Origin: a virus
IMG/VR virus record: IMGVR_UViG_3300023313_000003
Location: 1 to 64,000 of that record
Length of the DNA: 64,000 nucleotides
Reading direction: 5' to 3' (one strand)
This document shows positions 1-64,000 of this stretch, piece after piece. A model generated the notes under the pieces. The model was given only the letters and a program-made list of their open reading frames with translations. It was not told the origin of the DNA and made no database searches. The translations under genes were made by a program, and so were the position numbers. The number at the start of each line of letters is the position of its first letter. Position 1 is the stretch's first letter.

Positions 1-113
1 CTCAGCATATTTAAGTTCATAATTATTAAGAACATAACTTATTACACGTTTTATTTCTTTAGGTTGTTTATTCCATTTTCCGAATTGGAATAAGAAGCTT
101 CTCATTTTCATAA

Positions 114-314
114 CTATTCCTTGTCAAAGAACCACTGGATCTCTATTCCAGCACGAACACCTCTTTCCTTAAGATGTTCATTTATTTTATCTAAGTCTTT
201 CTTAAGCTTGGGTGTGAAGATGTTATCAATAATATGTTTAGCATATTCAACATCATCTTCACTAATTTCAATTTTAGGCTGTAGCTTCTTCTTTTTGAGC
301 ATCTTGTTTAGCAT
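114..314 (-). CDS. hypothetical protein (66 aa)
   Basis: ORF tightly packed in the minus-strand operon; no motif recognised. Confidence 0.6.
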   Translation of the reverse strand: MLNKMLKKKKLQPKIEISEDDVEYAKHIIDNIFTPKLKKDLDKINEHLKERGVRAGIEIQWFFDKE

Positions 315-768
315 CTTTAGATTCCTCTTTTAGTTTAGCTGAAACTTGATCATTTATAGTTTTCATTTCTTCTTGAAATTTAACATTAAATTCCTTCATG
401 AAGTCTTCTCTTGAAGAGTCTTTGTTAGCACCTAAAGTATTATATATATGATCAGCTAAAAGATTTCTTGTTGCTTGAGATAGGAGTTCTATATTATAGA
501 TTTTACTTTCTTGGTTAGTTAAAAACTCATGAATTAAAACCTTATACATCCCACCATATTTTTTATCTAAGCTTTCTTCTATTTTTTTGATTTGATTATT
601 AATAAAGCTAAGTTGGTTTTTTAATTTCTCTTGGAATGAGTCTTCAAGCTTTCTAAACAATTTCTTAATTTTACCTTTACTTGAATCTTGTAAAGAATCA
701 TCTGTATGTGCTTCTTGATCTACATAATCATTAATTGTTTCTTCTACTTGTTCGCTTGTTTGATCCAT
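274..768 (-). CDS. hypothetical helical protein (164 aa)
   Basis: ATG ORF overlapping the end of the RuvC-like gene, GGGGA upstream. Confidence 0.7.
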   Translation of the reverse strand: MDQTSEQVEETINDYVDQEAHTDDSLQDSSKGKIKKLFRKLEDSFQEKLKNQLSFINNQIKKIEESLDKKYGGMYKVLIHEFLTNQESKIYNIELLSQATRNLLADHIYNTLGANKDSSREDFMKEFNVKFQEEMKTINDQVSAKLKEESKDAKQDAQKEEATA

Positions 769-1334
769 TTTTCATCCCCTAGTAATCCGTTTTTTATTAA
801 AATTGCTGAAACTAAAGCTAAAGCATCAGCTATGTCATTATCTTTTATTAAAAGTTCTAAGTCAAAAAAAGTATTCATTTCTCTAACTGATAAGTGTTTA
901 CCTGTTATCTTGCCTTTAGCTTTCTTCTCTCTAACTAATTTATTATGTGCCTTATCTTCTTTAGTCATTCTTATATGAAGAAGTTTTTTCCATTCTGAAG
1001 TTGATAGATAGAATCTTTCAATTTTATTATCTTCATTAAAAAGCATAGTATTAACTGCAAAATGAATAAATTCTAATTTCTTTTGATCGTACCTATTCCT
1101 GGCCATCTGATTCGTTTCTTCGATAACTACCCAATCGACACCATATATTCTTATTAGATTTTTTATAGCAAAAGCCATTGAGTTAGCCATATCTATAAAG
1201 TTAATTGGATAAATAATACTAGATTGATTTCCTACTGGCTTACGTTCTATTATTCCTTTATGGAGCAAATCACCTTTATCATTTAATAAGGCCCATCCTG
1301 AATGAGTTGAGAGGTCTAGCCCTAAGATATTCAT
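744..1334 (-). CDS. ruvC: RuvC-like Holliday junction resolvase
   Basis: RNase H-fold catalytic pattern: N-terminal ILGLDLS-x-SGWA, VVIEE, C-terminal DIADAL; lies in the recombination operon. Confidence 0.85.
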   Translation of the reverse strand: MNILGLDLSTHSGWALLNDKGDLLHKGIIERKPVGNQSSIIYPINFIDMANSMAFAIKNLIRIYGVDWVVIEETNQMARNRYDQKKLEFIHFAVNTMLFNEDNKIERFYLSTSEWKKLLHIRMTKEDKAHNKLVREKKAKGKITGKHLSVREMNTFFDLELLIKDNDIADALALVSAILIKNGLLGDEKWIKQANK

Positions 1335-1612
1335 TAGTCGTTAAACAGGTCTTCAATTCTATCTTCGCTATTTTCAGCATCTTGTGAAATAGTTTCAGCT
1401 TCGATTGTTACCTGTCCTTGGTTTTCATTTCGTCTTTTTTCTGTCTTAATTTGTGCTTTTTTGATAGCTTGTTTCTTAAGCCATCTCTTAAATAAGAAAA
1501 AGGCAATCATAATAAGTACAACTACTCCACCTTTAATCATAAGACCTTGAGGAGTTGTAGTTGCGATACTCTGAATTAACTTAATAACCTTCCCAATATC
1601 TATTGAATCCAT
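1334..1612 (-). CDS. single-pass membrane protein with basic, coiled-coil-like C-terminus
   Basis: Hydrophobic stretch GGVVVLIMIAFFLF followed by KRWLKK. Confidence 0.65.
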   Translation of the reverse strand: MDSIDIGKVIKLIQSIATTTPQGLMIKGGVVVLIMIAFFLFKRWLKKQAIKKAQIKTEKRRNENQGQVTIEAETISQDAENSEDRIEDLFND

Positions 1613-2535
1613 TTAAACCTCTGATTATCAATATCCCATAAACCTATGACTGACCTTCCTTTGACAGTCATAAGTCTAAGGATATGATTTTGGTCATGCT
1701 TAAACTTAAACTTTACTTTTCTTTTCATTACATACTCTTTATCAAGAGAAATAACACTAACTGAACTATTAGCATTAACATGTAATTTATTTTTTTTAAT
1801 TTTTAATGAAGGAACACTTAATTGATTAAATTTTCTATCATATACATTGATAAGATAACTTAATCTAATCTGAGTATCATCCATAATTAATGCACCATTT
1901 AATATGCAACTTCTTACTGAAGATAATGGCATTATATCGCTTAAGTTAAAGTTATATCTTCCATTAGTAAAAGTAATAGTAGAATCAAAACTACTCTCAC
2001 AGCCAAAGAAAACTAATCTAGCTTCTCCATTATACTCTTTAACATTAATAGATATATCTATATTACTAAGCTGCTTAACTTTAAAAGATTTTGCTATAAT
2101 ATATGATCCTTTAGGAATCTTTTTTATATAAACTAATCCTTTAAAATTATGAATTTCGATAGGTGTCTTATCAGCATTGGGGTACTCAGGCATAACTACA
2201 AATTCAATCACGCAACTCTTAATTACTCTTCCTGCAATCACAACAGGTATGGTTTGATTGCTAGTATATCTTAAGACTTCAGGAGAGCTTAATAGGCAAT
2301 CAGGAGAAGAGATCTTAATCTGTCCGTTATAGTACCCTTGAATATTCAAGTTAAGATTACTATATAATTCACCCTCTTCAATAGAGCAAATTGCTAGTCC
2401 ATGATGAACTTCACCACAAACTGAAAATTCAGCAGTAGTGAAGTTAGCATCAAAAGAAGACATACTCGAATCTTTAACGAGTACATTCCCACAACTAACA
2501 ATAAATAATATTATAGATAAAGCTATAATATTCAT
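1600..2535 (-). CDS. putative lipoprotein
   Basis: Likely start MNIIAL at 2535; hydrophobic signal ending in lipobox-like IVS|C; several further Cys residues. Confidence 0.65.
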   Translation of the reverse strand: MNIIALSIILFIVSCGNVLVKDSSMSSFDANFTTAEFSVCGEVHHGLAICSIEEGELYSNLNLNIQGYYNGQIKISSPDCLLSSPEVLRYTSNQTIPVVIAGRVIKSCVIEFVVMPEYPNADKTPIEIHNFKGLVYIKKIPKGSYIIAKSFKVKQLSNIDISINVKEYNGEARLVFFGCESSFDSTITFTNGRYNFNLSDIMPLSSVRSCILNGALIMDDTQIRLSYLINVYDRKFNQLSVPSLKIKKNKLHVNANSSVSVISLDKEYVMKRKVKFKFKHDQNHILRLMTVKGRSVIGLWDIDNQRFKWIQ

Positions 2536-2536
2536 A

Positions 2537-2917
2537 TTATTTTTTAACAACAAATTGTTTATAGACTTGATGACCTAAAACTTGAAAAGCAGTAAGTCCT
2601 GCACCACTTAATAAAGCTGGTAAGAAAGCTATATTCCCTGCAACCATAAGACCAACAAGAGTACCTATAGTAGTGAATAGAGAGATAAATAATAATTTAT
2701 ACTTGCCTAATAATTCACCAAATTGACTCTGACCAAATTTAAGTAGAATTTGCGAAGCGATAACAATAATTCCTAGAGTTGAAGCTCCTTTAAAATCTCC
2801 AATAGATTTAAAAAGAAAAGTAAAGAAATCACTATAACTAGCAACATCTACTTCTTGAGCGAATACTACTGATGAAAACACCAATAAACTTAATACTAAT
2901 AAACTAAACATTTTCAT
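2537..2917 (-). CDS. membrane protein with signal peptide and about 3 TM segments (holin-like topology)
   Basis: MKMFSLLVLSLLVFSSVVFA signal; further hydrophobic segments; GAGGA RBS. Confidence 0.65.
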   Translation of the reverse strand: MKMFSLLVLSLLVFSSVVFAQEVDVASYSDFFTFLFKSIGDFKGASTLGIIVIASQILLKFGQSQFGELLGKYKLLFISLFTTIGTLVGLMVAGNIAFLPALLSGAGLTAFQVLGHQVYKQFVVKK

Positions 2918-2926
2918 ATAATCCTC

Positions 2927-5278
2927 CTATTGATTAATATTTGAAAAACCACCCTTCTTGGTAATGGTTATGTTATTTGTGAATAATGACTTAAATTCTT
3001 CTGTATGATCTATTACAAATATTGTATCAAATCTTTCTTCTAATTCTTTTAATAATCTCATAGTTTGCGTCTTACCTGAAGAATCTAAACCTGTTAATAT
3101 TTCATCTAACATAAGTATGGAAAACGAGTCTCCTAAAGTTTTACATGTAATATCACTTAAAGCAAGGTTTATCGCTAAACAAATCCTACATCTTTCACCA
3201 CCAGATAAGCTATCATAACTACATTCTATATTTCCATTATATATTTTTTGGGAAATCTTCTCTTTAGTCTTCTTTCCTGTTTCTGTTACTGAGTCAATCT
3301 GAACTCTTAAAACTCCATTAAACAATGTTTCTAAGTAGATATTAGCTTGATCATTTAACTCACTTAAAAAAGAATCCATTAAATAAGATTTTATATATAC
3401 ACCTAATGCATCTTTCCAAAAATTACCCTTATCGACTTCAGATGAAACTTCTTCTTTATTTTCATAAAGCTTAGATAATTCAACTCCTAAATCATTAATT
3501 TCATTATTGATTGATACTAAACCTTCATTAAAAGGATTCTGCTTAAGTTTAACAGAATCAATCATTTTAGGATAAGGATTAATAGTTTTGCTTAGTTCTT
3601 CCAATTGACTAAAATAAGGATTTTCTTCTAATTCCTTTAATTCTTTATGTCTTAAATAAGGATTAACCTCATTTTTTATCCTAATTAACTCATTTGAGAA
3701 CCCATGCTTGCGACCTTTAATCTCTTCGATTTGTGCTGTGTAAGGATTAACTCTCTCATCTTGTTCTTTTATTTGCTTAAACTTACTAGTAATTGAGTTA
3801 TTTAAAGATTCTTGTTGTGAGTTTAAGTTTCTTATTCCAAATTCAATTTTAATATGTTCCTGTTTAGATTGCATTAAGTTATTGATTTTATTATCAATTT
3901 CATCTTTTTGCTTATAAATAATGTTCTTCTCTTCTATTCTACGATCAATAAACTCTATGCTATCTTTATTCTTTAAACCTTTATCTATAAGATTTTTGAC
4001 ATGTTTTTCGATAGAATTACTTGTCATTTCTTGTCTGCAAAAAGGGCAATCACTTCCAAGATTGTCTTTAATCTTTTGTTTTTCCTTTTGTATCTCTAAT
4101 CTTAGCTGATTATTTTCATTAACAACTATAGCTTTTTGAACTTCTAACTCTGAGATCTCGGATTTTACAGACTCAAGTTTACTAAGTTTATCTTTATTAG
4201 CTGCGATTTGACCTTCAAGGTCATCAGTATCAAGATGTTCAGTTTTCTTAATTTTTTCTGAAATTTCTGAAATTTCCTTAGTAATATCTGAAATTTCAGA
4301 GTTTAATTCTGCAATAGAGCTTAATCTTTTCTGTTCAAATTGATCTATATTACTAGTTGCTAAACTTATTTTTACTCTTAAATCTCTTTCAAACGCTTCT
4401 ATCTTTTCATTTACCGATTTAGTATTACTCTCCCGATCTAGTTCAAATTGAGTAATATTATTACTTATATTTTCTAAAGATGTTTTTTTATCTGATTCAA
4501 ATCTTTCAATAGAATGTTTAATGCCAGAAATTTTTGCTTCATGTTGTGAGTTATAAGTATCAGATTTACTTTTAAGTTCTAATAACTCTTCATTATGATC
4601 ATCTACCCACCTGGCACTACTTGAAATCATTTCATCTTTTTTTATTAATAGTGTATCATTTTTGCTTTCAACAGGAATTATCTTTCTATCTAAAGTTTCT
4701 AGTTGTTCTTTTTTTTCTTTTAGATCTTCCTTAACTACATCTAACATTTCATCATAAGCAGATAGATCACATATCTCACTTATTAATTCTTTCTTTTTAA
4801 TATCAGTAGCACTGAGAAACTTATCAACATTATCAAATTGACCAAAGTAAACTGATTTAGTAAATATTTCAGCATTAAACCCAAGTATTCCATCAAGCAA
4901 TTTCTGTGTTTCTTTACTATCCTTCCCTCTTAATAAGACTTGATCTGCAACTCTTAGGATATAAAAGTCGTTATCATGGTCTTTATGTTTTCTATATCTC
5001 TTAATTATATACTGGCTACCCTGATGCTCAATTGTTAAGTGAACTAGTAAGTTCTTTTTTACATTCCAATTTATAACTTCATCAGACTTTAATTTTTTTG
5101 AAGTAACCCCAAATAATCCATAACAAATAATATCTAAGAAGGCAGATTTTCCTGCTCCAGTGTTTACTCCAAGGTCAACATCTTTACCTTCAATTAAAGT
5201 AAGCCCTTTATCTTCAAAATTATAATTAAATTCTTTATAAGATAAAAAGTTTTCAGCTTTAGCATTAATTATTTTCAT
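2927..5278 (-). CDS. sbcC: SbcC/Rad50-like (T4 gp46-like) ATPase
   Basis: ENFLSY, Walker A GAGKS, YFGQ Q-loop, long coiled coil with CPFC zinc hook, LSGGE signature, LDE Walker B, IDH; likely start MKIINA at 5278. Confidence 0.95.
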   Translation of the reverse strand: MKIINAKAENFLSYKEFNYNFEDKGLTLIEGKDVDLGVNTGAGKSAFLDIICYGLFGVTSKKLKSDEVINWNVKKNLLVHLTIEHQGSQYIIKRYRKHKDHDNDFYILRVADQVLLRGKDSKETQKLLDGILGFNAEIFTKSVYFGQFDNVDKFLSATDIKKKELISEICDLSAYDEMLDVVKEDLKEKKEQLETLDRKIIPVESKNDTLLIKKDEMISSSARWVDDHNEELLELKSKSDTYNSQHEAKISGIKHSIERFESDKKTSLENISNNITQFELDRESNTKSVNEKIEAFERDLRVKISLATSNIDQFEQKRLSSIAELNSEISDITKEISEISEKIKKTEHLDTDDLEGQIAANKDKLSKLESVKSEISELEVQKAIVVNENNQLRLEIQKEKQKIKDNLGSDCPFCRQEMTSNSIEKHVKNLIDKGLKNKDSIEFIDRRIEEKNIIYKQKDEIDNKINNLMQSKQEHIKIEFGIRNLNSQQESLNNSITSKFKQIKEQDERVNPYTAQIEEIKGRKHGFSNELIRIKNEVNPYLRHKELKELEENPYFSQLEELSKTINPYPKMIDSVKLKQNPFNEGLVSINNEINDLGVELSKLYENKEEVSSEVDKGNFWKDALGVYIKSYLMDSFLSELNDQANIYLETLFNGVLRVQIDSVTETGKKTKEKISQKIYNGNIECSYDSLSGGERCRICLAINLALSDITCKTLGDSFSILMLDEILTGLDSSGKTQTMRLLKELEERFDTIFVIDHTEEFKSLFTNNITITKKGGFSNINQ

Positions 5279-6254
5279 TTCTAACCCTTTGAAGATACTT
5301 AGCAAGCTCTTCTTTATTTAGATGTGTATCTACATTTTCAAGATACTGGTTAACGACTTCCATTGGCTTATGAATTTGATGTGATTCAATTCTTCTTTTA
5401 GTTTCTGACAAAATATCAGTAGTTAAGGAAAAGGATTCAACACCTAGTAACTTCTGTATTTTTTCTTTTTTTGTTTTTAAACAAAAATTTCTATCACCCT
5501 TAAGAACAACTTTGATAATTGAGTTTTCTTCTAAACCTTCAACTTTTTTAGGTAATTTATTTTCAAATACCAATTGAATATGTTTTCTACATTTTGTTTC
5601 AATTGGGATAAGTTTTGCTCCACCTTCTTCTACTGACCATATAAATTTATCTTGGTTGGCTTCTGCAAAAGAAACTGTAAATGGTGAACCAAAGTAAGTT
5701 GCGTTACCTACTGTTTGATGTGTGTGGTAATGTCCTGTTAGAACTAAATCAAAATCAATTAAATCTTCAGGTGTGATAGAACTTTCATCTACTACATAAT
5801 CTGATTGCTTTGCACCCATGATTCCTTGGTGTATCAAAAGCTTTTTATGTCCTTCTTTTTTAGCAATATCTAGCTCCGCTAAGATTTCCTTATTTGTGTG
5901 ACGATAAGGAATTGCATACCAATCTTCCATAATTAAACGTGGAGAGTCTATTACTTCAGTATTGGATAGAGACTTCATAAATTCAAGACTATGATCTAAA
6001 TGGTTATGATGATTGTTTAAATCATGATTACCAATTAAAATATACTTATTAACTGAACTATATCTAGTAAACAGATCAACTATTATAGCTACAAATTCAC
6101 TTCGTAATGATGCCTTTGTATCGTTTAGATCTCCACCTATATATAAAGGACAACCTTTATCCATTGCTTGTTGCAGGGCCAGTTCTAACACTTGCCTGAA
6201 TGGAACAAGATTTTTTAAATTACCATGAACATCTGATGTAGCTATAAAATTCAT
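5265..6254 (-). CDS. sbcD: SbcD/Mre11-like (T4 gp47-like) nuclease
   Basis: Metallophosphoesterase motifs SDVH, GGDLND, GNHD, GHYH, YFGSP; adjacent to sbcC. Confidence 0.93.
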   Translation of the reverse strand: MNFIATSDVHGNLKNLVPFRQVLELALQQAMDKGCPLYIGGDLNDTKASLRSEFVAIIVDLFTRYSSVNKYILIGNHDLNNHHNHLDHSLEFMKSLSNTEVIDSPRLIMEDWYAIPYRHTNKEILAELDIAKKEGHKKLLIHQGIMGAKQSDYVVDESSITPEDLIDFDLVLTGHYHTHQTVGNATYFGSPFTVSFAEANQDKFIWSVEEGGAKLIPIETKCRKHIQLVFENKLPKKVEGLEENSIIKVVLKGDRNFCLKTKKEKIQKLLGVESFSLTTDILSETKRRIESHQIHKPMEVVNQYLENVDTHLNKEELAKYLQRVRNENN

Positions 6255-6256
6255 AA

Positions 6257-7396
6257 TTAATCCTCTGAGATATTAGTAGGCATTGTATTTCCTACATATT
6301 TTTCGGTATTAGAAGCATCCATCATAATAGAACCAAATAGCTCTTGATATTTATCAGGATTTTCTTCTAAAAATTGAGCAGCCTTAGTTGCGCCTTGAAA
6401 AGATTCCCCATCATACTGAAACCAAGAACCTCTAGTTTCAATCATTCCAAGTTTTGAAGCAAGATCTACCATTTCTAATTCAGTATTCACTAATCCTTTC
6501 ATATAAATCATATCAACATATCCAACTCTTCCAAGTCCTTCAGCCATCTTATTCTTTTCACAAGTCCAATTAGAACGCTGGCCTATTTGAACAGGTTTAC
6601 CTTTAATATCTTTAGTATTCTCAGCTAAGATTGGTTTATTTTCATCTTTAACTATTAAATAACGATATTGAACTTCGTGATAAAGTGACTCTCCACCATT
6701 AGTTTCATAGATAGTATTACCAAAAAAATCTACACCTTTAATTCTTGCTTGGTTTATAAATAAAACATAAGGCCTATGATTTCTTACAAATTCTCTAAAG
6801 AAAGGAAAGATTCTAGCAAGATAATTAGCTCTTGCTCCATGATCCTGTTTAGCTAGGTTAGCTATATTTTTCTGGTTAAGAGTTGTTGGCATTTCTTTTA
6901 CACCCATAGCTGCTATTGAATCCATTACGATTCCTCCAACTTTAACTCCATCTTCTAGTATAGCTTTATGTAATTTCTGTAAGATATGAACTTCAAATAT
7001 CTTTTTAATATTGACTTCTCTAATAATCAAAACTCTCTTAGTATCAACACCATTAGCTCGCATCCATCTAACTGTAGACTCAAACTCAAATCCAAGTTCA
7101 GCATCAACGAATACACAAATAAATTCAGGATCAACTGCTAATATATTCTTGATTCTATCAAGAGCAATCATTGTCTTTCCTGCTGACTTTGGGCCATACA
7201 TTAATTCCATAGCTCCAAATTGAAACCCAGCAGCGGTACTCCATGACATTGATGGAGATGTTGAAAAGAAATTCTCTCTTTGAGGAACTTCTTTAGCCAT
7301 ATCTTCAACAATGGTATCAGCACAATACATTTTTTCTTCTTTTAAAAGACTTCCAAATAAACTTTTAGGTTTATCTTCCTGTTTTTTCTTTGCCAT
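6257..7396 (-). CDS. recA: RecA/UvsX-like recombinase
   Basis: Walker A GPKSAGKT, FVDAE, MDSIAAM, FINQAR, GGESL, KNK, RecA-like C-terminal GSWFQY..QG. Confidence 0.92.
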   Translation of the reverse strand: MAKKKQEDKPKSLFGSLLKEEKMYCADTIVEDMAKEVPQRENFFSTSPSMSWSTAAGFQFGAMELMYGPKSAGKTMIALDRIKNILAVDPEFICVFVDAELGFEFESTVRWMRANGVDTKRVLIIREVNIKKIFEVHILQKLHKAILEDGVKVGGIVMDSIAAMGVKEMPTTLNQKNIANLAKQDHGARANYLARIFPFFREFVRNHRPYVLFINQARIKGVDFFGNTIYETNGGESLYHEVQYRYLIVKDENKPILAENTKDIKGKPVQIGQRSNWTCEKNKMAEGLGRVGYVDMIYMKGLVNTELEMVDLASKLGMIETRGSWFQYDGESFQGATKAAQFLEENPDKYQELFGSIMMDASNTEKYVGNTMPTNISED

Positions 7397-7398
7397 AA

Positions 7399-7830
7399 TT
7401 AATCCCTACTTGATAAGTTTTTATAATAGTAATGGTTCTTTTCAAAGTCACCATGCTTCTGCACTAAATAACTCTTAATATCATCTAAATCATTATAGTT
7501 TTTTAAAAATTTAAGATAAGTTTCATCTGAAATTGCCTTAAACTCTTTATCTTTTACGCGGCCATCTGATTCAATAAAGCATATTGCTTCTGATTTTTTA
7601 CTTGAAGCTTTAGCATTTAATACTGATGAAGATAAACCAAATAATAGATCCGTACATTTATTCATAAGATTTAAAAACTGATAAGAAAGACTTTCAGCTT
7701 CTTGTAAAGGCATACCTAAAGCCCCCATACTAGATGAAGACTTAAGTAGTGACGATCCTCTTAAGATCATATCCATTGTTTCTTTATTTAATGCTAAAAA
7801 TTCTTCAGAACTTGCATATCTCTTATACAT
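7399..7830 (-). CDS. helical protein, possibly a UvsY-like recombination mediator
   Basis: Size, helical character and position between SSB and RecA; no diagnostic motif. Confidence 0.45.
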   Translation of the reverse strand: MYKRYASSEEFLALNKETMDMILRGSSLLKSSSSMGALGMPLQEAESLSYQFLNLMNKCTDLLFGLSSSVLNAKASSKKSEAICFIESDGRVKDKEFKAISDETYLKFLKNYNDLDDIKSYLVQKHGDFEKNHYYYKNLSSRD

Positions 7831-7838
7831 AACTACTC

Positions 7839-8723
7839 CTAAAATGGTATATCATCAGTTGAAAAGTTACCGAAACTTCCTTCATTAGCTACTGTTTGAG
7901 TCGCTTGATTTAATTCTGGTTGAACTGTAGCTTGTTGTTGCGTAGCTTGTGGCTGTTGTTGCGTAGCTTGATATAAAGGTTCACTTGGAGCTGTCGTATC
8001 ATTCTGTGGTGCTGGCTTTGCGTTATACTCTTTTGGTGCTGGAGCAGAAGGAGCAGATTTCTTAGATGAAGGAATATATCCTAATCTTAATATATTATTT
8101 AATTCTGCCTCTGACTTCATTGTATGAACATTATCTAAATCATGAAGCTCAGGTACATCAATTTTTCTAATGTCATGCGCTCCATCCAATACTTCAAAAG
8201 CATAATTAGTCTGTGCCTTTTGACCTGTTCTATTGCAATAAATTTTATAATTTCTATTAGGGTCTGTTACATTAGTGTTTTTTTGTTTCCACCAGAATCC
8301 TATCTTTTGCATTAAAGCTTCATGCGCTCTATAAGAAAGAGACATTGTTTTGTGCTGACCTTCTTCAGTAAGAAGTTGCCAAATATAAGTAGCTCTTGCT
8401 CCAATTTTACTCGCTTCTTCTTTCTTTTCATTCCCTTCTTTAAGTTTACCTTGTGCTAAAAGATTTTCACCTTCAATCATCATCTCAGAATGTTTCTTAC
8501 ATATTGGACAAATCTCTTCTGATCCTGCTTTCTTACTAGCTAAACATCTAATTGGTATCATGTTATTATTTTCATTAGAAAAACCCCAATGCAGTCTAAT
8601 AAAAGCATAAAGCTTATTAGGTGCAAAAGGTGGCAAGATTCTAAACTTATGCTCACCATTTTTTAACTTGTAGTTTTCTACTTTTTTAAAACTTCCAAAC
8701 ATTTCATCATTTAATCCGTACAT
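7839..8723 (-). CDS. ssb: gp32-like single-stranded DNA-binding protein
   Basis: FRILPP, H-W, C..CPIC zinc-type motif, TDP..G..T.Y as in phage gp32-type SSBs; Pro/Gln linker; C-terminal DDIPF. Confidence 0.85.
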   Translation of the reverse strand: MYGLNDEMFGSFKKVENYKLKNGEHKFRILPPFAPNKLYAFIRLHWGFSNENNNMIPIRCLASKKAGSEEICPICKKHSEMMIEGENLLAQGKLKEGNEKKEEASKIGARATYIWQLLTEEGQHKTMSLSYRAHEALMQKIGFWWKQKNTNVTDPNRNYKIYCNRTGQKAQTNYAFEVLDGAHDIRKIDVPELHDLDNVHTMKSEAELNNILRLGYIPSSKKSAPSAPAPKEYNAKPAPQNDTTAPSEPLYQATQQQPQATQQQATVQPELNQATQTVANEGSFGNFSTDDIPF

Positions 8724-8740
8724 AATTTTCTCCTTTTTGT

Positions 8741-9292
8741 TTAATTATTGCTATTGTACTTTGGGCCATATATTATTGATTGAGATAGTTGTCCATTGAG
8801 AACTACATCATTCATCACATGCATCATTTCAACAAAATCATCACTGAATTTTGAAGGTATTAGCCAGTTTAAATCTCCTAATACACAATCTTCTCGATAA
8901 GGTGTTTCTACCTCATTCTTATTTAAAGCAGTTGTTCCTTCAGAAAGCAGCCAACAAAAATCCATATAAGTTGTTGCTACCTTATTGTCAGTTACAATCT
9001 CTTTGGGAAAGTATGAAGGAAGACTTGAAGCTATTGAAAAGGAAACTGTATTTTTATCTTTATTGTAATTAATTTCAGAAGCATAAACTCTATTGCCTCT
9101 CATAGTTGTTCTTGCAATTACAACATTTTCTAAATCTTCTGGCCATTTTTCTACTTCTCCAACAAAAGTTTCAATATCTAAATATATAACTCTTGCCTCT
9201 AAACCTATTTCTTCTTCAGCTTGCTTAAGAGTCAAAACATCAAATTTTAATTCATCGACCTCTCCTAGCTCTTTCTTCATTTCTTCATTCAT
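8741..9292 (-). CDS. hypothetical acidic protein (183 aa)
   Basis: Coupled to dnaE by TAATG overlap; GGAGG RBS. Confidence 0.7.
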   Translation of the reverse strand: MNEEMKKELGEVDELKFDVLTLKQAEEEIGLEARVIYLDIETFVGEVEKWPEDLENVVIARTTMRGNRVYASEINYNKDKNTVSFSIASSLPSYFPKEIVTDNKVATTYMDFCWLLSEGTTALNKNEVETPYREDCVLGDLNWLIPSKFSDDFVEMMHVMNDVVLNGQLSQSIIYGPKYNSNN

Positions 9293-12200
9293 TAGATTCC
9301 TCCATTATATATTATTCTTAATTGCTCTTCTATTGTTCTTAAATGAGTTACTGCAACTTGTGGTCTGCTTAACCAAAAACTCAATTTACCTTTTACCCAA
9401 ATAACTTTATCTTTATTCAGTAATTTTTTATATTTTATACATTCATTTTCCCAAAGTTTCAAGTTTATTTCATGTTTATTGTTTTCAATAATTAGATTAC
9501 AATACTCAGTATTTTTTTTAGTTTTCAGGAAGGTAGCACTCTTTATCTTACCTCCAACAACTACAACTTGGCCATCCATTCCATTTATAAGTTCATCTAA
9601 TTTAACTAAGTATTCTGAATCAAAAGCTTTACTATATATATTATAATAATTAACCCTTATGAAATCTAAAGACTCTTGTTCAAGATTAATTCTATTCTCT
9701 TTATTTATATGACAAAGTTTGTCAGGAATTTCTTTATCTTTTCTTAACCTCAAAAAGTATTCATCAATTAATTCTTCTTTACTTAAGCCAAAAGAATTAA
9801 AAGCACCCGAAAAAATTAATCTTACAAATATAGTTTTGTTTATAATCCTCTTGTTTACTCTCTTGAAGAAATCCTCTAGTGAAGTAAATGGCCTATTATT
9901 ATAGATTTCATCATTAGCTTTAATTCCTACACCTTTAACTACTGAAAATGGCATTTGAATAATATTGTCTTCGGTTATGTAAAATTCATCTGTAGATTTA
10001 TTAATATCAGGCAATCTAACTAAATCAAAAGCAGCATCATAATAAGATGAAAACTTCTCATTCTTATCTATAGAGTGAGTTAAGCAACTAAACCACCATT
10101 CCATAGGGTAATAAGTTTTAAGATATTGGCAGATATACCCAATGTAAGCATAACAAATTGAATGGCTATTGTGGCTTATAATATTATTAGCAACAAATAA
10201 ATTTGGTGAATCCTCCATTTCTACATCATAAGTATCTTCTAATCCTACTTTTGTAATTGATAAGATCTGCTCGTAACCTATAAGCAAACCTTTACTGTAT
10301 TTAACCACCCTTTTCCCAATCTTATAGTCTTCCTTTTTATGACAAGAATTACATAATTTACTAATATTATTAATATTATTATTAATAGGATTTCCATCTT
10401 TATGATGATGTTCTGGTTTTATTATTTTTGTGAAGTATATTCCACAATTACTACATGACAATTGACATGCTAATTCTTCTTTTCTTTTATTATATTCTAT
10501 ATATCTTCCATCTATATATCCGTGATTTAACTTTCCAGATTGAAATCCTTTGCTACCTTTTGTATTAGTATAATTAATATTTTTATGAATATATCCTCTA
10601 TTTTCAGACTCAGTTCTTGGTTTTGTTTGCTTTTCAGTTCCTAAATTTACTGCTATTTTAATGTCCATTCTATTTATCAACTGTCCAATTTCAATATCAC
10701 CATGATTAGTATGTAACCTATGATCAATACTACCTTTAATAGACTTCCCACTTACTGTTACAACTTTAAATAGCTCCTTTTTACCTGTGTAGGTTATGTT
10801 TTTAATAGGTCTAGGCCTAATTTTATTATCATTGTTTGGTGCTAATATACTACCATAGCCATATCTTCTTAATTTTTTAGCATAATGTACTTTTCCTGTT
10901 TTTTTTACATATTCATTATCGTTAACTAATTTATATAGATGTTGAATTTCAAAAGATTGTGGAGAACCATTACCTGATGAACATCCTCTAGTGACTAAGG
11001 TGTCTCCGCTTAAGCATTTATTAAACCCATAACCAGCAAAAGTTTCCATTAGATGCCAAATCTCTTCAGCTTTATCTTTATTAATATCAGTATACTCTTT
11101 TTGAGCATTTTGTATGAATCTTTCCTTGTATGGTTTCAGTATTGACTTCTTCTTCTTACCCATGGCTTTTCTAATATCATCTGCTTCAGCTAATGAGAAT
11201 CCTCCAAGTATTTGAGAAGCCTTCATTACTGATTCTTGATATATCATAATCCCATAGGTATCTTTTAGAGATTTATTTAAAGAATTATGAGGAGAAACAC
11301 ATTCTAAATCACCATTTTTTCTATTAATAAACTCGACATGTTGTTGATTCTGCATTGGGCCTGGCCTCCCAACTGAAGTAACTAAAGACAAATCATCAAG
11401 AGATTCTATCTTTATTTTAGTTAGTATATTCCTAGCAATATCTGAATTAAACTGGAAAACTGATTCAGTATCTCCTAATGCAAACTTATTAAAAACATCT
11501 TGATCATTTATTGGGATATTATAAATATCAATATTTATATTATGTCTCTCCTTAATCATAGATACTGCTGTTGCTATATATTTAAGAGTAGTTAATGATA
11601 GAATATCATACTTAATTACCCCTACACTCTCAGAATTACTTAAATTAAAATCTAAACATTTTTCATTTTTTATAGTTCTGATTGGGATTAAAGTATTGAT
11701 CGGGTCTTGAGTAATCGCAAGCCCACAAGGATGCCTACCAACCTGTCTATTGAATCCAATTAATCTTGATACGCACTCCCCTATTTTTGGATATGTATCA
11801 AACAAAACCTTTTTAATACCATCATCTTCTTTTAATGCTCTCTCATAAAATTCTGGTTCGCTCTCTAACTCTTCCTTTTTAGGGAATGAAGTTGTTATTT
11901 TATTTACTATTGTGAAGCTAGTATCTGGATAGTATAATTTAAAAGAATCCTTAATAGCAGTTTTTGTTCTCATAGTTTGCATTGTACCAATTGGGACAAC
12001 TCTATCTGCACCATATTTTTTTACTAAGTAGGCTTTGGCCCATTTTTGATCTGAAAAATCTAAATCAATATCTGGATAAGTTCCTTTGATAATTCGAGCT
12101 TGTGATATAAAACGCTCAAATAATAAACCATTAGAAATAGGATCTAAATGAGTAATCATTAAGCAATAATTTAATAATGAACCAGCTCCAGAACCACGGC

Positions 12201-13335
12201 CTGGCCCTACTGTAACTCCATTTTCTCGGCAAGCTCTACATAGATCTTCGATAACTAAAAAATAATCAATTAAATCAATTTTTCCATTATCAGTAATTGT
12301 ACTTAATTCATATTTTAACCTTTCATAATACTCAGGATCATTCTTCATTCTGCCATAACCAGTAATTATAGCACTAACTAAAGCCTTTTTATTCATTCCA
12401 TCTTTATGAAGAGGGTGGGTTATAATTGGGTAATTTACAACTTGGTCTTTAAAAGAAAGATCAATATCTTTACATTTATCAATTACTTCTCTTGTATTAT
12501 TCATAGCTTCTTTTACTACTCTCTTAGATAAACCAAACAAAGTAGAAGTAGCTATTAACTCTTGAGTTGAACAGATATGTCTATTCTCTCTAACATAAAA
12601 TCCTCTTTTACCTTCAATGCTATTCCTAACACAAACATCTTGAAGAATCTTATCTGCTTCTTTTGGAATCATTGAATCTGATGTTATAACAATTTTTATA
12701 TTATTTTGCTTAGAAAAAGAAATTATATCATTATTACTATCAATTAATGGATTTTTTTCATACTTCTTACAATAATCCTGAATACCATAATCAAACTGAA
12801 AACTTTGATTAGAGATGGTTAATTCTAAGTATAGATCGTCTTTAAATATTAAATGTAATGTTAAAACTCTACTTACTGCTTTTGAGTAAGCTTCATTTCT
12901 AGGATAACTTAAGTAATCCTTTCCCCATACCCCATCAATCCCTCCAGTTAAACAGAGTAAGCCTTCAGAAAAATCCTGTATGTCAGCTATACTGCAAGTT
13001 GGTTCTTTAAATTTATGTAAATTCTCATAAGAAAAGGAAATTATCTTGCATAAATTCCTATAACCAACTTGATTTTTTGCCATTAAAACTATCTTATAAT
13101 TATCACAACCATCGATATAATAATTTAACTCACACCCTATAGAAATAGGAAAATTATACTTCTTACCTACATTATAAGCATCAATTCCTCCACCTAATGA
13201 ACAATAATCAGTAAAAGATAACCCATATAATCCTGATTCTTTAGCATGTTTGATTCCATCTTCAACTGATCCTATAGCTTGTCCACATGAATAATGAGTT
13301 TTATGATGCAAATTTGCGTACTCTAATTCTTTCAT
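9292..13335 (-). CDS. dnaE: DNA polymerase III alpha subunit (family C), containing an intein
   Basis: PHP domain (NLHHKTHYS, FTDY), GPGRGSGAGSL, PDIDLDF, HPCG, KYDILSL, RPGP, YQE, GYGFNK|SH, C-terminal OB fold; likely start MKELEY at 13335 with AGGAGA RBS. Confidence 0.97.
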   Translation of the reverse strand: MKELEYANLHHKTHYSCGQAIGSVEDGIKHAKESGLYGLSFTDYCSLGGGIDAYNVGKKYNFPISIGCELNYYIDGCDNYKIVLMAKNQVGYRNLCKIISFSYENLHKFKEPTCSIADIQDFSEGLLCLTGGIDGVWGKDYLSYPRNEAYSKAVSRVLTLHLIFKDDLYLELTISNQSFQFDYGIQDYCKKYEKNPLIDSNNDIISFSKQNNIKIVITSDSMIPKEADKILQDVCVRNSIEGKRGFYVRENRHICSTQELIATSTLFGLSKRVVKEAMNNTREVIDKCKDIDLSFKDQVVNYPIITHPLHKDGMNKKALVSAIITGYGRMKNDPEYYERLKYELSTITDNGKIDLIDYFLVIEDLCRACRENGVTVGPGRGSGAGSLLNYCLMITHLDPISNGLLFERFISQARIIKGTYPDIDLDFSDQKWAKAYLVKKYGADRVVPIGTMQTMRTKTAIKDSFKLYYPDTSFTIVNKITTSFPKKEELESEPEFYERALKEDDGIKKVLFDTYPKIGECVSRLIGFNRQVGRHPCGLAITQDPINTLIPIRTIKNEKCLDFNLSNSESVGVIKYDILSLTTLKYIATAVSMIKERHNINIDIYNIPINDQDVFNKFALGDTESVFQFNSDIARNILTKIKIESLDDLSLVTSVGRPGPMQNQQHVEFINRKNGDLECVSPHNSLNKSLKDTYGIMIYQESVMKASQILGGFSLAEADDIRKAMGKKKKSILKPYKERFIQNAQKEYTDINKDKAEEIWHLMETFAGYGFNKCLSGDTLVTRGCSSGNGSPQSFEIQHLYKLVNDNEYVKKTGKVHYAKKLRRYGYGSILAPNNDNKIRPRPIKNITYTGKKELFKVVTVSGKSIKGSIDHRLHTNHGDIEIGQLINRMDIKIAVNLGTEKQTKPRTESENRGYIHKNINYTNTKGSKGFQSGKLNHGYIDGRYIEYNKRKEELACQLSCSNCGIYFTKIIKPEHHHKDGNPINNNINNISKLCNSCHKKEDYKIGKRVVKYSKGLLIGYEQILSITKVGLEDTYDVEMEDSPNLFVANNIISHNSHSICYAYIGYICQYLKTYYPMEWWFSCLTHSIDKNEKFSSYYDAAFDLVRLPDINKSTDEFYITEDNIIQMPFSVVKGVGIKANDEIYNNRPFTSLEDFFKRVNKRIINKTIFVRLIFSGAFNSFGLSKEELIDEYFLRLRKDKEIPDKLCHINKENRINLEQESLDFIRVNYYNIYSKAFDSEYLVKLDELINGMDGQVVVVGGKIKSATFLKTKKNTEYCNLIIENNKHEINLKLWENECIKYKKLLNKDKVIWVKGKLSFWLSRPQVAVTHLRTIEEQLRIIYNGGI
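10168..11016 (-). mobile_element. 283-aa intein with internal HNH endonuclease in DnaE
   Basis: Starts CLSGDT after GYGFNK; block-B-like GSIDHRL; ends TYDVEM..NLFVANNIISHN followed by Ser+1 (SHS); internal CxxC..HHKDGNPINN..LCxxCH. Confidence 0.95.
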
Positions 13336-13400
13336 TCTATCTCCTGTTTTTGGTAAAAATAGATTAGAATTAATTATTGAATAAAGCAAGGATTTAGAAT

Positions 13401-13427
13401 AAAAAAAGCCCTCAATTAAGAGGGCTT
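13401..13427 (-). terminator. Rho-independent terminator after the histone-like gene
   Basis: Stem AAGCCCTC/GAGGGCTT, 6-nt loop, U-tract on the minus strand. Confidence 0.85.
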
Positions 13428-13484
13428 CTTACCAAAAAACAAAAGCAAACAAATCCAAGAAAGGATAAGCATCTAAGTTTTATA

Positions 13485-13895
13485 CTATTTTTTTGATTTA
13501 GTCACTACTTTTTTTGTAGTTTTTACTGCTTTTTTAGTAGTTTTTACTGCTTTTTTAGCTTTAATAGAGGTTACTGACTTCTTAGCAATCTTAGTTTTAG
13601 ATTTAGCTTTAACAGATAATCTTGCAGTTGGCTTCTTAGCTTTAACTGGTCTTCCAATAATAGAAGTATATCCAGAAATTAATCCTTTACGGTTAAGCTG
13701 GCCAAGATACCATTTTACATTTCTTTCATAAAAGGAATCATTTTTTTCATTTTTACTTTTAACAATTAAAGAACCTTTTTTTTCTGCTGCTTTAATTTTT
13801 GTGATAATTCTTTTAATACTAGTGACTCCACTATTGTAAAGTTCAGCAATAAGATCATATCTTGTTGTTTTTTTTACTACTTTTTTAGTTGCCAT
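13485..13895 (-). CDS. basic histone H1-like DNA-binding protein
   Basis: Lys/Ala/Thr/Val-rich C-terminus with KKAVKTT repeats; likely start MATKK at 13895 with AGGGAG RBS. Confidence 0.7.
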   Translation of the reverse strand: MATKKVVKKTTRYDLIAELYNSGVTSIKRIITKIKAAEKKGSLIVKSKNEKNDSFYERNVKWYLGQLNRKGLISGYTSIIGRPVKAKKPTARLSVKAKSKTKIAKKSVTSIKAKKAVKTTKKAVKTTKKVVTKSKK

Positions 13896-13966
13896 GTTAA
13901 TTCTCCCTGTTAGCAATGTTAGTATTTCTTTTAATAATTTTTAAACTATATCCTATAATAAGTAAA

Positions 13967-15064
13967 CTATATAATAATTCTTTTATTATTGGCCCATTCA
14001 AATAATGACATTGATTCTTTAATGTTGCAAACATTATCTTTTATTGAATACTGGCCAGGGTCTGTGCCTTGTTTAGTACATACTATTTTAATATCATCAA
14101 TAATAATTTCTAACTGCCTAAATATTTCAATAGTTGAAAGATCTCCTGATATATCTCCATCCATATATATAATTACACTTTTAGCTTTTTTTTGTAATAT
14201 TTTAACTTGCCCATCATTTAGAAATTTACCAAGTAAAGCTATCGAGTTAGGAGTTTTTAAACAATCAAAAGGGCCTTCAACTATAACAACAGGCTTATTC
14301 CAATTAATATTATCTTGATTAAAGAATATTGTTTTCTTTAAGTTCTTAGAGTTTAAAGTTTTAGGATAATGAGATTCAATTAAAGGATTATTGCAAACAG
14401 GACAATTTTCTGGAGCATTGTCTTCACCTGTATAATAATATTTATTATAAAGTTCACAACCATAATGCTCACATCTAAAATGTTTCTTAGTCCATCGACT
14501 TGTTATATCTCTACCTTGGTAGCCAATCATAACTCCATTTTCTGTAAAAGGAGAAATTACTCTTTTAGATAAAGTAGAATACATTAGTCCAAATTTTTTT
14601 ATAATATTAAAATTGTTAATTCCTCGACCTAATAAATAATCATAAGCTTCAGGAATCCTATTATAATCTTCCTTAGTACATTCTATTTTTTTAAAGTGCA
14701 TCGGGATTTTAACACTTTCTACGGGATTTAGTTCATTTACTTCATTTTTTTTGTCTTCTTCCCCAATTTTTGTAAAAATATAATCATCACAATACTTAGC
14801 AACTCCTTCTCCTCTAAACATATCTCTCATTTCAAAAGTATTATAACCAAGCAACTTAAATAATGAATAAAGATTTCCTTTACCTTCGTCTGGAGATTTA
14901 CCATTACACTTAAAACATATCCATCGATTCACTTCTTTACTAATATAAAGCTTTCTACTGGCATTACACTCAGGGCAATCAATAATAAAATGAGTATCAT
15001 TTTGGTGGTAGTTGCATCCAGTATCTTCAAGAATATCTTCAATATCTACATCTTCTATGTTCAC
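13967..15064 (-). CDS. dnaG: DNA primase (zinc-binding domain plus TOPRIM)
   Basis: CPEC..CFKC zinc domain, GYQGR, VEGPFD, YMDGD, DPG; follows the helicase. Confidence 0.92.
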   Translation of the reverse strand: MNIEDVDIEDILEDTGCNYHQNDTHFIIDCPECNASRKLYISKEVNRWICFKCNGKSPDEGKGNLYSLFKLLGYNTFEMRDMFRGEGVAKYCDDYIFTKIGEEDKKNEVNELNPVESVKIPMHFKKIECTKEDYNRIPEAYDYLLGRGINNFNIIKKFGLMYSTLSKRVISPFTENGVMIGYQGRDITSRWTKKHFRCEHYGCELYNKYYYTGEDNAPENCPVCNNPLIESHYPKTLNSKNLKKTIFFNQDNINWNKPVVIVEGPFDCLKTPNSIALLGKFLNDGQVKILQKKAKSVIIYMDGDISGDLSTIEIFRQLEIIIDDIKIVCTKQGTDPGQYSIKDNVCNIKESMSLFEWANNKRIII

Positions 15065-16440
15065 TATTTACTCTGAGTAATGGCATGAGAGTTATCATGA
15101 GAAGGTGATTGATCCTGACCATATTCATCTGAGGAGATAAAGCCAAGACCTTCTTCTTCAGAACCATACATTGCGGCATAGCTCATATCTGTCTTACATA
15201 TTTGAACAATACCTTTTGCTCCATCCCTCTGCTTCTCTAAGAGTATTCTAATAGTCTCACTAGCAATATCCTTATCAGAACGATTTAGAGTTAAAACTGT
15301 AGCCGCGGCCCTAGTCATATCAAAACACTCAGCAACATCAACTAGTCTTAATAAATTACCTTGGTTATTTTTATTTTGAGCATCCCTATTCCCTTGAGCA
15401 ACTGTAATTACTGCGCAATCATGCATACTCGCAATTGAAGCCAAGCCTCGATGAACATACGACATTTGCTCCCTCATAGTATTAAACTTCTGAGAGGTCT
15501 TTAGTATTTGACCATAATCAACCATAACAACATCAAAAGGAAATTCTTCTTTAACATCTTCACATAAGGCTATAAATTTTTCTAAAGTATAACTCCAATC
15601 CCCCATGTGATAAATTCTTATATCGTCTTTGTATTCTGATATAAATTTGTTCTTTTTCTCTATTTCTTTCTCATTTAGATTATTAAACCTTACTCTTCCA
15701 TAAGGAACTTTAATTGCTCTTGAAGCAATTCTTAATAAAGGCTGAGTATCTTGGCCTTCAAGATTTAGATATAAAACTTTGAATCCATCTTGTAAGAATT
15801 TCCATGAAGAGTTCAGTAAAAATAATGACTTACCAACATTTGTCCCACCAAGTACAACAGTTAAAGTTCCTCTAGGGATTCCCCCACCCATTGCTCGATC
15901 TATATCTGGAAGTCCTAACGCTAAAAGCTTATCTTCGTTCTCTGCTGACTCTTCCATAACTTTAGTTAAATCTTTTAATGAGAAGTATTTTTGATTATCA
16001 AAATCGATACCTTTCATTGCATCAACATCTTTCTCTATATTCTCTAAAATCTTATCAGGGTCTTTAAATTGGCCATTAACTAATTTTTGGTTGATTTTGA
16101 AAGCGATTGCCTTCTTTACAAATTTAGCTACATTTTCCTTTATGTATTTAAAATTACGCTTTATTTGTGGCTTCTGAACCTTTTTTAATAACGCTTTATA
16201 ATCCTCAATTTTATCTTCATCAAACTTAAATAACTCATTTTCCATCATAGAATAAGTTACATAATCATATTCTGCATATAATCCTTTAACTAAATCAAAA
16301 AGTAATCCTATTGTTTTATTTGAAAAATAAGATTTCTTCAATAAATCTAAGGACTTCTTAGCAAAAGTAGGATCTTCTACTAATATTTGAATAACCCCTA
16401 ACTGAAAATTTGCATCGTAATTAAATTGAATTTCACTCAT
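15064..16440 (-). CDS. dnaB: DnaB-like replicative helicase
   Basis: Walker A GGTNVGKS, YLNLE, VDY, AQGNR, KQRDG. Confidence 0.93.
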   Translation of the reverse strand: MSEIQFNYDANFQLGVIQILVEDPTFAKKSLDLLKKSYFSNKTIGLLFDLVKGLYAEYDYVTYSMMENELFKFDEDKIEDYKALLKKVQKPQIKRNFKYIKENVAKFVKKAIAFKINQKLVNGQFKDPDKILENIEKDVDAMKGIDFDNQKYFSLKDLTKVMEESAENEDKLLALGLPDIDRAMGGGIPRGTLTVVLGGTNVGKSLFLLNSSWKFLQDGFKVLYLNLEGQDTQPLLRIASRAIKVPYGRVRFNNLNEKEIEKKNKFISEYKDDIRIYHMGDWSYTLEKFIALCEDVKEEFPFDVVMVDYGQILKTSQKFNTMREQMSYVHRGLASIASMHDCAVITVAQGNRDAQNKNNQGNLLRLVDVAECFDMTRAAATVLTLNRSDKDIASETIRILLEKQRDGAKGIVQICKTDMSYAAMYGSEEEGLGFISSDEYGQDQSPSHDNSHAITQSK

Positions 16441-17045
16441 ACTTATCCTCTTGATATTGTCTGCTTTATTTTGGTTTTAATAACGTAATATATATTGAAG
16501 AGATATTCAATAATTATTTTAACTTAAATTTTGAACAGTTAACTTACTAAGTTTACTATAATATTGAAGAATTTTCAATTTTTCTTTGTTGAAGATATTT
16601 TCACCTTATTATTTCCATGCTACCCTATCAAAACAATTCAAAAGAATACTTAAATAAATTTTTAAATATATAATCACCTCGATTCGGTTGTTCCAACCTC
16701 TCGGCGATTAAATGATGGCTTCGCCATTTAGTCAAATAATCTTCAAACATCCTTGAAGATATTTTAAAGTTAACTACTTCTCTAAATTTAAAGCGCAGGA
16801 GTGACCGACACCATCGGTGTCAACGACAAGCATAAAATTTTTCTATACATAAATACTTATCGCAAGGATATTGGTCTATCTTCGTTGAAGATATTTATCC
16901 CATTAACATTAAAGATTCACTTAATGAGATGTAATAGATATGTTTAATTGGTCACTTACGGCTATCGCCACCTTGGGGTGGCGGCCTAGTTCCGTAATGT
17001 GGAAATATATCTTGTTATTTAATTATTAATTAACTAGAATTAAAT
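16441..17045. other. structured divergent intergenic region, candidate replication origin
   Basis: TTGAAGATATTT at 16589, 16753 and 16885 plus palindromic variants; four GC-rich hairpins; lies between two helicase genes. Confidence 0.55.
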
Positions 17046-18476
17046 ATGATTAAAATTGAAATAGGCAATTCCATATCAAGCGTTAGCTTTATCCCAAGAC
17101 AAATTTTTTCTCTTGTTCATAAAGAATTATCTTTTTACGATATGGGTATTTATTTTAGAACAGGAAGATGGGATAGAGCAGTTTCTCCTTTAATGGTTGA
17201 TAATAAATTCCCAACTGGTTTAGTAAGAAGACTTTGTTTCATTTTAAATAATAATAAATTTCAATTTAAAATAATAGATAATAGGATTCGTCCTAAAATA
17301 AATCACCTTGCTTTACTTCAAGGAGCTTATGAACCTACTGCTTATATTCATCAGAATGAAGCTGTCCAAGCGTTTTTAAACTCTCCCTCTGGTAGAGGAA
17401 TTGTTGTTCTTCCAACTGGAATGGGAAAAACTAGAGTCATGAAAGACACCATCCAACAATTAGGAGTTCACACCCTAATCATAGTGCCTAGTCTTAATAT
17501 TAAAAGACAAACACTAATCTATTTAAGTGAGTGCTTTGGAGAGAGTAAGGTCGGTTTATTTAAACGTAATACTTCAAATAAACCTATAAGTATAGCTAAT
17601 TTAGATTCCTTAACTCGTGCGACTAAAGATGATGTTGATCAATTTGACTGTGTGTTTTTTGATGAATGGCATCATGAGGCTTGTCAAACTGCTCACGATA
17701 TAAATGAAAATATTATTAGTGATATATATTATAAGTTTGCCTTAACTGCTACTAATTTTAGAAATAGCAAGAATGAACAAATTCTATTAGATTGTATTAT
17801 GGCCAACGAACTTTATAGCATGTCTCCTGTTGAAGCAATGAAGTTTGGATATATATCAAAGATTAAATATTACAGACAAAATATTCAAGATATTAAACCA
17901 TTAATTGATCTCGATAATTATGGCCCATTCGGATTACCTGAAAATGAATTAGAAGAACTATGGGAAAAGAAAAAGGATTCATATAAATACCATGAATTAT
18001 ATAAATTATATATATCTGAGAATGAAGAAAGAAATAGCAAAGTAATCAAACAAGCAAATAGATTAACAGACAAAGGATTATCTACCTTAACCTTAGTTAA
18101 AGAAATTGCTCATGGGCAATTACTCCAATCTCAAATTAAAGATTGTGTATTTGTTAATGGCCAGGAGGAATCTACATTCAACTACGATGCAATTCAAGCC
18201 TTCAATAGAGGTGAGATTAAAAATTTAGTTGGAACATCTGTTATAGGTGAAGGTGTAGATACTAAAGGTGCCGATTGTGTAATCTTAGCTAATGGGGAGA
18301 AAGCTAAAACTAAGATTATGCAAAATATTGGAAGAGTTGTTAGGTTAAAGAAGGGTAAAGAATTTGGATTAGTATTTGATTATGAAGATACAGGTCAAAA
18401 AATTATAAAGAAACATTCAAATACTCGTAAAAGAATAGTTAAAAAGTGCTTTAATGAGAAAGCGATTGAGACTTAA
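17046..18476 (+). CDS. superfamily 2 DNA helicase (UvsW-like)
   Basis: PTGMGKT, IIVPS, DEWH, LTAT, GEGVD, QNIGRVVR. Confidence 0.92.
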   Translation: MIKIEIGNSISSVSFIPRQIFSLVHKELSFYDMGIYFRTGRWDRAVSPLMVDNKFPTGLVRRLCFILNNNKFQFKIIDNRIRPKINHLALLQGAYEPTAYIHQNEAVQAFLNSPSGRGIVVLPTGMGKTRVMKDTIQQLGVHTLIIVPSLNIKRQTLIYLSECFGESKVGLFKRNTSNKPISIANLDSLTRATKDDVDQFDCVFFDEWHHEACQTAHDINENIISDIYYKFALTATNFRNSKNEQILLDCIMANELYSMSPVEAMKFGYISKIKYYRQNIQDIKPLIDLDNYGPFGLPENELEELWEKKKDSYKYHELYKLYISENEERNSKVIKQANRLTDKGLSTLTLVKEIAHGQLLQSQIKDCVFVNGQEESTFNYDAIQAFNRGEIKNLVGTSVIGEGVDTKGADCVILANGEKAKTKIMQNIGRVVRLKKGKEFGLVFDYEDTGQKIIKKHSNTRKRIVKKCFNEKAIET

Positions 18477-18657
18477 TAGCATCTAGCAAGGTTTTATTTA
18501 ACTCTAAAGTTACCCCTATAAATTCTACTAAAGGATCTGATTCTCCTCTAAGAGAGATTGCAGTTTGTTGAGATTTTGCTAATTCATTACATCTTTCAAG
18601 AACCATATCTATACTTGTGAAATCCATTGATTTTTCATTATTCATTTTCTTCTCCAT
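18451..18657 (-). CDS. hypothetical protein, last gene of the structural operon
   Basis: Short ORF overlapping the upstream gene; converges with the helicase. Confidence 0.55.
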   Translation of the reverse strand: MEKKMNNEKSMDFTSIDMVLERCNELAKSQQTAISLRGESDPLVEFIGVTLELNKTLLDAIKSQSLSH

Positions 18658-18934
18658 TTATTATTAATTGTAATTCTTCTGATAATATATCTTTGTCTTC
18701 TTTAGGAATCGATTCATAAGTATCAGAATCAACTTGAACAAACTCTTCTACTTCTTCAGGCTTATAAACTTCTAATACAACTTTCGTTTTCAATCTATTA
18801 ACAACAAGTCCTTCTGAAGAAACAATTCCAACAACTTCTTCAGGATTAAGAGAAGCTTCTTCTATCGCTTGATCTTCTGATATTGCATATTTAAAATATG
18901 GTTCATTTTTATATAAAATTAAGTGAGTAAACAT
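18638..18934 (-). CDS. hypothetical acidic protein (possible fibre assembly factor)
   Basis: Coupled (TAATG) to the upstream tail-collar gene. Confidence 0.6.
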   Translation of the reverse strand: MFTHLILYKNEPYFKYAISEDQAIEEASLNPEEVVGIVSSEGLVVNRLKTKVVLEVYKPEEVEEFVQVDSDTYESIPKEDKDILSEELQLIINGEENE

Positions 18935-19791
18935 TATACAACCTTCATATAAGCTAATAAATAAACAAATTTTGGAGAAAGAATTTCAGTAGTTCCTCCT
19001 TCCTTGCCACCAGTTAGTGACCTTGCTCCTATTATATTATGAGTTTCACTACCATTACCAGTTAATTCTGTAGAAACTAAGGAAGTAGCTTGACTATTTC
19101 CGTCAACATAACCTTTAACTTGAGAGGCTGTGGTTATGCCTGATATGACCGATACATTTATTACACTTCCAGAAACACTTACTTGGCCAGGCCCGCCTAA
19201 AACATCAAAGTAAAAATTAAGCCTAATATCGTTTCCTACGCTTCCTTCTGCTTTTGCTGTATATCTTACATAATCTATTACTTTAGTTGCTCTCGTAGCA
19301 TTTACAGGAGCATCAGTAGCTAAATTTCCATGAGTATGTAGAATAGCACTTCTGATATTTGAACTTGCTGGATCTTTATTTCTGTTATCAATTGCTTGAC
19401 CTCCACCTCCACTAGCACTAGTTGAATGAGTATGGTCTAAGTTATGAGTATTAGTTCCACCTGAGTTGTTATTTATTATATCATTTGCCCCTCTAGGATA
19501 TTTTTCATTAAAATTAGGAGTGAATCGATTAAATATCCCAATAGTTCTAAGAGGAGAGTTTGGGTTTGTTATTTCACTACCATCACATAATTGCCAATAA
19601 TTAATATTTGGCAAAGTTACTCCTATTTGTGTTGCGTTAATATATATTATAGATCCAATAGGCATTAGATTTAATAGAAAGTTATTATTCATAGCCATTT
19701 TCTTCAATAATTCTTCATGGCCAGGAACATGTAAGTCAACTTCGTTTGAATGATACTCTGTAAAAATAGAAGGAACTCTTATATTTCCCAT
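18934..19791 (-). CDS. tail-collar/short-fibre protein with an inserted sheath-like module
   Basis: MPIGSII..WQLCDG..TPN..YPRG collar pattern, HxH motifs, insert at about 19006-19290. Confidence 0.75.
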   Translation of the reverse strand: MGNIRVPSIFTEYHSNEVDLHVPGHEELLKKMAMNNNFLLNLMPIGSIIYINATQIGVTLPNINYWQLCDGSEITNPNSPLRTIGIFNRFTPNFNEKYPRGANDIINNNSGGTNTHNLDHTHSTSASGGGGQAIDNRNKDPASSNIRSAILHTHGNLATDAPVNATRATKVIDYVRYTAKAEGSVGNDIRLNFYFDVLGGPGQVSVSGSVINVSVISGITTASQVKGYVDGNSQATSLVSTELTGNGSETHNIIGARSLTGGKEGGTTEILSPKFVYLLAYMKVV

Positions 19792-20861
19792 TATTGAATC
19801 CTTATATAAAATTTAACTGTTTGATATGGTGGTTCAATATTGAACTCAGACAAATCATTATTGACAGGGTGATTATGAAAATGGGCAGCTTGGCCTAATT
19901 GATGATCTGGATCTACGTTAGTAGGATTTTCATGATTAGGAGTATGACCTGTATGATTATGGGTGAACTTAAATATATTAATACCCCCTTCAGTTCCACT
20001 TAAACCGAATGAAGTTGGTATTTTTATATAACTCTCAATTAAATTAGGAGTATAATTTCTGACTTCTCCTACTGTTCTAAGAGGAGAGTTTTCATTTATA
20101 ATTTCATTTCCATTACATTCTTGCCACATATTAGGGTCAGGTTCAGGAACTCCTACTATGTTTGTCATAATTGGGACAACCATTCCTAATGGAATCATTG
20201 AATTTAGAATTATTGCATTATTATAAAGAGAAGTTGCAAAATCATTTGAATATATTCTGCCAAATTTTAGATCATCTTCACTTATATATTCTCCTACTAA
20301 GTTTGGTGGATTTGTAGGATCATTATATTCAAGGCCTCCATCTGTTCTCATGAAGTATTGAACCTCTAAATAAGGAGGAACAAAGTTTTCTGGATTTGTT
20401 AATGAAGTAGAGATTGCATGAGTATGAGGACTCCCATTTCTACTATCTGATCCTGCTTCTGAAGCTGGATTTGCTCTATCTGTTGCTATTCCAGTTACTC
20501 CTCCATGATTATGACTTAAATCTATAGTAGCACTCCCTCCATCAATTCCTCCTGAATGGAATCCTTTTAAGAACTTTTCTTTAAAATTAGGCATGTTTTG
20601 ACCAAACAAAACAGAGTTAACATTAGAAACTGGAGATCCATCACACCATTGCCAGTTTGCAGGATTTGGTGCTTGAATTGGATTATTAACTATATCTGTT
20701 TGGGAACTAAAAAAACTAAGAATCATTCCAACTGGCAATGCTCTATTCATCCACATTTGAAAATCTAATAACTTCTTCCATGTTCCTTTTGAAATAGTAG
20801 AACCAAAATCAGTTTCAACTTTTGTTAATATTTTAGGCTTTAATAGCGGTGTTTCAATCAT
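19791..20861 (-). CDS. tail protein with two tandem collar/HxH units
   Basis: Two copies of PxGM..WQxCxG..PN..HxH..HxH..PPY..V.Y/F..R. Confidence 0.78.
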   Translation of the reverse strand: MIETPLLKPKILTKVETDFGSTISKGTWKKLLDFQMWMNRALPVGMILSFFSSQTDIVNNPIQAPNPANWQWCDGSPVSNVNSVLFGQNMPNFKEKFLKGFHSGGIDGGSATIDLSHNHGGVTGIATDRANPASEAGSDSRNGSPHTHAISTSLTNPENFVPPYLEVQYFMRTDGGLEYNDPTNPPNLVGEYISEDDLKFGRIYSNDFATSLYNNAIILNSMIPLGMVVPIMTNIVGVPEPDPNMWQECNGNEIINENSPLRTVGEVRNYTPNLIESYIKIPTSFGLSGTEGGINIFKFTHNHTGHTPNHENPTNVDPDHQLGQAAHFHNHPVNNDLSEFNIEPPYQTVKFYIRIQ

Positions 20862-20869
20862 TTAAACTC

Positions 20870-23800
20870 CTATGGTGTATAATCTTTAGGGTGAAGAATA
20901 TAAGGTAATCTCCCATCTGAAAAATTATGAGATCCACCTCTTTGTTCTTCTATCTCTTGAGTTGTTGATGTTGCATAACCAACATTAGGTGGGCCATAAT
21001 AGGCTATCTTAGTTTTTTGGCTATCGATAGCAAAATCATAATTAGAGTATCTTACAAAAAAACCACCAGAAGAAAATCCAGCAGAATTTTTAGTCGTTAT
21101 CGTTACAGTTCCTATTAAATTTTCTATAAAAGTTAATCTATCACCTATTACTGTATCGATTGTAAGTGTTTGATGTAATGATATATCGCTTGCATTAATT
21201 ATATCTACTTTAAAACCTGATCTCCAAGCCTTACCTATAAAGGCATTTACTCTAGTTTCAGCATCTTCGCCATCAACTTGAGCTATATCTATATAGTTAA
21301 GCCCTACTTGAATTATATCTCCTGTTGGAGAAATATAAGGTGGAGTTCCTAAATTAGTTAATATAACATCTCCAAACTCTCCTCCAGCTACAATCCCATC
21401 AGGTACAAAGTCACCAAAAGCAGTAGTACCTAAAGACCATAATTTCATTTTAACTTCTAATGTATCTAAATCAAAATAAAGCTTCCTAACAAAACATGGT
21501 ATATTATTGAATCGCCTACCACTCTTAACTTGACCGCTAACACAGTCTTGATCAAAGAAATTTATAGAATAAAAGTCTGAGATTTGAGAGAATAGAAACC
21601 TAAACCCTAAAGTCACATCTATAAACTCAGGTTCAGCCGCAGCTAATCTAACGAATAAAGGCATAAGTTTATCTATATCATCTCTTAGATAAATAGTTTC
21701 ATGTTTAAGTGTTTTCTTTATCTCTCTACCTGATAGTTCAATCCCTGTTGGAGAGATATAAGTATCAGATTCTATTGTTTTACCACTTACATATTTTTTC
21801 TTATACCTAGTCACAGCAGAATTAAAGTATTGATTGTATTCTTTTTTAGGTTTAAAAGTTTTTAATTTAATATCACCTTCACGAATATAGTCTCCATCAG
21901 TTCTAAAGTTATCAAAATGAATTTGGAATAAACTATACTTTAGAAACTTATTATGGATTACAGTATTATATTCTTGTAAATATTTATTGATATAAGTTAT
22001 AACATTTGTTTTAGCGTCTATATATATTCTTGATTTATAGGCTGAAAGATTCTCTCTACATGTCTGATTCCATTTTAAATGAAAATCAAAAGAAGTTCTT
22101 CCTGAATATTTATGTAGTAAGTCTCTAGCTATAAACCCAGCATTATCATTTGCATTAGGAAATTCGTTATAATTATAAACAGTTCCATTAGTTCTATTTA
22201 AAACAAAAATAGTTCCATCTTGAGCTGAAGAAACCCCGATAGGGAAATCAAAACCTTCATCAACTTTAGATAACAAGAAATCACTTCCTGAGATTAAAGT
22301 TCCATTAGAAGGATTAATCCTATAAAATTTTAGAGTCGATCTATCAACTACACATAATTCATTTTTATTAACGTCAATACTTAAGTCACTAATATCTATA
22401 GCTAAAGAATCAAATATATTTCGATTAAAAGTATTTAATACTGTAGGGCCTAATGCACTAAAAGGATTAACTCTATAGAAATTACCAGTAAAGTTATCAA
22501 CAAAAGTTAAAACATTACCAGCATCAATAGTTAAACCAAAAGAAGAATTTAAGTAAGTATTTAATCCTATAATATCTAATGTTGAAAACTTAATACCAAC
22601 TGAGTTATCTATGTTTACTCTATATACAGTTGAAGTTGGCAAGTCCATTATCCATAATGATTTATCAAATTGCTCAGTTATCCCTGTAATCTCTGTAATG
22701 CTTGGATCAATTACTGAGAAATCTATTTCTCTTATTAATACTCCATCATTACTTATTTCGTATAATTTCTTAGAAACATTATCTGCTGTCCATATACTTT
22801 GACGTAATGTTGCAGATAAACCTGTTGGAACTAAATCTATTATATTAACATCTGCTAATCTAAAAGCTGATATTGTAGTAATATCTTTACCAAGACAAAA
22901 CACAGAAATTCTATCTCCACTTTTAAATGTATATCGATCAGTTAAAACACTAAAAGTATCATTCTCAGTAAAAGTTATCCCACCAGTTAATGTTAGTTGC
23001 CCTGAAGAAACTCCTGCAACTATAGCTGGAGTGTTAACTCCCTCCCTGTAAACAATATCGCCAATCCTAACTCCAAGAGTAACAAAATCAACATCAAAAC
23101 TAGGAGAAGTTAACGAGTTAATGCTAGAACCAGCACCAGCTTTCTTCTGTTTGATGATTGCATAATTTTCAGCTAATGAAGGCACTTGGGTATCAATTAG
23201 AAATCTTCCGTTTTCTGGCTGTTTAATGACTGCTGAATCTAAAAATTGAATTGGCCCTTCGTCCCCTTCTTTTCTTGAACCTCTATGCAAATATAAATTT
23301 CCTATACTTCTTAAAGAGTTTACTGCTATTTGAAATATCATAGTTGAGCTTAAAGAATCGATAGCATTAATACATGTCGCAGGAATCTCACCATAATCGC
23401 CTACTTCAACTGTCCAATCTCCATAGATTAGAGGAACAGGTCTACCTTTAGCATTAACATCTACACTAGGATAAGTTGTTTCATCATAAGCAGTTGGAGG
23501 TAAAGGAACTTCATCTTTATCAAATTTATCATAACATTTTACAGTTACATCTTCTCCTGAAGTAACCAATCCTTGCTTTCTTGAAACAAAGCCTTCAAAT
23601 ATATGGTGATAGTTTGATAGTTTTTCTCCAAAACCAATCCTTACAGATACTTTATTACCTATCCATTGAACATATTCTGCCCCTTGAGCTAAATATTTAT
23701 TAAAAAATCCATCTCTATTGTTTAGAGTGAATTTCATATCTCCAATTTCAAAGTTAGGGGTCAACCATTCACCAACAGTTATGTTTATTGTTGGTGCTTT

Positions 23801-24148
23801 CCTACATCTTGCTTCGTAAAATCTAGGATTGCCTTCGTTGTCTTCTACATATATGTTTTGGTTGCTTACTCTTATTGTCGTGGTTGAGTTTATTTCAATA
23901 TCAGCTATCCATCTTAAATTAATAAAAGGGAAGGAGGCATCTAATGTTTCTTGATCTAATTGAGCGTCACCTAACCACATATATCTGTCAGGATCAAAAG
24001 CAAAAAATTTAGGAACTATTGTTCCTGAAGAAATTCCTGAACCAGCAGGGCCACCAGATACAAAATTAAACTCTCCAACATGGTTTAAATATCCAACTTG
24101 ATTCCCTGTATAAAAATATCTAAACTTTCCTGTTTGATTGCATGACAT
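20870..24148 (-). CDS. central tail-tip/hub protein with a beta-propeller insert
   Basis: PVPLIYGD motif of siphophage tip proteins; repeated blades (PTGLS..IWTAD, ITGIT..LWIMD, PIGVS..IFVLN). Confidence 0.7.
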   Translation of the reverse strand: MSCNQTGKFRYFYTGNQVGYLNHVGEFNFVSGGPAGSGISSGTIVPKFFAFDPDRYMWLGDAQLDQETLDASFPFINLRWIADIEINSTTTIRVSNQNIYVEDNEGNPRFYEARCRKAPTINITVGEWLTPNFEIGDMKFTLNNRDGFFNKYLAQGAEYVQWIGNKVSVRIGFGEKLSNYHHIFEGFVSRKQGLVTSGEDVTVKCYDKFDKDEVPLPPTAYDETTYPSVDVNAKGRPVPLIYGDWTVEVGDYGEIPATCINAIDSLSSTMIFQIAVNSLRSIGNLYLHRGSRKEGDEGPIQFLDSAVIKQPENGRFLIDTQVPSLAENYAIIKQKKAGAGSSINSLTSPSFDVDFVTLGVRIGDIVYREGVNTPAIVAGVSSGQLTLTGGITFTENDTFSVLTDRYTFKSGDRISVFCLGKDITTISAFRLADVNIIDLVPTGLSATLRQSIWTADNVSKKLYEISNDGVLIREIDFSVIDPSITEITGITEQFDKSLWIMDLPTSTVYRVNIDNSVGIKFSTLDIIGLNTYLNSSFGLTIDAGNVLTFVDNFTGNFYRVNPFSALGPTVLNTFNRNIFDSLAIDISDLSIDVNKNELCVVDRSTLKFYRINPSNGTLISGSDFLLSKVDEGFDFPIGVSSAQDGTIFVLNRTNGTVYNYNEFPNANDNAGFIARDLLHKYSGRTSFDFHLKWNQTCRENLSAYKSRIYIDAKTNVITYINKYLQEYNTVIHNKFLKYSLFQIHFDNFRTDGDYIREGDIKLKTFKPKKEYNQYFNSAVTRYKKKYVSGKTIESDTYISPTGIELSGREIKKTLKHETIYLRDDIDKLMPLFVRLAAAEPEFIDVTLGFRFLFSQISDFYSINFFDQDCVSGQVKSGRRFNNIPCFVRKLYFDLDTLEVKMKLWSLGTTAFGDFVPDGIVAGGEFGDVILTNLGTPPYISPTGDIIQVGLNYIDIAQVDGEDAETRVNAFIGKAWRSGFKVDIINASDISLHQTLTIDTVIGDRLTFIENLIGTVTITTKNSAGFSSGGFFVRYSNYDFAIDSQKTKIAYYGPPNVGYATSTTQEIEEQRGGSHNFSDGRLPYILHPKDYTP

Positions 24149-24582
24149 TATTGATCGTCCTTCATGGCTTTAAGTTTTTCGAGAAGTTTAGTTGGAACTG
24201 GCCAACCTAGTCTTCCTGCATTTTCTAAAATTGAAATACATTCGGTTGCTGCTAGGAATAATTCCATAACATACCCTGCTAAATGGAATCCAATGATTTT
24301 ATCAAATAAGTGACCTGTCATTATTAGTATTAAATATACACAAGATTTATAAGCTACCCTAAGAAATCCTCTACTATATATATTTTTATTTTTAATAGCC
24401 AAGAAGACACCAGTAATAGTATCAAAACAAATTAAGCCAAGTAACAAATAAAAGTTAGAGGGGTTATTATCGAATATATAAATAAATACTGTACCTATAC
24501 TTATAAAAATTGTCTTTAATGCATTTATAGTGAACACGCTGCCAATTATTTCTTTTACTGATATTGCATTTTGTATTTCCAT
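24148..24582 (-). CDS. holin (toxin secretion/phage lysis holin type)
   Basis: TM segments with DTITG, E..SILENAGRLG.PVP. Confidence 0.85.
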   Translation of the reverse strand: MEIQNAISVKEIIGSVFTINALKTIFISIGTVFIYIFDNNPSNFYLLLGLICFDTITGVFLAIKNKNIYSRGFLRVAYKSCVYLILIMTGHLFDKIIGFHLAGYVMELFLAATECISILENAGRLGWPVPTKLLEKLKAMKDDQ

Positions 24583-24593
24583 GATAATCCTAA

Positions 24594-24617
24594 AAGTAGG
24601 AGATTTCTCTCCTACTT
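24594..24617 (-). terminator. stem-loop, probable terminator
   Basis: 10-bp stem AAGTAGGAGA/TCTCCTACTT with a GAAA loop on the minus strand, between the fibre and holin genes. Confidence 0.65.
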
Positions 24618-24624
24618 ATTTTTG

Positions 24625-27600
24625 TTAGATTTTATTAAAATTAAATAGCATCCCTTGTATATTTGAAGGATCTTCATCACTAACTTTACTTAAAGTAACT
24701 TTTAAGGCTAAGTCTCTTCCTGTAGAGATTGTAGATTTATATTTTAGTAGATGATCTTTAGTTTCGACAACAGAAGTTGCTTCATCAGTAAAAGCTAATT
24801 CTAATTGAGCAATATTTCTATCATAAGAAGCCCATGTATTTTGTTTTAGTCTTCTATAAATAAACTTATCACCAAGATTACGAACGTGTTTAACATCCAT
24901 CTCTTCTTCCATTCTAATTAATCCATGATATGCTGGTCTATCTGCTCCAACTATCAATTTCATAACACCAAGCTTTCCATGCCAATCGTAAGATCTATTA
25001 TAATAATATCTTCCGATATAACTATATTGATAACCTGTTGAGTTGTTTCCAATTACTTTTCCACCTTTCCCTCTATTTTTGTCTCCAAAGATAAAAGGTA
25101 AATCTTCCCAAGTTACCCCATCAAGACTTCTTTCAATAAAAAATCCAGTATCAAATCGTCTACCATATCTCACAAAATGATGAATATCTTGCCAAGCATT
25201 TGATATAGTTTTATACGCAAAGCCAGCACCAGTTGGGTTCTCTATAATATGCATATAATATTGTTTAGTGTTTATCCCGAATTGACCAAATCCCTCTCTA
25301 TTAAATGCCATATTCCATGTATTATCCATGTCAGTAGCATTAGGAGACATTTCTATTTCTAAGCAAAAATCTCTTGCGCCAGGGAATAAATCATACTCAC
25401 CATATCTATACATTAAATTATGAGCAGAAACTTGGTACGCAAATCCAGCAAGGAAATCAGCATCTTCAATTATTCCACCAGCAGCTCCAGTATTTTTTAT
25501 CATTAAAGCTGCGTTAGCATCAATCGATTCGATATATACACCACCAAAAGCTCTGTATGAAAATTGTCCAACTGGATCTGCTATCTTACCTGTTCTTTCG
25601 TCTAGTCTTTGAGAAGAAGTATCTCCTAGATTTACACCCCACTTTAAAAATGGATCAGCCCTATTCTGATCAATACCTAAAATTTTAGCTGGAGCGGCGA
25701 TAGGAAGATTATAAATCCCTGCACTATCATCTATTTCACCATAAAAAGTTCTAGGACTTGATCCTTCACCAGTGTAAAGCCCATTGTTTGTTTGATAGAA
25801 ACCTGAGTTCCTATAAGTAACCATCATTTTTTTATTTAATGGATCTCCTACCATTTCCAAAGTTCCTTCAGAATCTTCAGAACCCCAATGATTAACTAAA
25901 TGAGATGGCCCCATCCAGTTTGTATTATTTTGTAATTGGTGAATTGGAGAAATATAATAATCATAAAATCTCATAAACATATTATAATTTTGATTCTCCC
26001 ATACTCCATTATTTAATCTAAGATAATTAGAACTAGCTTGAGAAGTTGCTGCAAATCTAATCATACCTCTAAAAGTTGTGCTTAAGCCTGTTGGATTAAT
26101 CTCAAGAGCATCTGAAGGATTCCAGTTCCCTTCAACAATAAAAGCAACTTGTTGTCCTACGTTTAATCTTAAATCATCAAAATTAAAGAAGTGCCATTTA
26201 ACATCATCATATTGGCATATATCAAACTCTCTAATTTGATTTGATGTTGCTATAACATTTGTTTCATCTGGAACTCCAGCGACAACTGCAACACATTTAA
26301 TCCAGATATAATGATTAGGATTATAACAAGCTTCAGAAAAATAAGTTCGAGCCATATATAATGACATTGTTCTTATATGGAATTTTCCATCAAAAGATCT
26401 TGTAGCATAACCTAGACTATTACCTCTATTACTAACTGAAGGAACAGTGAATAACTGAGCTAACTTATCTCCACGATCAAGACTTACTGCTGCTTCAGAT
26501 AAATGAACAAAATTTAATGCGCCAGGTGCTTGTTCATAATGATAACCTTGAAGTTGAGTATAGTCTGGGATTTTTATAAAATATGATTGATGATAATCAT
26601 AGTCATAATTTATATCTCTAAAATCATTGACAATATAAATTGTATTTCCTACCACTCTCATTCTTTCTTTATAAAATCTTGCCCATGCACCTGTGCTTGA
26701 AGATAAAGATCCATCATAGCTCCAGTTTTGATAAAGAGATTGGTTCAGATATAAATAAGATCCAATATCATTGTGATAAATATAATCAGTGTGATCTAAA
26801 TTATGAAGCCAAACAGGAAAAGCTCCAAAGTCTGTAGAAATATCAGTAGTGATTACTAAAGGAACTGTCGCATTTGTTAATGTACTATTAGTTATTGTTA
26901 CATCTATTTGTTCTTTATTGAATAAGAAATCAATAACAAAACCTGTTGCCCAATCTCCACTTACAGTTACATCACCAATATTAAGCCAAGCATAATTAGC
27001 AATTATAGCTGCTTCAAAGTCTACTGCTGTCATTCCAAAAGTTAACATACCAATTTTTGTTTCAACAGGAGTCGCTTGATCAAATCTTTCTAATGAGAAA
27101 TCAGCAACACCAGCATCAGGAATCGCATCAAAAGTAAATTTAGTATGTGAATATCTACCACTATGAGTTCTGCCTAAATTTAAGGTATATAAAAATAACT
27201 CAGGAGATGTACTATCTTGTTTAAGAATAACTAACTCTTTACTATCTGTTATAACCCAACTTAAGAATCTATTAGTAGCTGCATGTTGGTGAGCAAAAGA
27301 TGTTTGTGTTTTAGTTCCACCTTTTAATGAGGCAGTAAAAGCATTTTCATATCCTATATTGGTATGATTAGTTCCTGCATTATCAATCATTGCTTGAGGA
27401 ATAGTAACCGCATAAGCATGACCATTGTTATGATTTGTTGACCAGAATAATTTCTTTTCACCTTCTATTATTTCCCAAAAGAAAATTGCAGGATAATGAT
27501 GTTGCCAGTGATCAACTCCAATTAAATATGAATAATTCATGTAGACCATATCTTTATTAGCCCAATCAATTATATAATGATTACAGTATGGATCATTTAG

Positions 27601-29088
27601 ATGATTACTATAAGCAACAGAACAATGTCCTGTACTCCAATCCATTGCTAATGCTTGATCATACATATGATAATTAGCTCCAATAGTAACTTGTCCTAAA
27701 TTATGATGGGAAGAAGGGAATAATTTAGTCCAAAAAGTAACACCACTCATATCTCCAAAGAAGTATTGATTCTGATGATAACCATTGTTTGAATATTGAT
27801 AATGACCAAAAACAAATTTACCACTATCGTCTACATCAAATAACCCATCATTCATCCAGTTAGCAAAATTGTCCGTTCCTTCTGCATACTGACCAGTTTG
27901 ACTTGCTCCATCTTGTGACCAGTGAGATTGAAAATCTTGAACTTGGTTTATTGTTTTTAAAAAGTCTGTAGAGTACCAAAGTAAAGTTGTGTTTGAGTTA
28001 GCTGCTCTTTCTACTTTAGCTGCAATTAATGTATATTGTTTACTTGGTGATTGTTTAACAGTGATATGGTTAACTGCGCCAGGCAAATTCTTTTGTATTT
28101 CATGTAATAAAGGTTTACCTAATATTCTTTTAGCATCTAATGAATGAGCTTCCTCTAATGAAAGAGCTGATAATGTCCCTGCAAGTCCATCTCCAGCAGA
28201 TTCTACTACAATATTAAAAGGAGCAAATCTAACTTTTGTAAACCAATCTGCAATAGTATAACCTAGAGTTAAGTCTAAAGTATTATCAGTTAATAATAAT
28301 GTAGTTTCTCGTAAAACATTATCATAAACAGGATTACCAGATATAGAAATAAGAGCTGGCTTATTTAAAGCATCTAATAGGAAGATATTTTTATCAGCAC
28401 CATTAACGCTAACAATTTCAAAAGCTAAAACTGTATCTAAATCTTTAAAATATCCAGTTACATCTCCATGAAAGGTAATAGTATGAGTTCCATCTAAGTT
28501 ATTAGTAATATCTTTAGGAGCTAATGATTGCAATGAGGCAACTAAGATACCTTCTGTATGATTAACTACACTAGAAGTTTTTTCTTCTCTTTGATAATTT
28601 CCAGTAGTGATACCTTGATCTAAAGTCATTCGACTTGATTCGATTAAGGCTGTACTAACTACTGAAATTTTAGAATCTTGAAAAGATTCAATAAAGTAAT
28701 CTGGATATTTACCAGATATATCTGCTATTATTTTTAATTCAGCATCATCCAATACTTTTAAGTAACCAATAGCATCTGCATTTGATCCTGTGTTATATAC
28801 ACCAGCACCAAAATTAATTTGTCTAACAATTCCTTGGTGCATATAATTTAAAGAAGAGGCTGTATGATTAATCCATACTTCACCTTCTCTCGCTGTTGCT
28901 GGATCTGAGTTCATTACTCTAACATTCATTACTTGTTCTGAACCATTCTTAAAGATAGAAAGTTTCTTAGTTGCTGAGTTGTACCAGATATGATCAGAGC
29001 TAGGTATAACAGGATCATCAGCTCTCATTTGAACTGCTACTTCAGTTGCTAAATTGTCAATCTTTGTAATGTGTGTTTTCTTTGCCAT
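24625..29088 (-). CDS. large tail fibre / receptor-binding protein (1487 aa)
   Basis: N-terminal DP..(I/V)W.N repeats, aromatic- and His-rich beta regions, position in the tail module. Confidence 0.7.
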   Translation of the reverse strand: MAKKTHITKIDNLATEVAVQMRADDPVIPSSDHIWYNSATKKLSIFKNGSEQVMNVRVMNSDPATAREGEVWINHTASSLNYMHQGIVRQINFGAGVYNTGSNADAIGYLKVLDDAELKIIADISGKYPDYFIESFQDSKISVVSTALIESSRMTLDQGITTGNYQREEKTSSVVNHTEGILVASLQSLAPKDITNNLDGTHTITFHGDVTGYFKDLDTVLAFEIVSVNGADKNIFLLDALNKPALISISGNPVYDNVLRETTLLLTDNTLDLTLGYTIADWFTKVRFAPFNIVVESAGDGLAGTLSALSLEEAHSLDAKRILGKPLLHEIQKNLPGAVNHITVKQSPSKQYTLIAAKVERAANSNTTLLWYSTDFLKTINQVQDFQSHWSQDGASQTGQYAEGTDNFANWMNDGLFDVDDSGKFVFGHYQYSNNGYHQNQYFFGDMSGVTFWTKLFPSSHHNLGQVTIGANYHMYDQALAMDWSTGHCSVAYSNHLNDPYCNHYIIDWANKDMVYMNYSYLIGVDHWQHHYPAIFFWEIIEGEKKLFWSTNHNNGHAYAVTIPQAMIDNAGTNHTNIGYENAFTASLKGGTKTQTSFAHQHAATNRFLSWVITDSKELVILKQDSTSPELFLYTLNLGRTHSGRYSHTKFTFDAIPDAGVADFSLERFDQATPVETKIGMLTFGMTAVDFEAAIIANYAWLNIGDVTVSGDWATGFVIDFLFNKEQIDVTITNSTLTNATVPLVITTDISTDFGAFPVWLHNLDHTDYIYHNDIGSYLYLNQSLYQNWSYDGSLSSSTGAWARFYKERMRVVGNTIYIVNDFRDINYDYDYHQSYFIKIPDYTQLQGYHYEQAPGALNFVHLSEAAVSLDRGDKLAQLFTVPSVSNRGNSLGYATRSFDGKFHIRTMSLYMARTYFSEACYNPNHYIWIKCVAVVAGVPDETNVIATSNQIREFDICQYDDVKWHFFNFDDLRLNVGQQVAFIVEGNWNPSDALEINPTGLSTTFRGMIRFAATSQASSNYLRLNNGVWENQNYNMFMRFYDYYISPIHQLQNNTNWMGPSHLVNHWGSEDSEGTLEMVGDPLNKKMMVTYRNSGFYQTNNGLYTGEGSSPRTFYGEIDDSAGIYNLPIAAPAKILGIDQNRADPFLKWGVNLGDTSSQRLDERTGKIADPVGQFSYRAFGGVYIESIDANAALMIKNTGAAGGIIEDADFLAGFAYQVSAHNLMYRYGEYDLFPGARDFCLEIEMSPNATDMDNTWNMAFNREGFGQFGINTKQYYMHIIENPTGAGFAYKTISNAWQDIHHFVRYGRRFDTGFFIERSLDGVTWEDLPFIFGDKNRGKGGKVIGNNSTGYQYSYIGRYYYNRSYDWHGKLGVMKLIVGADRPAYHGLIRMEEEMDVKHVRNLGDKFIYRRLKQNTWASYDRNIAQLELAFTDEATSVVETKDHLLKYKSTISTGRDLALKVTLSKVSDEDPSNIQGMLFNFNKI

Positions 29089-29098
29089 ATATTACTCC

Positions 29099-31285
29099 TT
29101 AATAGTTATATTTTATGAAAAGGTTTAAGTTTATATTTTTCATTCTTGTTTCATTTCCACCAGTAGAACTACTAGCAACACCTCCACTAACAGAAGTAAC
29201 AGGATAAGACCAAGTAGAACCCCACCATCCTTGCCCTATGTTTGGCCTATTATAAGTATGATTGTGACTTTTAAATTCGTCATTCTGGAATGAACCAATT
29301 AAAGATTGATCTGCTTCGTGTAAAACTCTTGAGTTGAGATCAGGATCAAGTCCTCTCCCATTATCAGTTACTCTAATTGATGTGCCTCTAGCATCAGGAA
29401 GAAATCCCCAACCTTTTATCTGTCTTAATTTATCTGAAGCAACTAAAGGTTTAGTTTCAAGTAAAGCCCAACGATCACCATTAGGATCATTCATTTCAAC
29501 CCTAAATTCAGCTTCAGTTAATACCGACCATGAACAATGTCCAACAGGAAAAACATCAATAGCTCCGTCAGTAGCTTGCAATGGAATTGTATTCCAAACT
29601 TGAGCAACTGAATCATATATTTTTATATGAGCCTTCCCATCTACCATAGCAAAAGCATAGTTTACATTGCCAGTAGTTAATGTTGGAGGATCTGGAAGAT
29701 CAGCTTCACTTGGAAAAACTTTTGAAGAGAAAACAGTTCCGTTTAAATTCTCTTCAACTTCAAAAATAGGTTCAGCTAAGTCATTCTTAACTGCCCATGT
29801 ATTTCCTACACCATCTACGATATATAAAACATTGTTATTATCAACAAATAATTCCCAAGCTAATCCACTTGTACTAGATAGGAATAAGTTATCAACAACA
29901 ACTCCTGCTGATGGATTATCATTAACAGATATTTGACCGAGATCATTTATTTCTAATGACACTATTGATAGATCATCTCTCTTTAATCTTATGGGATCAA
30001 CAACACCTGTAACAACCTCATTAGCTTGCAACTCTCCAGTGTTAGATATATTTAAAGACCATTTTTGTAATGATGGACTTTCTAGTATTATATTAGTTAA
30101 TTTTGGCCTTAATACTACACAAACATTTCCAAAAGAATCTATAGAACTAGATCCTTCAAAAAATACTATATAAACTTTTTTAGATATTCCAGTTAAGTCT
30201 CCATCAATAATAAATTTATTACTAGAAACTAAATGCCAAGAATTTGTAATTATTGTAGAACTTTTTTTACATATAAAAACACCATCTACAAACACCATAG
30301 CTACATCTGTGTTTAAAACACCAGCAGATAAAGTAAATTCAGTATCAACTCCAACTAAAACACCTTCAGTTAAAGAGTCAAAAGACTGTTCATGCTTAAT
30401 TGATAAGCCAGCTAATATAGAAGGAACAACTGAAGGTAATTCAACACCTTCATACACTTCGATCTCTAATTGAGAAGCTTGTCCTGAATAATCTGAATCT
30501 AATTCAAAATTAAAGCTATCTATCTTTATAAAATAAGGAGCAGGAGTTGTTAGTGCATCTATAAATTCAGGAAGTTTTTTACCATCTAAATAAATATTTG
30601 CTTTATCACTATCTAATATTTCAAAGTCATGCTGTATTTGAGTTTTATTATTAGAATTAATAAATGGGACTTGTACGTTGAACTCATTTTTAGATCCATC
30701 AGTTAAAGCAAAACCTCTTGACTTAACAGCTAATCCACCGCCTCCGCTTCCACCGCCACCTGAAATTCCTGACCAGATTGCAGCTCCTAATGTGTTATCT
30801 TCACATACATATAGAATATGAGTAATTTTGTCATACCATAAACTTCCTTCTACATAATTTTGAGTAATATCGTTATTTGCATCAGGAGATATGATTGCAT
30901 TTTTATTATCTCTTAATGACCAATACCTAGAGGCAGTTTCCGCTATATCGTCTGCTGATAGAGAAATATCTCCTTGCTGACCATTAACACTTGTCACGAA
31001 ACTTTTCCATACAGCTAACCCATTAGAATTATCCATACAGAAGTAGCTATCTCCAGTAGTTATATTTGACCACCTTGAACCAATCTCATAATTTTTAGAT
31101 AAATCATCAGTAGGAGTTGGATTTACTGTTGCATTAAAATTGTTTTTCCTTAAAGTATTTTCTAAAATATCATCACTCTTAGGAGTATACGCTTTCTCTG
31201 TACTAGGAAGATACGTTTTATCAGCACCAGCATTAGTTAACTCTGTTAAAGTTTTAATGTCTGCATTTTGAATTTTACCACTCAT
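29099..31285 (-). CDS. tail fibre protein with C-terminal collar domain
   Basis: Two N.A...P...D....Y..GS.W repeats, VTSVNGQQG motif, Gly linker, LPDARG..GRGLD..GSFQ.DE.KSHNH..ETR..N. Confidence 0.8.
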   Translation of the reverse strand: MSGKIQNADIKTLTELTNAGADKTYLPSTEKAYTPKSDDILENTLRKNNFNATVNPTPTDDLSKNYEIGSRWSNITTGDSYFCMDNSNGLAVWKSFVTSVNGQQGDISLSADDIAETASRYWSLRDNKNAIISPDANNDITQNYVEGSLWYDKITHILYVCEDNTLGAAIWSGISGGGGSGGGGLAVKSRGFALTDGSKNEFNVQVPFINSNNKTQIQHDFEILDSDKANIYLDGKKLPEFIDALTTPAPYFIKIDSFNFELDSDYSGQASQLEIEVYEGVELPSVVPSILAGLSIKHEQSFDSLTEGVLVGVDTEFTLSAGVLNTDVAMVFVDGVFICKKSSTIITNSWHLVSSNKFIIDGDLTGISKKVYIVFFEGSSSIDSFGNVCVVLRPKLTNIILESPSLQKWSLNISNTGELQANEVVTGVVDPIRLKRDDLSIVSLEINDLGQISVNDNPSAGVVVDNLFLSSTSGLAWELFVDNNNVLYIVDGVGNTWAVKNDLAEPIFEVEENLNGTVFSSKVFPSEADLPDPPTLTTGNVNYAFAMVDGKAHIKIYDSVAQVWNTIPLQATDGAIDVFPVGHCSWSVLTEAEFRVEMNDPNGDRWALLETKPLVASDKLRQIKGWGFLPDARGTSIRVTDNGRGLDPDLNSRVLHEADQSLIGSFQNDEFKSHNHTYNRPNIGQGWWGSTWSYPVTSVSGGVASSSTGGNETRMKNINLNLFIKYNY

Positions 31286-31294
31286 ATTTATTTC

Positions 31295-33427
31295 CTATAT
31301 AGTCTCGTATTTTACTTTTAATACTTGTCCTAAAACTGGAGGACTATTTAATGTTATTGTGTTTGTTGCTAAAGTGAAAGAATATTCTGTATCGTTCAAT
31401 CCATTCAAGAAAAGCATCAGAGATCCATCGATAGGAGGATTGCTGATAATATAATCTGTATTAATTCCATCAACTACTCCAATAGGAGTTTCTGTAATTG
31501 GAGTAGAATATCCTTCTCCTATTCTAATTATTTTACCTGATCTTTGTAATGTATTATCCCACCAGATTAATGAGTCACCAACTCTTGAAGCAATTCTAAA
31601 ATATTCAGGATCATTTGGTACATCAGTTCCAACTATAGGTGTAATATTTAATGTCACATTGAAATTTACCTTAGCATATAAATGTTCGCCATCAGCTAAA
31701 GTAAAAGGACTAAAGGAAGTTTGTATTGTATTAAAAACAGAGCTTTTACCGAAAGAAATAATTAGATCATCTAATATTTCTAATGTTCCTGCTGGATTAG
31801 ACCAGATTATCTTCCCATTATTGTTCGTAAATACAAAAGCATTTTTACTATTGATCAAATCATTTATAGTCTTCTGAGTATTTAGAATAACTGGGCCACT
31901 AAGATTTGAAAGAGTATCATCATCTAATGTTACTTTATTCTTAAAAGTAGATTCTCCAGAAACAAACAGTATTCCTTGAGTTATTAAGTCTTTTACTAGT
32001 AAATTAGCATTTCCTTCATAGAAAGCTGAAGGATCAGTTAGTTCTTTTGTATTAATAACATAAGAAGCATTAGGCCTTCCTCCTTTTAAATATGTTTGGA
32101 TAAAAGGAGAAGCTTGAAGTTCACTTCCAGAAGCATTAAGGCCAATTGTTATTAAGTCGTTAGATAATAGATTACTTTCTAATGCTGTTTTGATTTGTTG
32201 TGCATCTGATAATCCATCATTGAATGTAACTACAATATGATCACCGATTACTTCAACTAATTCTGCGCCAGGTAAACCTATATCATCAGCTCCATTTATT
32301 AAATTAATAGGAGCGACTATTGTTGTTTGAGGATTACTGTTACCACCTGTAATAGTTGGGATAACTAATAGACTTGCATTAACATTAGCTGTAATTGCAT
32401 CATTTATTTGTTGAGCAGTTGAAACTCCGTCTTCTGCTTTAATTTTTATAGAACTACCTACTACTGTAATGATTTCATTACCAGCATCACCAATAGCATC
32501 TACACCACCAGTTAAAAAAGTTTGTGGGTGTATCGTTTGTAATTCATTCCCAACACCTAAAGCAATAGTTTGAACTAATGCATCAGCTAATGGAGCATTT
32601 ACAATTGCGAATCTAATACTATCAGGAGTAGATACCCCATCTTCAATTTGTATTGAAAGGTCATTGCCAACTAAAGTGACGACTTCAGAACCATAAGTTC
32701 CTCCTCCAGTATAGGTTATATTAATTAAATCACCTACAACTCCACCTAACCTTGATACATACTCTATATCTTGGATAAATTCATTAGAAGTTATAGAAGG
32801 AGTAAAATCTTCATACTCTATCGAGATATTGTTACCAATTAATCCAGAATTAACAGAAGTATATAAAATGTCTTGTATAGTTAAAGAAGCTGTATTTAAA
32901 ACACTTCCCTTTTTATATTCTATAGATATTTTGTTACCTAATTGTTCTATTTTCTTAGAAGTAAAATTAAGATCACCAATAGATAAAGAGGCATCTATAG
33001 AATTTAATGTGAATCTAAGGTTATGATCACCAGAATTGCTACCAGTAGTGCCAGCTCCAAAATTCTTCTGAGGAAGTTCATCGTAATTATCCAAATTTTC
33101 TCTTGTAAGGTCTGAACCTTGAGCAACAGAGAACTCAAAAGTATCTCCTATTTCAAATAAGGTAGGCCCTTGGTTGATAGTAGCAAATAACTTTAAGTCT
33201 TGGTCATTAAAAGCGACACCAACAACTGCAACTCCAACAGATCCATCTAAGTCTCCAATTATTTTAAAAACAGTAAATGGAGCAATCGCAGTACAAATCG
33301 CACTATAATTTTGATTTATAGTAAAATGAGTTAGCCTGTCAATAGTTAGTGTTCCATTTCCAATTGAAGGGCCAGTTAATACTGGAGATGAAGAAACGTA
33401 GGGATTTTTGAAAATATCTTGTGACAT
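31295..33427 (-). CDS. virion structural protein with three nested sheath-like modules
   Basis: Half-repeat pattern A-A-A-B-B-B; C-terminal ETP.G..DG.N small beta domain. Confidence 0.72.
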   Translation of the reverse strand: MSQDIFKNPYVSSSPVLTGPSIGNGTLTIDRLTHFTINQNYSAICTAIAPFTVFKIIGDLDGSVGVAVVGVAFNDQDLKLFATINQGPTLFEIGDTFEFSVAQGSDLTRENLDNYDELPQKNFGAGTTGSNSGDHNLRFTLNSIDASLSIGDLNFTSKKIEQLGNKISIEYKKGSVLNTASLTIQDILYTSVNSGLIGNNISIEYEDFTPSITSNEFIQDIEYVSRLGGVVGDLINITYTGGGTYGSEVVTLVGNDLSIQIEDGVSTPDSIRFAIVNAPLADALVQTIALGVGNELQTIHPQTFLTGGVDAIGDAGNEIITVVGSSIKIKAEDGVSTAQQINDAITANVNASLLVIPTITGGNSNPQTTIVAPINLINGADDIGLPGAELVEVIGDHIVVTFNDGLSDAQQIKTALESNLLSNDLITIGLNASGSELQASPFIQTYLKGGRPNASYVINTKELTDPSAFYEGNANLLVKDLITQGILFVSGESTFKNKVTLDDDTLSNLSGPVILNTQKTINDLINSKNAFVFTNNNGKIIWSNPAGTLEILDDLIISFGKSSVFNTIQTSFSPFTLADGEHLYAKVNFNVTLNITPIVGTDVPNDPEYFRIASRVGDSLIWWDNTLQRSGKIIRIGEGYSTPITETPIGVVDGINTDYIISNPPIDGSLMLFLNGLNDTEYSFTLATNTITLNSPPVLGQVLKVKYETI

Positions 33428-33535
33428 GCTGTAACCTTATATGTTTTTAATTAAACACTATTAAACATAATCAATGTAAATAATTGATTTTACTTATTTT
33501 ATTTATATGTTTTGGGAAATTTAATTATCATATAA

Positions 33536-33544
33536 TATATACAA
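33536..33544 (-). promoter_or_regulatory. candidate late promoter TTGTATATA
   Basis: One of eight TTGTAWATA copies in intergenic gaps upstream of genes. Confidence 0.55.
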
Positions 33545-33546
33545 CT

Positions 33547-34356
33547 TTAGAATACTTCATCAAACTTAAAAGGCATCGTCATATATCTATTAACAGTATA
33601 AGATTCAGCAGGAATAGTAGACATTTGCCCCCACCCTGTAAAAAGCTCAGGGTCATCTCTATCTACAATTGTTAAAAATGGAACGCTAATACCCACATAG
33701 TCGAATAAACTTCTTAAATTAACAAAATTTGTATTGTTTCCGATTTTAGTATCAAGTTTTGCAAACTTAACACTTAAAGTTCTAGCTTTAACTCTCTGAT
33801 TTGATTGTCTAAAGAAGCCTTCTGTACTTATAACTTCAGCATAATCTTTAGTTGCAATAGAAATTGAGTCTGTAATATCTTCATTATTACTCATAGTAGT
33901 TGCTCTCCCTCCTACTATTCTACCAATCTCAATAAATCCACAAGGATTAGTTGGATCGAGTATTCTAACTCTATAATACTCAAATTGATCTCCTAATTCT
34001 GAAAGCCACACCATATTTTCTCTCATATAAGGGATAGTAACTGTAACTGGAGGTGCAAGCCAATTATCTGAAATATTAGCTTGGAGTTGAACTACAACAT
34101 CTGGAGTAAAATTATGCCCAATGATAGCAAAAGTGTCGATATTTGACACTTTCTCAGCCTTTATCACTATTTCTTGCCAGTTTAAAACATCTGTACTTCT
34201 CCATCTATGCCTACTTGATTCAGTATTTAAGTTTAATTTATCAAAATCACCAGACGCTTGAGAAGTTACTGACAAAATATTTTGGCCTGGATTATAAATA
34301 TCTCTGTTCCCAAAATCAAATCTATGTAAAAAGCTTATTCCTGTTCCTGAACTCAT
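33547..34356 (-). CDS. distal tail (Dit-like) protein
   Basis: Directly after the tape measure gene; GHNF..YYRV.I.D..IEIGR, ending F.F.EV. Confidence 0.6.
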   Translation of the reverse strand: MSSGTGISFLHRFDFGNRDIYNPGQNILSVTSQASGDFDKLNLNTESSRHRWRSTDVLNWQEIVIKAEKVSNIDTFAIIGHNFTPDVVVQLQANISDNWLAPPVTVTIPYMRENMVWLSELGDQFEYYRVRILDPTNPCGFIEIGRIVGGRATTMSNNEDITDSISIATKDYAEVISTEGFFRQSNQRVKARTLSVKFAKLDTKIGNNTNFVNLRSLFDYVGISVPFLTIVDRDDPELFTGWGQMSTIPAESYTVNRYMTMPFKFDEVF

Positions 34357-37300
34357 GATGCAATAACTCCTTTATCACTTATAATTGGTTCTCCACGTTC
34401 TGAAGCTTCTCTTATTCCTTCAATTACAGCTTGCTTAATTCCTTCAATATTTGAATCCCGATCAGCATTAATAGTAAAATTATAAGTATTTCCACCAGAA
34501 CCTTCTTTTCTGTCCTTAAGATAACCTGTCAAATCCTTATTCGCTTCTGGCTGAAGAACCCTTTCTCCACCTTTTAGCAAGAAAGATTTGTCACTCATAG
34601 ATTGAGGGATTGAGTCCATACCACCATGAGCTTGACCTCCACCGAATTTTTGAGCTTTAATCTGTGCAACATTAGCAATACCAGCAGCAACAGTTACACC
34701 AGCAAGTAAAGGCCCAAGAAGAGGCCCTGCTCCAACTGGAGGTGGAGCTAAAGCTGCTGTCGCTCCAGCAAAAGTATTCATTATACTAGAAGTAATGGCC
34801 GCGGCTTTACCTACCTCGAACATATCTTTGTCTTTACTTCCTCTTAATTTGGAAGTCATGTCTAAGATCTTACCTGTATTCTTATATTCGCTAGTTTGTT
34901 GAACTGCCATTATAGCACCAAGAGCTTGACCATTTTTAATTTGACTCGCTCTCATTCTCGCTCTAAATTGTTCAGCTCTATTCCCTGCATCTTGAGCAAT
35001 CTTAGCTTTATCTTGGTAAAATCTAAGTTCAATCTCTTTTAACTTGTTCTTATGTTGGATTTCTCTTTGCTCTCTCGCTAATCTGAATTGATCTTCAGTT
35101 ATTACCTTGTTCTCTTGTTCAAATTGAAGCCTTTCTAATTCTAACTGATGTTGCTCTTCTTGTTTTGCCATTTGAGCAGCGAGTCCATCATCAGTTAATC
35201 CTAATAATTCAGCTCTTTGAGTTTGAAGTTCCAACTCTTTCATTGTTTTTTCTTGAATAGCTGCTAATTTTGTATCATGCATTTTTTTCTGCATTTCAAT
35301 TTCAGCATTAGCTCTTGCTTGTCTTCTAGTTGAGAGTTCTAACTCTAATTGATCTGAAATTTCATTAAAAGATTTTTGCATTTCTATCTCAGAAATTTTT
35401 CCTTGCATTTTTAATGCTTTAATCTTATTCATTCTAATTTCAGTATTAATAATTTCAGCTTGGTCTTCAGCTCCAGCACCAGCAGAAGTTCCACCAAGCA
35501 ATCCTGCTTTAATATTAGCAAGTGCAGCTTGTTTTTGTTGTTCTGAAGATATAGAAAGAGCCATCTTTGCTTGAAGGTTTTGTTCAAACATTTGAAGTTC
35601 TGTTTCATTAGCAGCAAGAAGAGCTGACTCATTATTTGAAAGACCATACTTAGCCTCAAGCTTTCTTTTAGTAATAAGTTCTTGAGTTAATAACTCAATT
35701 TTCATATCTTTTATATTTACTGCCTGATCTCGCTTCATTTGAGCGATTTCCATTTCTGTAGTAAAAACTTTTGACATTTCTTGATCAAGACCTATTTGAA
35801 CTTGAGCTATCTGAGAATTTCTAGTTTCTTGCTGTATTTTTATTTTATTAGCTTCTAGTGCTTCCATGGCAGCGAGTATTTTTTCACTATTTTTGTCAAC
35901 AGCACCCCAATCTGAACCACTTTTAATTAATGCTTGATTTAATTCTTGTCCTTTTGTTATTATTTTTTGAAGTTGTGCTGAAAACTTAGCTGAATCTGCC
36001 TTAATTTTTTGTAGATTTAAAGATGGAGTCAAATCTGAAACAAACTCAAAAGCAGCTTCTCCTTCTTTAACTATTTTGTTGAAAGAAGAGGATAATTTTT
36101 CTAAATTTTGTTTTAAATTTTTTACTGAATGACCAACTTTATCAGAAGCCCCTGCTGTGGATATAAAACCATTAACAACATCACCAGCGACTTCTCCAGA
36201 TAAAGTTCCCATTGTTTCTGATAATTGCATTATAGAAGAAGTTAATCCTTGCATTTTTTTATCAGACATTGCTAAAGAACTAAGTCCAAGATAATTAAAA
36301 ATCTGAGATAAACCCCCAACTGCCAAAGTTAATGTCATTATTCCATTAACTAATGCTAATATCCCTACTGCAACTACTTTTATTGCAGTTCCTAACATTC
36401 CACTTAATATCTCTGCAAGAGAAGTTGAAGATTTATTAGCTTTCTCTGCTGAATCTGCAACAGAGGCAAAAGCTTTAGATAGAGTATCAACAACTTTAGA
36501 AAATATCTTAAATCTTTCTTCAAGCATTGTTACTGCTTTATATAAGGCCGCGGCAATAGCTATAATTATTGTAATTTTAATCAATAATACTTTATTAGCA
36601 ACAACCCATTTCCAAGTCGCAATTGTGGCTGCTTTTATAGAGGAAATTAACGATACAGCGATACTTCTAGCTGTTAATTTACTTGCTGCTTCCATTCCTA
36701 ATATACTTTTAATAGCACCAGCTACTTTTACTTTAAGAACACTAAGTCCTGTTCCTGCGACTTCCTTTAAAGATCCAAATTTCCCTGCAACTCCAGTTAC
36801 ACCCATAGCCATTTCAGATAAACTTTTATTAATAAAAGGTAACTGAGAAGAAAATACTTTCATTCCAGCAGAAGAAGCTAACCCTGCGTTTAAAGCACCC
36901 AAACTTGAGGTAACTAATCCTATCAATAATGAGTTTTGAAGAAGAACCCCTCCAACTTGCATTAATCTCCCCGATAAAGCTTGGATAAAACCAATAGCAG
37001 GAAGAATTGGTTTAACTAAATTAGTAAATCCTGATGTTAATTTTGCTAACCCCATGACTACTTGACCATTTATAATTTGACCGCCTTTACCTAATTCTTG
37101 CATTAATTCTTTTGTTGCATTTTTTTGAAGTTTTAATGCTTTTGAATAAGTGTCAGCATTACTTGAAGCAAACCCAGCGGCTAATCCTGCTTGCTCCATT
37201 AAAACATTGTATCTTGCTTGCCCTTTTTCTACATCTCCAAGTTTATTAAAATTATCTTTTAACTCTTGATTAAGATTTGATTGTTTTATAGCAGTTGAAT

Positions 37301-39203
37301 TTAAGTGTAGTCCATAAACGGCTAATCCTGAGCTATTTCCATTAACAGCATTTATTAATGCTGTTAGAGTATTTATAGCTGGCTTATGCGCTCTCTCAGA
37401 TAAATCAATAGATCTACTTATAAGCGTTTCCATTTCTTTTTGGTTCAATCCAAAAGCATGAGTCGCACCAACTGTCTCTGCAACTAATTTCCTAAGAGAA
37501 GCTGTTGTTTGCCCTGTTGATGAATTGGTCTTTTTAATAAATCCATTCCAAGTTTCTGTTGCTTTGGAGGCCTCTTCTGCTGAATGAGAATACCCTCTTA
37601 ATGTTTGAAGAAAGGCAAAGGTAGATTGCTCTGCTTTGGCAAAATATTCTATTTGTTTAGTAGAGGCTTTAGTAAAAGAATTACCCATTTTAGTAATGAA
37701 ACCACCTAATGCAACAGCAGCTTGCTGAACTATATAAGCAAACCCACCAAATGCAGCTCCTAAAGCTATAAGAGTAACCCCTGTAAGTCTCTTCATTAAG
37801 GTGTCAGCTTGCAATAGAGAGTACCCCATTATACCAAAAGCAGAACCAACAGCTCCAGCTCTAGCAACAGTTCCTAAGAGTCCTTTATGAAAAAATTCAG
37901 TGTGCTTACCTATTGTTAGCATTGTTTTACCAAAATTTAGTCCAACAGATCCAGCTTGTGCTGTTGATTTTGCAAATCTTACTAAAGAAGATCCTGAACT
38001 TACTATGATTTTACCAAATGATTTAACTCCTAATGATAAATTTTTAAATCCACTTTTAGATAATAATTTTATATTTGTTAATGTTGACTGAGATGACTTT
38101 GATATAATTTTAAATGCATTAGCCATCTTAGAACCTAAAGCTTTAGATAAAAGAATAACTTGTTTTTTAGTTTGAGAAACTTTTAATTTGAATAAATTTA
38201 ATTTAGAAGTTTTCATAGCTCCAACACTATCCCCAGCACTGTTAAAAGCTTTCTCCATACTTTTTGCATTATCAATTATTGCATTAGAAACTTTTAAACT
38301 AGCATTGGTCGCAGTTTCAGTAAAATTTGATAAGGTGTGATAGGTAGTCATAAGAGAAGACTGAAGTATAGTTAAACTAGTATGAACTCCTTTAAGTCCT
38401 CCTGCTGCTAATTGTAACATTGCCTTATTTAGCTTTAAGGCCACTGTATCAAAAACAGTTACTACTGCTTTATTAAGTCCTCCAAAATCACCTGACATTT
38501 TTAGAATACTAGGTGATACACTAGAAGACATGGCTTTAATCGTTTGAGTTGTCGATTGTATTCCTGCTTTTAATGTAGTTAACCCTTTCTTAGATATATT
38601 TTTAAACCCTTCTTTAACTTCAGATAACTTTAAATTACTCATTGAAGTTTTTAATGTTCTAAAAGATTGACTTATTTTATTACTAGCAGGGCCAAAGGCA
38701 GCCATATTTGAAACAAGCTCATCAGCACGAAAACTAACTTTAAGCATATATTCTTCAAGGGATATAAGACCTAATTTAATAGGCACAAATGTCTGCTTTA
38801 TAACCGCTAGTCCAATAAAAGCACCACCAACGGCTAAGGTGGTATCTGCGATTCTTTGCAGTCCATTGGAGATTGAAGAAAAGGCTGAAGGATCATTCAG
38901 CATATCTAATGTCGTCACTAATTGTTCATTTTGATCTTTTAATGCTTCAGTTAAACTATTAGTTTTCTCCATATCTTTGCTAAGAACTTTTAAAGTTTTC
39001 GCTTTAGCTCTCATAGATAGATTTGAGGAAAGTATGCTTTTGACTAAGTATTCCTGACTGACAGTATTTTCTTGAGCTGATTGATTCGCAGTTTGAAGTG
39101 ACTTGGTATACTCTGAATTAATTATCTTTGCAGCCCTTCTAATAATTGGGGATAAATTATCAACTGCTGTTAAATTTACTTTTAAGTTTTTTTCTATTGC
39201 CAT
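34353..39203 (-). CDS. tape measure protein
   Basis: 1616 aa, Ala/Gly/Ser/Lys-rich helical, central hydrophobic region, C-terminal AHGG..GERVL; follows the chaperone pair. Confidence 0.92.
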   Translation of the reverse strand: MAIEKNLKVNLTAVDNLSPIIRRAAKIINSEYTKSLQTANQSAQENTVSQEYLVKSILSSNLSMRAKAKTLKVLSKDMEKTNSLTEALKDQNEQLVTTLDMLNDPSAFSSISNGLQRIADTTLAVGGAFIGLAVIKQTFVPIKLGLISLEEYMLKVSFRADELVSNMAAFGPASNKISQSFRTLKTSMSNLKLSEVKEGFKNISKKGLTTLKAGIQSTTQTIKAMSSSVSPSILKMSGDFGGLNKAVVTVFDTVALKLNKAMLQLAAGGLKGVHTSLTILQSSLMTTYHTLSNFTETATNASLKVSNAIIDNAKSMEKAFNSAGDSVGAMKTSKLNLFKLKVSQTKKQVILLSKALGSKMANAFKIISKSSQSTLTNIKLLSKSGFKNLSLGVKSFGKIIVSSGSSLVRFAKSTAQAGSVGLNFGKTMLTIGKHTEFFHKGLLGTVARAGAVGSAFGIMGYSLLQADTLMKRLTGVTLIALGAAFGGFAYIVQQAAVALGGFITKMGNSFTKASTKQIEYFAKAEQSTFAFLQTLRGYSHSAEEASKATETWNGFIKKTNSSTGQTTASLRKLVAETVGATHAFGLNQKEMETLISRSIDLSERAHKPAINTLTALINAVNGNSSGLAVYGLHLNSTAIKQSNLNQELKDNFNKLGDVEKGQARYNVLMEQAGLAAGFASSNADTYSKALKLQKNATKELMQELGKGGQIINGQVVMGLAKLTSGFTNLVKPILPAIGFIQALSGRLMQVGGVLLQNSLLIGLVTSSLGALNAGLASSAGMKVFSSQLPFINKSLSEMAMGVTGVAGKFGSLKEVAGTGLSVLKVKVAGAIKSILGMEAASKLTARSIAVSLISSIKAATIATWKWVVANKVLLIKITIIIAIAAALYKAVTMLEERFKIFSKVVDTLSKAFASVADSAEKANKSSTSLAEILSGMLGTAIKVVAVGILALVNGIMTLTLAVGGLSQIFNYLGLSSLAMSDKKMQGLTSSIMQLSETMGTLSGEVAGDVVNGFISTAGASDKVGHSVKNLKQNLEKLSSSFNKIVKEGEAAFEFVSDLTPSLNLQKIKADSAKFSAQLQKIITKGQELNQALIKSGSDWGAVDKNSEKILAAMEALEANKIKIQQETRNSQIAQVQIGLDQEMSKVFTTEMEIAQMKRDQAVNIKDMKIELLTQELITKRKLEAKYGLSNNESALLAANETELQMFEQNLQAKMALSISSEQQKQAALANIKAGLLGGTSAGAGAEDQAEIINTEIRMNKIKALKMQGKISEIEMQKSFNEISDQLELELSTRRQARANAEIEMQKKMHDTKLAAIQEKTMKELELQTQRAELLGLTDDGLAAQMAKQEEQHQLELERLQFEQENKVITEDQFRLAREQREIQHKNKLKEIELRFYQDKAKIAQDAGNRAEQFRARMRASQIKNGQALGAIMAVQQTSEYKNTGKILDMTSKLRGSKDKDMFEVGKAAAITSSIMNTFAGATAALAPPPVGAGPLLGPLLAGVTVAAGIANVAQIKAQKFGGGQAHGGMDSIPQSMSDKSFLLKGGERVLQPEANKDLTGYLKDRKEGSGGNTYNFTINADRDSNIEGIKQAVIEGIREASERGEPIISDKGVIAS

Positions 39204-39212
39204 ACATTACTC

Positions 39213-39575
39213 TTAACTTTTGCTATTTGTTTTAGATTCTTTCATTTGTTTTTTATGTTCTCGCTCTCTATACACGTTAACAATACTATCTAAAAAATTA
39301 AAAAGTTCTACGCAATATGATGTTTGGTCATTCATGCTACCTCCATGAGGCCACACTCTATTTTCCTTACAATCAAAATATAATGAAACAATAAATTCTT
39401 CACTATAAGAATTAAAAGCTAAAGATCTAGGACATTCTCTATAAATCGTACCATTAACATCAATTAATGATTTTTTCTTATATATACCTCCGCAATTACG
39501 CAGAGATTGAAGTCCTTTGTCACAATTAGAACAATTAAAAGCCTTAGACTTATTATAGTCTAAGGCTAAGTCCAT
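39213..39575 (-). CDS. tail assembly chaperone, C-terminal part (lambda gpT-like)
   Basis: Lies in the -1 frame of the upstream chaperone; Cys-rich; WPHGG..DQ. Confidence 0.75.
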   Translation of the reverse strand: MDLALDYNKSKAFNCSNCDKGLQSLRNCGGIYKKKSLIDVNGTIYRECPRSLAFNSYSEEFIVSLYFDCKENRVWPHGGSMNDQTSYCVELFNFLDSIVNVYREREHKKQMKESKTNSKS

Positions 39576-40021
39576 TATGACTCTAAAAGCTTTTTTTCAT
39601 CATCACCAATCGCAGTTCTTAGCATTATAAAACCACCGATTTCTTGAATGATTGAAAAAGGAAACAAATCAATATCACACTTTTCAATTTTCCCTTCTTC
39701 TTGGTAAGAAGAGCAACCATGTTTAAAATATTTAACAAGCATTTCTGTTTGTTTTAATTGTTTAATTGTTGGTTTTCCTTCTTTATCTGAAGGATCAGGC
39801 ATTTCAACTTGAAAATGGTCTTCTTGGATAGTAGCTTGAGCTGAAGTATTCACATTTTTAATTAAAAAATAAGTTGGAAAGATTCCTTCTTTAAATTTAA
39901 GATAATCAACATTATATGTTTTTTCATACTTATCCATGTCACTTTTTTCTTTGTCTATTGCTCCATCTTGAGTTGAAACAATTTTTCTTACTTTTTTTGG
40001 GTCGATTTTTTCAATGGCCAC
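39575..40021 (-). CDS. tail assembly chaperone (lambda gpG-like)
   Basis: Between tail tube and tape measure genes; ends at a slippery A AAA AAG. Confidence 0.78.
   Translation of the reverse strand: MAIEKIDPKKVRKIVSTQDGAIDKEKSDMDKYEKTYNVDYLKFKEGIFPTYFLIKNVNTSAQATIQEDHFQVEMPDPSDKEGKPTIKQLKQTEMLVKYFKHGCSSYQEEGKIEKCDIDLFPFSIIQEIGGFIMLRTAIGDDEKKLLES
39590..39596 (-). promoter_or_regulatory. programmed -1 ribosomal frameshift site A AAA AAG
   Basis: GAA AAA AAG CTT; the -1 frame reads K-A-F-R-V-I-M-D-L without a stop into ORF 39213..39575. Confidence 0.85.
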
Positions 40022-40079
40022 TTGAATCTCCTAGTTAAAATTAATAAAAATACGACAAAGCCGTACAATTCCTACATTA

Positions 40080-40088
40080 TATATACAA
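40080..40088 (-). promoter_or_regulatory. candidate late promoter TTGTATATA
   Basis: Just downstream of the terminator and upstream of the tail chaperone. Confidence 0.6.
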
Positions 40089-40106
40089 TTTATCTATTAA
40101 AAAGGT

Positions 40107-40139
40107 AAAAAAAAAGCCCCACTAATTAAAGTGAGGCTT
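40107..40139 (-). terminator. Rho-independent terminator after the major tail gene
   Basis: AAGCCTCACT-loop-AGTGGGGCTT (the U.G pair forms only on the minus strand), followed by a long U tract. Confidence 0.85.
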
Positions 40140-40163
40140 CCTTGGGAGATTAAGCATGACCAA

Positions 40164-41735
40164 TTACTTAATCGTTAACGTCATTTCATCATCTAAACTA
40201 TCAGTTGAAGTAGCTAGGCCGACTCCTTCAAGTGACAATGTAACATAACCATCAGCAGGGTTTTCAATAGGTGGTATGCTAAATTCTACTTTTGGCAATC
40301 TAAACTCAAAAGTTCTACCAGCAGAAGAACTAAAACTTGGAGCAGGAATATCATTAGGTTCTAATGTTATTGTAATATCTTCTGCAACAAATTTCTTATT
40401 TCTCATATAAAATGAGAAGTTATCTTTATTTAAAAGAACATCTAATTTGCAAGTAACTGAACGTCTTTTGTCAGGAATATATCCACAAATTTTGTTAGTT
40501 CCATAAAGAAAGTCTTTTTTAGTATAGTTATTAGCCAAAGCAATTTCAGCACTAATTAATTCACACTCTCCAATGTTAAATCCAGCAACAGTAAAAGTTC
40601 CTTTAAGTCCTAAAAGCGCACTTTCTGATGTTATTGGAGCATAAACTTCAGGAGCATGCCCCATTAAGTAAGAACCAACACTTGAAGCAGCCAAAGCAGC
40701 TCCACCAAGAGTAACTATATCTTCATTAACACCTTCATACACAGCAGAAATAGATCTAGCTGCTTCTATAATAGTGTTGCCATCAATATCAATAATATCA
40801 ACTAAAGAATTAACTTCGTATCGATTACCTTCTTTAAGGCCTAATTTTATATCGTTAGTTCCAAGACCACCTACTAAGAAAGAAGGGTTAGCCATTAAAA
40901 GTTGAGTATTTGCTCCAACACCTGAAACTGTAGCAGTAGCTATTGCAGTAAAAGCAGCAGATCCAGCTAATGCAGCTTGAATTTGAGTTGCACTTGAAAC
41001 TCCAGAATCCATTGAAACTTCAACATTATTACCTACAACAGTAACAACTTCTGCTCCAGCAACTCCACCAGTTACATATTTAACATTAATTAAATTTCCA
41101 TTTATTCCAGAACCAATTAAAGCATCAAAAGTAATATCTTGCTCTACAAGAGCAGCAAGTTGTTCAACACCAGTAATTGCTTGAGAAAGATTTCCTTCAC
41201 CAGCTACTAAAGAATCTTGAGCAAAACCATCTGCTTTAAATGTTGCCTTACCATCGCCAGGCAAAGAAAAAGTTACTGTATCGATAACACAACCAGTAGT
41301 TAATCTTGCATAGTGAGTTGCTTCTTCTATAATTCTAAAAGAATTAGAATTTAATCGTGAAAGAACATATTTAATCTCAGCAGGATTAGTTACATCAAAG
41401 TCTCCAAAAGCTGACACTAAGAAAGCATGAACTGGAGGTAATGTAGGATTTCCTAAACTATCAGGAGTGCCAGGTACAATATATGATTCAAAAGAAAATT
41501 CAACATTAATTTTACCACTTAATCTAGTAACTAAAGATCGTCCAGAACGTGCGCCTGAATCTTCTCTAGGAATATCAAATTTAATATCAGCAGCGATATG
41601 TTCAATAGCTCCTGAAGATTGTGGAATTAATCCACCTGTAGCTGTATCTCCATATCCACCTGTTTCTTGATCGATCCATATCTTCTGATCGACTCCTAAA
41701 ACTTCGTATGATCTTGATTTTAAGTCTCTACTCAT
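40164..41735 (-). CDS. major tail (tube) protein with inserted sheath-like module
   Basis: Position after the tail terminator and before the chaperones; tube-type N- and C-terminal regions; own terminator. Confidence 0.8.
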   Translation of the reverse strand: MSRDLKSRSYEVLGVDQKIWIDQETGGYGDTATGGLIPQSSGAIEHIAADIKFDIPREDSGARSGRSLVTRLSGKINVEFSFESYIVPGTPDSLGNPTLPPVHAFLVSAFGDFDVTNPAEIKYVLSRLNSNSFRIIEEATHYARLTTGCVIDTVTFSLPGDGKATFKADGFAQDSLVAGEGNLSQAITGVEQLAALVEQDITFDALIGSGINGNLINVKYVTGGVAGAEVVTVVGNNVEVSMDSGVSSATQIQAALAGSAAFTAIATATVSGVGANTQLLMANPSFLVGGLGTNDIKLGLKEGNRYEVNSLVDIIDIDGNTIIEAARSISAVYEGVNEDIVTLGGAALAASSVGSYLMGHAPEVYAPITSESALLGLKGTFTVAGFNIGECELISAEIALANNYTKKDFLYGTNKICGYIPDKRRSVTCKLDVLLNKDNFSFYMRNKKFVAEDITITLEPNDIPAPSFSSSAGRTFEFRLPKVEFSIPPIENPADGYVTLSLEGVGLATSTDSLDDEMTLTIK

Positions 41736-41753
41736 AATTTCCTCTCTTTTAAA

Positions 41754-42077
41754 TTATTTTTTAATCTTTACAGATTTAATTTCTTTTTTTTCTTCTTTTT
41801 TAGGTGAAGTTTTTACCTGTTTTTTTTGTTCTTTTAATCCTTCTACAATGAAAAGCCATTTTCTTACTCGTAGTCTCCTCATTTTACTAATATCAGATAT
41901 ACAAATAATATATTTTTTACTTCTATAAGAAAATTTAATCACCTCTTCATCAAAAGAAATATCAGACATTTGGACACCATCATACCGAACACCGCTAATT
42001 TGAAAATTTAATGAATTTCTTTTACTTAAATGTAGCCTTTTGATTTTGGCTAAGACTTGTCTTTTTCTATCGTTCAT
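41754..42077 (-). CDS. hypothetical basic protein
   Basis: ATG ORF with AAGGA RBS and an upstream TTGTATATA motif. Confidence 0.65.
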   Translation of the reverse strand: MNDRKRQVLAKIKRLHLSKRNSLNFQISGVRYDGVQMSDISFDEEVIKFSYRSKKYIICISDISKMRRLRVRKWLFIVEGLKEQKKQVKTSPKKEEKKEIKSVKIKK

Positions 42078-42114
42078 AATTGTTCCTTCCCTGTTTATGT
42101 GGGTTTACCTTATT

Positions 42115-42123
42115 TATATACAA
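42115..42123 (-). promoter_or_regulatory. candidate late promoter TTGTATATA
   Basis: Upstream of the ORF preceding the major tail gene. Confidence 0.6.
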
Positions 42124-42131
42124 CATTATTG

Positions 42132-42632
42132 TTATCGTGAGCTTCTTGCTTTTCTAGTGTACTCAGCAGATACAATCATCTCAAATAGATGTGTTTGATT
42201 TTGAACTGAAAATAATTGATTATCTGTAGTTATTTGAGTTACTTCGCACTTATTAACTTCAGAAGCTAATGTATTATTATCATAAACACATTGCTCTACA
42301 TCGGAAATAAATTCTTCTAATTTTAGAATATCACCTTGTCTATAGACTCCGTATATTCTTATTTGCCAGACATATTCTCTCACGCATCCAGCATGTCGAG
42401 TAATAGTTGTCGCATCATCTATTATATAAAGAACAGGAGTTTGGTCTTCAGATTTATCTTTCCAACCTTTTACCTCATAAGTTACTTCACATACATTTTC
42501 AGTATACCCATTTACAGTAGTAATAGTTTCTAAAATAAGCCTAAGTCCTTCCATAATCCTAGCTCTTTTAGATTGTATATTTTTTATCTTGTCATGAATT
42601 GCAATTATTTGTGCTTGATTTAATGTAGCCAT
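42132..42632 (-). CDS. tail terminator / completion protein
   Basis: Size, synteny and the RARI..L..I...NGY pattern. Confidence 0.65.
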   Translation of the reverse strand: MATLNQAQIIAIHDKIKNIQSKRARIMEGLRLILETITTVNGYTENVCEVTYEVKGWKDKSEDQTPVLYIIDDATTITRHAGCVREYVWQIRIYGVYRQGDILKLEEFISDVEQCVYDNNTLASEVNKCEVTQITTDNQLFSVQNQTHLFEMIVSAEYTRKARSSR

Positions 42633-42634
42633 TA

Positions 42635-43111
42635 TTATTCCCCCAATATTCCTTCAACGAATATTCCAAATTTTTCAATTATATAATCAGAGTGCAAATC
42701 AATTGCATCTCTAAGATAATATTTTGGTCTTATTGTTGATTTACCTACCATGTGTCCTTTTGAAAAACCTATCCCATTTTTACCATTAAATTTTAAGGCA
42801 CTTTTTATCCTAGGTTTAATGAATCTAGCTGGGATTTCCCCACCTTCTTCTTGTATTTGAGCATAAGGAACATTTTCTGGCCCAACTTCTCCTATAATCT
42901 CATTCCCACTTTCTTTTACTGAAAATTGAACTGAGTTTAATAAATTACCTGTTTTAACATTCATATAAGATCTAATATTATCTTGTATCTGAGACTTAAG
43001 TATAGACATTGCTCTAAACATTTCTAATCTCATTCCATCTTTAACTGAAGAAGAGGAGTTTTCAAACTCCTCTATTATATCTAATGCATTACTTGTTAGT
43101 AATATTTTCAT
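42635..43111 (-). CDS. HK97 gp10-like / virion morphogenesis protein
   Basis: KTGNLLNS, VG..VPYA.IQEEG, P..YL..A. Confidence 0.8.
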   Translation of the reverse strand: MKILLTSNALDIIEEFENSSSSVKDGMRLEMFRAMSILKSQIQDNIRSYMNVKTGNLLNSVQFSVKESGNEIIGEVGPENVPYAQIQEEGGEIPARFIKPRIKSALKFNGKNGIGFSKGHMVGKSTIRPKYYLRDAIDLHSDYIIEKFGIFVEGILGE

Positions 43112-43906
43112 TTATAAGTCCCAAGTATTTCTTTGCATTTGATTAGCACTACCGAATGAATAGTTAATATATTGATCGAGCTTTTCGATAATATCTTTAG
43201 GTATTCCATCACTTAATTTAGAATAACTTTCACCCATTACACCCTTTGCTGTTACTCCAATATCTTTATTTTCTCTTTGGTAATACCAATACTCAACTAA
43301 TTGTAAGGCCGCGAGTATGAGGTCATAAGGAATATCAGTGCATGCAATAGTTTTAAGTTCTAAATCTGCATCAACACCAATAGTGAAATCTTTACACCAA
43401 CCAGCAAGATACTTCATACGAATAGCACCAAGAACAGAACCAGAAAAGATCTGGCCGACTATATGTTTTTCATTATCATCTCTTAAGACTACATCATTTC
43501 CTATAATTCTTAATTGAGTATCTGTTATTTTTTGCCTTTTATCCGCAGAACCACGACTAAAATAAACTGAATCAGTCAGAATAGTCGGATCTGAGAATCC
43601 TCTATTATAATCAATTCTGATTTCACTAACCTCAAGAACAGGCCACATTTGAGGAAGAATTATATTTGATGAATTACCATCGCTAACTTCTGTAAATTCA
43701 GTAGCTAAAACTCTTGTGTCAATTATTGATTCTATTTTATCACATGCTGCATTTATAAACATTTCTAAGCGTCTAACTCTTTTAATATTATCAGGAGAAG
43801 GAGTCACACCAGCGACACTAACTTTAATATCTTTTATGTTAATCCAATCAGCAGCTTGGACAACATCTATCCAACAACTATCTTTTAAAATACTAGTATA
43901 TGCCAT
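43112..43906 (-). CDS. head-tail connector (adaptor) protein
   Basis: I.AA...IE, Y.AG, P.DL..A.L.LV..WY..RE, L..Y. Confidence 0.8.
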   Translation of the reverse strand: MAYTSILKDSCWIDVVQAADWINIKDIKVSVAGVTPSPDNIKRVRRLEMFINAACDKIESIIDTRVLATEFTEVSDGNSSNIILPQMWPVLEVSEIRIDYNRGFSDPTILTDSVYFSRGSADKRQKITDTQLRIIGNDVVLRDDNEKHIVGQIFSGSVLGAIRMKYLAGWCKDFTIGVDADLELKTIACTDIPYDLILAALQLVEYWYYQRENKDIGVTAKGVMGESYSKLSDGIPKDIIEKLDQYINYSFGSANQMQRNTWDL

Positions 43907-43915
43907 AACAATCTC

Positions 43916-44434
43916 CTAAGTTATCTTTACTATGTAAGCTTCGTTAGAAGCAATTAGTGATTCCATTTTAGATTCAATATCTTTAGGTGTCACTAGGTCA
44001 TAATCTTTGTTAAAATTTATTCCTCTATACTTAAGTAATAAGCCTACTGCCTCTGAACAAATTAATCCTTTCTTGCCATCTTTAAAAAATCCTAAAGACC
44101 AACCAAAAGCTATATTAGTTAAGTTTAGTATTATATTCATAACACTATACTTAGTTTGGAGAGTCTTATTAGCTTCACGCAGAATAGTAAACTTAGTCTC
44201 TTTAGGTATCTCTATAGAATAAATACGAATAGGAATATTCGTCTTTAACCAGTTCTCTAACTCTATATAATGAGCTTCACCATTAGAAGCCTCATAGATC
44301 ATATATTGATTAGTGCATGAATCATAAAATTCTAATGCAGTATGAGAGTATTTAGTTTTTAATACTAACTTAATAAAGAAACTAACAAAGTTCCATTTTT
44401 TAGTTGTTGATAGTATTACTCTTACTTTTGACAT
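43916..44434 (-). CDS. permuted papain-like (NlpC/P60, YiiX-type) enzyme
   Basis: YSHTA His precedes LICSEAV Cys; YEA; TP.D. Confidence 0.8.
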   Translation of the reverse strand: MSKVRVILSTTKKWNFVSFFIKLVLKTKYSHTALEFYDSCTNQYMIYEASNGEAHYIELENWLKTNIPIRIYSIEIPKETKFTILREANKTLQTKYSVMNIILNLTNIAFGWSLGFFKDGKKGLICSEAVGLLLKYRGINFNKDYDLVTPKDIESKMESLIASNEAYIVKIT

Positions 44435-44443
44435 AATATTTCC

Positions 44444-45214
44444 TTACTGTTTATAGATAAAAATCTGTAGCTCAAAGCTAACCTTTTCACCTGGCAAGTG
44501 TTTAAATATGTAGTCGAAACAATTTTCTCCAGAACCATTATGATAAGGAAAGACTTTAGATGTTTTTGAATCTACTACAAAATCTTCTTTAGCTTTTAAA
44601 AACTTTAAATTTGTCCCACATATAAAATCAACATCTCCACCATAAATCTTAGGGATCAAAGGAGCTGCTACTATCCATAATCTACAATTATTTAATATTT
44701 CAATGTTAGCTCTTAACTTACCTCCAACTAAAGCATAATCATTAGTTGGCCACCATCTTAATATAGTCTTACTACAATTGGCATCAGCATCGGCTTGATC
44801 TATACACAATGTATATCCATTAATATCGTCACCTTTATATAAAAATAAAGTAGAATGATTATAATCAGAACCATCAGGTTCTTTTTCATAGATAGAATTA
44901 AATGTTGATAGAGAAAACTCTAAACTTTGATTAAAAAAATGCCAACCTTCAGGGGCCATCTTAGCCATCGTATAAACTGCACCATCTTGATCTGTAGATT
45001 GAATCTTTTTATTTGAATTAAGTTTATAATTGGTATTGAAATCAATAATATCAGCAGCATTTTTAGAATCATTCTTATCAAGTTCAACATGAAAAGTAAG
45101 ACCTCCATCAATAAGGTAAATGAAGATGCTATCTATATCTTCATAAAATTGAATAGAGATCCCTTTAGATAAAGAAAGATCTCTTAAGAACACCCATGAT
45201 ACCATTTTATTCAT
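44444..45214 (-). CDS. putative virion protein (N-domain shared with 45216..46016)
   Basis: W..L.......IQ.Y......DG..T....L.K......D..D..TNY. Confidence 0.6.
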   Translation of the reverse strand: MNKMVSWVFLRDLSLSKGISIQFYEDIDSIFIYLIDGGLTFHVELDKNDSKNAADIIDFNTNYKLNSNKKIQSTDQDGAVYTMAKMAPEGWHFFNQSLEFSLSTFNSIYEKEPDGSDYNHSTLFLYKGDDINGYTLCIDQADADANCSKTILRWWPTNDYALVGGKLRANIEILNNCRLWIVAAPLIPKIYGGDVDFICGTNLKFLKAKEDFVVDSKTSKVFPYHNGSGENCFDYIFKHLPGEKVSFELQIFIYKQ

Positions 45215-45215
45215 A

Positions 45216-46016
45216 TTATAATCCTTTAAATTTATGGGCCATCATTCTAAAGTATTTAAGACCTTTTAAATCATCCTGAAGTTTTACTGTGATTGAATCA
45301 CCCTCTGCTAATTTAACAAAAGGAAAAAATTCTTTCTTAGATATAAACTTATCCTTACTATCTAACCAACCATCTTCATTATTAGCTCCATCATTATTAT
45401 TCATATTATTAAATAATAATGATAAATCCATATTATTTTTTATGTTAAACATTACATGATTGATTGCGTTTATGTTTGCAGAGATTTCTACACCATTCGA
45501 TAGGCCATCATCAATAGCTCCAAAATCTTTAGGATCTAAAGAACCTTTGTCAATCATTAATATATCTAATGAAGTTAGATACCACATTTCGCCAACTGGA
45601 ACTGTAATTGAATAGTTAATAGGAGCAGAAGAAGCATCTACGTCCATATCAACAGTTCCTCCAACAGAATCTAAAAAATATTCAGGCTGGTATAGTGCAG
45701 TAAAAGAAGGAACTGAAGTCTCAACTTTTAATCTATCTCCAATGTTTCCGATTAGAGTTAAATCTGTTCCACCTCTAATCTGCTTAGTATCTACTTGCTT
45801 ATTGGCTAAACCAGTAGCTATATAATTTGTTTCTAAATCTAAAACATCAGCAGATTCAGCAGCATTGAATTTTGATAAAGTATGACTTAAAGTAAAACTT
45901 CCATCAACTACAAAACAAAAATAATGATCGTCTAAATCATATACTTGTATTGATAAATTAGGTTTTGTATTAGCTACTGTTTTTAGTTGTAGCCATGTTA
46001 CTTTCATTTGTGCCAT
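45216..46016 (-). CDS. putative virion protein sharing domains with both neighbours
   Basis: N-domain like 44444..45214; C-domain like 46026..47027. Confidence 0.6.
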   Translation of the reverse strand: MAQMKVTWLQLKTVANTKPNLSIQVYDLDDHYFCFVVDGSFTLSHTLSKFNAAESADVLDLETNYIATGLANKQVDTKQIRGGTDLTLIGNIGDRLKVETSVPSFTALYQPEYFLDSVGGTVDMDVDASSAPINYSITVPVGEMWYLTSLDILMIDKGSLDPKDFGAIDDGLSNGVEISANINAINHVMFNIKNNMDLSLLFNNMNNNDGANNEDGWLDSKDKFISKKEFFPFVKLAEGDSITVKLQDDLKGLKYFRMMAHKFKGL

Positions 46017-46025
46017 TTTGTTCTC

Positions 46026-47027
46026 CTATGCTTGTTTCCAGTATCTTATTGAACTGGCCATTGTTTTTACTTTTGTTAATTTATCAGCAACAATCCATTT
46101 TATATAATCCCCATTACTACCTTTTAAAATGATAGGTTCTTTAAATTTTGAGAATCCTCTAAATTGATCTTTGCTATCTAAGAATGAATCATCTCTATCA
46201 CTAGCAGGAGATTCAAAAAAGGAAGCTAGGTCAAGGTTGTCTTTAATATTCATTATGTTATATACACTATTATTTGTTTTGATTTCTAAAGATAAACCAT
46301 TAGTTAATTGCTTACCTATTGAAGCAAATACATCATATTTCATTGATCCTTTATCAATCATTATTAACGATAACTGATCGATTAGGATTACCTCTCCAGC
46401 GATAGGTGCAAATAAAAAATCAATCGGAAAACCTGATCCATCTACATTCATATATTTAGAAGCACCATTAACAAGCGGTTGGTATTTATATACCTTTGGG
46501 AAGGATAACTGAGAGTTAAAAGAATCAACTCTTACATTTGTAGATCCATCACCATTTATATTTAATTCATTGAATCCATTACCTATTCTAACTGAATCAT
46601 AATTTCCGTTTGGTTGAACTACATGGTTTAAATCAACAGAGATCTCTGCATTAGAAATCCTAGCATCCAGAGTTGAAGCAACTGCATTATCCGCAACTGA
46701 AGTAACCAATGCAAAACTAGCAGATCCCCCAACAACACTTATATTTACATTAAATAATGAATGAATATCTGAAAAAACTTTAGTAAAATAACCAACACCA
46801 TTTGCTGATATAGTATCTAAAGTAATAAAAGGATAAGTAACAGAAAATCCATTATCTATCTGAGCTTGTACTATTGCTCCTGCTGTTATATTTTTAACAG
46901 CTATAGTAATTGTTATCCTTGATCCTGTTAAGACCTCAAAAGGTATAATTGAATTACCTGAGAATGAAGCTAGATCTAATAATACGTTCGTATTATTTAT
47001 CTTCAACTGTTTAGTTGTAAAATTCAT
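46026..47027 (-). CDS. putative virion beta-rich protein (C-domain shared with 45216..46016)
   Basis: M.VD.S..PI..MIDKGS..L.NG..NIK.N.DL..LDSKD.F. Confidence 0.6.
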   Translation of the reverse strand: MNFTTKQLKINNTNVLLDLASFSGNSIIPFEVLTGSRITITIAVKNITAGAIVQAQIDNGFSVTYPFITLDTISANGVGYFTKVFSDIHSLFNVNISVVGGSASFALVTSVADNAVASTLDARISNAEISVDLNHVVQPNGNYDSVRIGNGFNELNINGDGSTNVRVDSFNSQLSFPKVYKYQPLVNGASKYMNVDGSGFPIDFLFAPIAGEVILIDQLSLIMIDKGSMKYDVFASIGKQLTNGLSLEIKTNNSVYNIMNIKDNLDLASFFESPASDRDDSFLDSKDQFRGFSKFKEPIILKGSNGDYIKWIVADKLTKVKTMASSIRYWKQA

Positions 47028-47060
47028 AATTCCCTCTATACTAACTTCTTATTCTTATTT

Positions 47061-47294
47061 TTAAGAGAATTTAAACCTTCCACCTTTTTTATATCTTTTG
47101 TCTTTTTTAGGCTTAAGAACTTCTTCAAAAGAAGATCCATCTTCTTTAACTAGTTCAAAAAGATCAGGGTATTTTTGAGCCATGACTTTCATTTTGTCTT
47201 CAGGGCCATTTAATAATTGACCATCTCTTAAATCAATATTAGTGCCTAATGCTTCTTTAGCTTTTTTACAATCGCCTTTTACTTTTATTAACAT
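47061..47294 (-). CDS. small hypothetical protein after the capsid gene
   Basis: AAGGAG RBS; basic C-terminus. Confidence 0.65.
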   Translation of the reverse strand: MLIKVKGDCKKAKEALGTNIDLRDGQLLNGPEDKMKVMAQKYPDLFELVKEDGSSFEEVLKPKKDKRYKKGGRFKFS

Positions 47295-47310
47295 TACATA
47301 CTCCTTAATG

Positions 47311-47348
47311 AAAAAAGGGTGGGTAAGTTTTAAAGCTCACCCACCCTT
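47311..47348 (-). terminator. Rho-independent terminator after the major capsid gene
   Basis: Stem AAGGGTGGG/CCCACCCTT with U tract on the minus strand. Confidence 0.85.
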
Positions 47349-47375
47349 GGATTCTAATTTTTTAAAAAGTTTCTA

Positions 47376-48782
47376 CTAAGCAAGAATGTTGTAAATTATT
47401 GCAACAGAACTTTCTTGAGCATAATTTGAAGAATCTGCCTTCAAAACACCTTGGAAAGCTTTTCTACAAAAAGAAACTAAATCAAGAACATCATATTGAG
47501 TTCTATTTTTTTCAACTCTAACTTGAACAGCTCTTCTAAGACCTAAGAACCATCTTTTTCTGTTAACCATTATAACAGAAAGAAAGTTATTAGCTCCAGC
47601 AGTTACGTTTTTACCAGTTGAAGTTGTATCAGCTCTTAAATATTCAGATACGATTACTGGCGCACCTTCATATTTAGCAAGCTCACCTGTAATTACAGTT
47701 CCTTTTGAACCATACTCATTAAGAGTACGAACATCAGCAAGTTGTAACATTTGATTATAACCTTTTGATTCTACAATGATAGCAAGTTGAGATGGATCAA
47801 CACCAAATTTACCCATTTTTGAACGACAAGCACTCATTTCAGTTTCAGTTAGTTTTGCTCCACCAGCATTAACACTACCAGCAGCTCCAGCTCCTAAAGC
47901 TCTTTTTCTTAAACCATCAAAGAAATACTCAGGAGAGTCAGTGATAGCAGTAATTAAAGTGCCAGGTGTAACATCTGGAAGTTGTGATTCATCATGCATA
48001 ACACCTAATGTATCACCTTCAAGAATAGCAATTTCGATTGCTTTTTCTTGACCTTCGATTAATTCTTGACGAATAACTTTAACTACATCTGGAGCTGAAT
48101 CTTCATTCAATTCTTCAGGTAGTTCATATTGGTTAGTCATTTTAACAGCATCAAACTGAATAGTTTTATCAGTTTTGAAAACTTGTGCTGGAGCTAATGC
48201 ACTAATAGCACCAACTTTTCTAGCAATTGCACCACCAGTTAAAACTGGAAATCTATAAGGATTAGAAGGCATTTTAATTTCAGCAAATAATCCAGATACT
48301 TTTCTATCTAAATTAAATTCATCAATATAAGAATCAGAAACCATTGTAGGAATCCAATCAAAACCATCGTTACCTGTATTAATGCCAAAAGCTTTCATGT
48401 GAAAGTCTAATTCGTCATTAAAGAATGAAAGACTTTTAACATCTTCAGCAGAGATAGTTGAAGATTTACCTTCAGTTTCTCTAAACTTTAGAATTTGTGC
48501 TGTAACAACAGCAACATCAACAGCTTCTTTTAAACTCTTGACTGCTTCAATTTCTTGTTTACCAAGGTAAGAATATTTCTTAGCAGAAGTATCAACTTTC
48601 ATAAGATCGTTCATACTTTTAACACCAAAATTTCTTAAGTTCTTAACTAGAACTTCAGACATTTCACCTTTAGTTTGTCTCTTAGGAGTCGCACTTCTTT
48701 GAGTTGCGGCAACCTTTTTCTTGTTTGCTTTTTTCAAAGCTGCTTTAGCATTTTTTATTGCTAATTTTAATTCTTCGTTCAT
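47376..48782 (-). CDS. major capsid protein (HK97 fold)
   Basis: G..WIPT, EELNEDS, E.AILEGD, G.P(V)IVSEY; N-terminal delta-like region; strong codon bias; followed by a terminator. Confidence 0.92.
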   Translation of the reverse strand: MNEELKLAIKNAKAALKKANKKKVAATQRSATPKRQTKGEMSEVLVKNLRNFGVKSMNDLMKVDTSAKKYSYLGKQEIEAVKSLKEAVDVAVVTAQILKFRETEGKSSTISAEDVKSLSFFNDELDFHMKAFGINTGNDGFDWIPTMVSDSYIDEFNLDRKVSGLFAEIKMPSNPYRFPVLTGGAIARKVGAISALAPAQVFKTDKTIQFDAVKMTNQYELPEELNEDSAPDVVKVIRQELIEGQEKAIEIAILEGDTLGVMHDESQLPDVTPGTLITAITDSPEYFFDGLRKRALGAGAAGSVNAGGAKLTETEMSACRSKMGKFGVDPSQLAIIVESKGYNQMLQLADVRTLNEYGSKGTVITGELAKYEGAPVIVSEYLRADTTSTGKNVTAGANNFLSVIMVNRKRWFLGLRRAVQVRVEKNRTQYDVLDLVSFCRKAFQGVLKADSSNYAQESSVAIIYNILA

Positions 48783-48829
48783 TTTTAGCTCCTATTCGAT
48801 TTTTTTTTATTAAACGAGTTTCAGGTTAA

Positions 48830-48838
48830 TATATACAA
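48830..48838 (-). promoter_or_regulatory. candidate late promoter TTGTATATA
   Basis: Upstream of the major capsid gene. Confidence 0.65.
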
Positions 48839-48841
48839 CAA

Positions 48842-49372
48842 TTAAACAGAAAGACCTTGTAAGTCTTCTGTAAGTTCAGCAAGAAGCTCAAGACCATCTT
48901 CGTCCGTCATTCCTTCAAACTCTTTTTCAGAATCATCTTCAGTCATATCTTCAGCAGAAGCTTCATCTTCACCACCTTCATCTTCGCTGTTTTCCATTGT
49001 AGTTAATGCTTGAACCATTTCTAAAAGAGAAGCCATTGCTTCAGCCATCATGTCTAATCTTTGAGACATTTCAACCATTGGATCTGCTTTTTCAGATTCC
49101 TCTTCTTTAGGATCATCCATTGGTTCATCCATTTCTTCTTCAGCTTCTTCTTCAGAAGCAGAATCATCTTGTTCAGATTCTTCTTCTTTAGGATTATCCA
49201 TTGGTTCTGCTTTTTCTTCATCTTCTTCTTTAGGATTATCTTCTGATTCAGAATCTTCTTCTTCAGCATTATCCATTGGTTTAGCTGGCATTTCAGCTTT
49301 TAAATTCTTTAAAGATTTAGTTTTACTTCCTCTTAAAGATTTAATTAAATTTAATAATTCTTCTTTTTTCAT
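48842..49372 (-). CDS. highly acidic scaffold-like protein with internal repeats
   Basis: PMD(N/D)PKEEESE repeats and a short coiled coil; between protease and capsid genes. Confidence 0.7.
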   Translation of the reverse strand: MKKEELLNLIKSLRGSKTKSLKNLKAEMPAKPMDNAEEEDSESEDNPKEEDEEKAEPMDNPKEEESEQDDSASEEEAEEEMDEPMDDPKEEESEKADPMVEMSQRLDMMAEAMASLLEMVQALTTMENSEDEGGEDEASAEDMTEDDSEKEFEGMTDEDGLELLAELTEDLQGLSV

Positions 49373-49387
49373 AATTGATTCCTTTTT

Positions 49388-50047
49388 TTATTGATTATTA
49401 CCATTATTGGTTAAAACGTACTCTCCCATTAATTCTTTTAAAAACTCTCCAGTAACTTCTTCAGAAGGGTCAAGCAGAGAAATAGCTTCAGCTAGGAACT
49501 TCAAAGCACCTTCACTAAAATCCTTCTCTTGTTCTTCAGATTTTGCTTCTTGCTCTACCATTGAAAATTTAGCAGCAGTATTACAAGGTATTGAAACTAT
49601 TGAGATTTCTAATAGTTCTATTTCTTTGACATAATTTGTTGCGCTGGCTTTATCCCAATCTGCATCAACTTCATTATATCCTATAGAGAAGGTGCATAAG
49701 ATTCCTTCTTTAATTTTTAATCGAATATCTTCACAATCTTTAGAATTACTGATAACACAAATAACCTTAAGGCCACGTTCATCAATACTCATTTCAGTAA
49801 TTTTGCCAATTACTTTATCCCAATCATGCATATATAATAATATTGGATTATTTTGGTATTCTTTTAATGTTTTTTCAAAAGCTTCAGGAAGGACAACATC
49901 TCCAACTCTATCTCTATCTTTAGTATTCGCATAACCAGATATTTTGATTGTTCCATCTGCTGACTTCTGAACGCTTTTTGCGTCCCACTCTAAAGCACAA
50001 TCTAATATTTTTGATTTTTTATTCTTAGTATTTGTTTTCTTAATCAT
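49388..50047 (-). CDS. HK97-family prohead protease
   Basis: GYAN..DR.GD, LYMHD, IG, FSIGY, L.EIS.VS.P.N. Confidence 0.93.
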   Translation of the reverse strand: MIKKTNTKNKKSKILDCALEWDAKSVQKSADGTIKISGYANTKDRDRVGDVVLPEAFEKTLKEYQNNPILLYMHDWDKVIGKITEMSIDERGLKVICVISNSKDCEDIRLKIKEGILCTFSIGYNEVDADWDKASATNYVKEIELLEISIVSIPCNTAAKFSMVEQEAKSEEQEKDFSEGALKFLAEAISLLDPSEEVTGEFLKELMGEYVLTNNGNNQ

Positions 50048-50072
50048 TTCGACTCCTAATGCTACAAGAAGA

Positions 50073-50081
50073 TATTTACAA
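50073..50081 (-). promoter_or_regulatory. candidate late promoter TTGTAAATA
   Basis: AAAAGTTGTAAATATC, identical to the copy upstream of the portal. Confidence 0.65.
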
Positions 50082-50092
50082 CTTTTCTATTT

Positions 50093-52708
50093 TTAGAAAT
50101 TAAACATAAAATCAAAAGTATTTTGAGTCCGATCAATATCTAGTATATTGTCTATATAATTAGAGTCGCCTTTCATGTGGTAAATAACTGAACATCTGCA
50201 ATTTATAACTTCTTCTGCTGGGCCTTTTGCTTCTCTAGGGAAGTCTAATCCATTACTAAAAGACTTATCAGAGGCAACTTCTTCACCATCTAAGATAACA
50301 TGATTTGCTTTATCTCCATTTAAAGGACTTCTAACTTGTCCATCTTGTGCGGTTATCCAAGTTTTTAATAAGTTGTCTTTAAAATTAGGAATTTCATTAG
50401 ACAACTTTTCTACTTTTATACTTTGACCTTGAGAAACTGCTGTTAAAACTTCAGTTCTTGCTATAGTATTCGCTCTACCTTGTTTAATTTCATCAAAAGT
50501 TTCCTGTATCTTAAGAGATAATTCTTGAGAGGAGTCTTGAGCTTTAAAAGAATCGATAATAACCTTTTTTATTTGTTCTCTTGTTACTTCAGTTACTCCT
50601 GTAATTTTTTCTGCTGCCCTTTTTTTTAACCAATTAGTAGCTAACTCATTAGGATATGAAGTTGCTTGTTTAGGTAAAGTTCTGGAGAATCCTAACTCCA
50701 TAGCTGCTAAATCTGAATCTGAAACTTTTACACTTTCTATCTCTACAAATTGAAGAATCCAATCAAAAAGAGGAAGCCCTTCAATATCGCTATCATCTTT
50801 AGTTAAACTTTTAAAATCAATTTTATTTATATCTTCTAAAACTAAAACCTTCATTCTATCAAACATTTCTTGAACGTCTTTTAACTTAGCTTCAATTAGA
50901 GGTTTAACTCCATCTCCAGTTAGTGCTTTACAATATTCTTGTAATTTTAATTCTTTCTCATTTAAGTTTTTTTTTTCTTCATCATCTTGTGAAGCTTTAG
51001 GATTTTGTGATTCATCTTGAACTTCACTATTAGGCTTAACTGCTTCTGAGTTTTCTCCCCCTGGCGCAAGACCTTCAGCTACAACTTGCTCTATGGCCGC
51101 GGTTAATGCTTGGCCTAATGGAACTCCTGAAGCAATTAAGATTCCTACTAGTTGAGAAAGTCTTTCCGCATAAGTAGCCCGAGTTGGTTCAATGTCTGAT
51201 AATGTAGCTAAATCTGGTTGAGGAGCTTCAATCTTAGTTTCAATATCGTTTGGAGCAGAAGCTTCAGTATTAGAATCTGAAGAAGAACTGCCATACATAT
51301 CTTGAGTGTTTAAAGTAGAAACAATTAAAGGAACTTGATTACCCATTTCTACTGCTGGTTTTTTCCAGATCTCTTGTCTGATTTCATTTATTGACCATCC
51401 TGCTTTACTCATTAAGATTGCAGTTTCAGCCTTGTCTTTTATACTTTCTTGAAGAGCTTCAATCATAGAAGTATCAAAAGAAAATTTAAGATTTCTTTCA
51501 ACATTTAGAATATCTAAATCTAAGTTGAAAGCATCTTCAATAAACCTTTTCATAGGTATTACTGTATCTGTCCAAAAGATCTTTTCTTGAACTAAAGCGT
51601 TCGCATAAGTCGCTCCATCTAAGAGGCCAACTTTTACTGGTGGAACTCCATAAGCTGACAAAATTGGTTCTTTATTAAATTTAGAAAATTCAACCAAAGA
51701 AGTCTCGCCAGGGTTCTGTTCAATAGTTTGGTAATCCATACCTTCAGGAAGGATTAATGTCTTATGATGATTATTTTTTCCAGTGTAGTCATTTTCAAAC
51801 GAACGAGTTAATCTTGTTAGCTGATCTTTAGTGAGTTTTTTAGTAGTTTTTATTACTCCACCAAGTCTTGCACCATTCTTATAAAATCTAATCATGTGTT
51901 CTGAAGTGAATTTATCAATTAATACATGTTTAAGCACAGGAACAAGAGGAGCAAGCCCATTAAAAGCATCAGTAGGATTAGGAAGTCTAATATGAATTAC
52001 TTCATCTAAAGTAAATTGATACATTCCATCTTCAGTTTGCATTGAGTACCCAACTAATTCATAAGTGTTACCATCAAATACAGGTTCAACTAGTGAGGAG
52101 TTAAGTCTATACATAGAATGTACGTTTGATTTTCTATGAGATCTTATTTGTTGTTCTAACGCAGAGACTGGCCTTGAATCTCCTTCAATTTCACCTTCTT
52201 TAGTTTTAAGAATAAAAGCTTGACCTGTAGCTAGAAGGTCAATTAAGACCAACATATAAAATTCAACAGGCAATTGAGATTGATTTGGGTAAGTTAGTAA
52301 ATCATATTCTGGTTCTGCTGATGCATCTATCCAAGTTTCTTTGTAAGTAGTTGTTTCATTTCCTTTATCATCTGTAAGTATTTGTTTTTGTATCTTTCTT
52401 TTCTCTAATTTGATGGGAAGTGTTGAAATAGTCTTTGCAATTGTGTGAATTACTATAAAAACCCACGTTTCAGAGGCATAAAGACGCTGTAAAGTCGCTG
52501 AATTGATCGTTTCACCAACAACCCCCATTATATCAGAAGAAGAGTTAGAACTGCCATTACTGTAGTTTTTAGTGTCTAAAGCCCTTAATTCTGCCTCTAT
52601 ATCGCTTTCATCTAGCTTATTCTCTAGTTCAAGTATCTTATTTTCCAAAATATCAATCTTATTCTCTTGTGGATTTTTTAAGATTGTTTTTTTTATTTGT
52701 TTAATCAT
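50093..52708 (-). CDS. portal protein fused to a MuF/SPP1 gp7-like minor head domain
   Basis: EVIHIR..G.AP..F.NGA..G, GVPP, INEIR; C-terminal RA.TIARTE..KTW...D..VR..H..INCRC. Confidence 0.92.
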   Translation of the reverse strand: MIKQIKKTILKNPQENKIDILENKILELENKLDESDIEAELRALDTKNYSNGSSNSSSDIMGVVGETINSATLQRLYASETWVFIVIHTIAKTISTLPIKLEKRKIQKQILTDDKGNETTTYKETWIDASAEPEYDLLTYPNQSQLPVEFYMLVLIDLLATGQAFILKTKEGEIEGDSRPVSALEQQIRSHRKSNVHSMYRLNSSLVEPVFDGNTYELVGYSMQTEDGMYQFTLDEVIHIRLPNPTDAFNGLAPLVPVLKHVLIDKFTSEHMIRFYKNGARLGGVIKTTKKLTKDQLTRLTRSFENDYTGKNNHHKTLILPEGMDYQTIEQNPGETSLVEFSKFNKEPILSAYGVPPVKVGLLDGATYANALVQEKIFWTDTVIPMKRFIEDAFNLDLDILNVERNLKFSFDTSMIEALQESIKDKAETAILMSKAGWSINEIRQEIWKKPAVEMGNQVPLIVSTLNTQDMYGSSSSDSNTEASAPNDIETKIEAPQPDLATLSDIEPTRATYAERLSQLVGILIASGVPLGQALTAAIEQVVAEGLAPGGENSEAVKPNSEVQDESQNPKASQDDEEKKNLNEKELKLQEYCKALTGDGVKPLIEAKLKDVQEMFDRMKVLVLEDINKIDFKSLTKDDSDIEGLPLFDWILQFVEIESVKVSDSDLAAMELGFSRTLPKQATSYPNELATNWLKKRAAEKITGVTEVTREQIKKVIIDSFKAQDSSQELSLKIQETFDEIKQGRANTIARTEVLTAVSQGQSIKVEKLSNEIPNFKDNLLKTWITAQDGQVRSPLNGDKANHVILDGEEVASDKSFSNGLDFPREAKGPAEEVINCRCSVIYHMKGDSNYIDNILDIDRTQNTFDFMFNF

Positions 52709-52752
52709 GAAGGCCCGCCGTTAATATTGATTTTAGCATAAATACATAATGA

Positions 52753-52761
52753 TATTTACAA
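52753..52761 (-). promoter_or_regulatory. candidate late promoter TTGTAAATA
   Basis: Upstream of the portal gene. Confidence 0.65.
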
Positions 52762-52823
52762 CTTTTATCACTATTATAATGCCTTATACCCCTGAAACGT
52801 CAAATATTTGGGTTTAAGCTTTG

Positions 52824-52832
52824 TTGTAAATA
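52824..52832 (+). promoter_or_regulatory. candidate late promoter TTGTAAATA (plus strand)
   Basis: Orientation flips with the plus-strand gene at 52872. Confidence 0.6.
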
Positions 52833-52871
52833 TAAAGAACCAAAACAAAATAAACAAATCCAAGGAACATT

Positions 52872-53660
52872 ATGGCAGATTATTTTATCGAACCTCCAAA
52901 GAAAGGTGTAGACAAATATATGATCATGGGGGATCTTCACACAGATCAACTCAATTTAAAATGCTTCAAACTAGCAATAAAAACAGCAAAAATTCACAAT
53001 GTTACAAACTTAATTGTTAATGGAGATCTTCTTGATGCAGTTTTCTTAATGGCTAAGAATGATTTGTACAAAAGGTGGATAAAAAGAATAGATGGAATAG
53101 AAGACTTTTTTATTCCAACAGCAGAGGCCGAGTTCGCATGGGGTAATTGGTTCTTCGATACCATGCAAAAGCAGTTTAAAAATATAATCTATGTTGAAGG
53201 AAATCATGATTGGAGATATTTTAATTTCCAACAGCAAATAAATCACTGTTTCAGACATAATTTTGACGTAAAAACGCAACTCAAATTAAAAGAAAGAGGA
53301 ATTAAATATATTCATTACAATGATTGGATCAACTTAGGCCCACAACTAGCAATTACCCATGGAATGTACCATGGAACTTCAGCTTGCAAAAATCACATGT
53401 TGGCAGCAGGAACTTCAGTTATATTTTCTCATATCCATCAAGAGCAAGTTATGTCTTTTGTTAGAAGAGGCAACACTATTTCAGCTAGGAGTTTACCTTC
53501 AATGGCAGACTTAAATCCAGATTATATTAAGAACAGAGAAAACAATTGGTCACTTGGTTTTGGAGAGATTTATTTACTTCCTGATGGAAATTGGAATTTT
53601 TACTGCTACACCATGTGGGACAATAAGATTGTTCTGCCAGGTGGAAAGATTCTTAAGTGA
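52872..53660 (+). CDS. calcineurin-like metallophosphoesterase
   Basis: GDLH, NGDLLD, EGNHD, THG, SHIH motifs; AAGGA RBS. Confidence 0.9.
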   Translation: MADYFIEPPKKGVDKYMIMGDLHTDQLNLKCFKLAIKTAKIHNVTNLIVNGDLLDAVFLMAKNDLYKRWIKRIDGIEDFFIPTAEAEFAWGNWFFDTMQKQFKNIIYVEGNHDWRYFNFQQQINHCFRHNFDVKTQLKLKERGIKYIHYNDWINLGPQLAITHGMYHGTSACKNHMLAAGTSVIFSHIHQEQVMSFVRRGNTISARSLPSMADLNPDYIKNRENNWSLGFGEIYLLPDGNWNFYCYTMWDNKIVLPGGKILK

Positions 53661-53971
53661 GACTACCTAAAACTTTAACTATATTTGGTGCAGAAGTTTT
53701 AATAATAAAAGTAAAAGATCTAACTGATGAACAAGAAAATAAAGTCGATGGATTATTTTTAATAGAATGTAATATTATTAAGATAGAAGCAGATTTAAGT
53801 GATGAAGATACTATTCACACCTTGCTTCATGAATTATTCCACGCAATGATAGTTAGAAATTCAATTAATCAAACAACACTCTCCCATGATGTAGAAGAAA
53901 TACTAGCAGATACTAATGCAACAATGATAACTGAATTATTTAATTTAAGGTTTAAAAGAAAGAAAAGTTAA
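53657..53971 (+). CDS. HExxH zinc metallopeptidase-like protein
   Basis: TLLHELFHA followed by downstream EE; GTGA overlap with the upstream gene. Confidence 0.8.
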   Translation: MRLPKTLTIFGAEVLIIKVKDLTDEQENKVDGLFLIECNIIKIEADLSDEDTIHTLLHELFHAMIVRNSINQTTLSHDVEEILADTNATMITELFNLRFKRKKS

Positions 53972-54165
53972 TCAATATTATATTCTTTCATTTGCTTTAA
54001 AGCTTCTTTGGTAGGCTTTAATTTATTGTATTTTTTAGGACTTTTTAGGTACTCTTCCATAAGAATTTTATGGCCATTTACTACTATATATTCAGGCCTA
54101 AAGTTTTCTCTATATGGTATTTTATATATTTCTTTTATTTCATTACTGGTCTTAGATTTTCCCAT
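53968..54165 (-). CDS. hypothetical protein
   Basis: AGGAGA RBS; converges with the plus-strand pair. Confidence 0.55.
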   Translation of the reverse strand: MGKSKTSNEIKEIYKIPYRENFRPEYIVVNGHKILMEEYLKSPKKYNKLKPTKEALKQMKEYNID

Positions 54166-54401
54166 CTTATTTCTCCTGTTGGAAATACAGGAGTACCAAT
54201 TAACTCCTGAACTTTGCTCATATCCATATTGACTGAATCTTTATTAAAAAGTTTACAAGTTTCACAATACATTTCTACTTTTTTCATTTGTTCTTCTCTT
54301 ACTCTATAAATGATTCCACCCCCTGCTCTATGACAAACAACACAATTAAAAGCTATTTCCATAAGTGAAGGGAAAGGATATATTTTTGCATCTTTATTCA
54401 A
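54135..54401 (-). CDS. small zinc-ribbon protein
   Basis: CVVC and CETC. Confidence 0.55.
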   Translation of the reverse strand: MNKDAKIYPFPSLMEIAFNCVVCHRAGGGIIYRVREEQMKKVEMYCETCKLFNKDSVNMDMSKVQELIGTPVFPTGEIRWENLRPVMK

Positions 54402-55020
54402 AAGGCCATACCTTTGTTAATTTCATTGCGTACATTGCATACTCTTTTTGTTTAAGTTTTTTATAAGAATGTATATCTTGAAATTCGTCTTCAGATAATA
54501 CTAATAAGATTAAAGCACTAATTACTGCTTCAGATCCTTTTATTATAAGAGGTATTTTACCCCCAAGAGTAGCTTGGATATAGTTATCTAAAGCAAAACA
54601 TATATGATAGTAACATTGCTCTAAGAATGTTCCTTTCATCTCTCTTTTACCTTCTACTGAAAACTTCTTGCACATATTTCTTAATTTTTGAGCATTACCT
54701 TTGCCTTCTAAATATAAAAACATTTCATCACATGACTGACTTATAACCTTGCCTTTAAAACTTTGTTGAATATCATCAATAAGAAATCTAAGTAAGTCAC
54801 ACCTTTGAGATTCAGGCATAATGCTTAAGCAAAAGAATAGAATCCAATCGCCCCTACCTTCATCTACAATATTTAAGAAGTCATTTTTACGAGTTGAAAT
54901 ATCAACATTAGTTTGCCCTTCAAATCTTTTAAATAGAATTTTTTGAGCAACAGTGCAAGCTTGCATATCTTCTATCATTTTAATATTGAAATTCTTTAAA
55001 TCTATTTTCTTCTTTGCCAT
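54394..55020 (-). CDS. hypothetical helical protein
   Basis: 208-aa ATG ORF with AGGA RBS. Confidence 0.7.
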   Translation of the reverse strand: MAKKKIDLKNFNIKMIEDMQACTVAQKILFKRFEGQTNVDISTRKNDFLNIVDEGRGDWILFFCLSIMPESQRCDLLRFLIDDIQQSFKGKVISQSCDEMFLYLEGKGNAQKLRNMCKKFSVEGKREMKGTFLEQCYYHICFALDNYIQATLGGKIPLIIKGSEAVISALILLVLSEDEFQDIHSYKKLKQKEYAMYAMKLTKVWPFE

Positions 55021-55088
55021 ATCCTACTCTTTAAGTATTACTAAGTTATCTTTGTTAATCTTGGTTAATATAAGGTATAAAGTCAAAT

Positions 55089-55343
55089 TTACTCATCTTC
55101 TTTTTCACTAAGTAAAATTTTCATAAACATTTTTTTAGTCATTCTCATATCACCTTTTCTTACTCTATCTAAAATTGACTGTTTTGCTTGTCTTTTACCT
55201 TGGTTCGATTGTTTTTTTGCTTTGTAATCTCTTAGAGTTTCTTGAAGTTCATCTTCAAGGTTTTCTAATTCTTTTCTTTTTCTTCTGATTAATCTTTTTA
55301 AATGATTTTTTCTTTCTCTTATATCAGCTACTTTATATGTCAA
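55089..55343 (-). CDS. basic coiled-coil hypothetical protein
   Basis: TTG start with AGGAGAG RBS. Confidence 0.6.
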   Translation of the reverse strand: MTYKVADIRERKNHLKRLIRRKRKELENLEDELQETLRDYKAKKQSNQGKRQAKQSILDRVRKGDMRMTKKMFMKILLSEKEDE

Positions 55344-55379
55344 GGTACTCTCCTATTTTAGAAAGTTAGTTATGATATA

Positions 55380-55388
55380 TATTTACAA
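55380..55388 (-). promoter_or_regulatory. candidate late promoter TTGTAAATA
   Basis: Intergenic, upstream of ORF 55089..55343. Confidence 0.5.
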
Positions 55389-55400
55389 TAAGAGTTAGAA

Positions 55401-55619
55401 TTAAATAAGAACTGGTTTATTTGAAAGGAAATTTTTAAAAGCTATAACTGCAAGTTTCCAAGTGTCATAGCTCCCAATTATAGTTGCGTTTACAATTAAA
55501 GAATAAGGATTAGGGCCAGGAACGTATGCGATAGTCGCATCATACCCTCGGTAACTCTCGGCCCATGTGTTATTTGAAGTCTTTTCAAAGCGATATATAT
55601 TTTCTACACTATTTTTCAT
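55401..55619 (-). CDS. hypothetical protein
   Basis: ORF in the small-gene cluster. Confidence 0.55.
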   Translation of the reverse strand: MKNSVENIYRFEKTSNNTWAESYRGYDATIAYVPGPNPYSLIVNATIIGSYDTWKLAVIAFKNFLSNKPVLI

Positions 55620-55695
55620 GTACTATATATACACTATTTCGGTAAAGTTAGTTCTATAACCTTAAGTGATATTAAAATAATAATGCAAGCGATAA

Positions 55696-55992
55696 TCATA
55701 ACATTCTCCTTATTCTATATTCTTGAAGAATTAAATCAATTCCTCGGGTAAAACTACCATCTCCAACTTTCTTTATTTCTCTCCAAGAATCAGGTAGTAA
55801 TTTAATCAATTTAGGCATACGTTTTTTATCATCTCTTGTAGGCCTACCAACTGGATTCCTATTTGGATTTTCCTTTGCCCTTCTTCTTTTATTCATAGTT
55901 GAAGGACTCATTTTACAATTGCCATGCTTTTTTTTAGGGCCTGGCTTTTTATGTTTCTTTTTAGGCTTTTCGTCTAGTATTTGGTCAAGCAT
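55696..55992 (-). CDS. putative DNA-binding protein (GRP motif plus ribbon-helix-helix-like C-terminus)
   Basis: KPGPKKK, VGRPT, then IKLLPDSW..I..VGDGSFTRGI. Confidence 0.55.
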   Translation of the reverse strand: MLDQILDEKPKKKHKKPGPKKKHGNCKMSPSTMNKRRRAKENPNRNPVGRPTRDDKKRMPKLIKLLPDSWREIKKVGDGSFTRGIDLILQEYRIRRML

Positions 55993-56210
55993 TACTTACT
56001 CCAATTATTTTTGTTTCTACATTTTCCACATAAGTCACTACTAAACTGTGGGGCCTCTCTTGTGCAATCTTTAGTAATACACTTTTTTCTAGGGTATAAG
56101 TTTTGAGGCCCACCAAACTCTTGAGATAAACTTCGACAACTTTTAATTTCGAGTATTTGCTCTTGTAGAAGTTTTAATTTTTCTTTAATATTATTAATTT
56201 GTTCTTGCAT
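55992..56210 (-). CDS. small coiled-coil plus Cys-cluster protein
   Basis: CITKDC..CGKC; GGAG RBS. Confidence 0.55.
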   Translation of the reverse strand: MQEQINNIKEKLKLLQEQILEIKSCRSLSQEFGGPQNLYPRKKCITKDCTREAPQFSSDLCGKCRNKNNWSK

Positions 56211-56373
56211 TACTTACTCCCTTTAACCTGATAACCTTTAGACTGTAAAAAATCGATAGCAACTTTTACGATAACTACATTGGCTATTTGTTTAACTGCT
56301 TGTGCTACTTTATCTTGTGTTGTTTTTTCTTTTGTCTTGCTCATTCTTTCCTCCCGAAAAAATTTTATTATTA

Positions 56374-56748
56374 TTAACTATCTTCTTCTTCTCCTGCCCA
56401 TTCGTACCAATCATCACCATGTTCTGAAAAATAATGATAATCCATATATCTATGAATTAATTCACTAAATATATCACTTTTATCTTTACTACTATAAAAT
56501 GATTCTTCGATTAAAACAGATAAAGGCATTTTAATTCTTAAAATCACTATTTCGATATGCTGAGATTCTAATCTTAATTTATTAAGAATATATTGATAAA
56601 GTTCTCTATAATGTATCAATTTACCTTTAGTTTTAAATTTCTTTTTTTCAAAAATATTTCTATTAAAAGGTTTACGATTTTCTTCATTACCAATTCTTAA
56701 AGGTTTACTATCTTCACCTATCCCTATAGTTATTTTTTTGTAATTCAT
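56374..56748 (-). CDS. hypothetical early protein
   Basis: ORF in the packed cluster. Confidence 0.6.
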   Translation of the reverse strand: MNYKKITIGIGEDSKPLRIGNEENRKPFNRNIFEKKKFKTKGKLIHYRELYQYILNKLRLESQHIEIVILRIKMPLSVLIEESFYSSKDKSDIFSELIHRYMDYHYFSEHGDDWYEWAGEEEDS

Positions 56749-56749
56749 T

Positions 56750-57601
56750 TTAAAATTTCACCTTTACAGTTTTAGTCAATCTAGCCATGTTAGAATTATC
56801 ATCAGTAAGAATCTCTAATTGGTACTTGTCGGTAATTTCTTTTAAACCATATTCAGTAAAATCGCTTAGTTCTTCTAATAGGATATTATAAGTAATTTCA
56901 ACACTTTTATTGTCCTTACCAACTACATAACTGGAGTCTAATAATTGCCAATAAGGGCCAAACTCTTCATCTAATACTGCATTATCATCTTGAATAAGGT
57001 AGTAGTCTAAAAGAGATTGTAGCTTTTCGTTTTTATCTTTTTCACAATATGCCATTATATTATTTTCTAGTAATGAATAATTATAATGTTCACAAGTATT
57101 ATCATAATCATTAACAACAAATAAACCGCAGTATATCCCATTATCTTCTCGCCATTCTTCAGCAATTAAAAAAGCATGATGATCATTAAGGTAATAAGTA
57201 ACATCTCTATTCATTGGAGTAATTACCTTTTTTGTACCCCTATCGTTAAGCATAAATATTTCTTCAGCACTTGAAGAAACTACAATTGGTGAAGAAGAAT
57301 AAAGCCCACTAACTGAGGAACAAGTCTCGCTATTATCTAAGTATTCTTCTAAGTATTTAAGTTCATCTTCTTTAAATAATCCTCTAATATGACTAATATC
57401 ATAAACATAATCAACACCATCAATATCATTGCATGACATATAGTCATAATTTTCTAAGCTATCTACATTTTTAATTAATTCATTAATGTCTTTAATATCA
57501 TCAAATATTTTGTTGTATTCCAATTGTATTTTATTATCTATTTTTATTACTTTTTCATTTTGTTTTTTTAATTCTTGTTTTAATTGGTTAATTGTTTGCA
57601 T
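56750..57601 (-). CDS. acidic hypothetical early protein
   Basis: Shared leader AAAGGAAAACAAAATG. Confidence 0.7.
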   Translation of the reverse strand: MQTINQLKQELKKQNEKVIKIDNKIQLEYNKIFDDIKDINELIKNVDSLENYDYMSCNDIDGVDYVYDISHIRGLFKEDELKYLEEYLDNSETCSSVSGLYSSSPIVVSSSAEEIFMLNDRGTKKVITPMNRDVTYYLNDHHAFLIAEEWREDNGIYCGLFVVNDYDNTCEHYNYSLLENNIMAYCEKDKNEKLQSLLDYYLIQDDNAVLDEEFGPYWQLLDSSYVVGKDNKSVEITYNILLEELSDFTEYGLKEITDKYQLEILTDDNSNMARLTKTVKVKF

Positions 57602-57616
57602 TTTGTTTTCCTTTTG

Positions 57617-58006
57617 TTAATTGTTTTCTTCTTTTTCTTCGGCCATTTCGATTAAAGTTTCTTTTTCGTAGTCACTTCTTTTATCTTCATCAATTTTTAA
57701 GTAGTCGCATAATTCAGAATGAGAATAATCATCAAAATTTTCTTGATTATCAAAATCACTTTCGGCCTCATCAAAATCATTTCGATCATAATACTCTCCA
57801 TCGTATTCAACTAAATCCTCATTATCAATAAAATCAGATAATCCACAATTATAAGCAGTAGGGTCAATTTCGCTTAATATCCTACTTGGATAATACTCAA
57901 GGCCAGCAACACTGACAGGCCCCTCACAATCTAAAAATTCATCATACCTTTGATCAATATCAACTGCTGTATAATCTTGCTCTAAAATTTCTTCTAATGT
58001 TTTCAT
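57617..58006 (-). CDS. very acidic phage early protein
   Basis: YDEFLD..V.VAG..Y.PS.IL.E.DPTAY.CG..D motif, recalled from other phage early regions. Confidence 0.7.
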   Translation of the reverse strand: MKTLEEILEQDYTAVDIDQRYDEFLDCEGPVSVAGLEYYPSRILSEIDPTAYNCGLSDFIDNEDLVEYDGEYYDRNDFDEAESDFDNQENFDDYSHSELCDYLKIDEDKRSDYEKETLIEMAEEKEENN

Positions 58007-58243
58007 TTAATTTTCCTTTGTTAATTGGTTTAATTGTTTCTTAGTTATTTCTTGGTTTAATTGGTATGATCTAGCACCTTCAGGACAATGCCATAAATCA
58101 ATAAAAGCACTTTCATCATTAGCATTGTTTAAGGCACTTATAGCCATATCCAACTCGCTATAAAATCCTATTGTTTGAGTAGTTTCATCTTCTAAAACAA
58201 TACCTAGCTCCCAATGCAATTTTATTTTATTCATTATAGCCAC
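58007..58243 (-). CDS. hypothetical protein
   Basis: Packed ORF. Confidence 0.55.
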   Translation of the reverse strand: MAIMNKIKLHWELGIVLEDETTQTIGFYSELDMAISALNNANDESAFIDLWHCPEGARSYQLNQEITKKQLNQLTKEN

Positions 58244-58491
58244 CTAAAATATAAATTAGAATTACTTAATCTTGTATATATGCCAACTGTATTTATAGTA
58301 CAAAAATTAAGCACTAATTTTATACTACCTAGACTTTCAATTTCAGTATTAACAGCTACATCAAAAGTCACAACTTCAATTGGTTTATTAAATATCGTAA
58401 ATTCATCATCATATTGATCGGGGGTAGGTAAAATAATTTCATTTCTATATATATTAAAATGTTCAGCTAAAACTTTAACTATTTCTTTCAT
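58234..58491 (-). CDS. hypothetical protein
   Basis: GAGGA RBS. Confidence 0.55.
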   Translation of the reverse strand: MKEIVKVLAEHFNIYRNEIILPTPDQYDDEFTIFNKPIEVVTFDVAVNTEIESLGSIKLVLNFCTINTVGIYTRLSNSNLYFRWL

Positions 58492-58924
58492 TACATTTAT
58501 CCTCTAATTCATCTATATTAATCTGATTATCCTTTAAAAGCTTTTCAAGTTCTTCATTTGTTATATTATTTAAGAACAAGTCAATAATTTCCCTTTCTTC
58601 AATAACAGAATCATTAATTAATTGTTGAAGTTGTGTCTTAATATTTTTTTGCTTTATCGCTTTTTTAATTCTAATTGCTTCAGAATAATAACTATTTAAT
58701 TTTTCAAAGCTAAAATCAAAGTTTTGAGTTCTATCAAGCCAAGCAATTGCATTAATATTAACTAAAAATTTATTGGCACTTTTAAGTATTTCTTCATGCA
58801 ATTCAGGGCAATTATTAGAATTTAAATAATCAAGTTCATCAATTATTAAATTTCTATAACTACTATCTAAGTTATCAAGTATCATCATTTTTATATGTAA
58901 TTTATATAAGTCATTTTCTTGCAT
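58475..58924 (-). CDS. hypothetical protein
   Basis: GAGGA RBS. Confidence 0.6.
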   Translation of the reverse strand: MQENDLYKLHIKMMILDNLDSSYRNLIIDELDYLNSNNCPELHEEILKSANKFLVNINAIAWLDRTQNFDFSFEKLNSYYSEAIRIKKAIKQKNIKTQLQQLINDSVIEEREIIDLFLNNITNEELEKLLKDNQINIDELEDKCNERNS

Positions 58925-58927
58925 GGT

Positions 58928-59065
58928 TTAATCCTCTATTTCATTTTGAACATTTGATATTAGATCAATTAAATATTCTTTTCTGTTATCGCTTAAATTT
59001 TTATCATTTGCTATTATTAGACAAGCGTTATCTAATATAGATATTATTTCCTTTTCAAATTCCAT
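58928..59065 (-). CDS. small ORF (45 aa) missing from the track
   Basis: MEFEKEIIS...; AAGGAG RBS; fills the gap exactly. Confidence 0.55.
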   Translation of the reverse strand: MEFEKEIISILDNACLIIANDKNLSDNRKEYLIDLISNVQNEIED

Positions 59066-59417
59066 AATATACTCCTTGGCTTAAAATTTTTATAATTGGT
59101 TTATTTATTTCTAATTGGTTAAGAGTTTTTAATTCCCTAGTAGTATATGGATTGTAATAATTAAAGTTATTAATAAGCATATCAACTAAATTATTGGCCT
59201 GGAGTTTTAATTGTTTTTCAAGCCTTTCAATACTACCTGTAATTTTTAAGTAAATTTCACCATCGCCAATTGTCCAACAACTAAGCTCATCATTTAAATG
59301 ATTAATCCTTTTAGTAGTTTGCAAAACCGATTCGCTTAAGCTATTTATAAGCATATCAAATTCATTTTGTGATAAATCAATATTATAAGTAAGTTTAGAC
59401 AATGGGATTATATTCAT
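59055..59417 (-). CDS. hypothetical protein, paralog of 59417..59755
   Basis: Likely start MNIIPL at 59417 (TAATG coupling); colinear similarity to its neighbour. Confidence 0.65.
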   Translation of the reverse strand: MNIIPLSKLTYNIDLSQNEFDMLINSLSESVLQTTKRINHLNDELSCWTIGDGEIYLKITGSIERLEKQLKLQANNLVDMLINNFNYYNPYTTRELKTLNQLEINKPIIKILSQGVYYGI

Positions 59418-59755
59418 TAAATACCCCCTATGTTTATAAAGTCGTATACTCTTTGTGTAGCATGGCAATTTTTTAATAATGACAATTCAACACTATTAAA
59501 AGGATTATGATATTCATTATTTAATTCTAGTAAATCTAATAATTGACAACTTGAAGAAAAAAGTAATTGTTCTTTGTGGCTTAAGCCTCTTTTAATATTA
59601 AAGTATTCTGTTTCGTCATCATCTTCAAAATGAATAGTAAGATCATCAAATAATTTATTAACTACTATTAACCTTTCGATAATATCTTCACTTAATACAC
59701 TTATTAAATTGTTTAATTGTTTTTGTTCTAATTTTAATTTATACATATTATTCAC
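59417..59755 (-). CDS. hypothetical protein, paralog of 59055..59417
   Basis: Y...L.Q.....LI..LSE ... Y.NP....EL..L. Confidence 0.65.
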   Translation of the reverse strand: MNNMYKLKLEQKQLNNLISVLSEDIIERLIVVNKLFDDLTIHFEDDDETEYFNIKRGLSHKEQLLFSSSCQLLDLLELNNEYHNPFNSVELSLLKNCHATQRVYDFINIGGI

Positions 59756-59942
59756 CTTTTATTGTCCAAAAAATTTTAGTTGTTTAATCATATCGAGAAT
59801 TAAATTTTCTTCTTGTGCATTTTTAGCCTTTAAAAAACACTTGTTTAAATATTCTAATTTCTCATTATATCCATTTAATTTATCAATCTTTTTTAATATA
59901 TTACTTGTTTTCAACTTTTCACCTTTCCTTTTATTATCCCAA

Positions 59943-60557
59943 TTAAACTTTACAGGGCATTAATACGGCCTTTTCAATGCCTTGTATTGCTTTTCCAGTA
60001 ACAAGAATAGGCTTAATTGTGCAAGTATCCTTTTCAAGTATCATTTTTTTATTAATGTTAAATGTTATTATTTTTGTTTTCCCTGAATTTTCCATGCTAG
60101 AAACTAAATCTTTTAATAAGTCAAAATTAAAACCTATTTTAAAATTTTCTTCACTTTCTTTTAAATTGCCTAGAATACTATCAAGCTTTACATAATCCCG
60201 ATCAATTACATTCAATTGCATTAAAAATTTATCTCCCAATTGAATAATTAAATTGTCACTTAATGAAAAGGTTAACTCGGGGCCTTCTTTTTTGTACTCT
60301 TTTAATATGGCTTTTAATCCCTTTTCATTATTTCTATTGATTATTAAGCCCTCTTTGAAATTATCAAATAAAAACTCATTAAAGCCCCTATCGTTTAATA
60401 TAGTTTGATTCATGCAAAAGCCATTTGTTGATTCTAGTATTACAGTGTCATACTCTCCGGGCCGACAATTTACCCCCATTAAAAAAGTTCTTGTTTCATC
60501 TTTTGAAGCAACTTTAATTAAATTTGTAATTGTTTGAATTGTTTTTTTGTAAATCAT
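59943..60557 (-). CDS. DNA polymerase III beta-clamp-like protein (two domains)
   Basis: ASKDETR..L.GV, STNG, IGFN..LL.D, C-terminal VLMP. Confidence 0.7.
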   Translation of the reverse strand: MIYKKTIQTITNLIKVASKDETRTFLMGVNCRPGEYDTVILESTNGFCMNQTILNDRGFNEFLFDNFKEGLIINRNNEKGLKAILKEYKKEGPELTFSLSDNLIIQLGDKFLMQLNVIDRDYVKLDSILGNLKESEENFKIGFNFDLLKDLVSSMENSGKTKIITFNINKKMILEKDTCTIKPILVTGKAIQGIEKAVLMPCKV

Positions 60558-60663
60558 TTTGTTTTCCTTTGTTAGTTTTTGTTAATTGGTTAATGTTTCT
60601 TTTAATGTTTAGTTAATCTCTTTTAATGTTTTTAATAGGCCCTATTGTCAGGGCCTTAATTAA

Positions 60664-61194
60664 TTAATCTAAGTTCTTTTCTAAGTAGGCAAGTACACCG
60701 TTGAAAATTTCTTGTGCTTCTAGGTATTGGCCAGCTTGCAAAATACTGTTAATATCTCTTGAATTGCCTAGCTCTAATTCTAGGGCCTCATTGCAAAATC
60801 TTTGACGCTTTAAATTACTACTTAACCAATTAGTTAAATGATGATTATAAATACTAATTAATGAGTCGCAAATTTCAGGCTCAATGTCTCGAATATCGTC
60901 TAAATCATTGAAGCTATACTCTAATAAATTACCTATAATTGAGTAGGCCGTTTCATACCTATAATTATCAGGCATGAACTCAATACCATGTATTAAGTCT
61001 CTAAAATCATCTTGCATTAATTCACTTGTATTATCTTTTAAACAATAGAAAGCTTCATCATTTATATTTATTTTTCTTTCAAATTGATTATAAATCTTTT
61101 CAAGAATTAACTTGATTTTTAGTTCTTCACCTTGGCAATTTAAATCACTTAAATTTTTACTTGTTTCTAATTGTTCTTGTAATTGTTCTTTCAT
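60664..61194 (-). CDS. acidic early protein, possibly an Ocr-like DNA mimic
   Basis: DDIRD..EI.DS...IY...L..W resembles the Ocr-type pattern; among the first genes after the non-coding region. Confidence 0.45.
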   Translation of the reverse strand: MKEQLQEQLETSKNLSDLNCQGEELKIKLILEKIYNQFERKININDEAFYCLKDNTSELMQDDFRDLIHGIEFMPDNYRYETAYSIIGNLLEYSFNDLDDIRDIEPEICDSLISIYNHHLTNWLSSNLKRQRFCNEALELELGNSRDINSILQAGQYLEAQEIFNGVLAYLEKNLD

Positions 61195-61234
61195 TTTGTT
61201 TTCCTTTGACCTTTTCGGTCGGTTAATATTCTTT

Positions 61235-61435
61235 TTATATTGTTTTTAATATTTTAATTTCTAACGCTTGAAGTCTTTTAATCTTTCTTAAGACTAATAT
61301 TTCAATAATTGAATTTTTATTATATTCTAAGAACTCAATTAAAATTGTTTTCTTGCCTTTTAAGATTTTAATTTCTTCTAATTTATAAGCCGTTTTAATT
61401 TCTTTAATTGTGTTTTTTAAGTTTTTGTAATTCAT
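61235..61435 (-). CDS. small basic hypothetical protein
   Basis: AAAGGT upstream; Lys/Ile-rich. Confidence 0.45.
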   Translation of the reverse strand: MNYKNLKNTIKEIKTAYKLEEIKILKGKKTILIEFLEYNKNSIIEILVLRKIKRLQALEIKILKTI

Positions 61436-61861
61436 TTTTTACCTTTTATTTAAGTTGATATTTCTAAATTAATGATCTTTTTATTAACATAATTATTTTG
61501 TAATGTTTTGCTGAAATTCTCGCTTCAAATTGTTTTAATGTTTTCATTTTTTAAATCCCTTGTTTTTCGTTACGGCTATAATTGCGTATATACGTTATTC
61601 CGTCAAGTTTTATTTGTCTATTATTTCAAGTTTTTTTTAATTTATTTTAAGTTTTAACGTATATCCTTATAAAATCAATAACTTACGGCTTAATCTTTTT
61701 TTATAATTATTGAATAATAATTAAAATAAGCTTATTTTTTTAAAAAAATTTAGACGTTTTTTGTGGTTTAAATGAAAAAAGGCATATTTTTTAAAAATAT
61801 AAATGACCACTAATATATATATTTTAGCCATACGTTCCTTATTTTCACAAGGCCCGGGCCT

Positions 61862-61891
61862 CTCTCATACGCTCTCATACGCTCTCATATC
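61862..61891. repeat. 10-bp tandem repeat CTCTCATACG x3 (third copy degenerate)
   Basis: Read directly; abuts the palindrome AGGCCCGGGCCT. Confidence 0.85.
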
Positions 61892-62683
61892 GTTTCTAAG
61901 CGTCTTAAATTAAAACTTAATAAGTTAATCGGCTTGCGTTCTTAACGTATGTATAGGCTCGCTTAACGCTCGCTTAGGAACAAAGTTATAATAAGTTTAT
62001 GATCTAAATATAATAAGAGATTTAAAAGGTTTATTTATAGTTTCTTTTTATGTGTTGATTGATTGATATGTGAAAGCCAATTGGGATAATTCTTTTATGT
62101 GTTGAAAATGTGTTTTATAAGATTCTTATATGTACCTATAGGACAAAGGCCACTGTTTTGAATGATTCTAATGGTTTAGGTGTTGTTGTTTACCCCACAT
62201 AATTACGGTTATATGGGGTTAAGTCGTTATATAATATGTAAGTAGTTGATAATAAGTTAAGTGAATAGGTGCTTAATGGTGCGGTTTTCGTATAGGGAAA
62301 GATAGACTTTTTAGGCATTGGCCGAGTGACAGGCTGTTTTTCTCGTATATGGTGCTTTTTTGAAGTGCTTTATTTTTCCCATAATAGCCTTTATTTAGCG
62401 ATATAGTTGTGAAGCTTTATATTCCTAAGTTCGTACTAATAAATCAATATATTACGACTCTCCACGTTACTTACTTGTATGTACCTGTTATCATTGGTGT
62501 TTGGTATGCCAAACAAAAGTTAGGCTTCTCATACTATTGGTTGATTGATTTAACAGACTTCTTTACTATGTAGAAGGTGCTTGGTAGCTAAGGTAAGTAG
62601 TTAATATTACACATGTAAGGAAAGATAAAGAAAGATATTGAAAGGTAGTAGCATTGCTTCAGTTTTCTTTACTGAAGGTGTAT

Positions 62684-62822
62684 AAGCTCACTCCGTTCGC
62701 TTTTAGGAAAGGAGGTGAAAGGAGGTGAAAGGAGGTGAGAAGAGGTGAAAGGAGATTAAAAGAGCTTTTAGGAAAGGAAAGGAGAAGAGTAGTCAAGCTA
62801 TATAGGCTCACTCCGTTCGCCT
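62684..62822. repeat. two GCTCACTCCGTTCGC hairpin motifs flanking a GAAAGGAGGT tandem array
   Basis: Motifs at 62684-62702 and 62804-62822; array 62707-62766. Confidence 0.9.
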
Positions 62823-63001
62823 CTACTGGTCAATATACTGATTAATATACTTAGTTGATATATTAGTTATGTATTCTTTCTCTTATGTTTATATATATGT
62901 GTATATTGATATGTATAGTATATGAGTATTGATTATATAGGTTTATTATATGTATATGTATGTAATAGGTATAATTGTTATATATTGATTATAAGTATTA
63001 G

Positions 63002-63388
63002 TTATTCTTTTATGTTCTTTTCTTTTATTGATGCATTAGTTTCTATATTGTTTCTTGATATATATAGATAACTAAATAAGAAGATGGTATATGGAATTGT
63101 AATTGGTAGGAATATTATTGTTATTGTTATTTTTGTTATTAGTTCCATTATGTTAGTTTTGGGATAAAACCGAGATATGCTAGTTTTGGGATAATATTCT
63201 TTCCAGAATGTTTTTATTGTTTGGATATTTATATTATAGTTGTTTGTTTCTATTAGTTTATTATTGTTCTTATTTATGAAAGATAGATTTAATCTTAATG
63301 TTAATTTGTTTAGTAAAGCTATATTGTTTACTAATACATATAGACTTGAGTTGTTGTTTGAATATGTTCCACCTTGTTTAATTCTCAT
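63002..63388 (-). CDS. hypothetical protein with a C-terminal hydrophobic segment
   Basis: Low-complexity Asn/Ile/Thr ORF with a duplicated YPKT. Confidence 0.4.
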   Translation of the reverse strand: MRIKQGGTYSNNNSSLYVLVNNIALLNKLTLRLNLSFINKNNNKLIETNNYNINIQTIKTFWKEYYPKTSISRFYPKTNIMELITKITITIIFLPITIPYTIFLFSYLYISRNNIETNASIKEKNIKE

Positions 63389-63566
63389 TAATTAGTTCTA
63401 CTTCAACTATAAAATCTACATTGATAATATACTCTCCTATTGAGATAAACCTTTCATGACTATTGAGGAATGTTTTAAATTCCTTTAAGTCTCCATTATA
63501 AACTGCTGTATATATCTTTGCGTGTTGGCCAGCTACTACTGTTATACTATATTCCTTATCCATCAT
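63378..63566 (-). CDS. hypothetical protein
   Basis: AGGTG upstream; overlap coupling. Confidence 0.55.
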   Translation of the reverse strand: MMDKEYSITVVAGQHAKIYTAVYNGDLKEFKTFLNSHERFISIGEYIINVDFIVEVELINEN

Positions 63567-63751
63567 ACTTCACCTATATATATTAAGTTTCCTTTTATTA
63601 GTTCCTCTATAAACTCTTCTCTATACTCTTCATCATTAACATCTTCTATTACTTCTTTTTTAGATCTTAATATATATCCATCATAGGTTAGATATAATCT
63701 ATCAGGGATATAGTAATAAAAAGATTCTGGTATTAAGTAAGTAGTCTTCAA
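63563..63751 (-). CDS. hypothetical protein
   Basis: TTG start with AAGGA RBS. Confidence 0.5.
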   Translation of the reverse strand: MKTTYLIPESFYYYIPDRLYLTYDGYILRSKKEVIEDVNDEEYREEFIEELIKGNLIYIGEV

Positions 63752-64000
63752 AGTTATTCCTTAAAAGGATAGTCTGCATTAATTAGTTTATCCATATACT
63801 CTATTCTTTCTTCATTAGTTGGTAATTGGTATTCTTCATCAGTTAAATTATAGTAGTTATCTGGTTTAACACTATATGTATATAGTTTAGTTGTTCCTAT
63901 TTGTCTTTGCTTCATTCTTATTTTAGTTACTTTCTTTTCAAACTCTCTATATTTAGGTGATCTCTTTTGTAACTTAGTTACCCAATTATATAAAGTTCTA

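Follow-up and report, generated by a model that had tools for sequence, protein, structure and literature searches.

Proteins often carry one domain inserted in another, but published cases in which copies of a single domain are nested cleanly and recursively are rare. The Si3 insertion in the beta' subunit (RpoC2) of cyanobacterial RNA polymerase shows recursive SBHM/HABAS nesting (PMC10895346, PMC13114784). Distant segments of the chain make up four of the eight SBHM copies in Si3 (PMC10895346), and a domain-insertion survey describes Si3 as a six-level recursive architecture (PMC13114784). In a limited literature search, the Si3 arm was the sole published case that we found and checked. Flagellin and the hook-associated proteins (D0-D1-D2-D3) have an out-and-back topology, with both termini in the core and outer domains that project. 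The nested domains of flagellin are of different kinds. Ig-like decoration domains of phage tube, capsid and fibre proteins are small optional surface modules, present or absent in orthologous virion proteins, and they are normally added in tandem or at the termini, not nested in themselves. In contractile tail sheath proteins, the outer domains are added from outgoing and returning segments of the chain (PMC9230969).

Here we analyse P0001, a 710-aa tail protein of an uncultured phage, in which three copies of one tail-sheath-type domain are very probably nested in Russian-doll fashion (aa 146-454), as judged from predicted models. In the sheath protein gp18 of phage T4, the nested domains are unlike each other, whereas those of P0001 are copies of one domain. 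As in Si3, copies of one small beta-rich domain, some of them split around others, are predicted to form an elongated side arm. However, the fold of Si3 is another one, and its host is the catalytic trigger loop of a cellular enzyme, whereas the module of P0001 occurs in virion surface proteins. The layout of Si3 is irregular and mixes continuous and split copies; the P0001 family has a clean, palindrome-like order, n N-halves followed by n C-halves, and its depth varies between close relatives, unlike that of Si3. The first-pass annotation of this DNA knew of no described example of such nesting, and Si3 supplies one. The nest in P0001 would realise an already described principle in another fold and in virion proteins of phages, and is not a new principle. 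In our limited literature search, we found no publication on self-nesting of a sheath-type module in tail-tip, tube or fibre proteins.

The P0001 gene and its repeat units

The window, which is the whole stretch of 64,000 nucleotides analysed here, has a G+C content of ~30% and carries nearly all of its genes on the minus strand. It reads as a phage structural module, with the following genes around P0001:

50093..52708, portal
47376..48782, major head protein
40164..41735, minus strand, tail tube protein of 523 aa (Pfam Phage_tube_2)
listed between the tail tube gene and the 1616-aa ORF, two small genes
34353..39203, 1616-aa ORF, putative tape measure, read as such because of its size and position
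31295..33427, minus strand, the whole P0001 gene, 710 aa (ORF list and translation)

The P0001 gene comes after the tape-measure gene and a 269-aa gene (33547..34356), and further large tail proteins come after it in the gene order. No sheath gene was seen in the 64,000-nt window. Together with the long tape-measure gene and the Phage_tube_2 tube, this gene content suggests that the source phage is probably non-contractile. By tblastn, P0001 has no match in 50,697 phage records. The portal protein has only distant relatives in these records, at ~25-28% identity, and the phage therefore has no close cultured relative in that collection.

Positions 32078-32995, in which the first-pass annotation had located the nest, correspond to aa 145-450 of P0001 (ORF 31295..33427, minus strand). 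We divide the protein into the following parts, where A denotes the N-half and B the C-half of a domain:

32993..33427, minus strand, N-terminal domain and linker (aa 1-145), the most conserved part and presumed anchor
32891..32992, minus strand, A1 (aa 146-179), matched by HMM, pLDDT 88-97, N-half of the outer domain, its presumed partner being the last B
32789..32890, minus strand, A2 (aa 180-213), N-half of the middle domain, aligning with aa 316-382 to one sheath domain
32693..32788, minus strand, A3 (aa 214-245), N-half of the inner, contiguous domain, from sheath-domain alignments
32483..32692, minus strand, first B (aa 246-315), C-half of the inner domain and partner of A3, with the native A-B junction motif
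32270..32482, minus strand, second B (aa 316-386), C-half of the middle domain and partner of A2, from structural alignments
32066..32269, minus strand, third B (aa 387-454), C-half of the outer domain, presumed partner of A1
31298..32065, minus strand, C-terminal part (aa 455-710), comprising a linker motif that is conserved, a region of beta-sandwich type (~530-625) and, at the end, an Ig-like domain (641-710)

The three A units (~34 aa each, aa 146-245) are followed by the three B units (~70 aa each, aa 246-454), and the linkers between units are only ~4-8 residues long. In local alignments against 500 shuffles, the A units resemble each other (Z = 4.2-10.3), as do the B units (Z = 11.5-13.2), whereas A against B is mostly near background (Z -0.6 to 5.2). 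The units are therefore of two types and follow the order AAABBB, not ABABAB. The unit positions and these Z scores agree with the first-pass annotation, which had read A1-A2-A3-B3-B2-B1 instead of a tandem array. All A and B units of P0001 are matched by the same A and B HMMs, which indicates that the nested copies are homologous.

Contiguous halves had also been noticed elsewhere in the window, and this observation holds: the HMMs of A and B match the tail tube ORF and a 285-aa ORF.

40833..41168, minus strand, contiguous A+B domain inserted in the tail tube, ~aa 190-301 (A and B HMMs on ORF 40164..41735)
18997..19290, minus strand, contiguous A+B domain in the 285-aa protein, ~aa 168-265 (HMMs on ORF 18934..19791)

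In the tail tube ORF, the HMMs place A at ~aa 195-233 and B directly after it at 227-291 (B E = 6e-11). In the 285-aa ORF, A locates at ~170-195 and B at 204-264 (E = 8e-6). With one A directly before one B in both proteins, A+B therefore makes up one unit of ~100 residues there. The junction of A3 with the first B of P0001, TYTGGGTYGSEVV, matches the junction of the contiguous domain (KYVTGGVAGAEVV in the tube).

Tubes of 414-416 aa in related phages lack exactly the A+B stretch, and tubes of ~520 aa among the same contigs carry it. The length difference is confined to one region of ~90-110 aa, for which the aligner sometimes gives two adjacent gaps. The presence of the tube with or without A+B in related contigs makes A+B an optional cassette. 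In this respect it resembles the Ig-like decoration domains, which have another fold.

Predicted fold and pairing of the halves

A full-length AlphaFold2 model of P0001 was built on 59 orthologues and shows pLDDT >90 across the repeats. The model of aa 140-460 alone (hereafter the sub-model) has a mean pLDDT of 95.3 and a pTM of 0.76. In both models, each A consists of three short strands with a helical turn, and each B of a hairpin, two helices and two strands. The pairing of the halves was deduced from the terminal aligned positions and the aligned lengths in structural alignments of these predicted monomer models. For the sub-model, the fold search covered 48,161 PDB representatives plus Foldseek's best 1000 chains.

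The ten best entries for the sub-model are all tail sheath proteins (Z 6.1-9.3, rmsd 2.7-3.2 Å, 85-98 aligned residues). The next entry reaches Z 2.2, and the representative-set search agrees. The phiCD508 chain 9g8s_e (Z 9.3, rmsd 2.8 Å, 98 aligned) places sub-model residues 36..243 onto chain residues 96..205, and 3hxl (DSY3957; Z 7.3, rmsd 2.8 Å) aligns 85 residues of sub-model 38..242 within a chain span of 88 residues. Further sheath matches are 9gb1_1 of phiCD508 (Z 8.5-8.6), Lin1278 (3lml, Z 8.0), phi812 (Z 7.4-7.7) and a haloarchaeal sheath (Z 6.1).

The best alignments extend over sub-model residues 36..243 (aa 175-382) and use 85-98 of these residues, which fall onto a contiguous sheath stretch of 88-110 residues. 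As ~100 residues in between are skipped, A2 and the second B would together form one domain. The enclosed A3 and first B match the same sheath domain, with 3hxl_A 93..180 aligned to full-model 211..310 (Z 7.2, rmsd 3.0 Å, 84 aligned) and 9ezm_A aligned to sub-model 73..169 (Z 6.1, rmsd 3.1 Å, 87 aligned). In the model, one domain copy built from two distant segments (aa 175-213 and 316-382) thus encloses another copy (aa 211-310). The first-pass annotation had predicted that AlphaFold would pair A3 with the first B and A2 with the second B, and this is what the AlphaFold2 models and the structural alignments give. No row of the structural alignments, with the full model or with the sub-model, spans both halves of the outer pair (A1 and the third B). 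By elimination, and from the model confidence and the relatives (the protein P0066 and the correlation of unit scores, described below), we infer that these two halves form the outer domain.

On the basis of the models, the A+B fold appears to be that of the surface-exposed domain of contractile tail sheath proteins, at ~residues 94-205 of the solved sheaths of phiCD508 (9g8s/9gb1), Lin1278 (3lml), DSY3957 (3hxl) and phi812 (PF17481). In sheath proteins this domain belongs to the contractile sheath, whereas here it occurs in the tube, in a protein of the tail tip and in a further tail protein. The similarity in sequence stays under the Pfam threshold. Neither P0001 nor its aa 130-470 hit a Pfam family even at E <= 1, and P0001 has no match in PHROGs. 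In the orthologue P0033, an A unit matches profile positions 8-37 of Phage_sheath_domII (PF17481) at 25.7 bits, below the 31.4-bit cutoff, in agreement with the fold alignments to the sheath domain. A search of PDB sequences with the A+B profile gave chance-level matches only, so it is the fold comparison from which the sheath relation is known. With the full P0001 model, Foldseek found no match at E <= 0.001, and the N- and C-terminal domains of the sheath core were not found in P0001 by Pfam, PHROGs or fold search. In the phi812 sheath, the matching domain extends over 221 residues of the chain, of which ~92 align, and this suggests an interruption of the domain there as well. Judged by sequence profiles, A+B appears to be an unnamed module without a Pfam family at threshold, one that current annotation pipelines miss.

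The N-terminal domain has many invariant residues across the 59 orthologues. Its fold is like that of the outer domains of FlgL/FlgK (5ziz_A, Z 8.8, rmsd 2.6 Å, 83 aligned; 4ut1_A, Z 8.7, rmsd 2.6 Å, 82 aligned), and its Atlas model resembles gpD-type decoration proteins (TM 0.60). Look-ups in the ESM Atlas otherwise returned weak, unnamed viral clusters. The A+B module matched no flagellin domain in the fold and sequence searches made.

The C-terminal part looks fibre-like or Ig-like in the model. Residues 530..625 align with 2wzp_A, from a baseplate entry of the lactococcal phage p2 (Z 5.8, rmsd 3.8 Å, 87 aligned), a chain which we take to be the receptor-binding protein, and with 1yu0_A (Mtd; Z 5.0, rmsd 4.0 Å, 89 aligned); residues 640..709 align with 8gtc_G (Z 7.0, rmsd 2.8 Å, 70 aligned). 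This part varies in length and content among orthologues, which are 655-1093 aa long. The position after the tape measure, the conserved N-terminus and the variable C-terminus fit a tail fibre or receptor-binding protein, with C-terminal folds similar only at Z 5-7. No match of P0001 to a tail fibre or receptor-binding family was found.

Nesting depth in orthologues and the wider family

A search of 5.8 billion proteins yielded 80 relatives of P0001. Refined HMMs applied to the 69 proteins of the orthologue set give a nesting depth of 3 in 61 of them, 2 in four and 1 in three. The order tube, chaperones, tape measure, 269-aa gene and orthologue is kept in 10 IMG/VR viral contigs, one of which has a depth-2 copy. 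The detected numbers of A and B are equal in 63 of the 69 proteins, at depths 1, 2 and 3, as the first-pass annotation had expected of homologues. It had also held that unequal numbers would speak against nesting. Such inequality proved genuine in one orthologue only, P0034, which has two A and three B units (AABBB). P0034 is the only truly unequal case among the apparent exceptions examined, and P0062, another of these, is an orthologue with a weakly scoring A. The AABBB order implies that P0034 either copes with one B that lacks a partner or completes this B by other means. The first A of P0034 looks like an in-register fusion of A1 and A2.

The orthologues also bear on the outer pair. In the depth-1 orthologue P0066, unit trees show an A1-like A joined directly to a third-B-like B, as would be expected of the outer domain if the units are nested. 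Among 76 orthologues, the nested pairing is the one of the 6 possible in which the HMM scores of the two halves are best correlated (with kinship ignored), and the correlation is highest for A1 with the third B. Aligned to P0001, the depth-2 orthologues show two separate gaps, one A and one B, and not one central gap of ~100 aa. They keep A1-like, A3-like and third-B-like units and differ in the middle pair, according to trees of short units, which are noisy.

Beyond the orthologues, 1411 representative proteins match the contiguous-domain profile at E <= 0.001. The best 150 of them include single copies, tandem ABAB arrays and many nests (AABB, AAABBB, depth 5 and depth 8), with depth 5 in P0174 and depth 8 in P0084 and P0090. 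In a second type of nest, the split lies after the first hairpin of B, so that n copies of A plus hairpin precede n copies of the rest of B (P0149, P0174 and P0090). Single insertions, at this post-hairpin site and at a third one, are seen in P0077 and P0071. P0174 has three outer A units that are nearly alike, and its three last B units are nearly alike too. The A-A similarity pattern of this protein mirrors that of B-B (r = 0.96, the best of 120 orders), against r = -0.19 for the parallel order. The same mirror-similarity test was not significant in the depth-8 proteins P0084 and P0090 (r = 0.13 and 0.20), whose arrays are too diverged.

Several candidates for unpaired arrays were rejected on inspection. 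The giants P0114 and P0180, which seemed to hold A units only, are tandem arrays of divergent A+B in which the HMM missed B. All inspected B-only proteins are N-terminal fragments or have a divergent A. P0108 and P0146, taken at first for AABBB, contain a weak middle A.

Proposed architecture and growth of the nested arm

We propose that the chain would run outward through the three N-halves A1, A2 and A3 and turn at the tip, with no insert between A3 and its C-half. It would then return through the three C-halves, completing the inner domain first, then the middle one and then the outer one. On this out-and-back path both ends of the array would lie at the base, as the two termini of flagellin and the hook-associated proteins do in their core. 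The conserved N-terminal anchor and the variable C-terminal part would stay adjacent, and an arm of three domains would project sideways. The two passes of the chain between neighbouring domains may stiffen this arm. The first-pass annotation had imagined a telescoping stalk. We see no sign of sliding, and the pTM of 0.76 indicates a fixed arrangement, so that the model describes a fixed stack. By analogy with other optional phage surface domains, the arm would most likely serve surface display or weak adhesion, with the depth setting its reach; A+B is an optional decoration of tubes as well. Such domains are usually proposed to adhere weakly to cell surfaces, a role that has been discussed for the extra domains of sheath proteins (PMC9230969).

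The same order of units would arise if A and B were two independent arrays, the A units forming a beta-meander and the B units three autonomous tandem domains, with no pairing between them. Each array is indeed tandem in sequence, and P0034, with its three B and two A, hints that B may not strictly need A. Against this stand the solved sheath domains, which cover A and B in one alignment, and the single-copy A+B, whose halves are adjacent and come and go together (tubes of 520 aa vs 415 aa). The equal counts in 63 of 69 proteins and the fragmentary or divergent nature of the inspected B-only proteins argue in the same direction, and we regard independent arrays as extremely improbable. A somewhat less remote alternative, which we still consider quite unlikely, is that the halves pair in another way than a simple intramolecular nest. 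The two outer A units could have exchanged partners, A1 pairing with the second B and A2 with the third, or the domains could be swapped in three dimensions within an oligomeric fibre. This would be in line with the lack of an alignment row showing A1 with the third B; moreover, the fibre-like C-terminal part may oligomerise, and the models are of monomers. However, A2 and the second B align as one domain over 85-98 residues, which excludes the crossed order in the model, and the model is confident throughout. The short linkers of ~4-8 residues and the direct joining of an A1-like to a third-B-like unit in P0066 also favour the intramolecular nest.

How the nest arose is a separate question. 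Growth by repeated self-insertion into the same loop, as the first-pass annotation had it, is unproven in view of the two-gap depth differences, the natural AABBB protein and the other split sites in the family. An origin by repeated insertion of whole A+B, or of a ready-made AABB cassette, into the A-B loop of an existing copy has, in our estimate, somewhat less than an even chance. Several observations speak for it: the innermost A3-B junction is the native one, A+B acts as a mobile cassette in tubes, and AABB modules are present in many unrelated proteins. In addition, the nests of P0077 and P0071, split at other sites, look like true insertions, and the outer three pairs of P0174 look like recent co-duplicates. 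On the other hand, depth 2 differs from depth 3 by two separate gaps instead of one central gap of ~100 aa, and the depth-2 trees, noisy as trees of short units are, keep A1-like and A3-like units with a differing middle pair. P0034, too, looks like the product of an in-register A1/A2 crossover. The two-gap pattern and the retained unit types therefore fit a matched gain or loss in the half-arrays, or an exchange of whole cassettes, at least as well as an insertion into one loop. We infer that an A and a B are gained or lost together whenever the depth changes. Two unequal crossovers, each within one half-array, seem to us slightly more likely as the route than the insertion of one cassette.

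These proteins offer a comparative system, with depths 1, 2 and 3 at one locus, depth 8 in unrelated proteins, two split sites, and tandem arrays as a natural control. The system is tractable for studying how a split domain folds although hundreds of residues separate its two halves, how matched half-arrays evolve, and what advantage a rigid out-and-back arm has over beads on a string. Its practical value for phage biology is modest until a function is shown. As a tentative generalisation, which we hold with rather more doubt than belief, mirror-repeat growth could be the usual way in which A+B, a widespread phage surface domain, lengthens an arm. The arrays of N-halves and C-halves would expand and contract in step. 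The depth, from 1 to at least 8, would then be the setting through which evolution adjusts the length of such an arm, rigid and double-stranded, on the side of tubes, fibres and tip proteins. If this is true, mirror-repeat growth would be a distinct mode of repeat-protein evolution, unlike that of tandem repeats, with one-sided variants of the AABBB type as its intermediates.

Domains near the A and B units

In the 710-aa tail protein P0001, in which three A units (N-halves) are followed by three B units (C-halves), a separate domain precedes the units, and another large gene comes next after that of P0001.

32993..33427, (-): N-terminal domain of P0001, aa 1–145
29099..31285, (-): 728-aa gene, next after P0001

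The fold of the N-terminal domain resembles the outer domains of the flagellar junction proteins FlgL and FlgK (Z 8.2–8.8), and also the periplasmic domains of Wzc. Its Atlas model resembles decoration proteins of the lambda gpD type (TM 0.60). The 728-aa protein has a C-terminal domain with matches to tail fibre and tail collar fibre families in PHROGs, and its N-terminal region matches a PHROG of unknown giant proteins.

The A+B domain at and near the tube gene

The tail tube protein of related phages occurs in two forms, one of ~520 aa with an A+B domain (window 40164..41735 (-), and loci L002, L004 and L007 of viral contigs sharing its gene order), the other of 414–416 aa without it (L001, L003, L005, L006 and L008–L010). 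The length difference is a single region of ~90–110 aa, lying at approximately aa 190–301 of the window protein.

Immediately upstream of the tube gene, several relatives encode an additional protein of ~200 aa with one A+B domain.

L001:1472-2074, ~200-aa A+B protein
L003:2002-2616, ~200-aa A+B protein
L006:1306-1935, ~200-aa A+B protein
L008:489-1100, ~200-aa A+B protein

The equivalent position in the window holds a 107-aa ORF (41754..42077), in which the A and B HMMs found no match.

Other split sites and tandem arrays

P0034 (960 aa, NCBI source), with the order AABBB, is the sole orthologue of P0001 with truly unequal A and B units. Its last B shows a further split site, with ~125 aa inserted ahead of the final strand. 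Elsewhere in the family (P0077, P0071, P0074, P0149, P0174, P0090), the break in the A+B domain follows either the first B hairpin or the helix. Splitting at these sites in B gives rise to a second type of nest, (A+hairpin)^n (rest of B)^n, which reaches a depth of up to 8.

The family proteins P0114 (3886 aa) and P0180 (5977 aa) contain at least 14 tandem copies of a divergent A+B module, with the motif DLTFTA..G..FN.VTVEYV and a period of ~110 aa. Thus, very long tandem arrays are also among the layouts of the A+B family.
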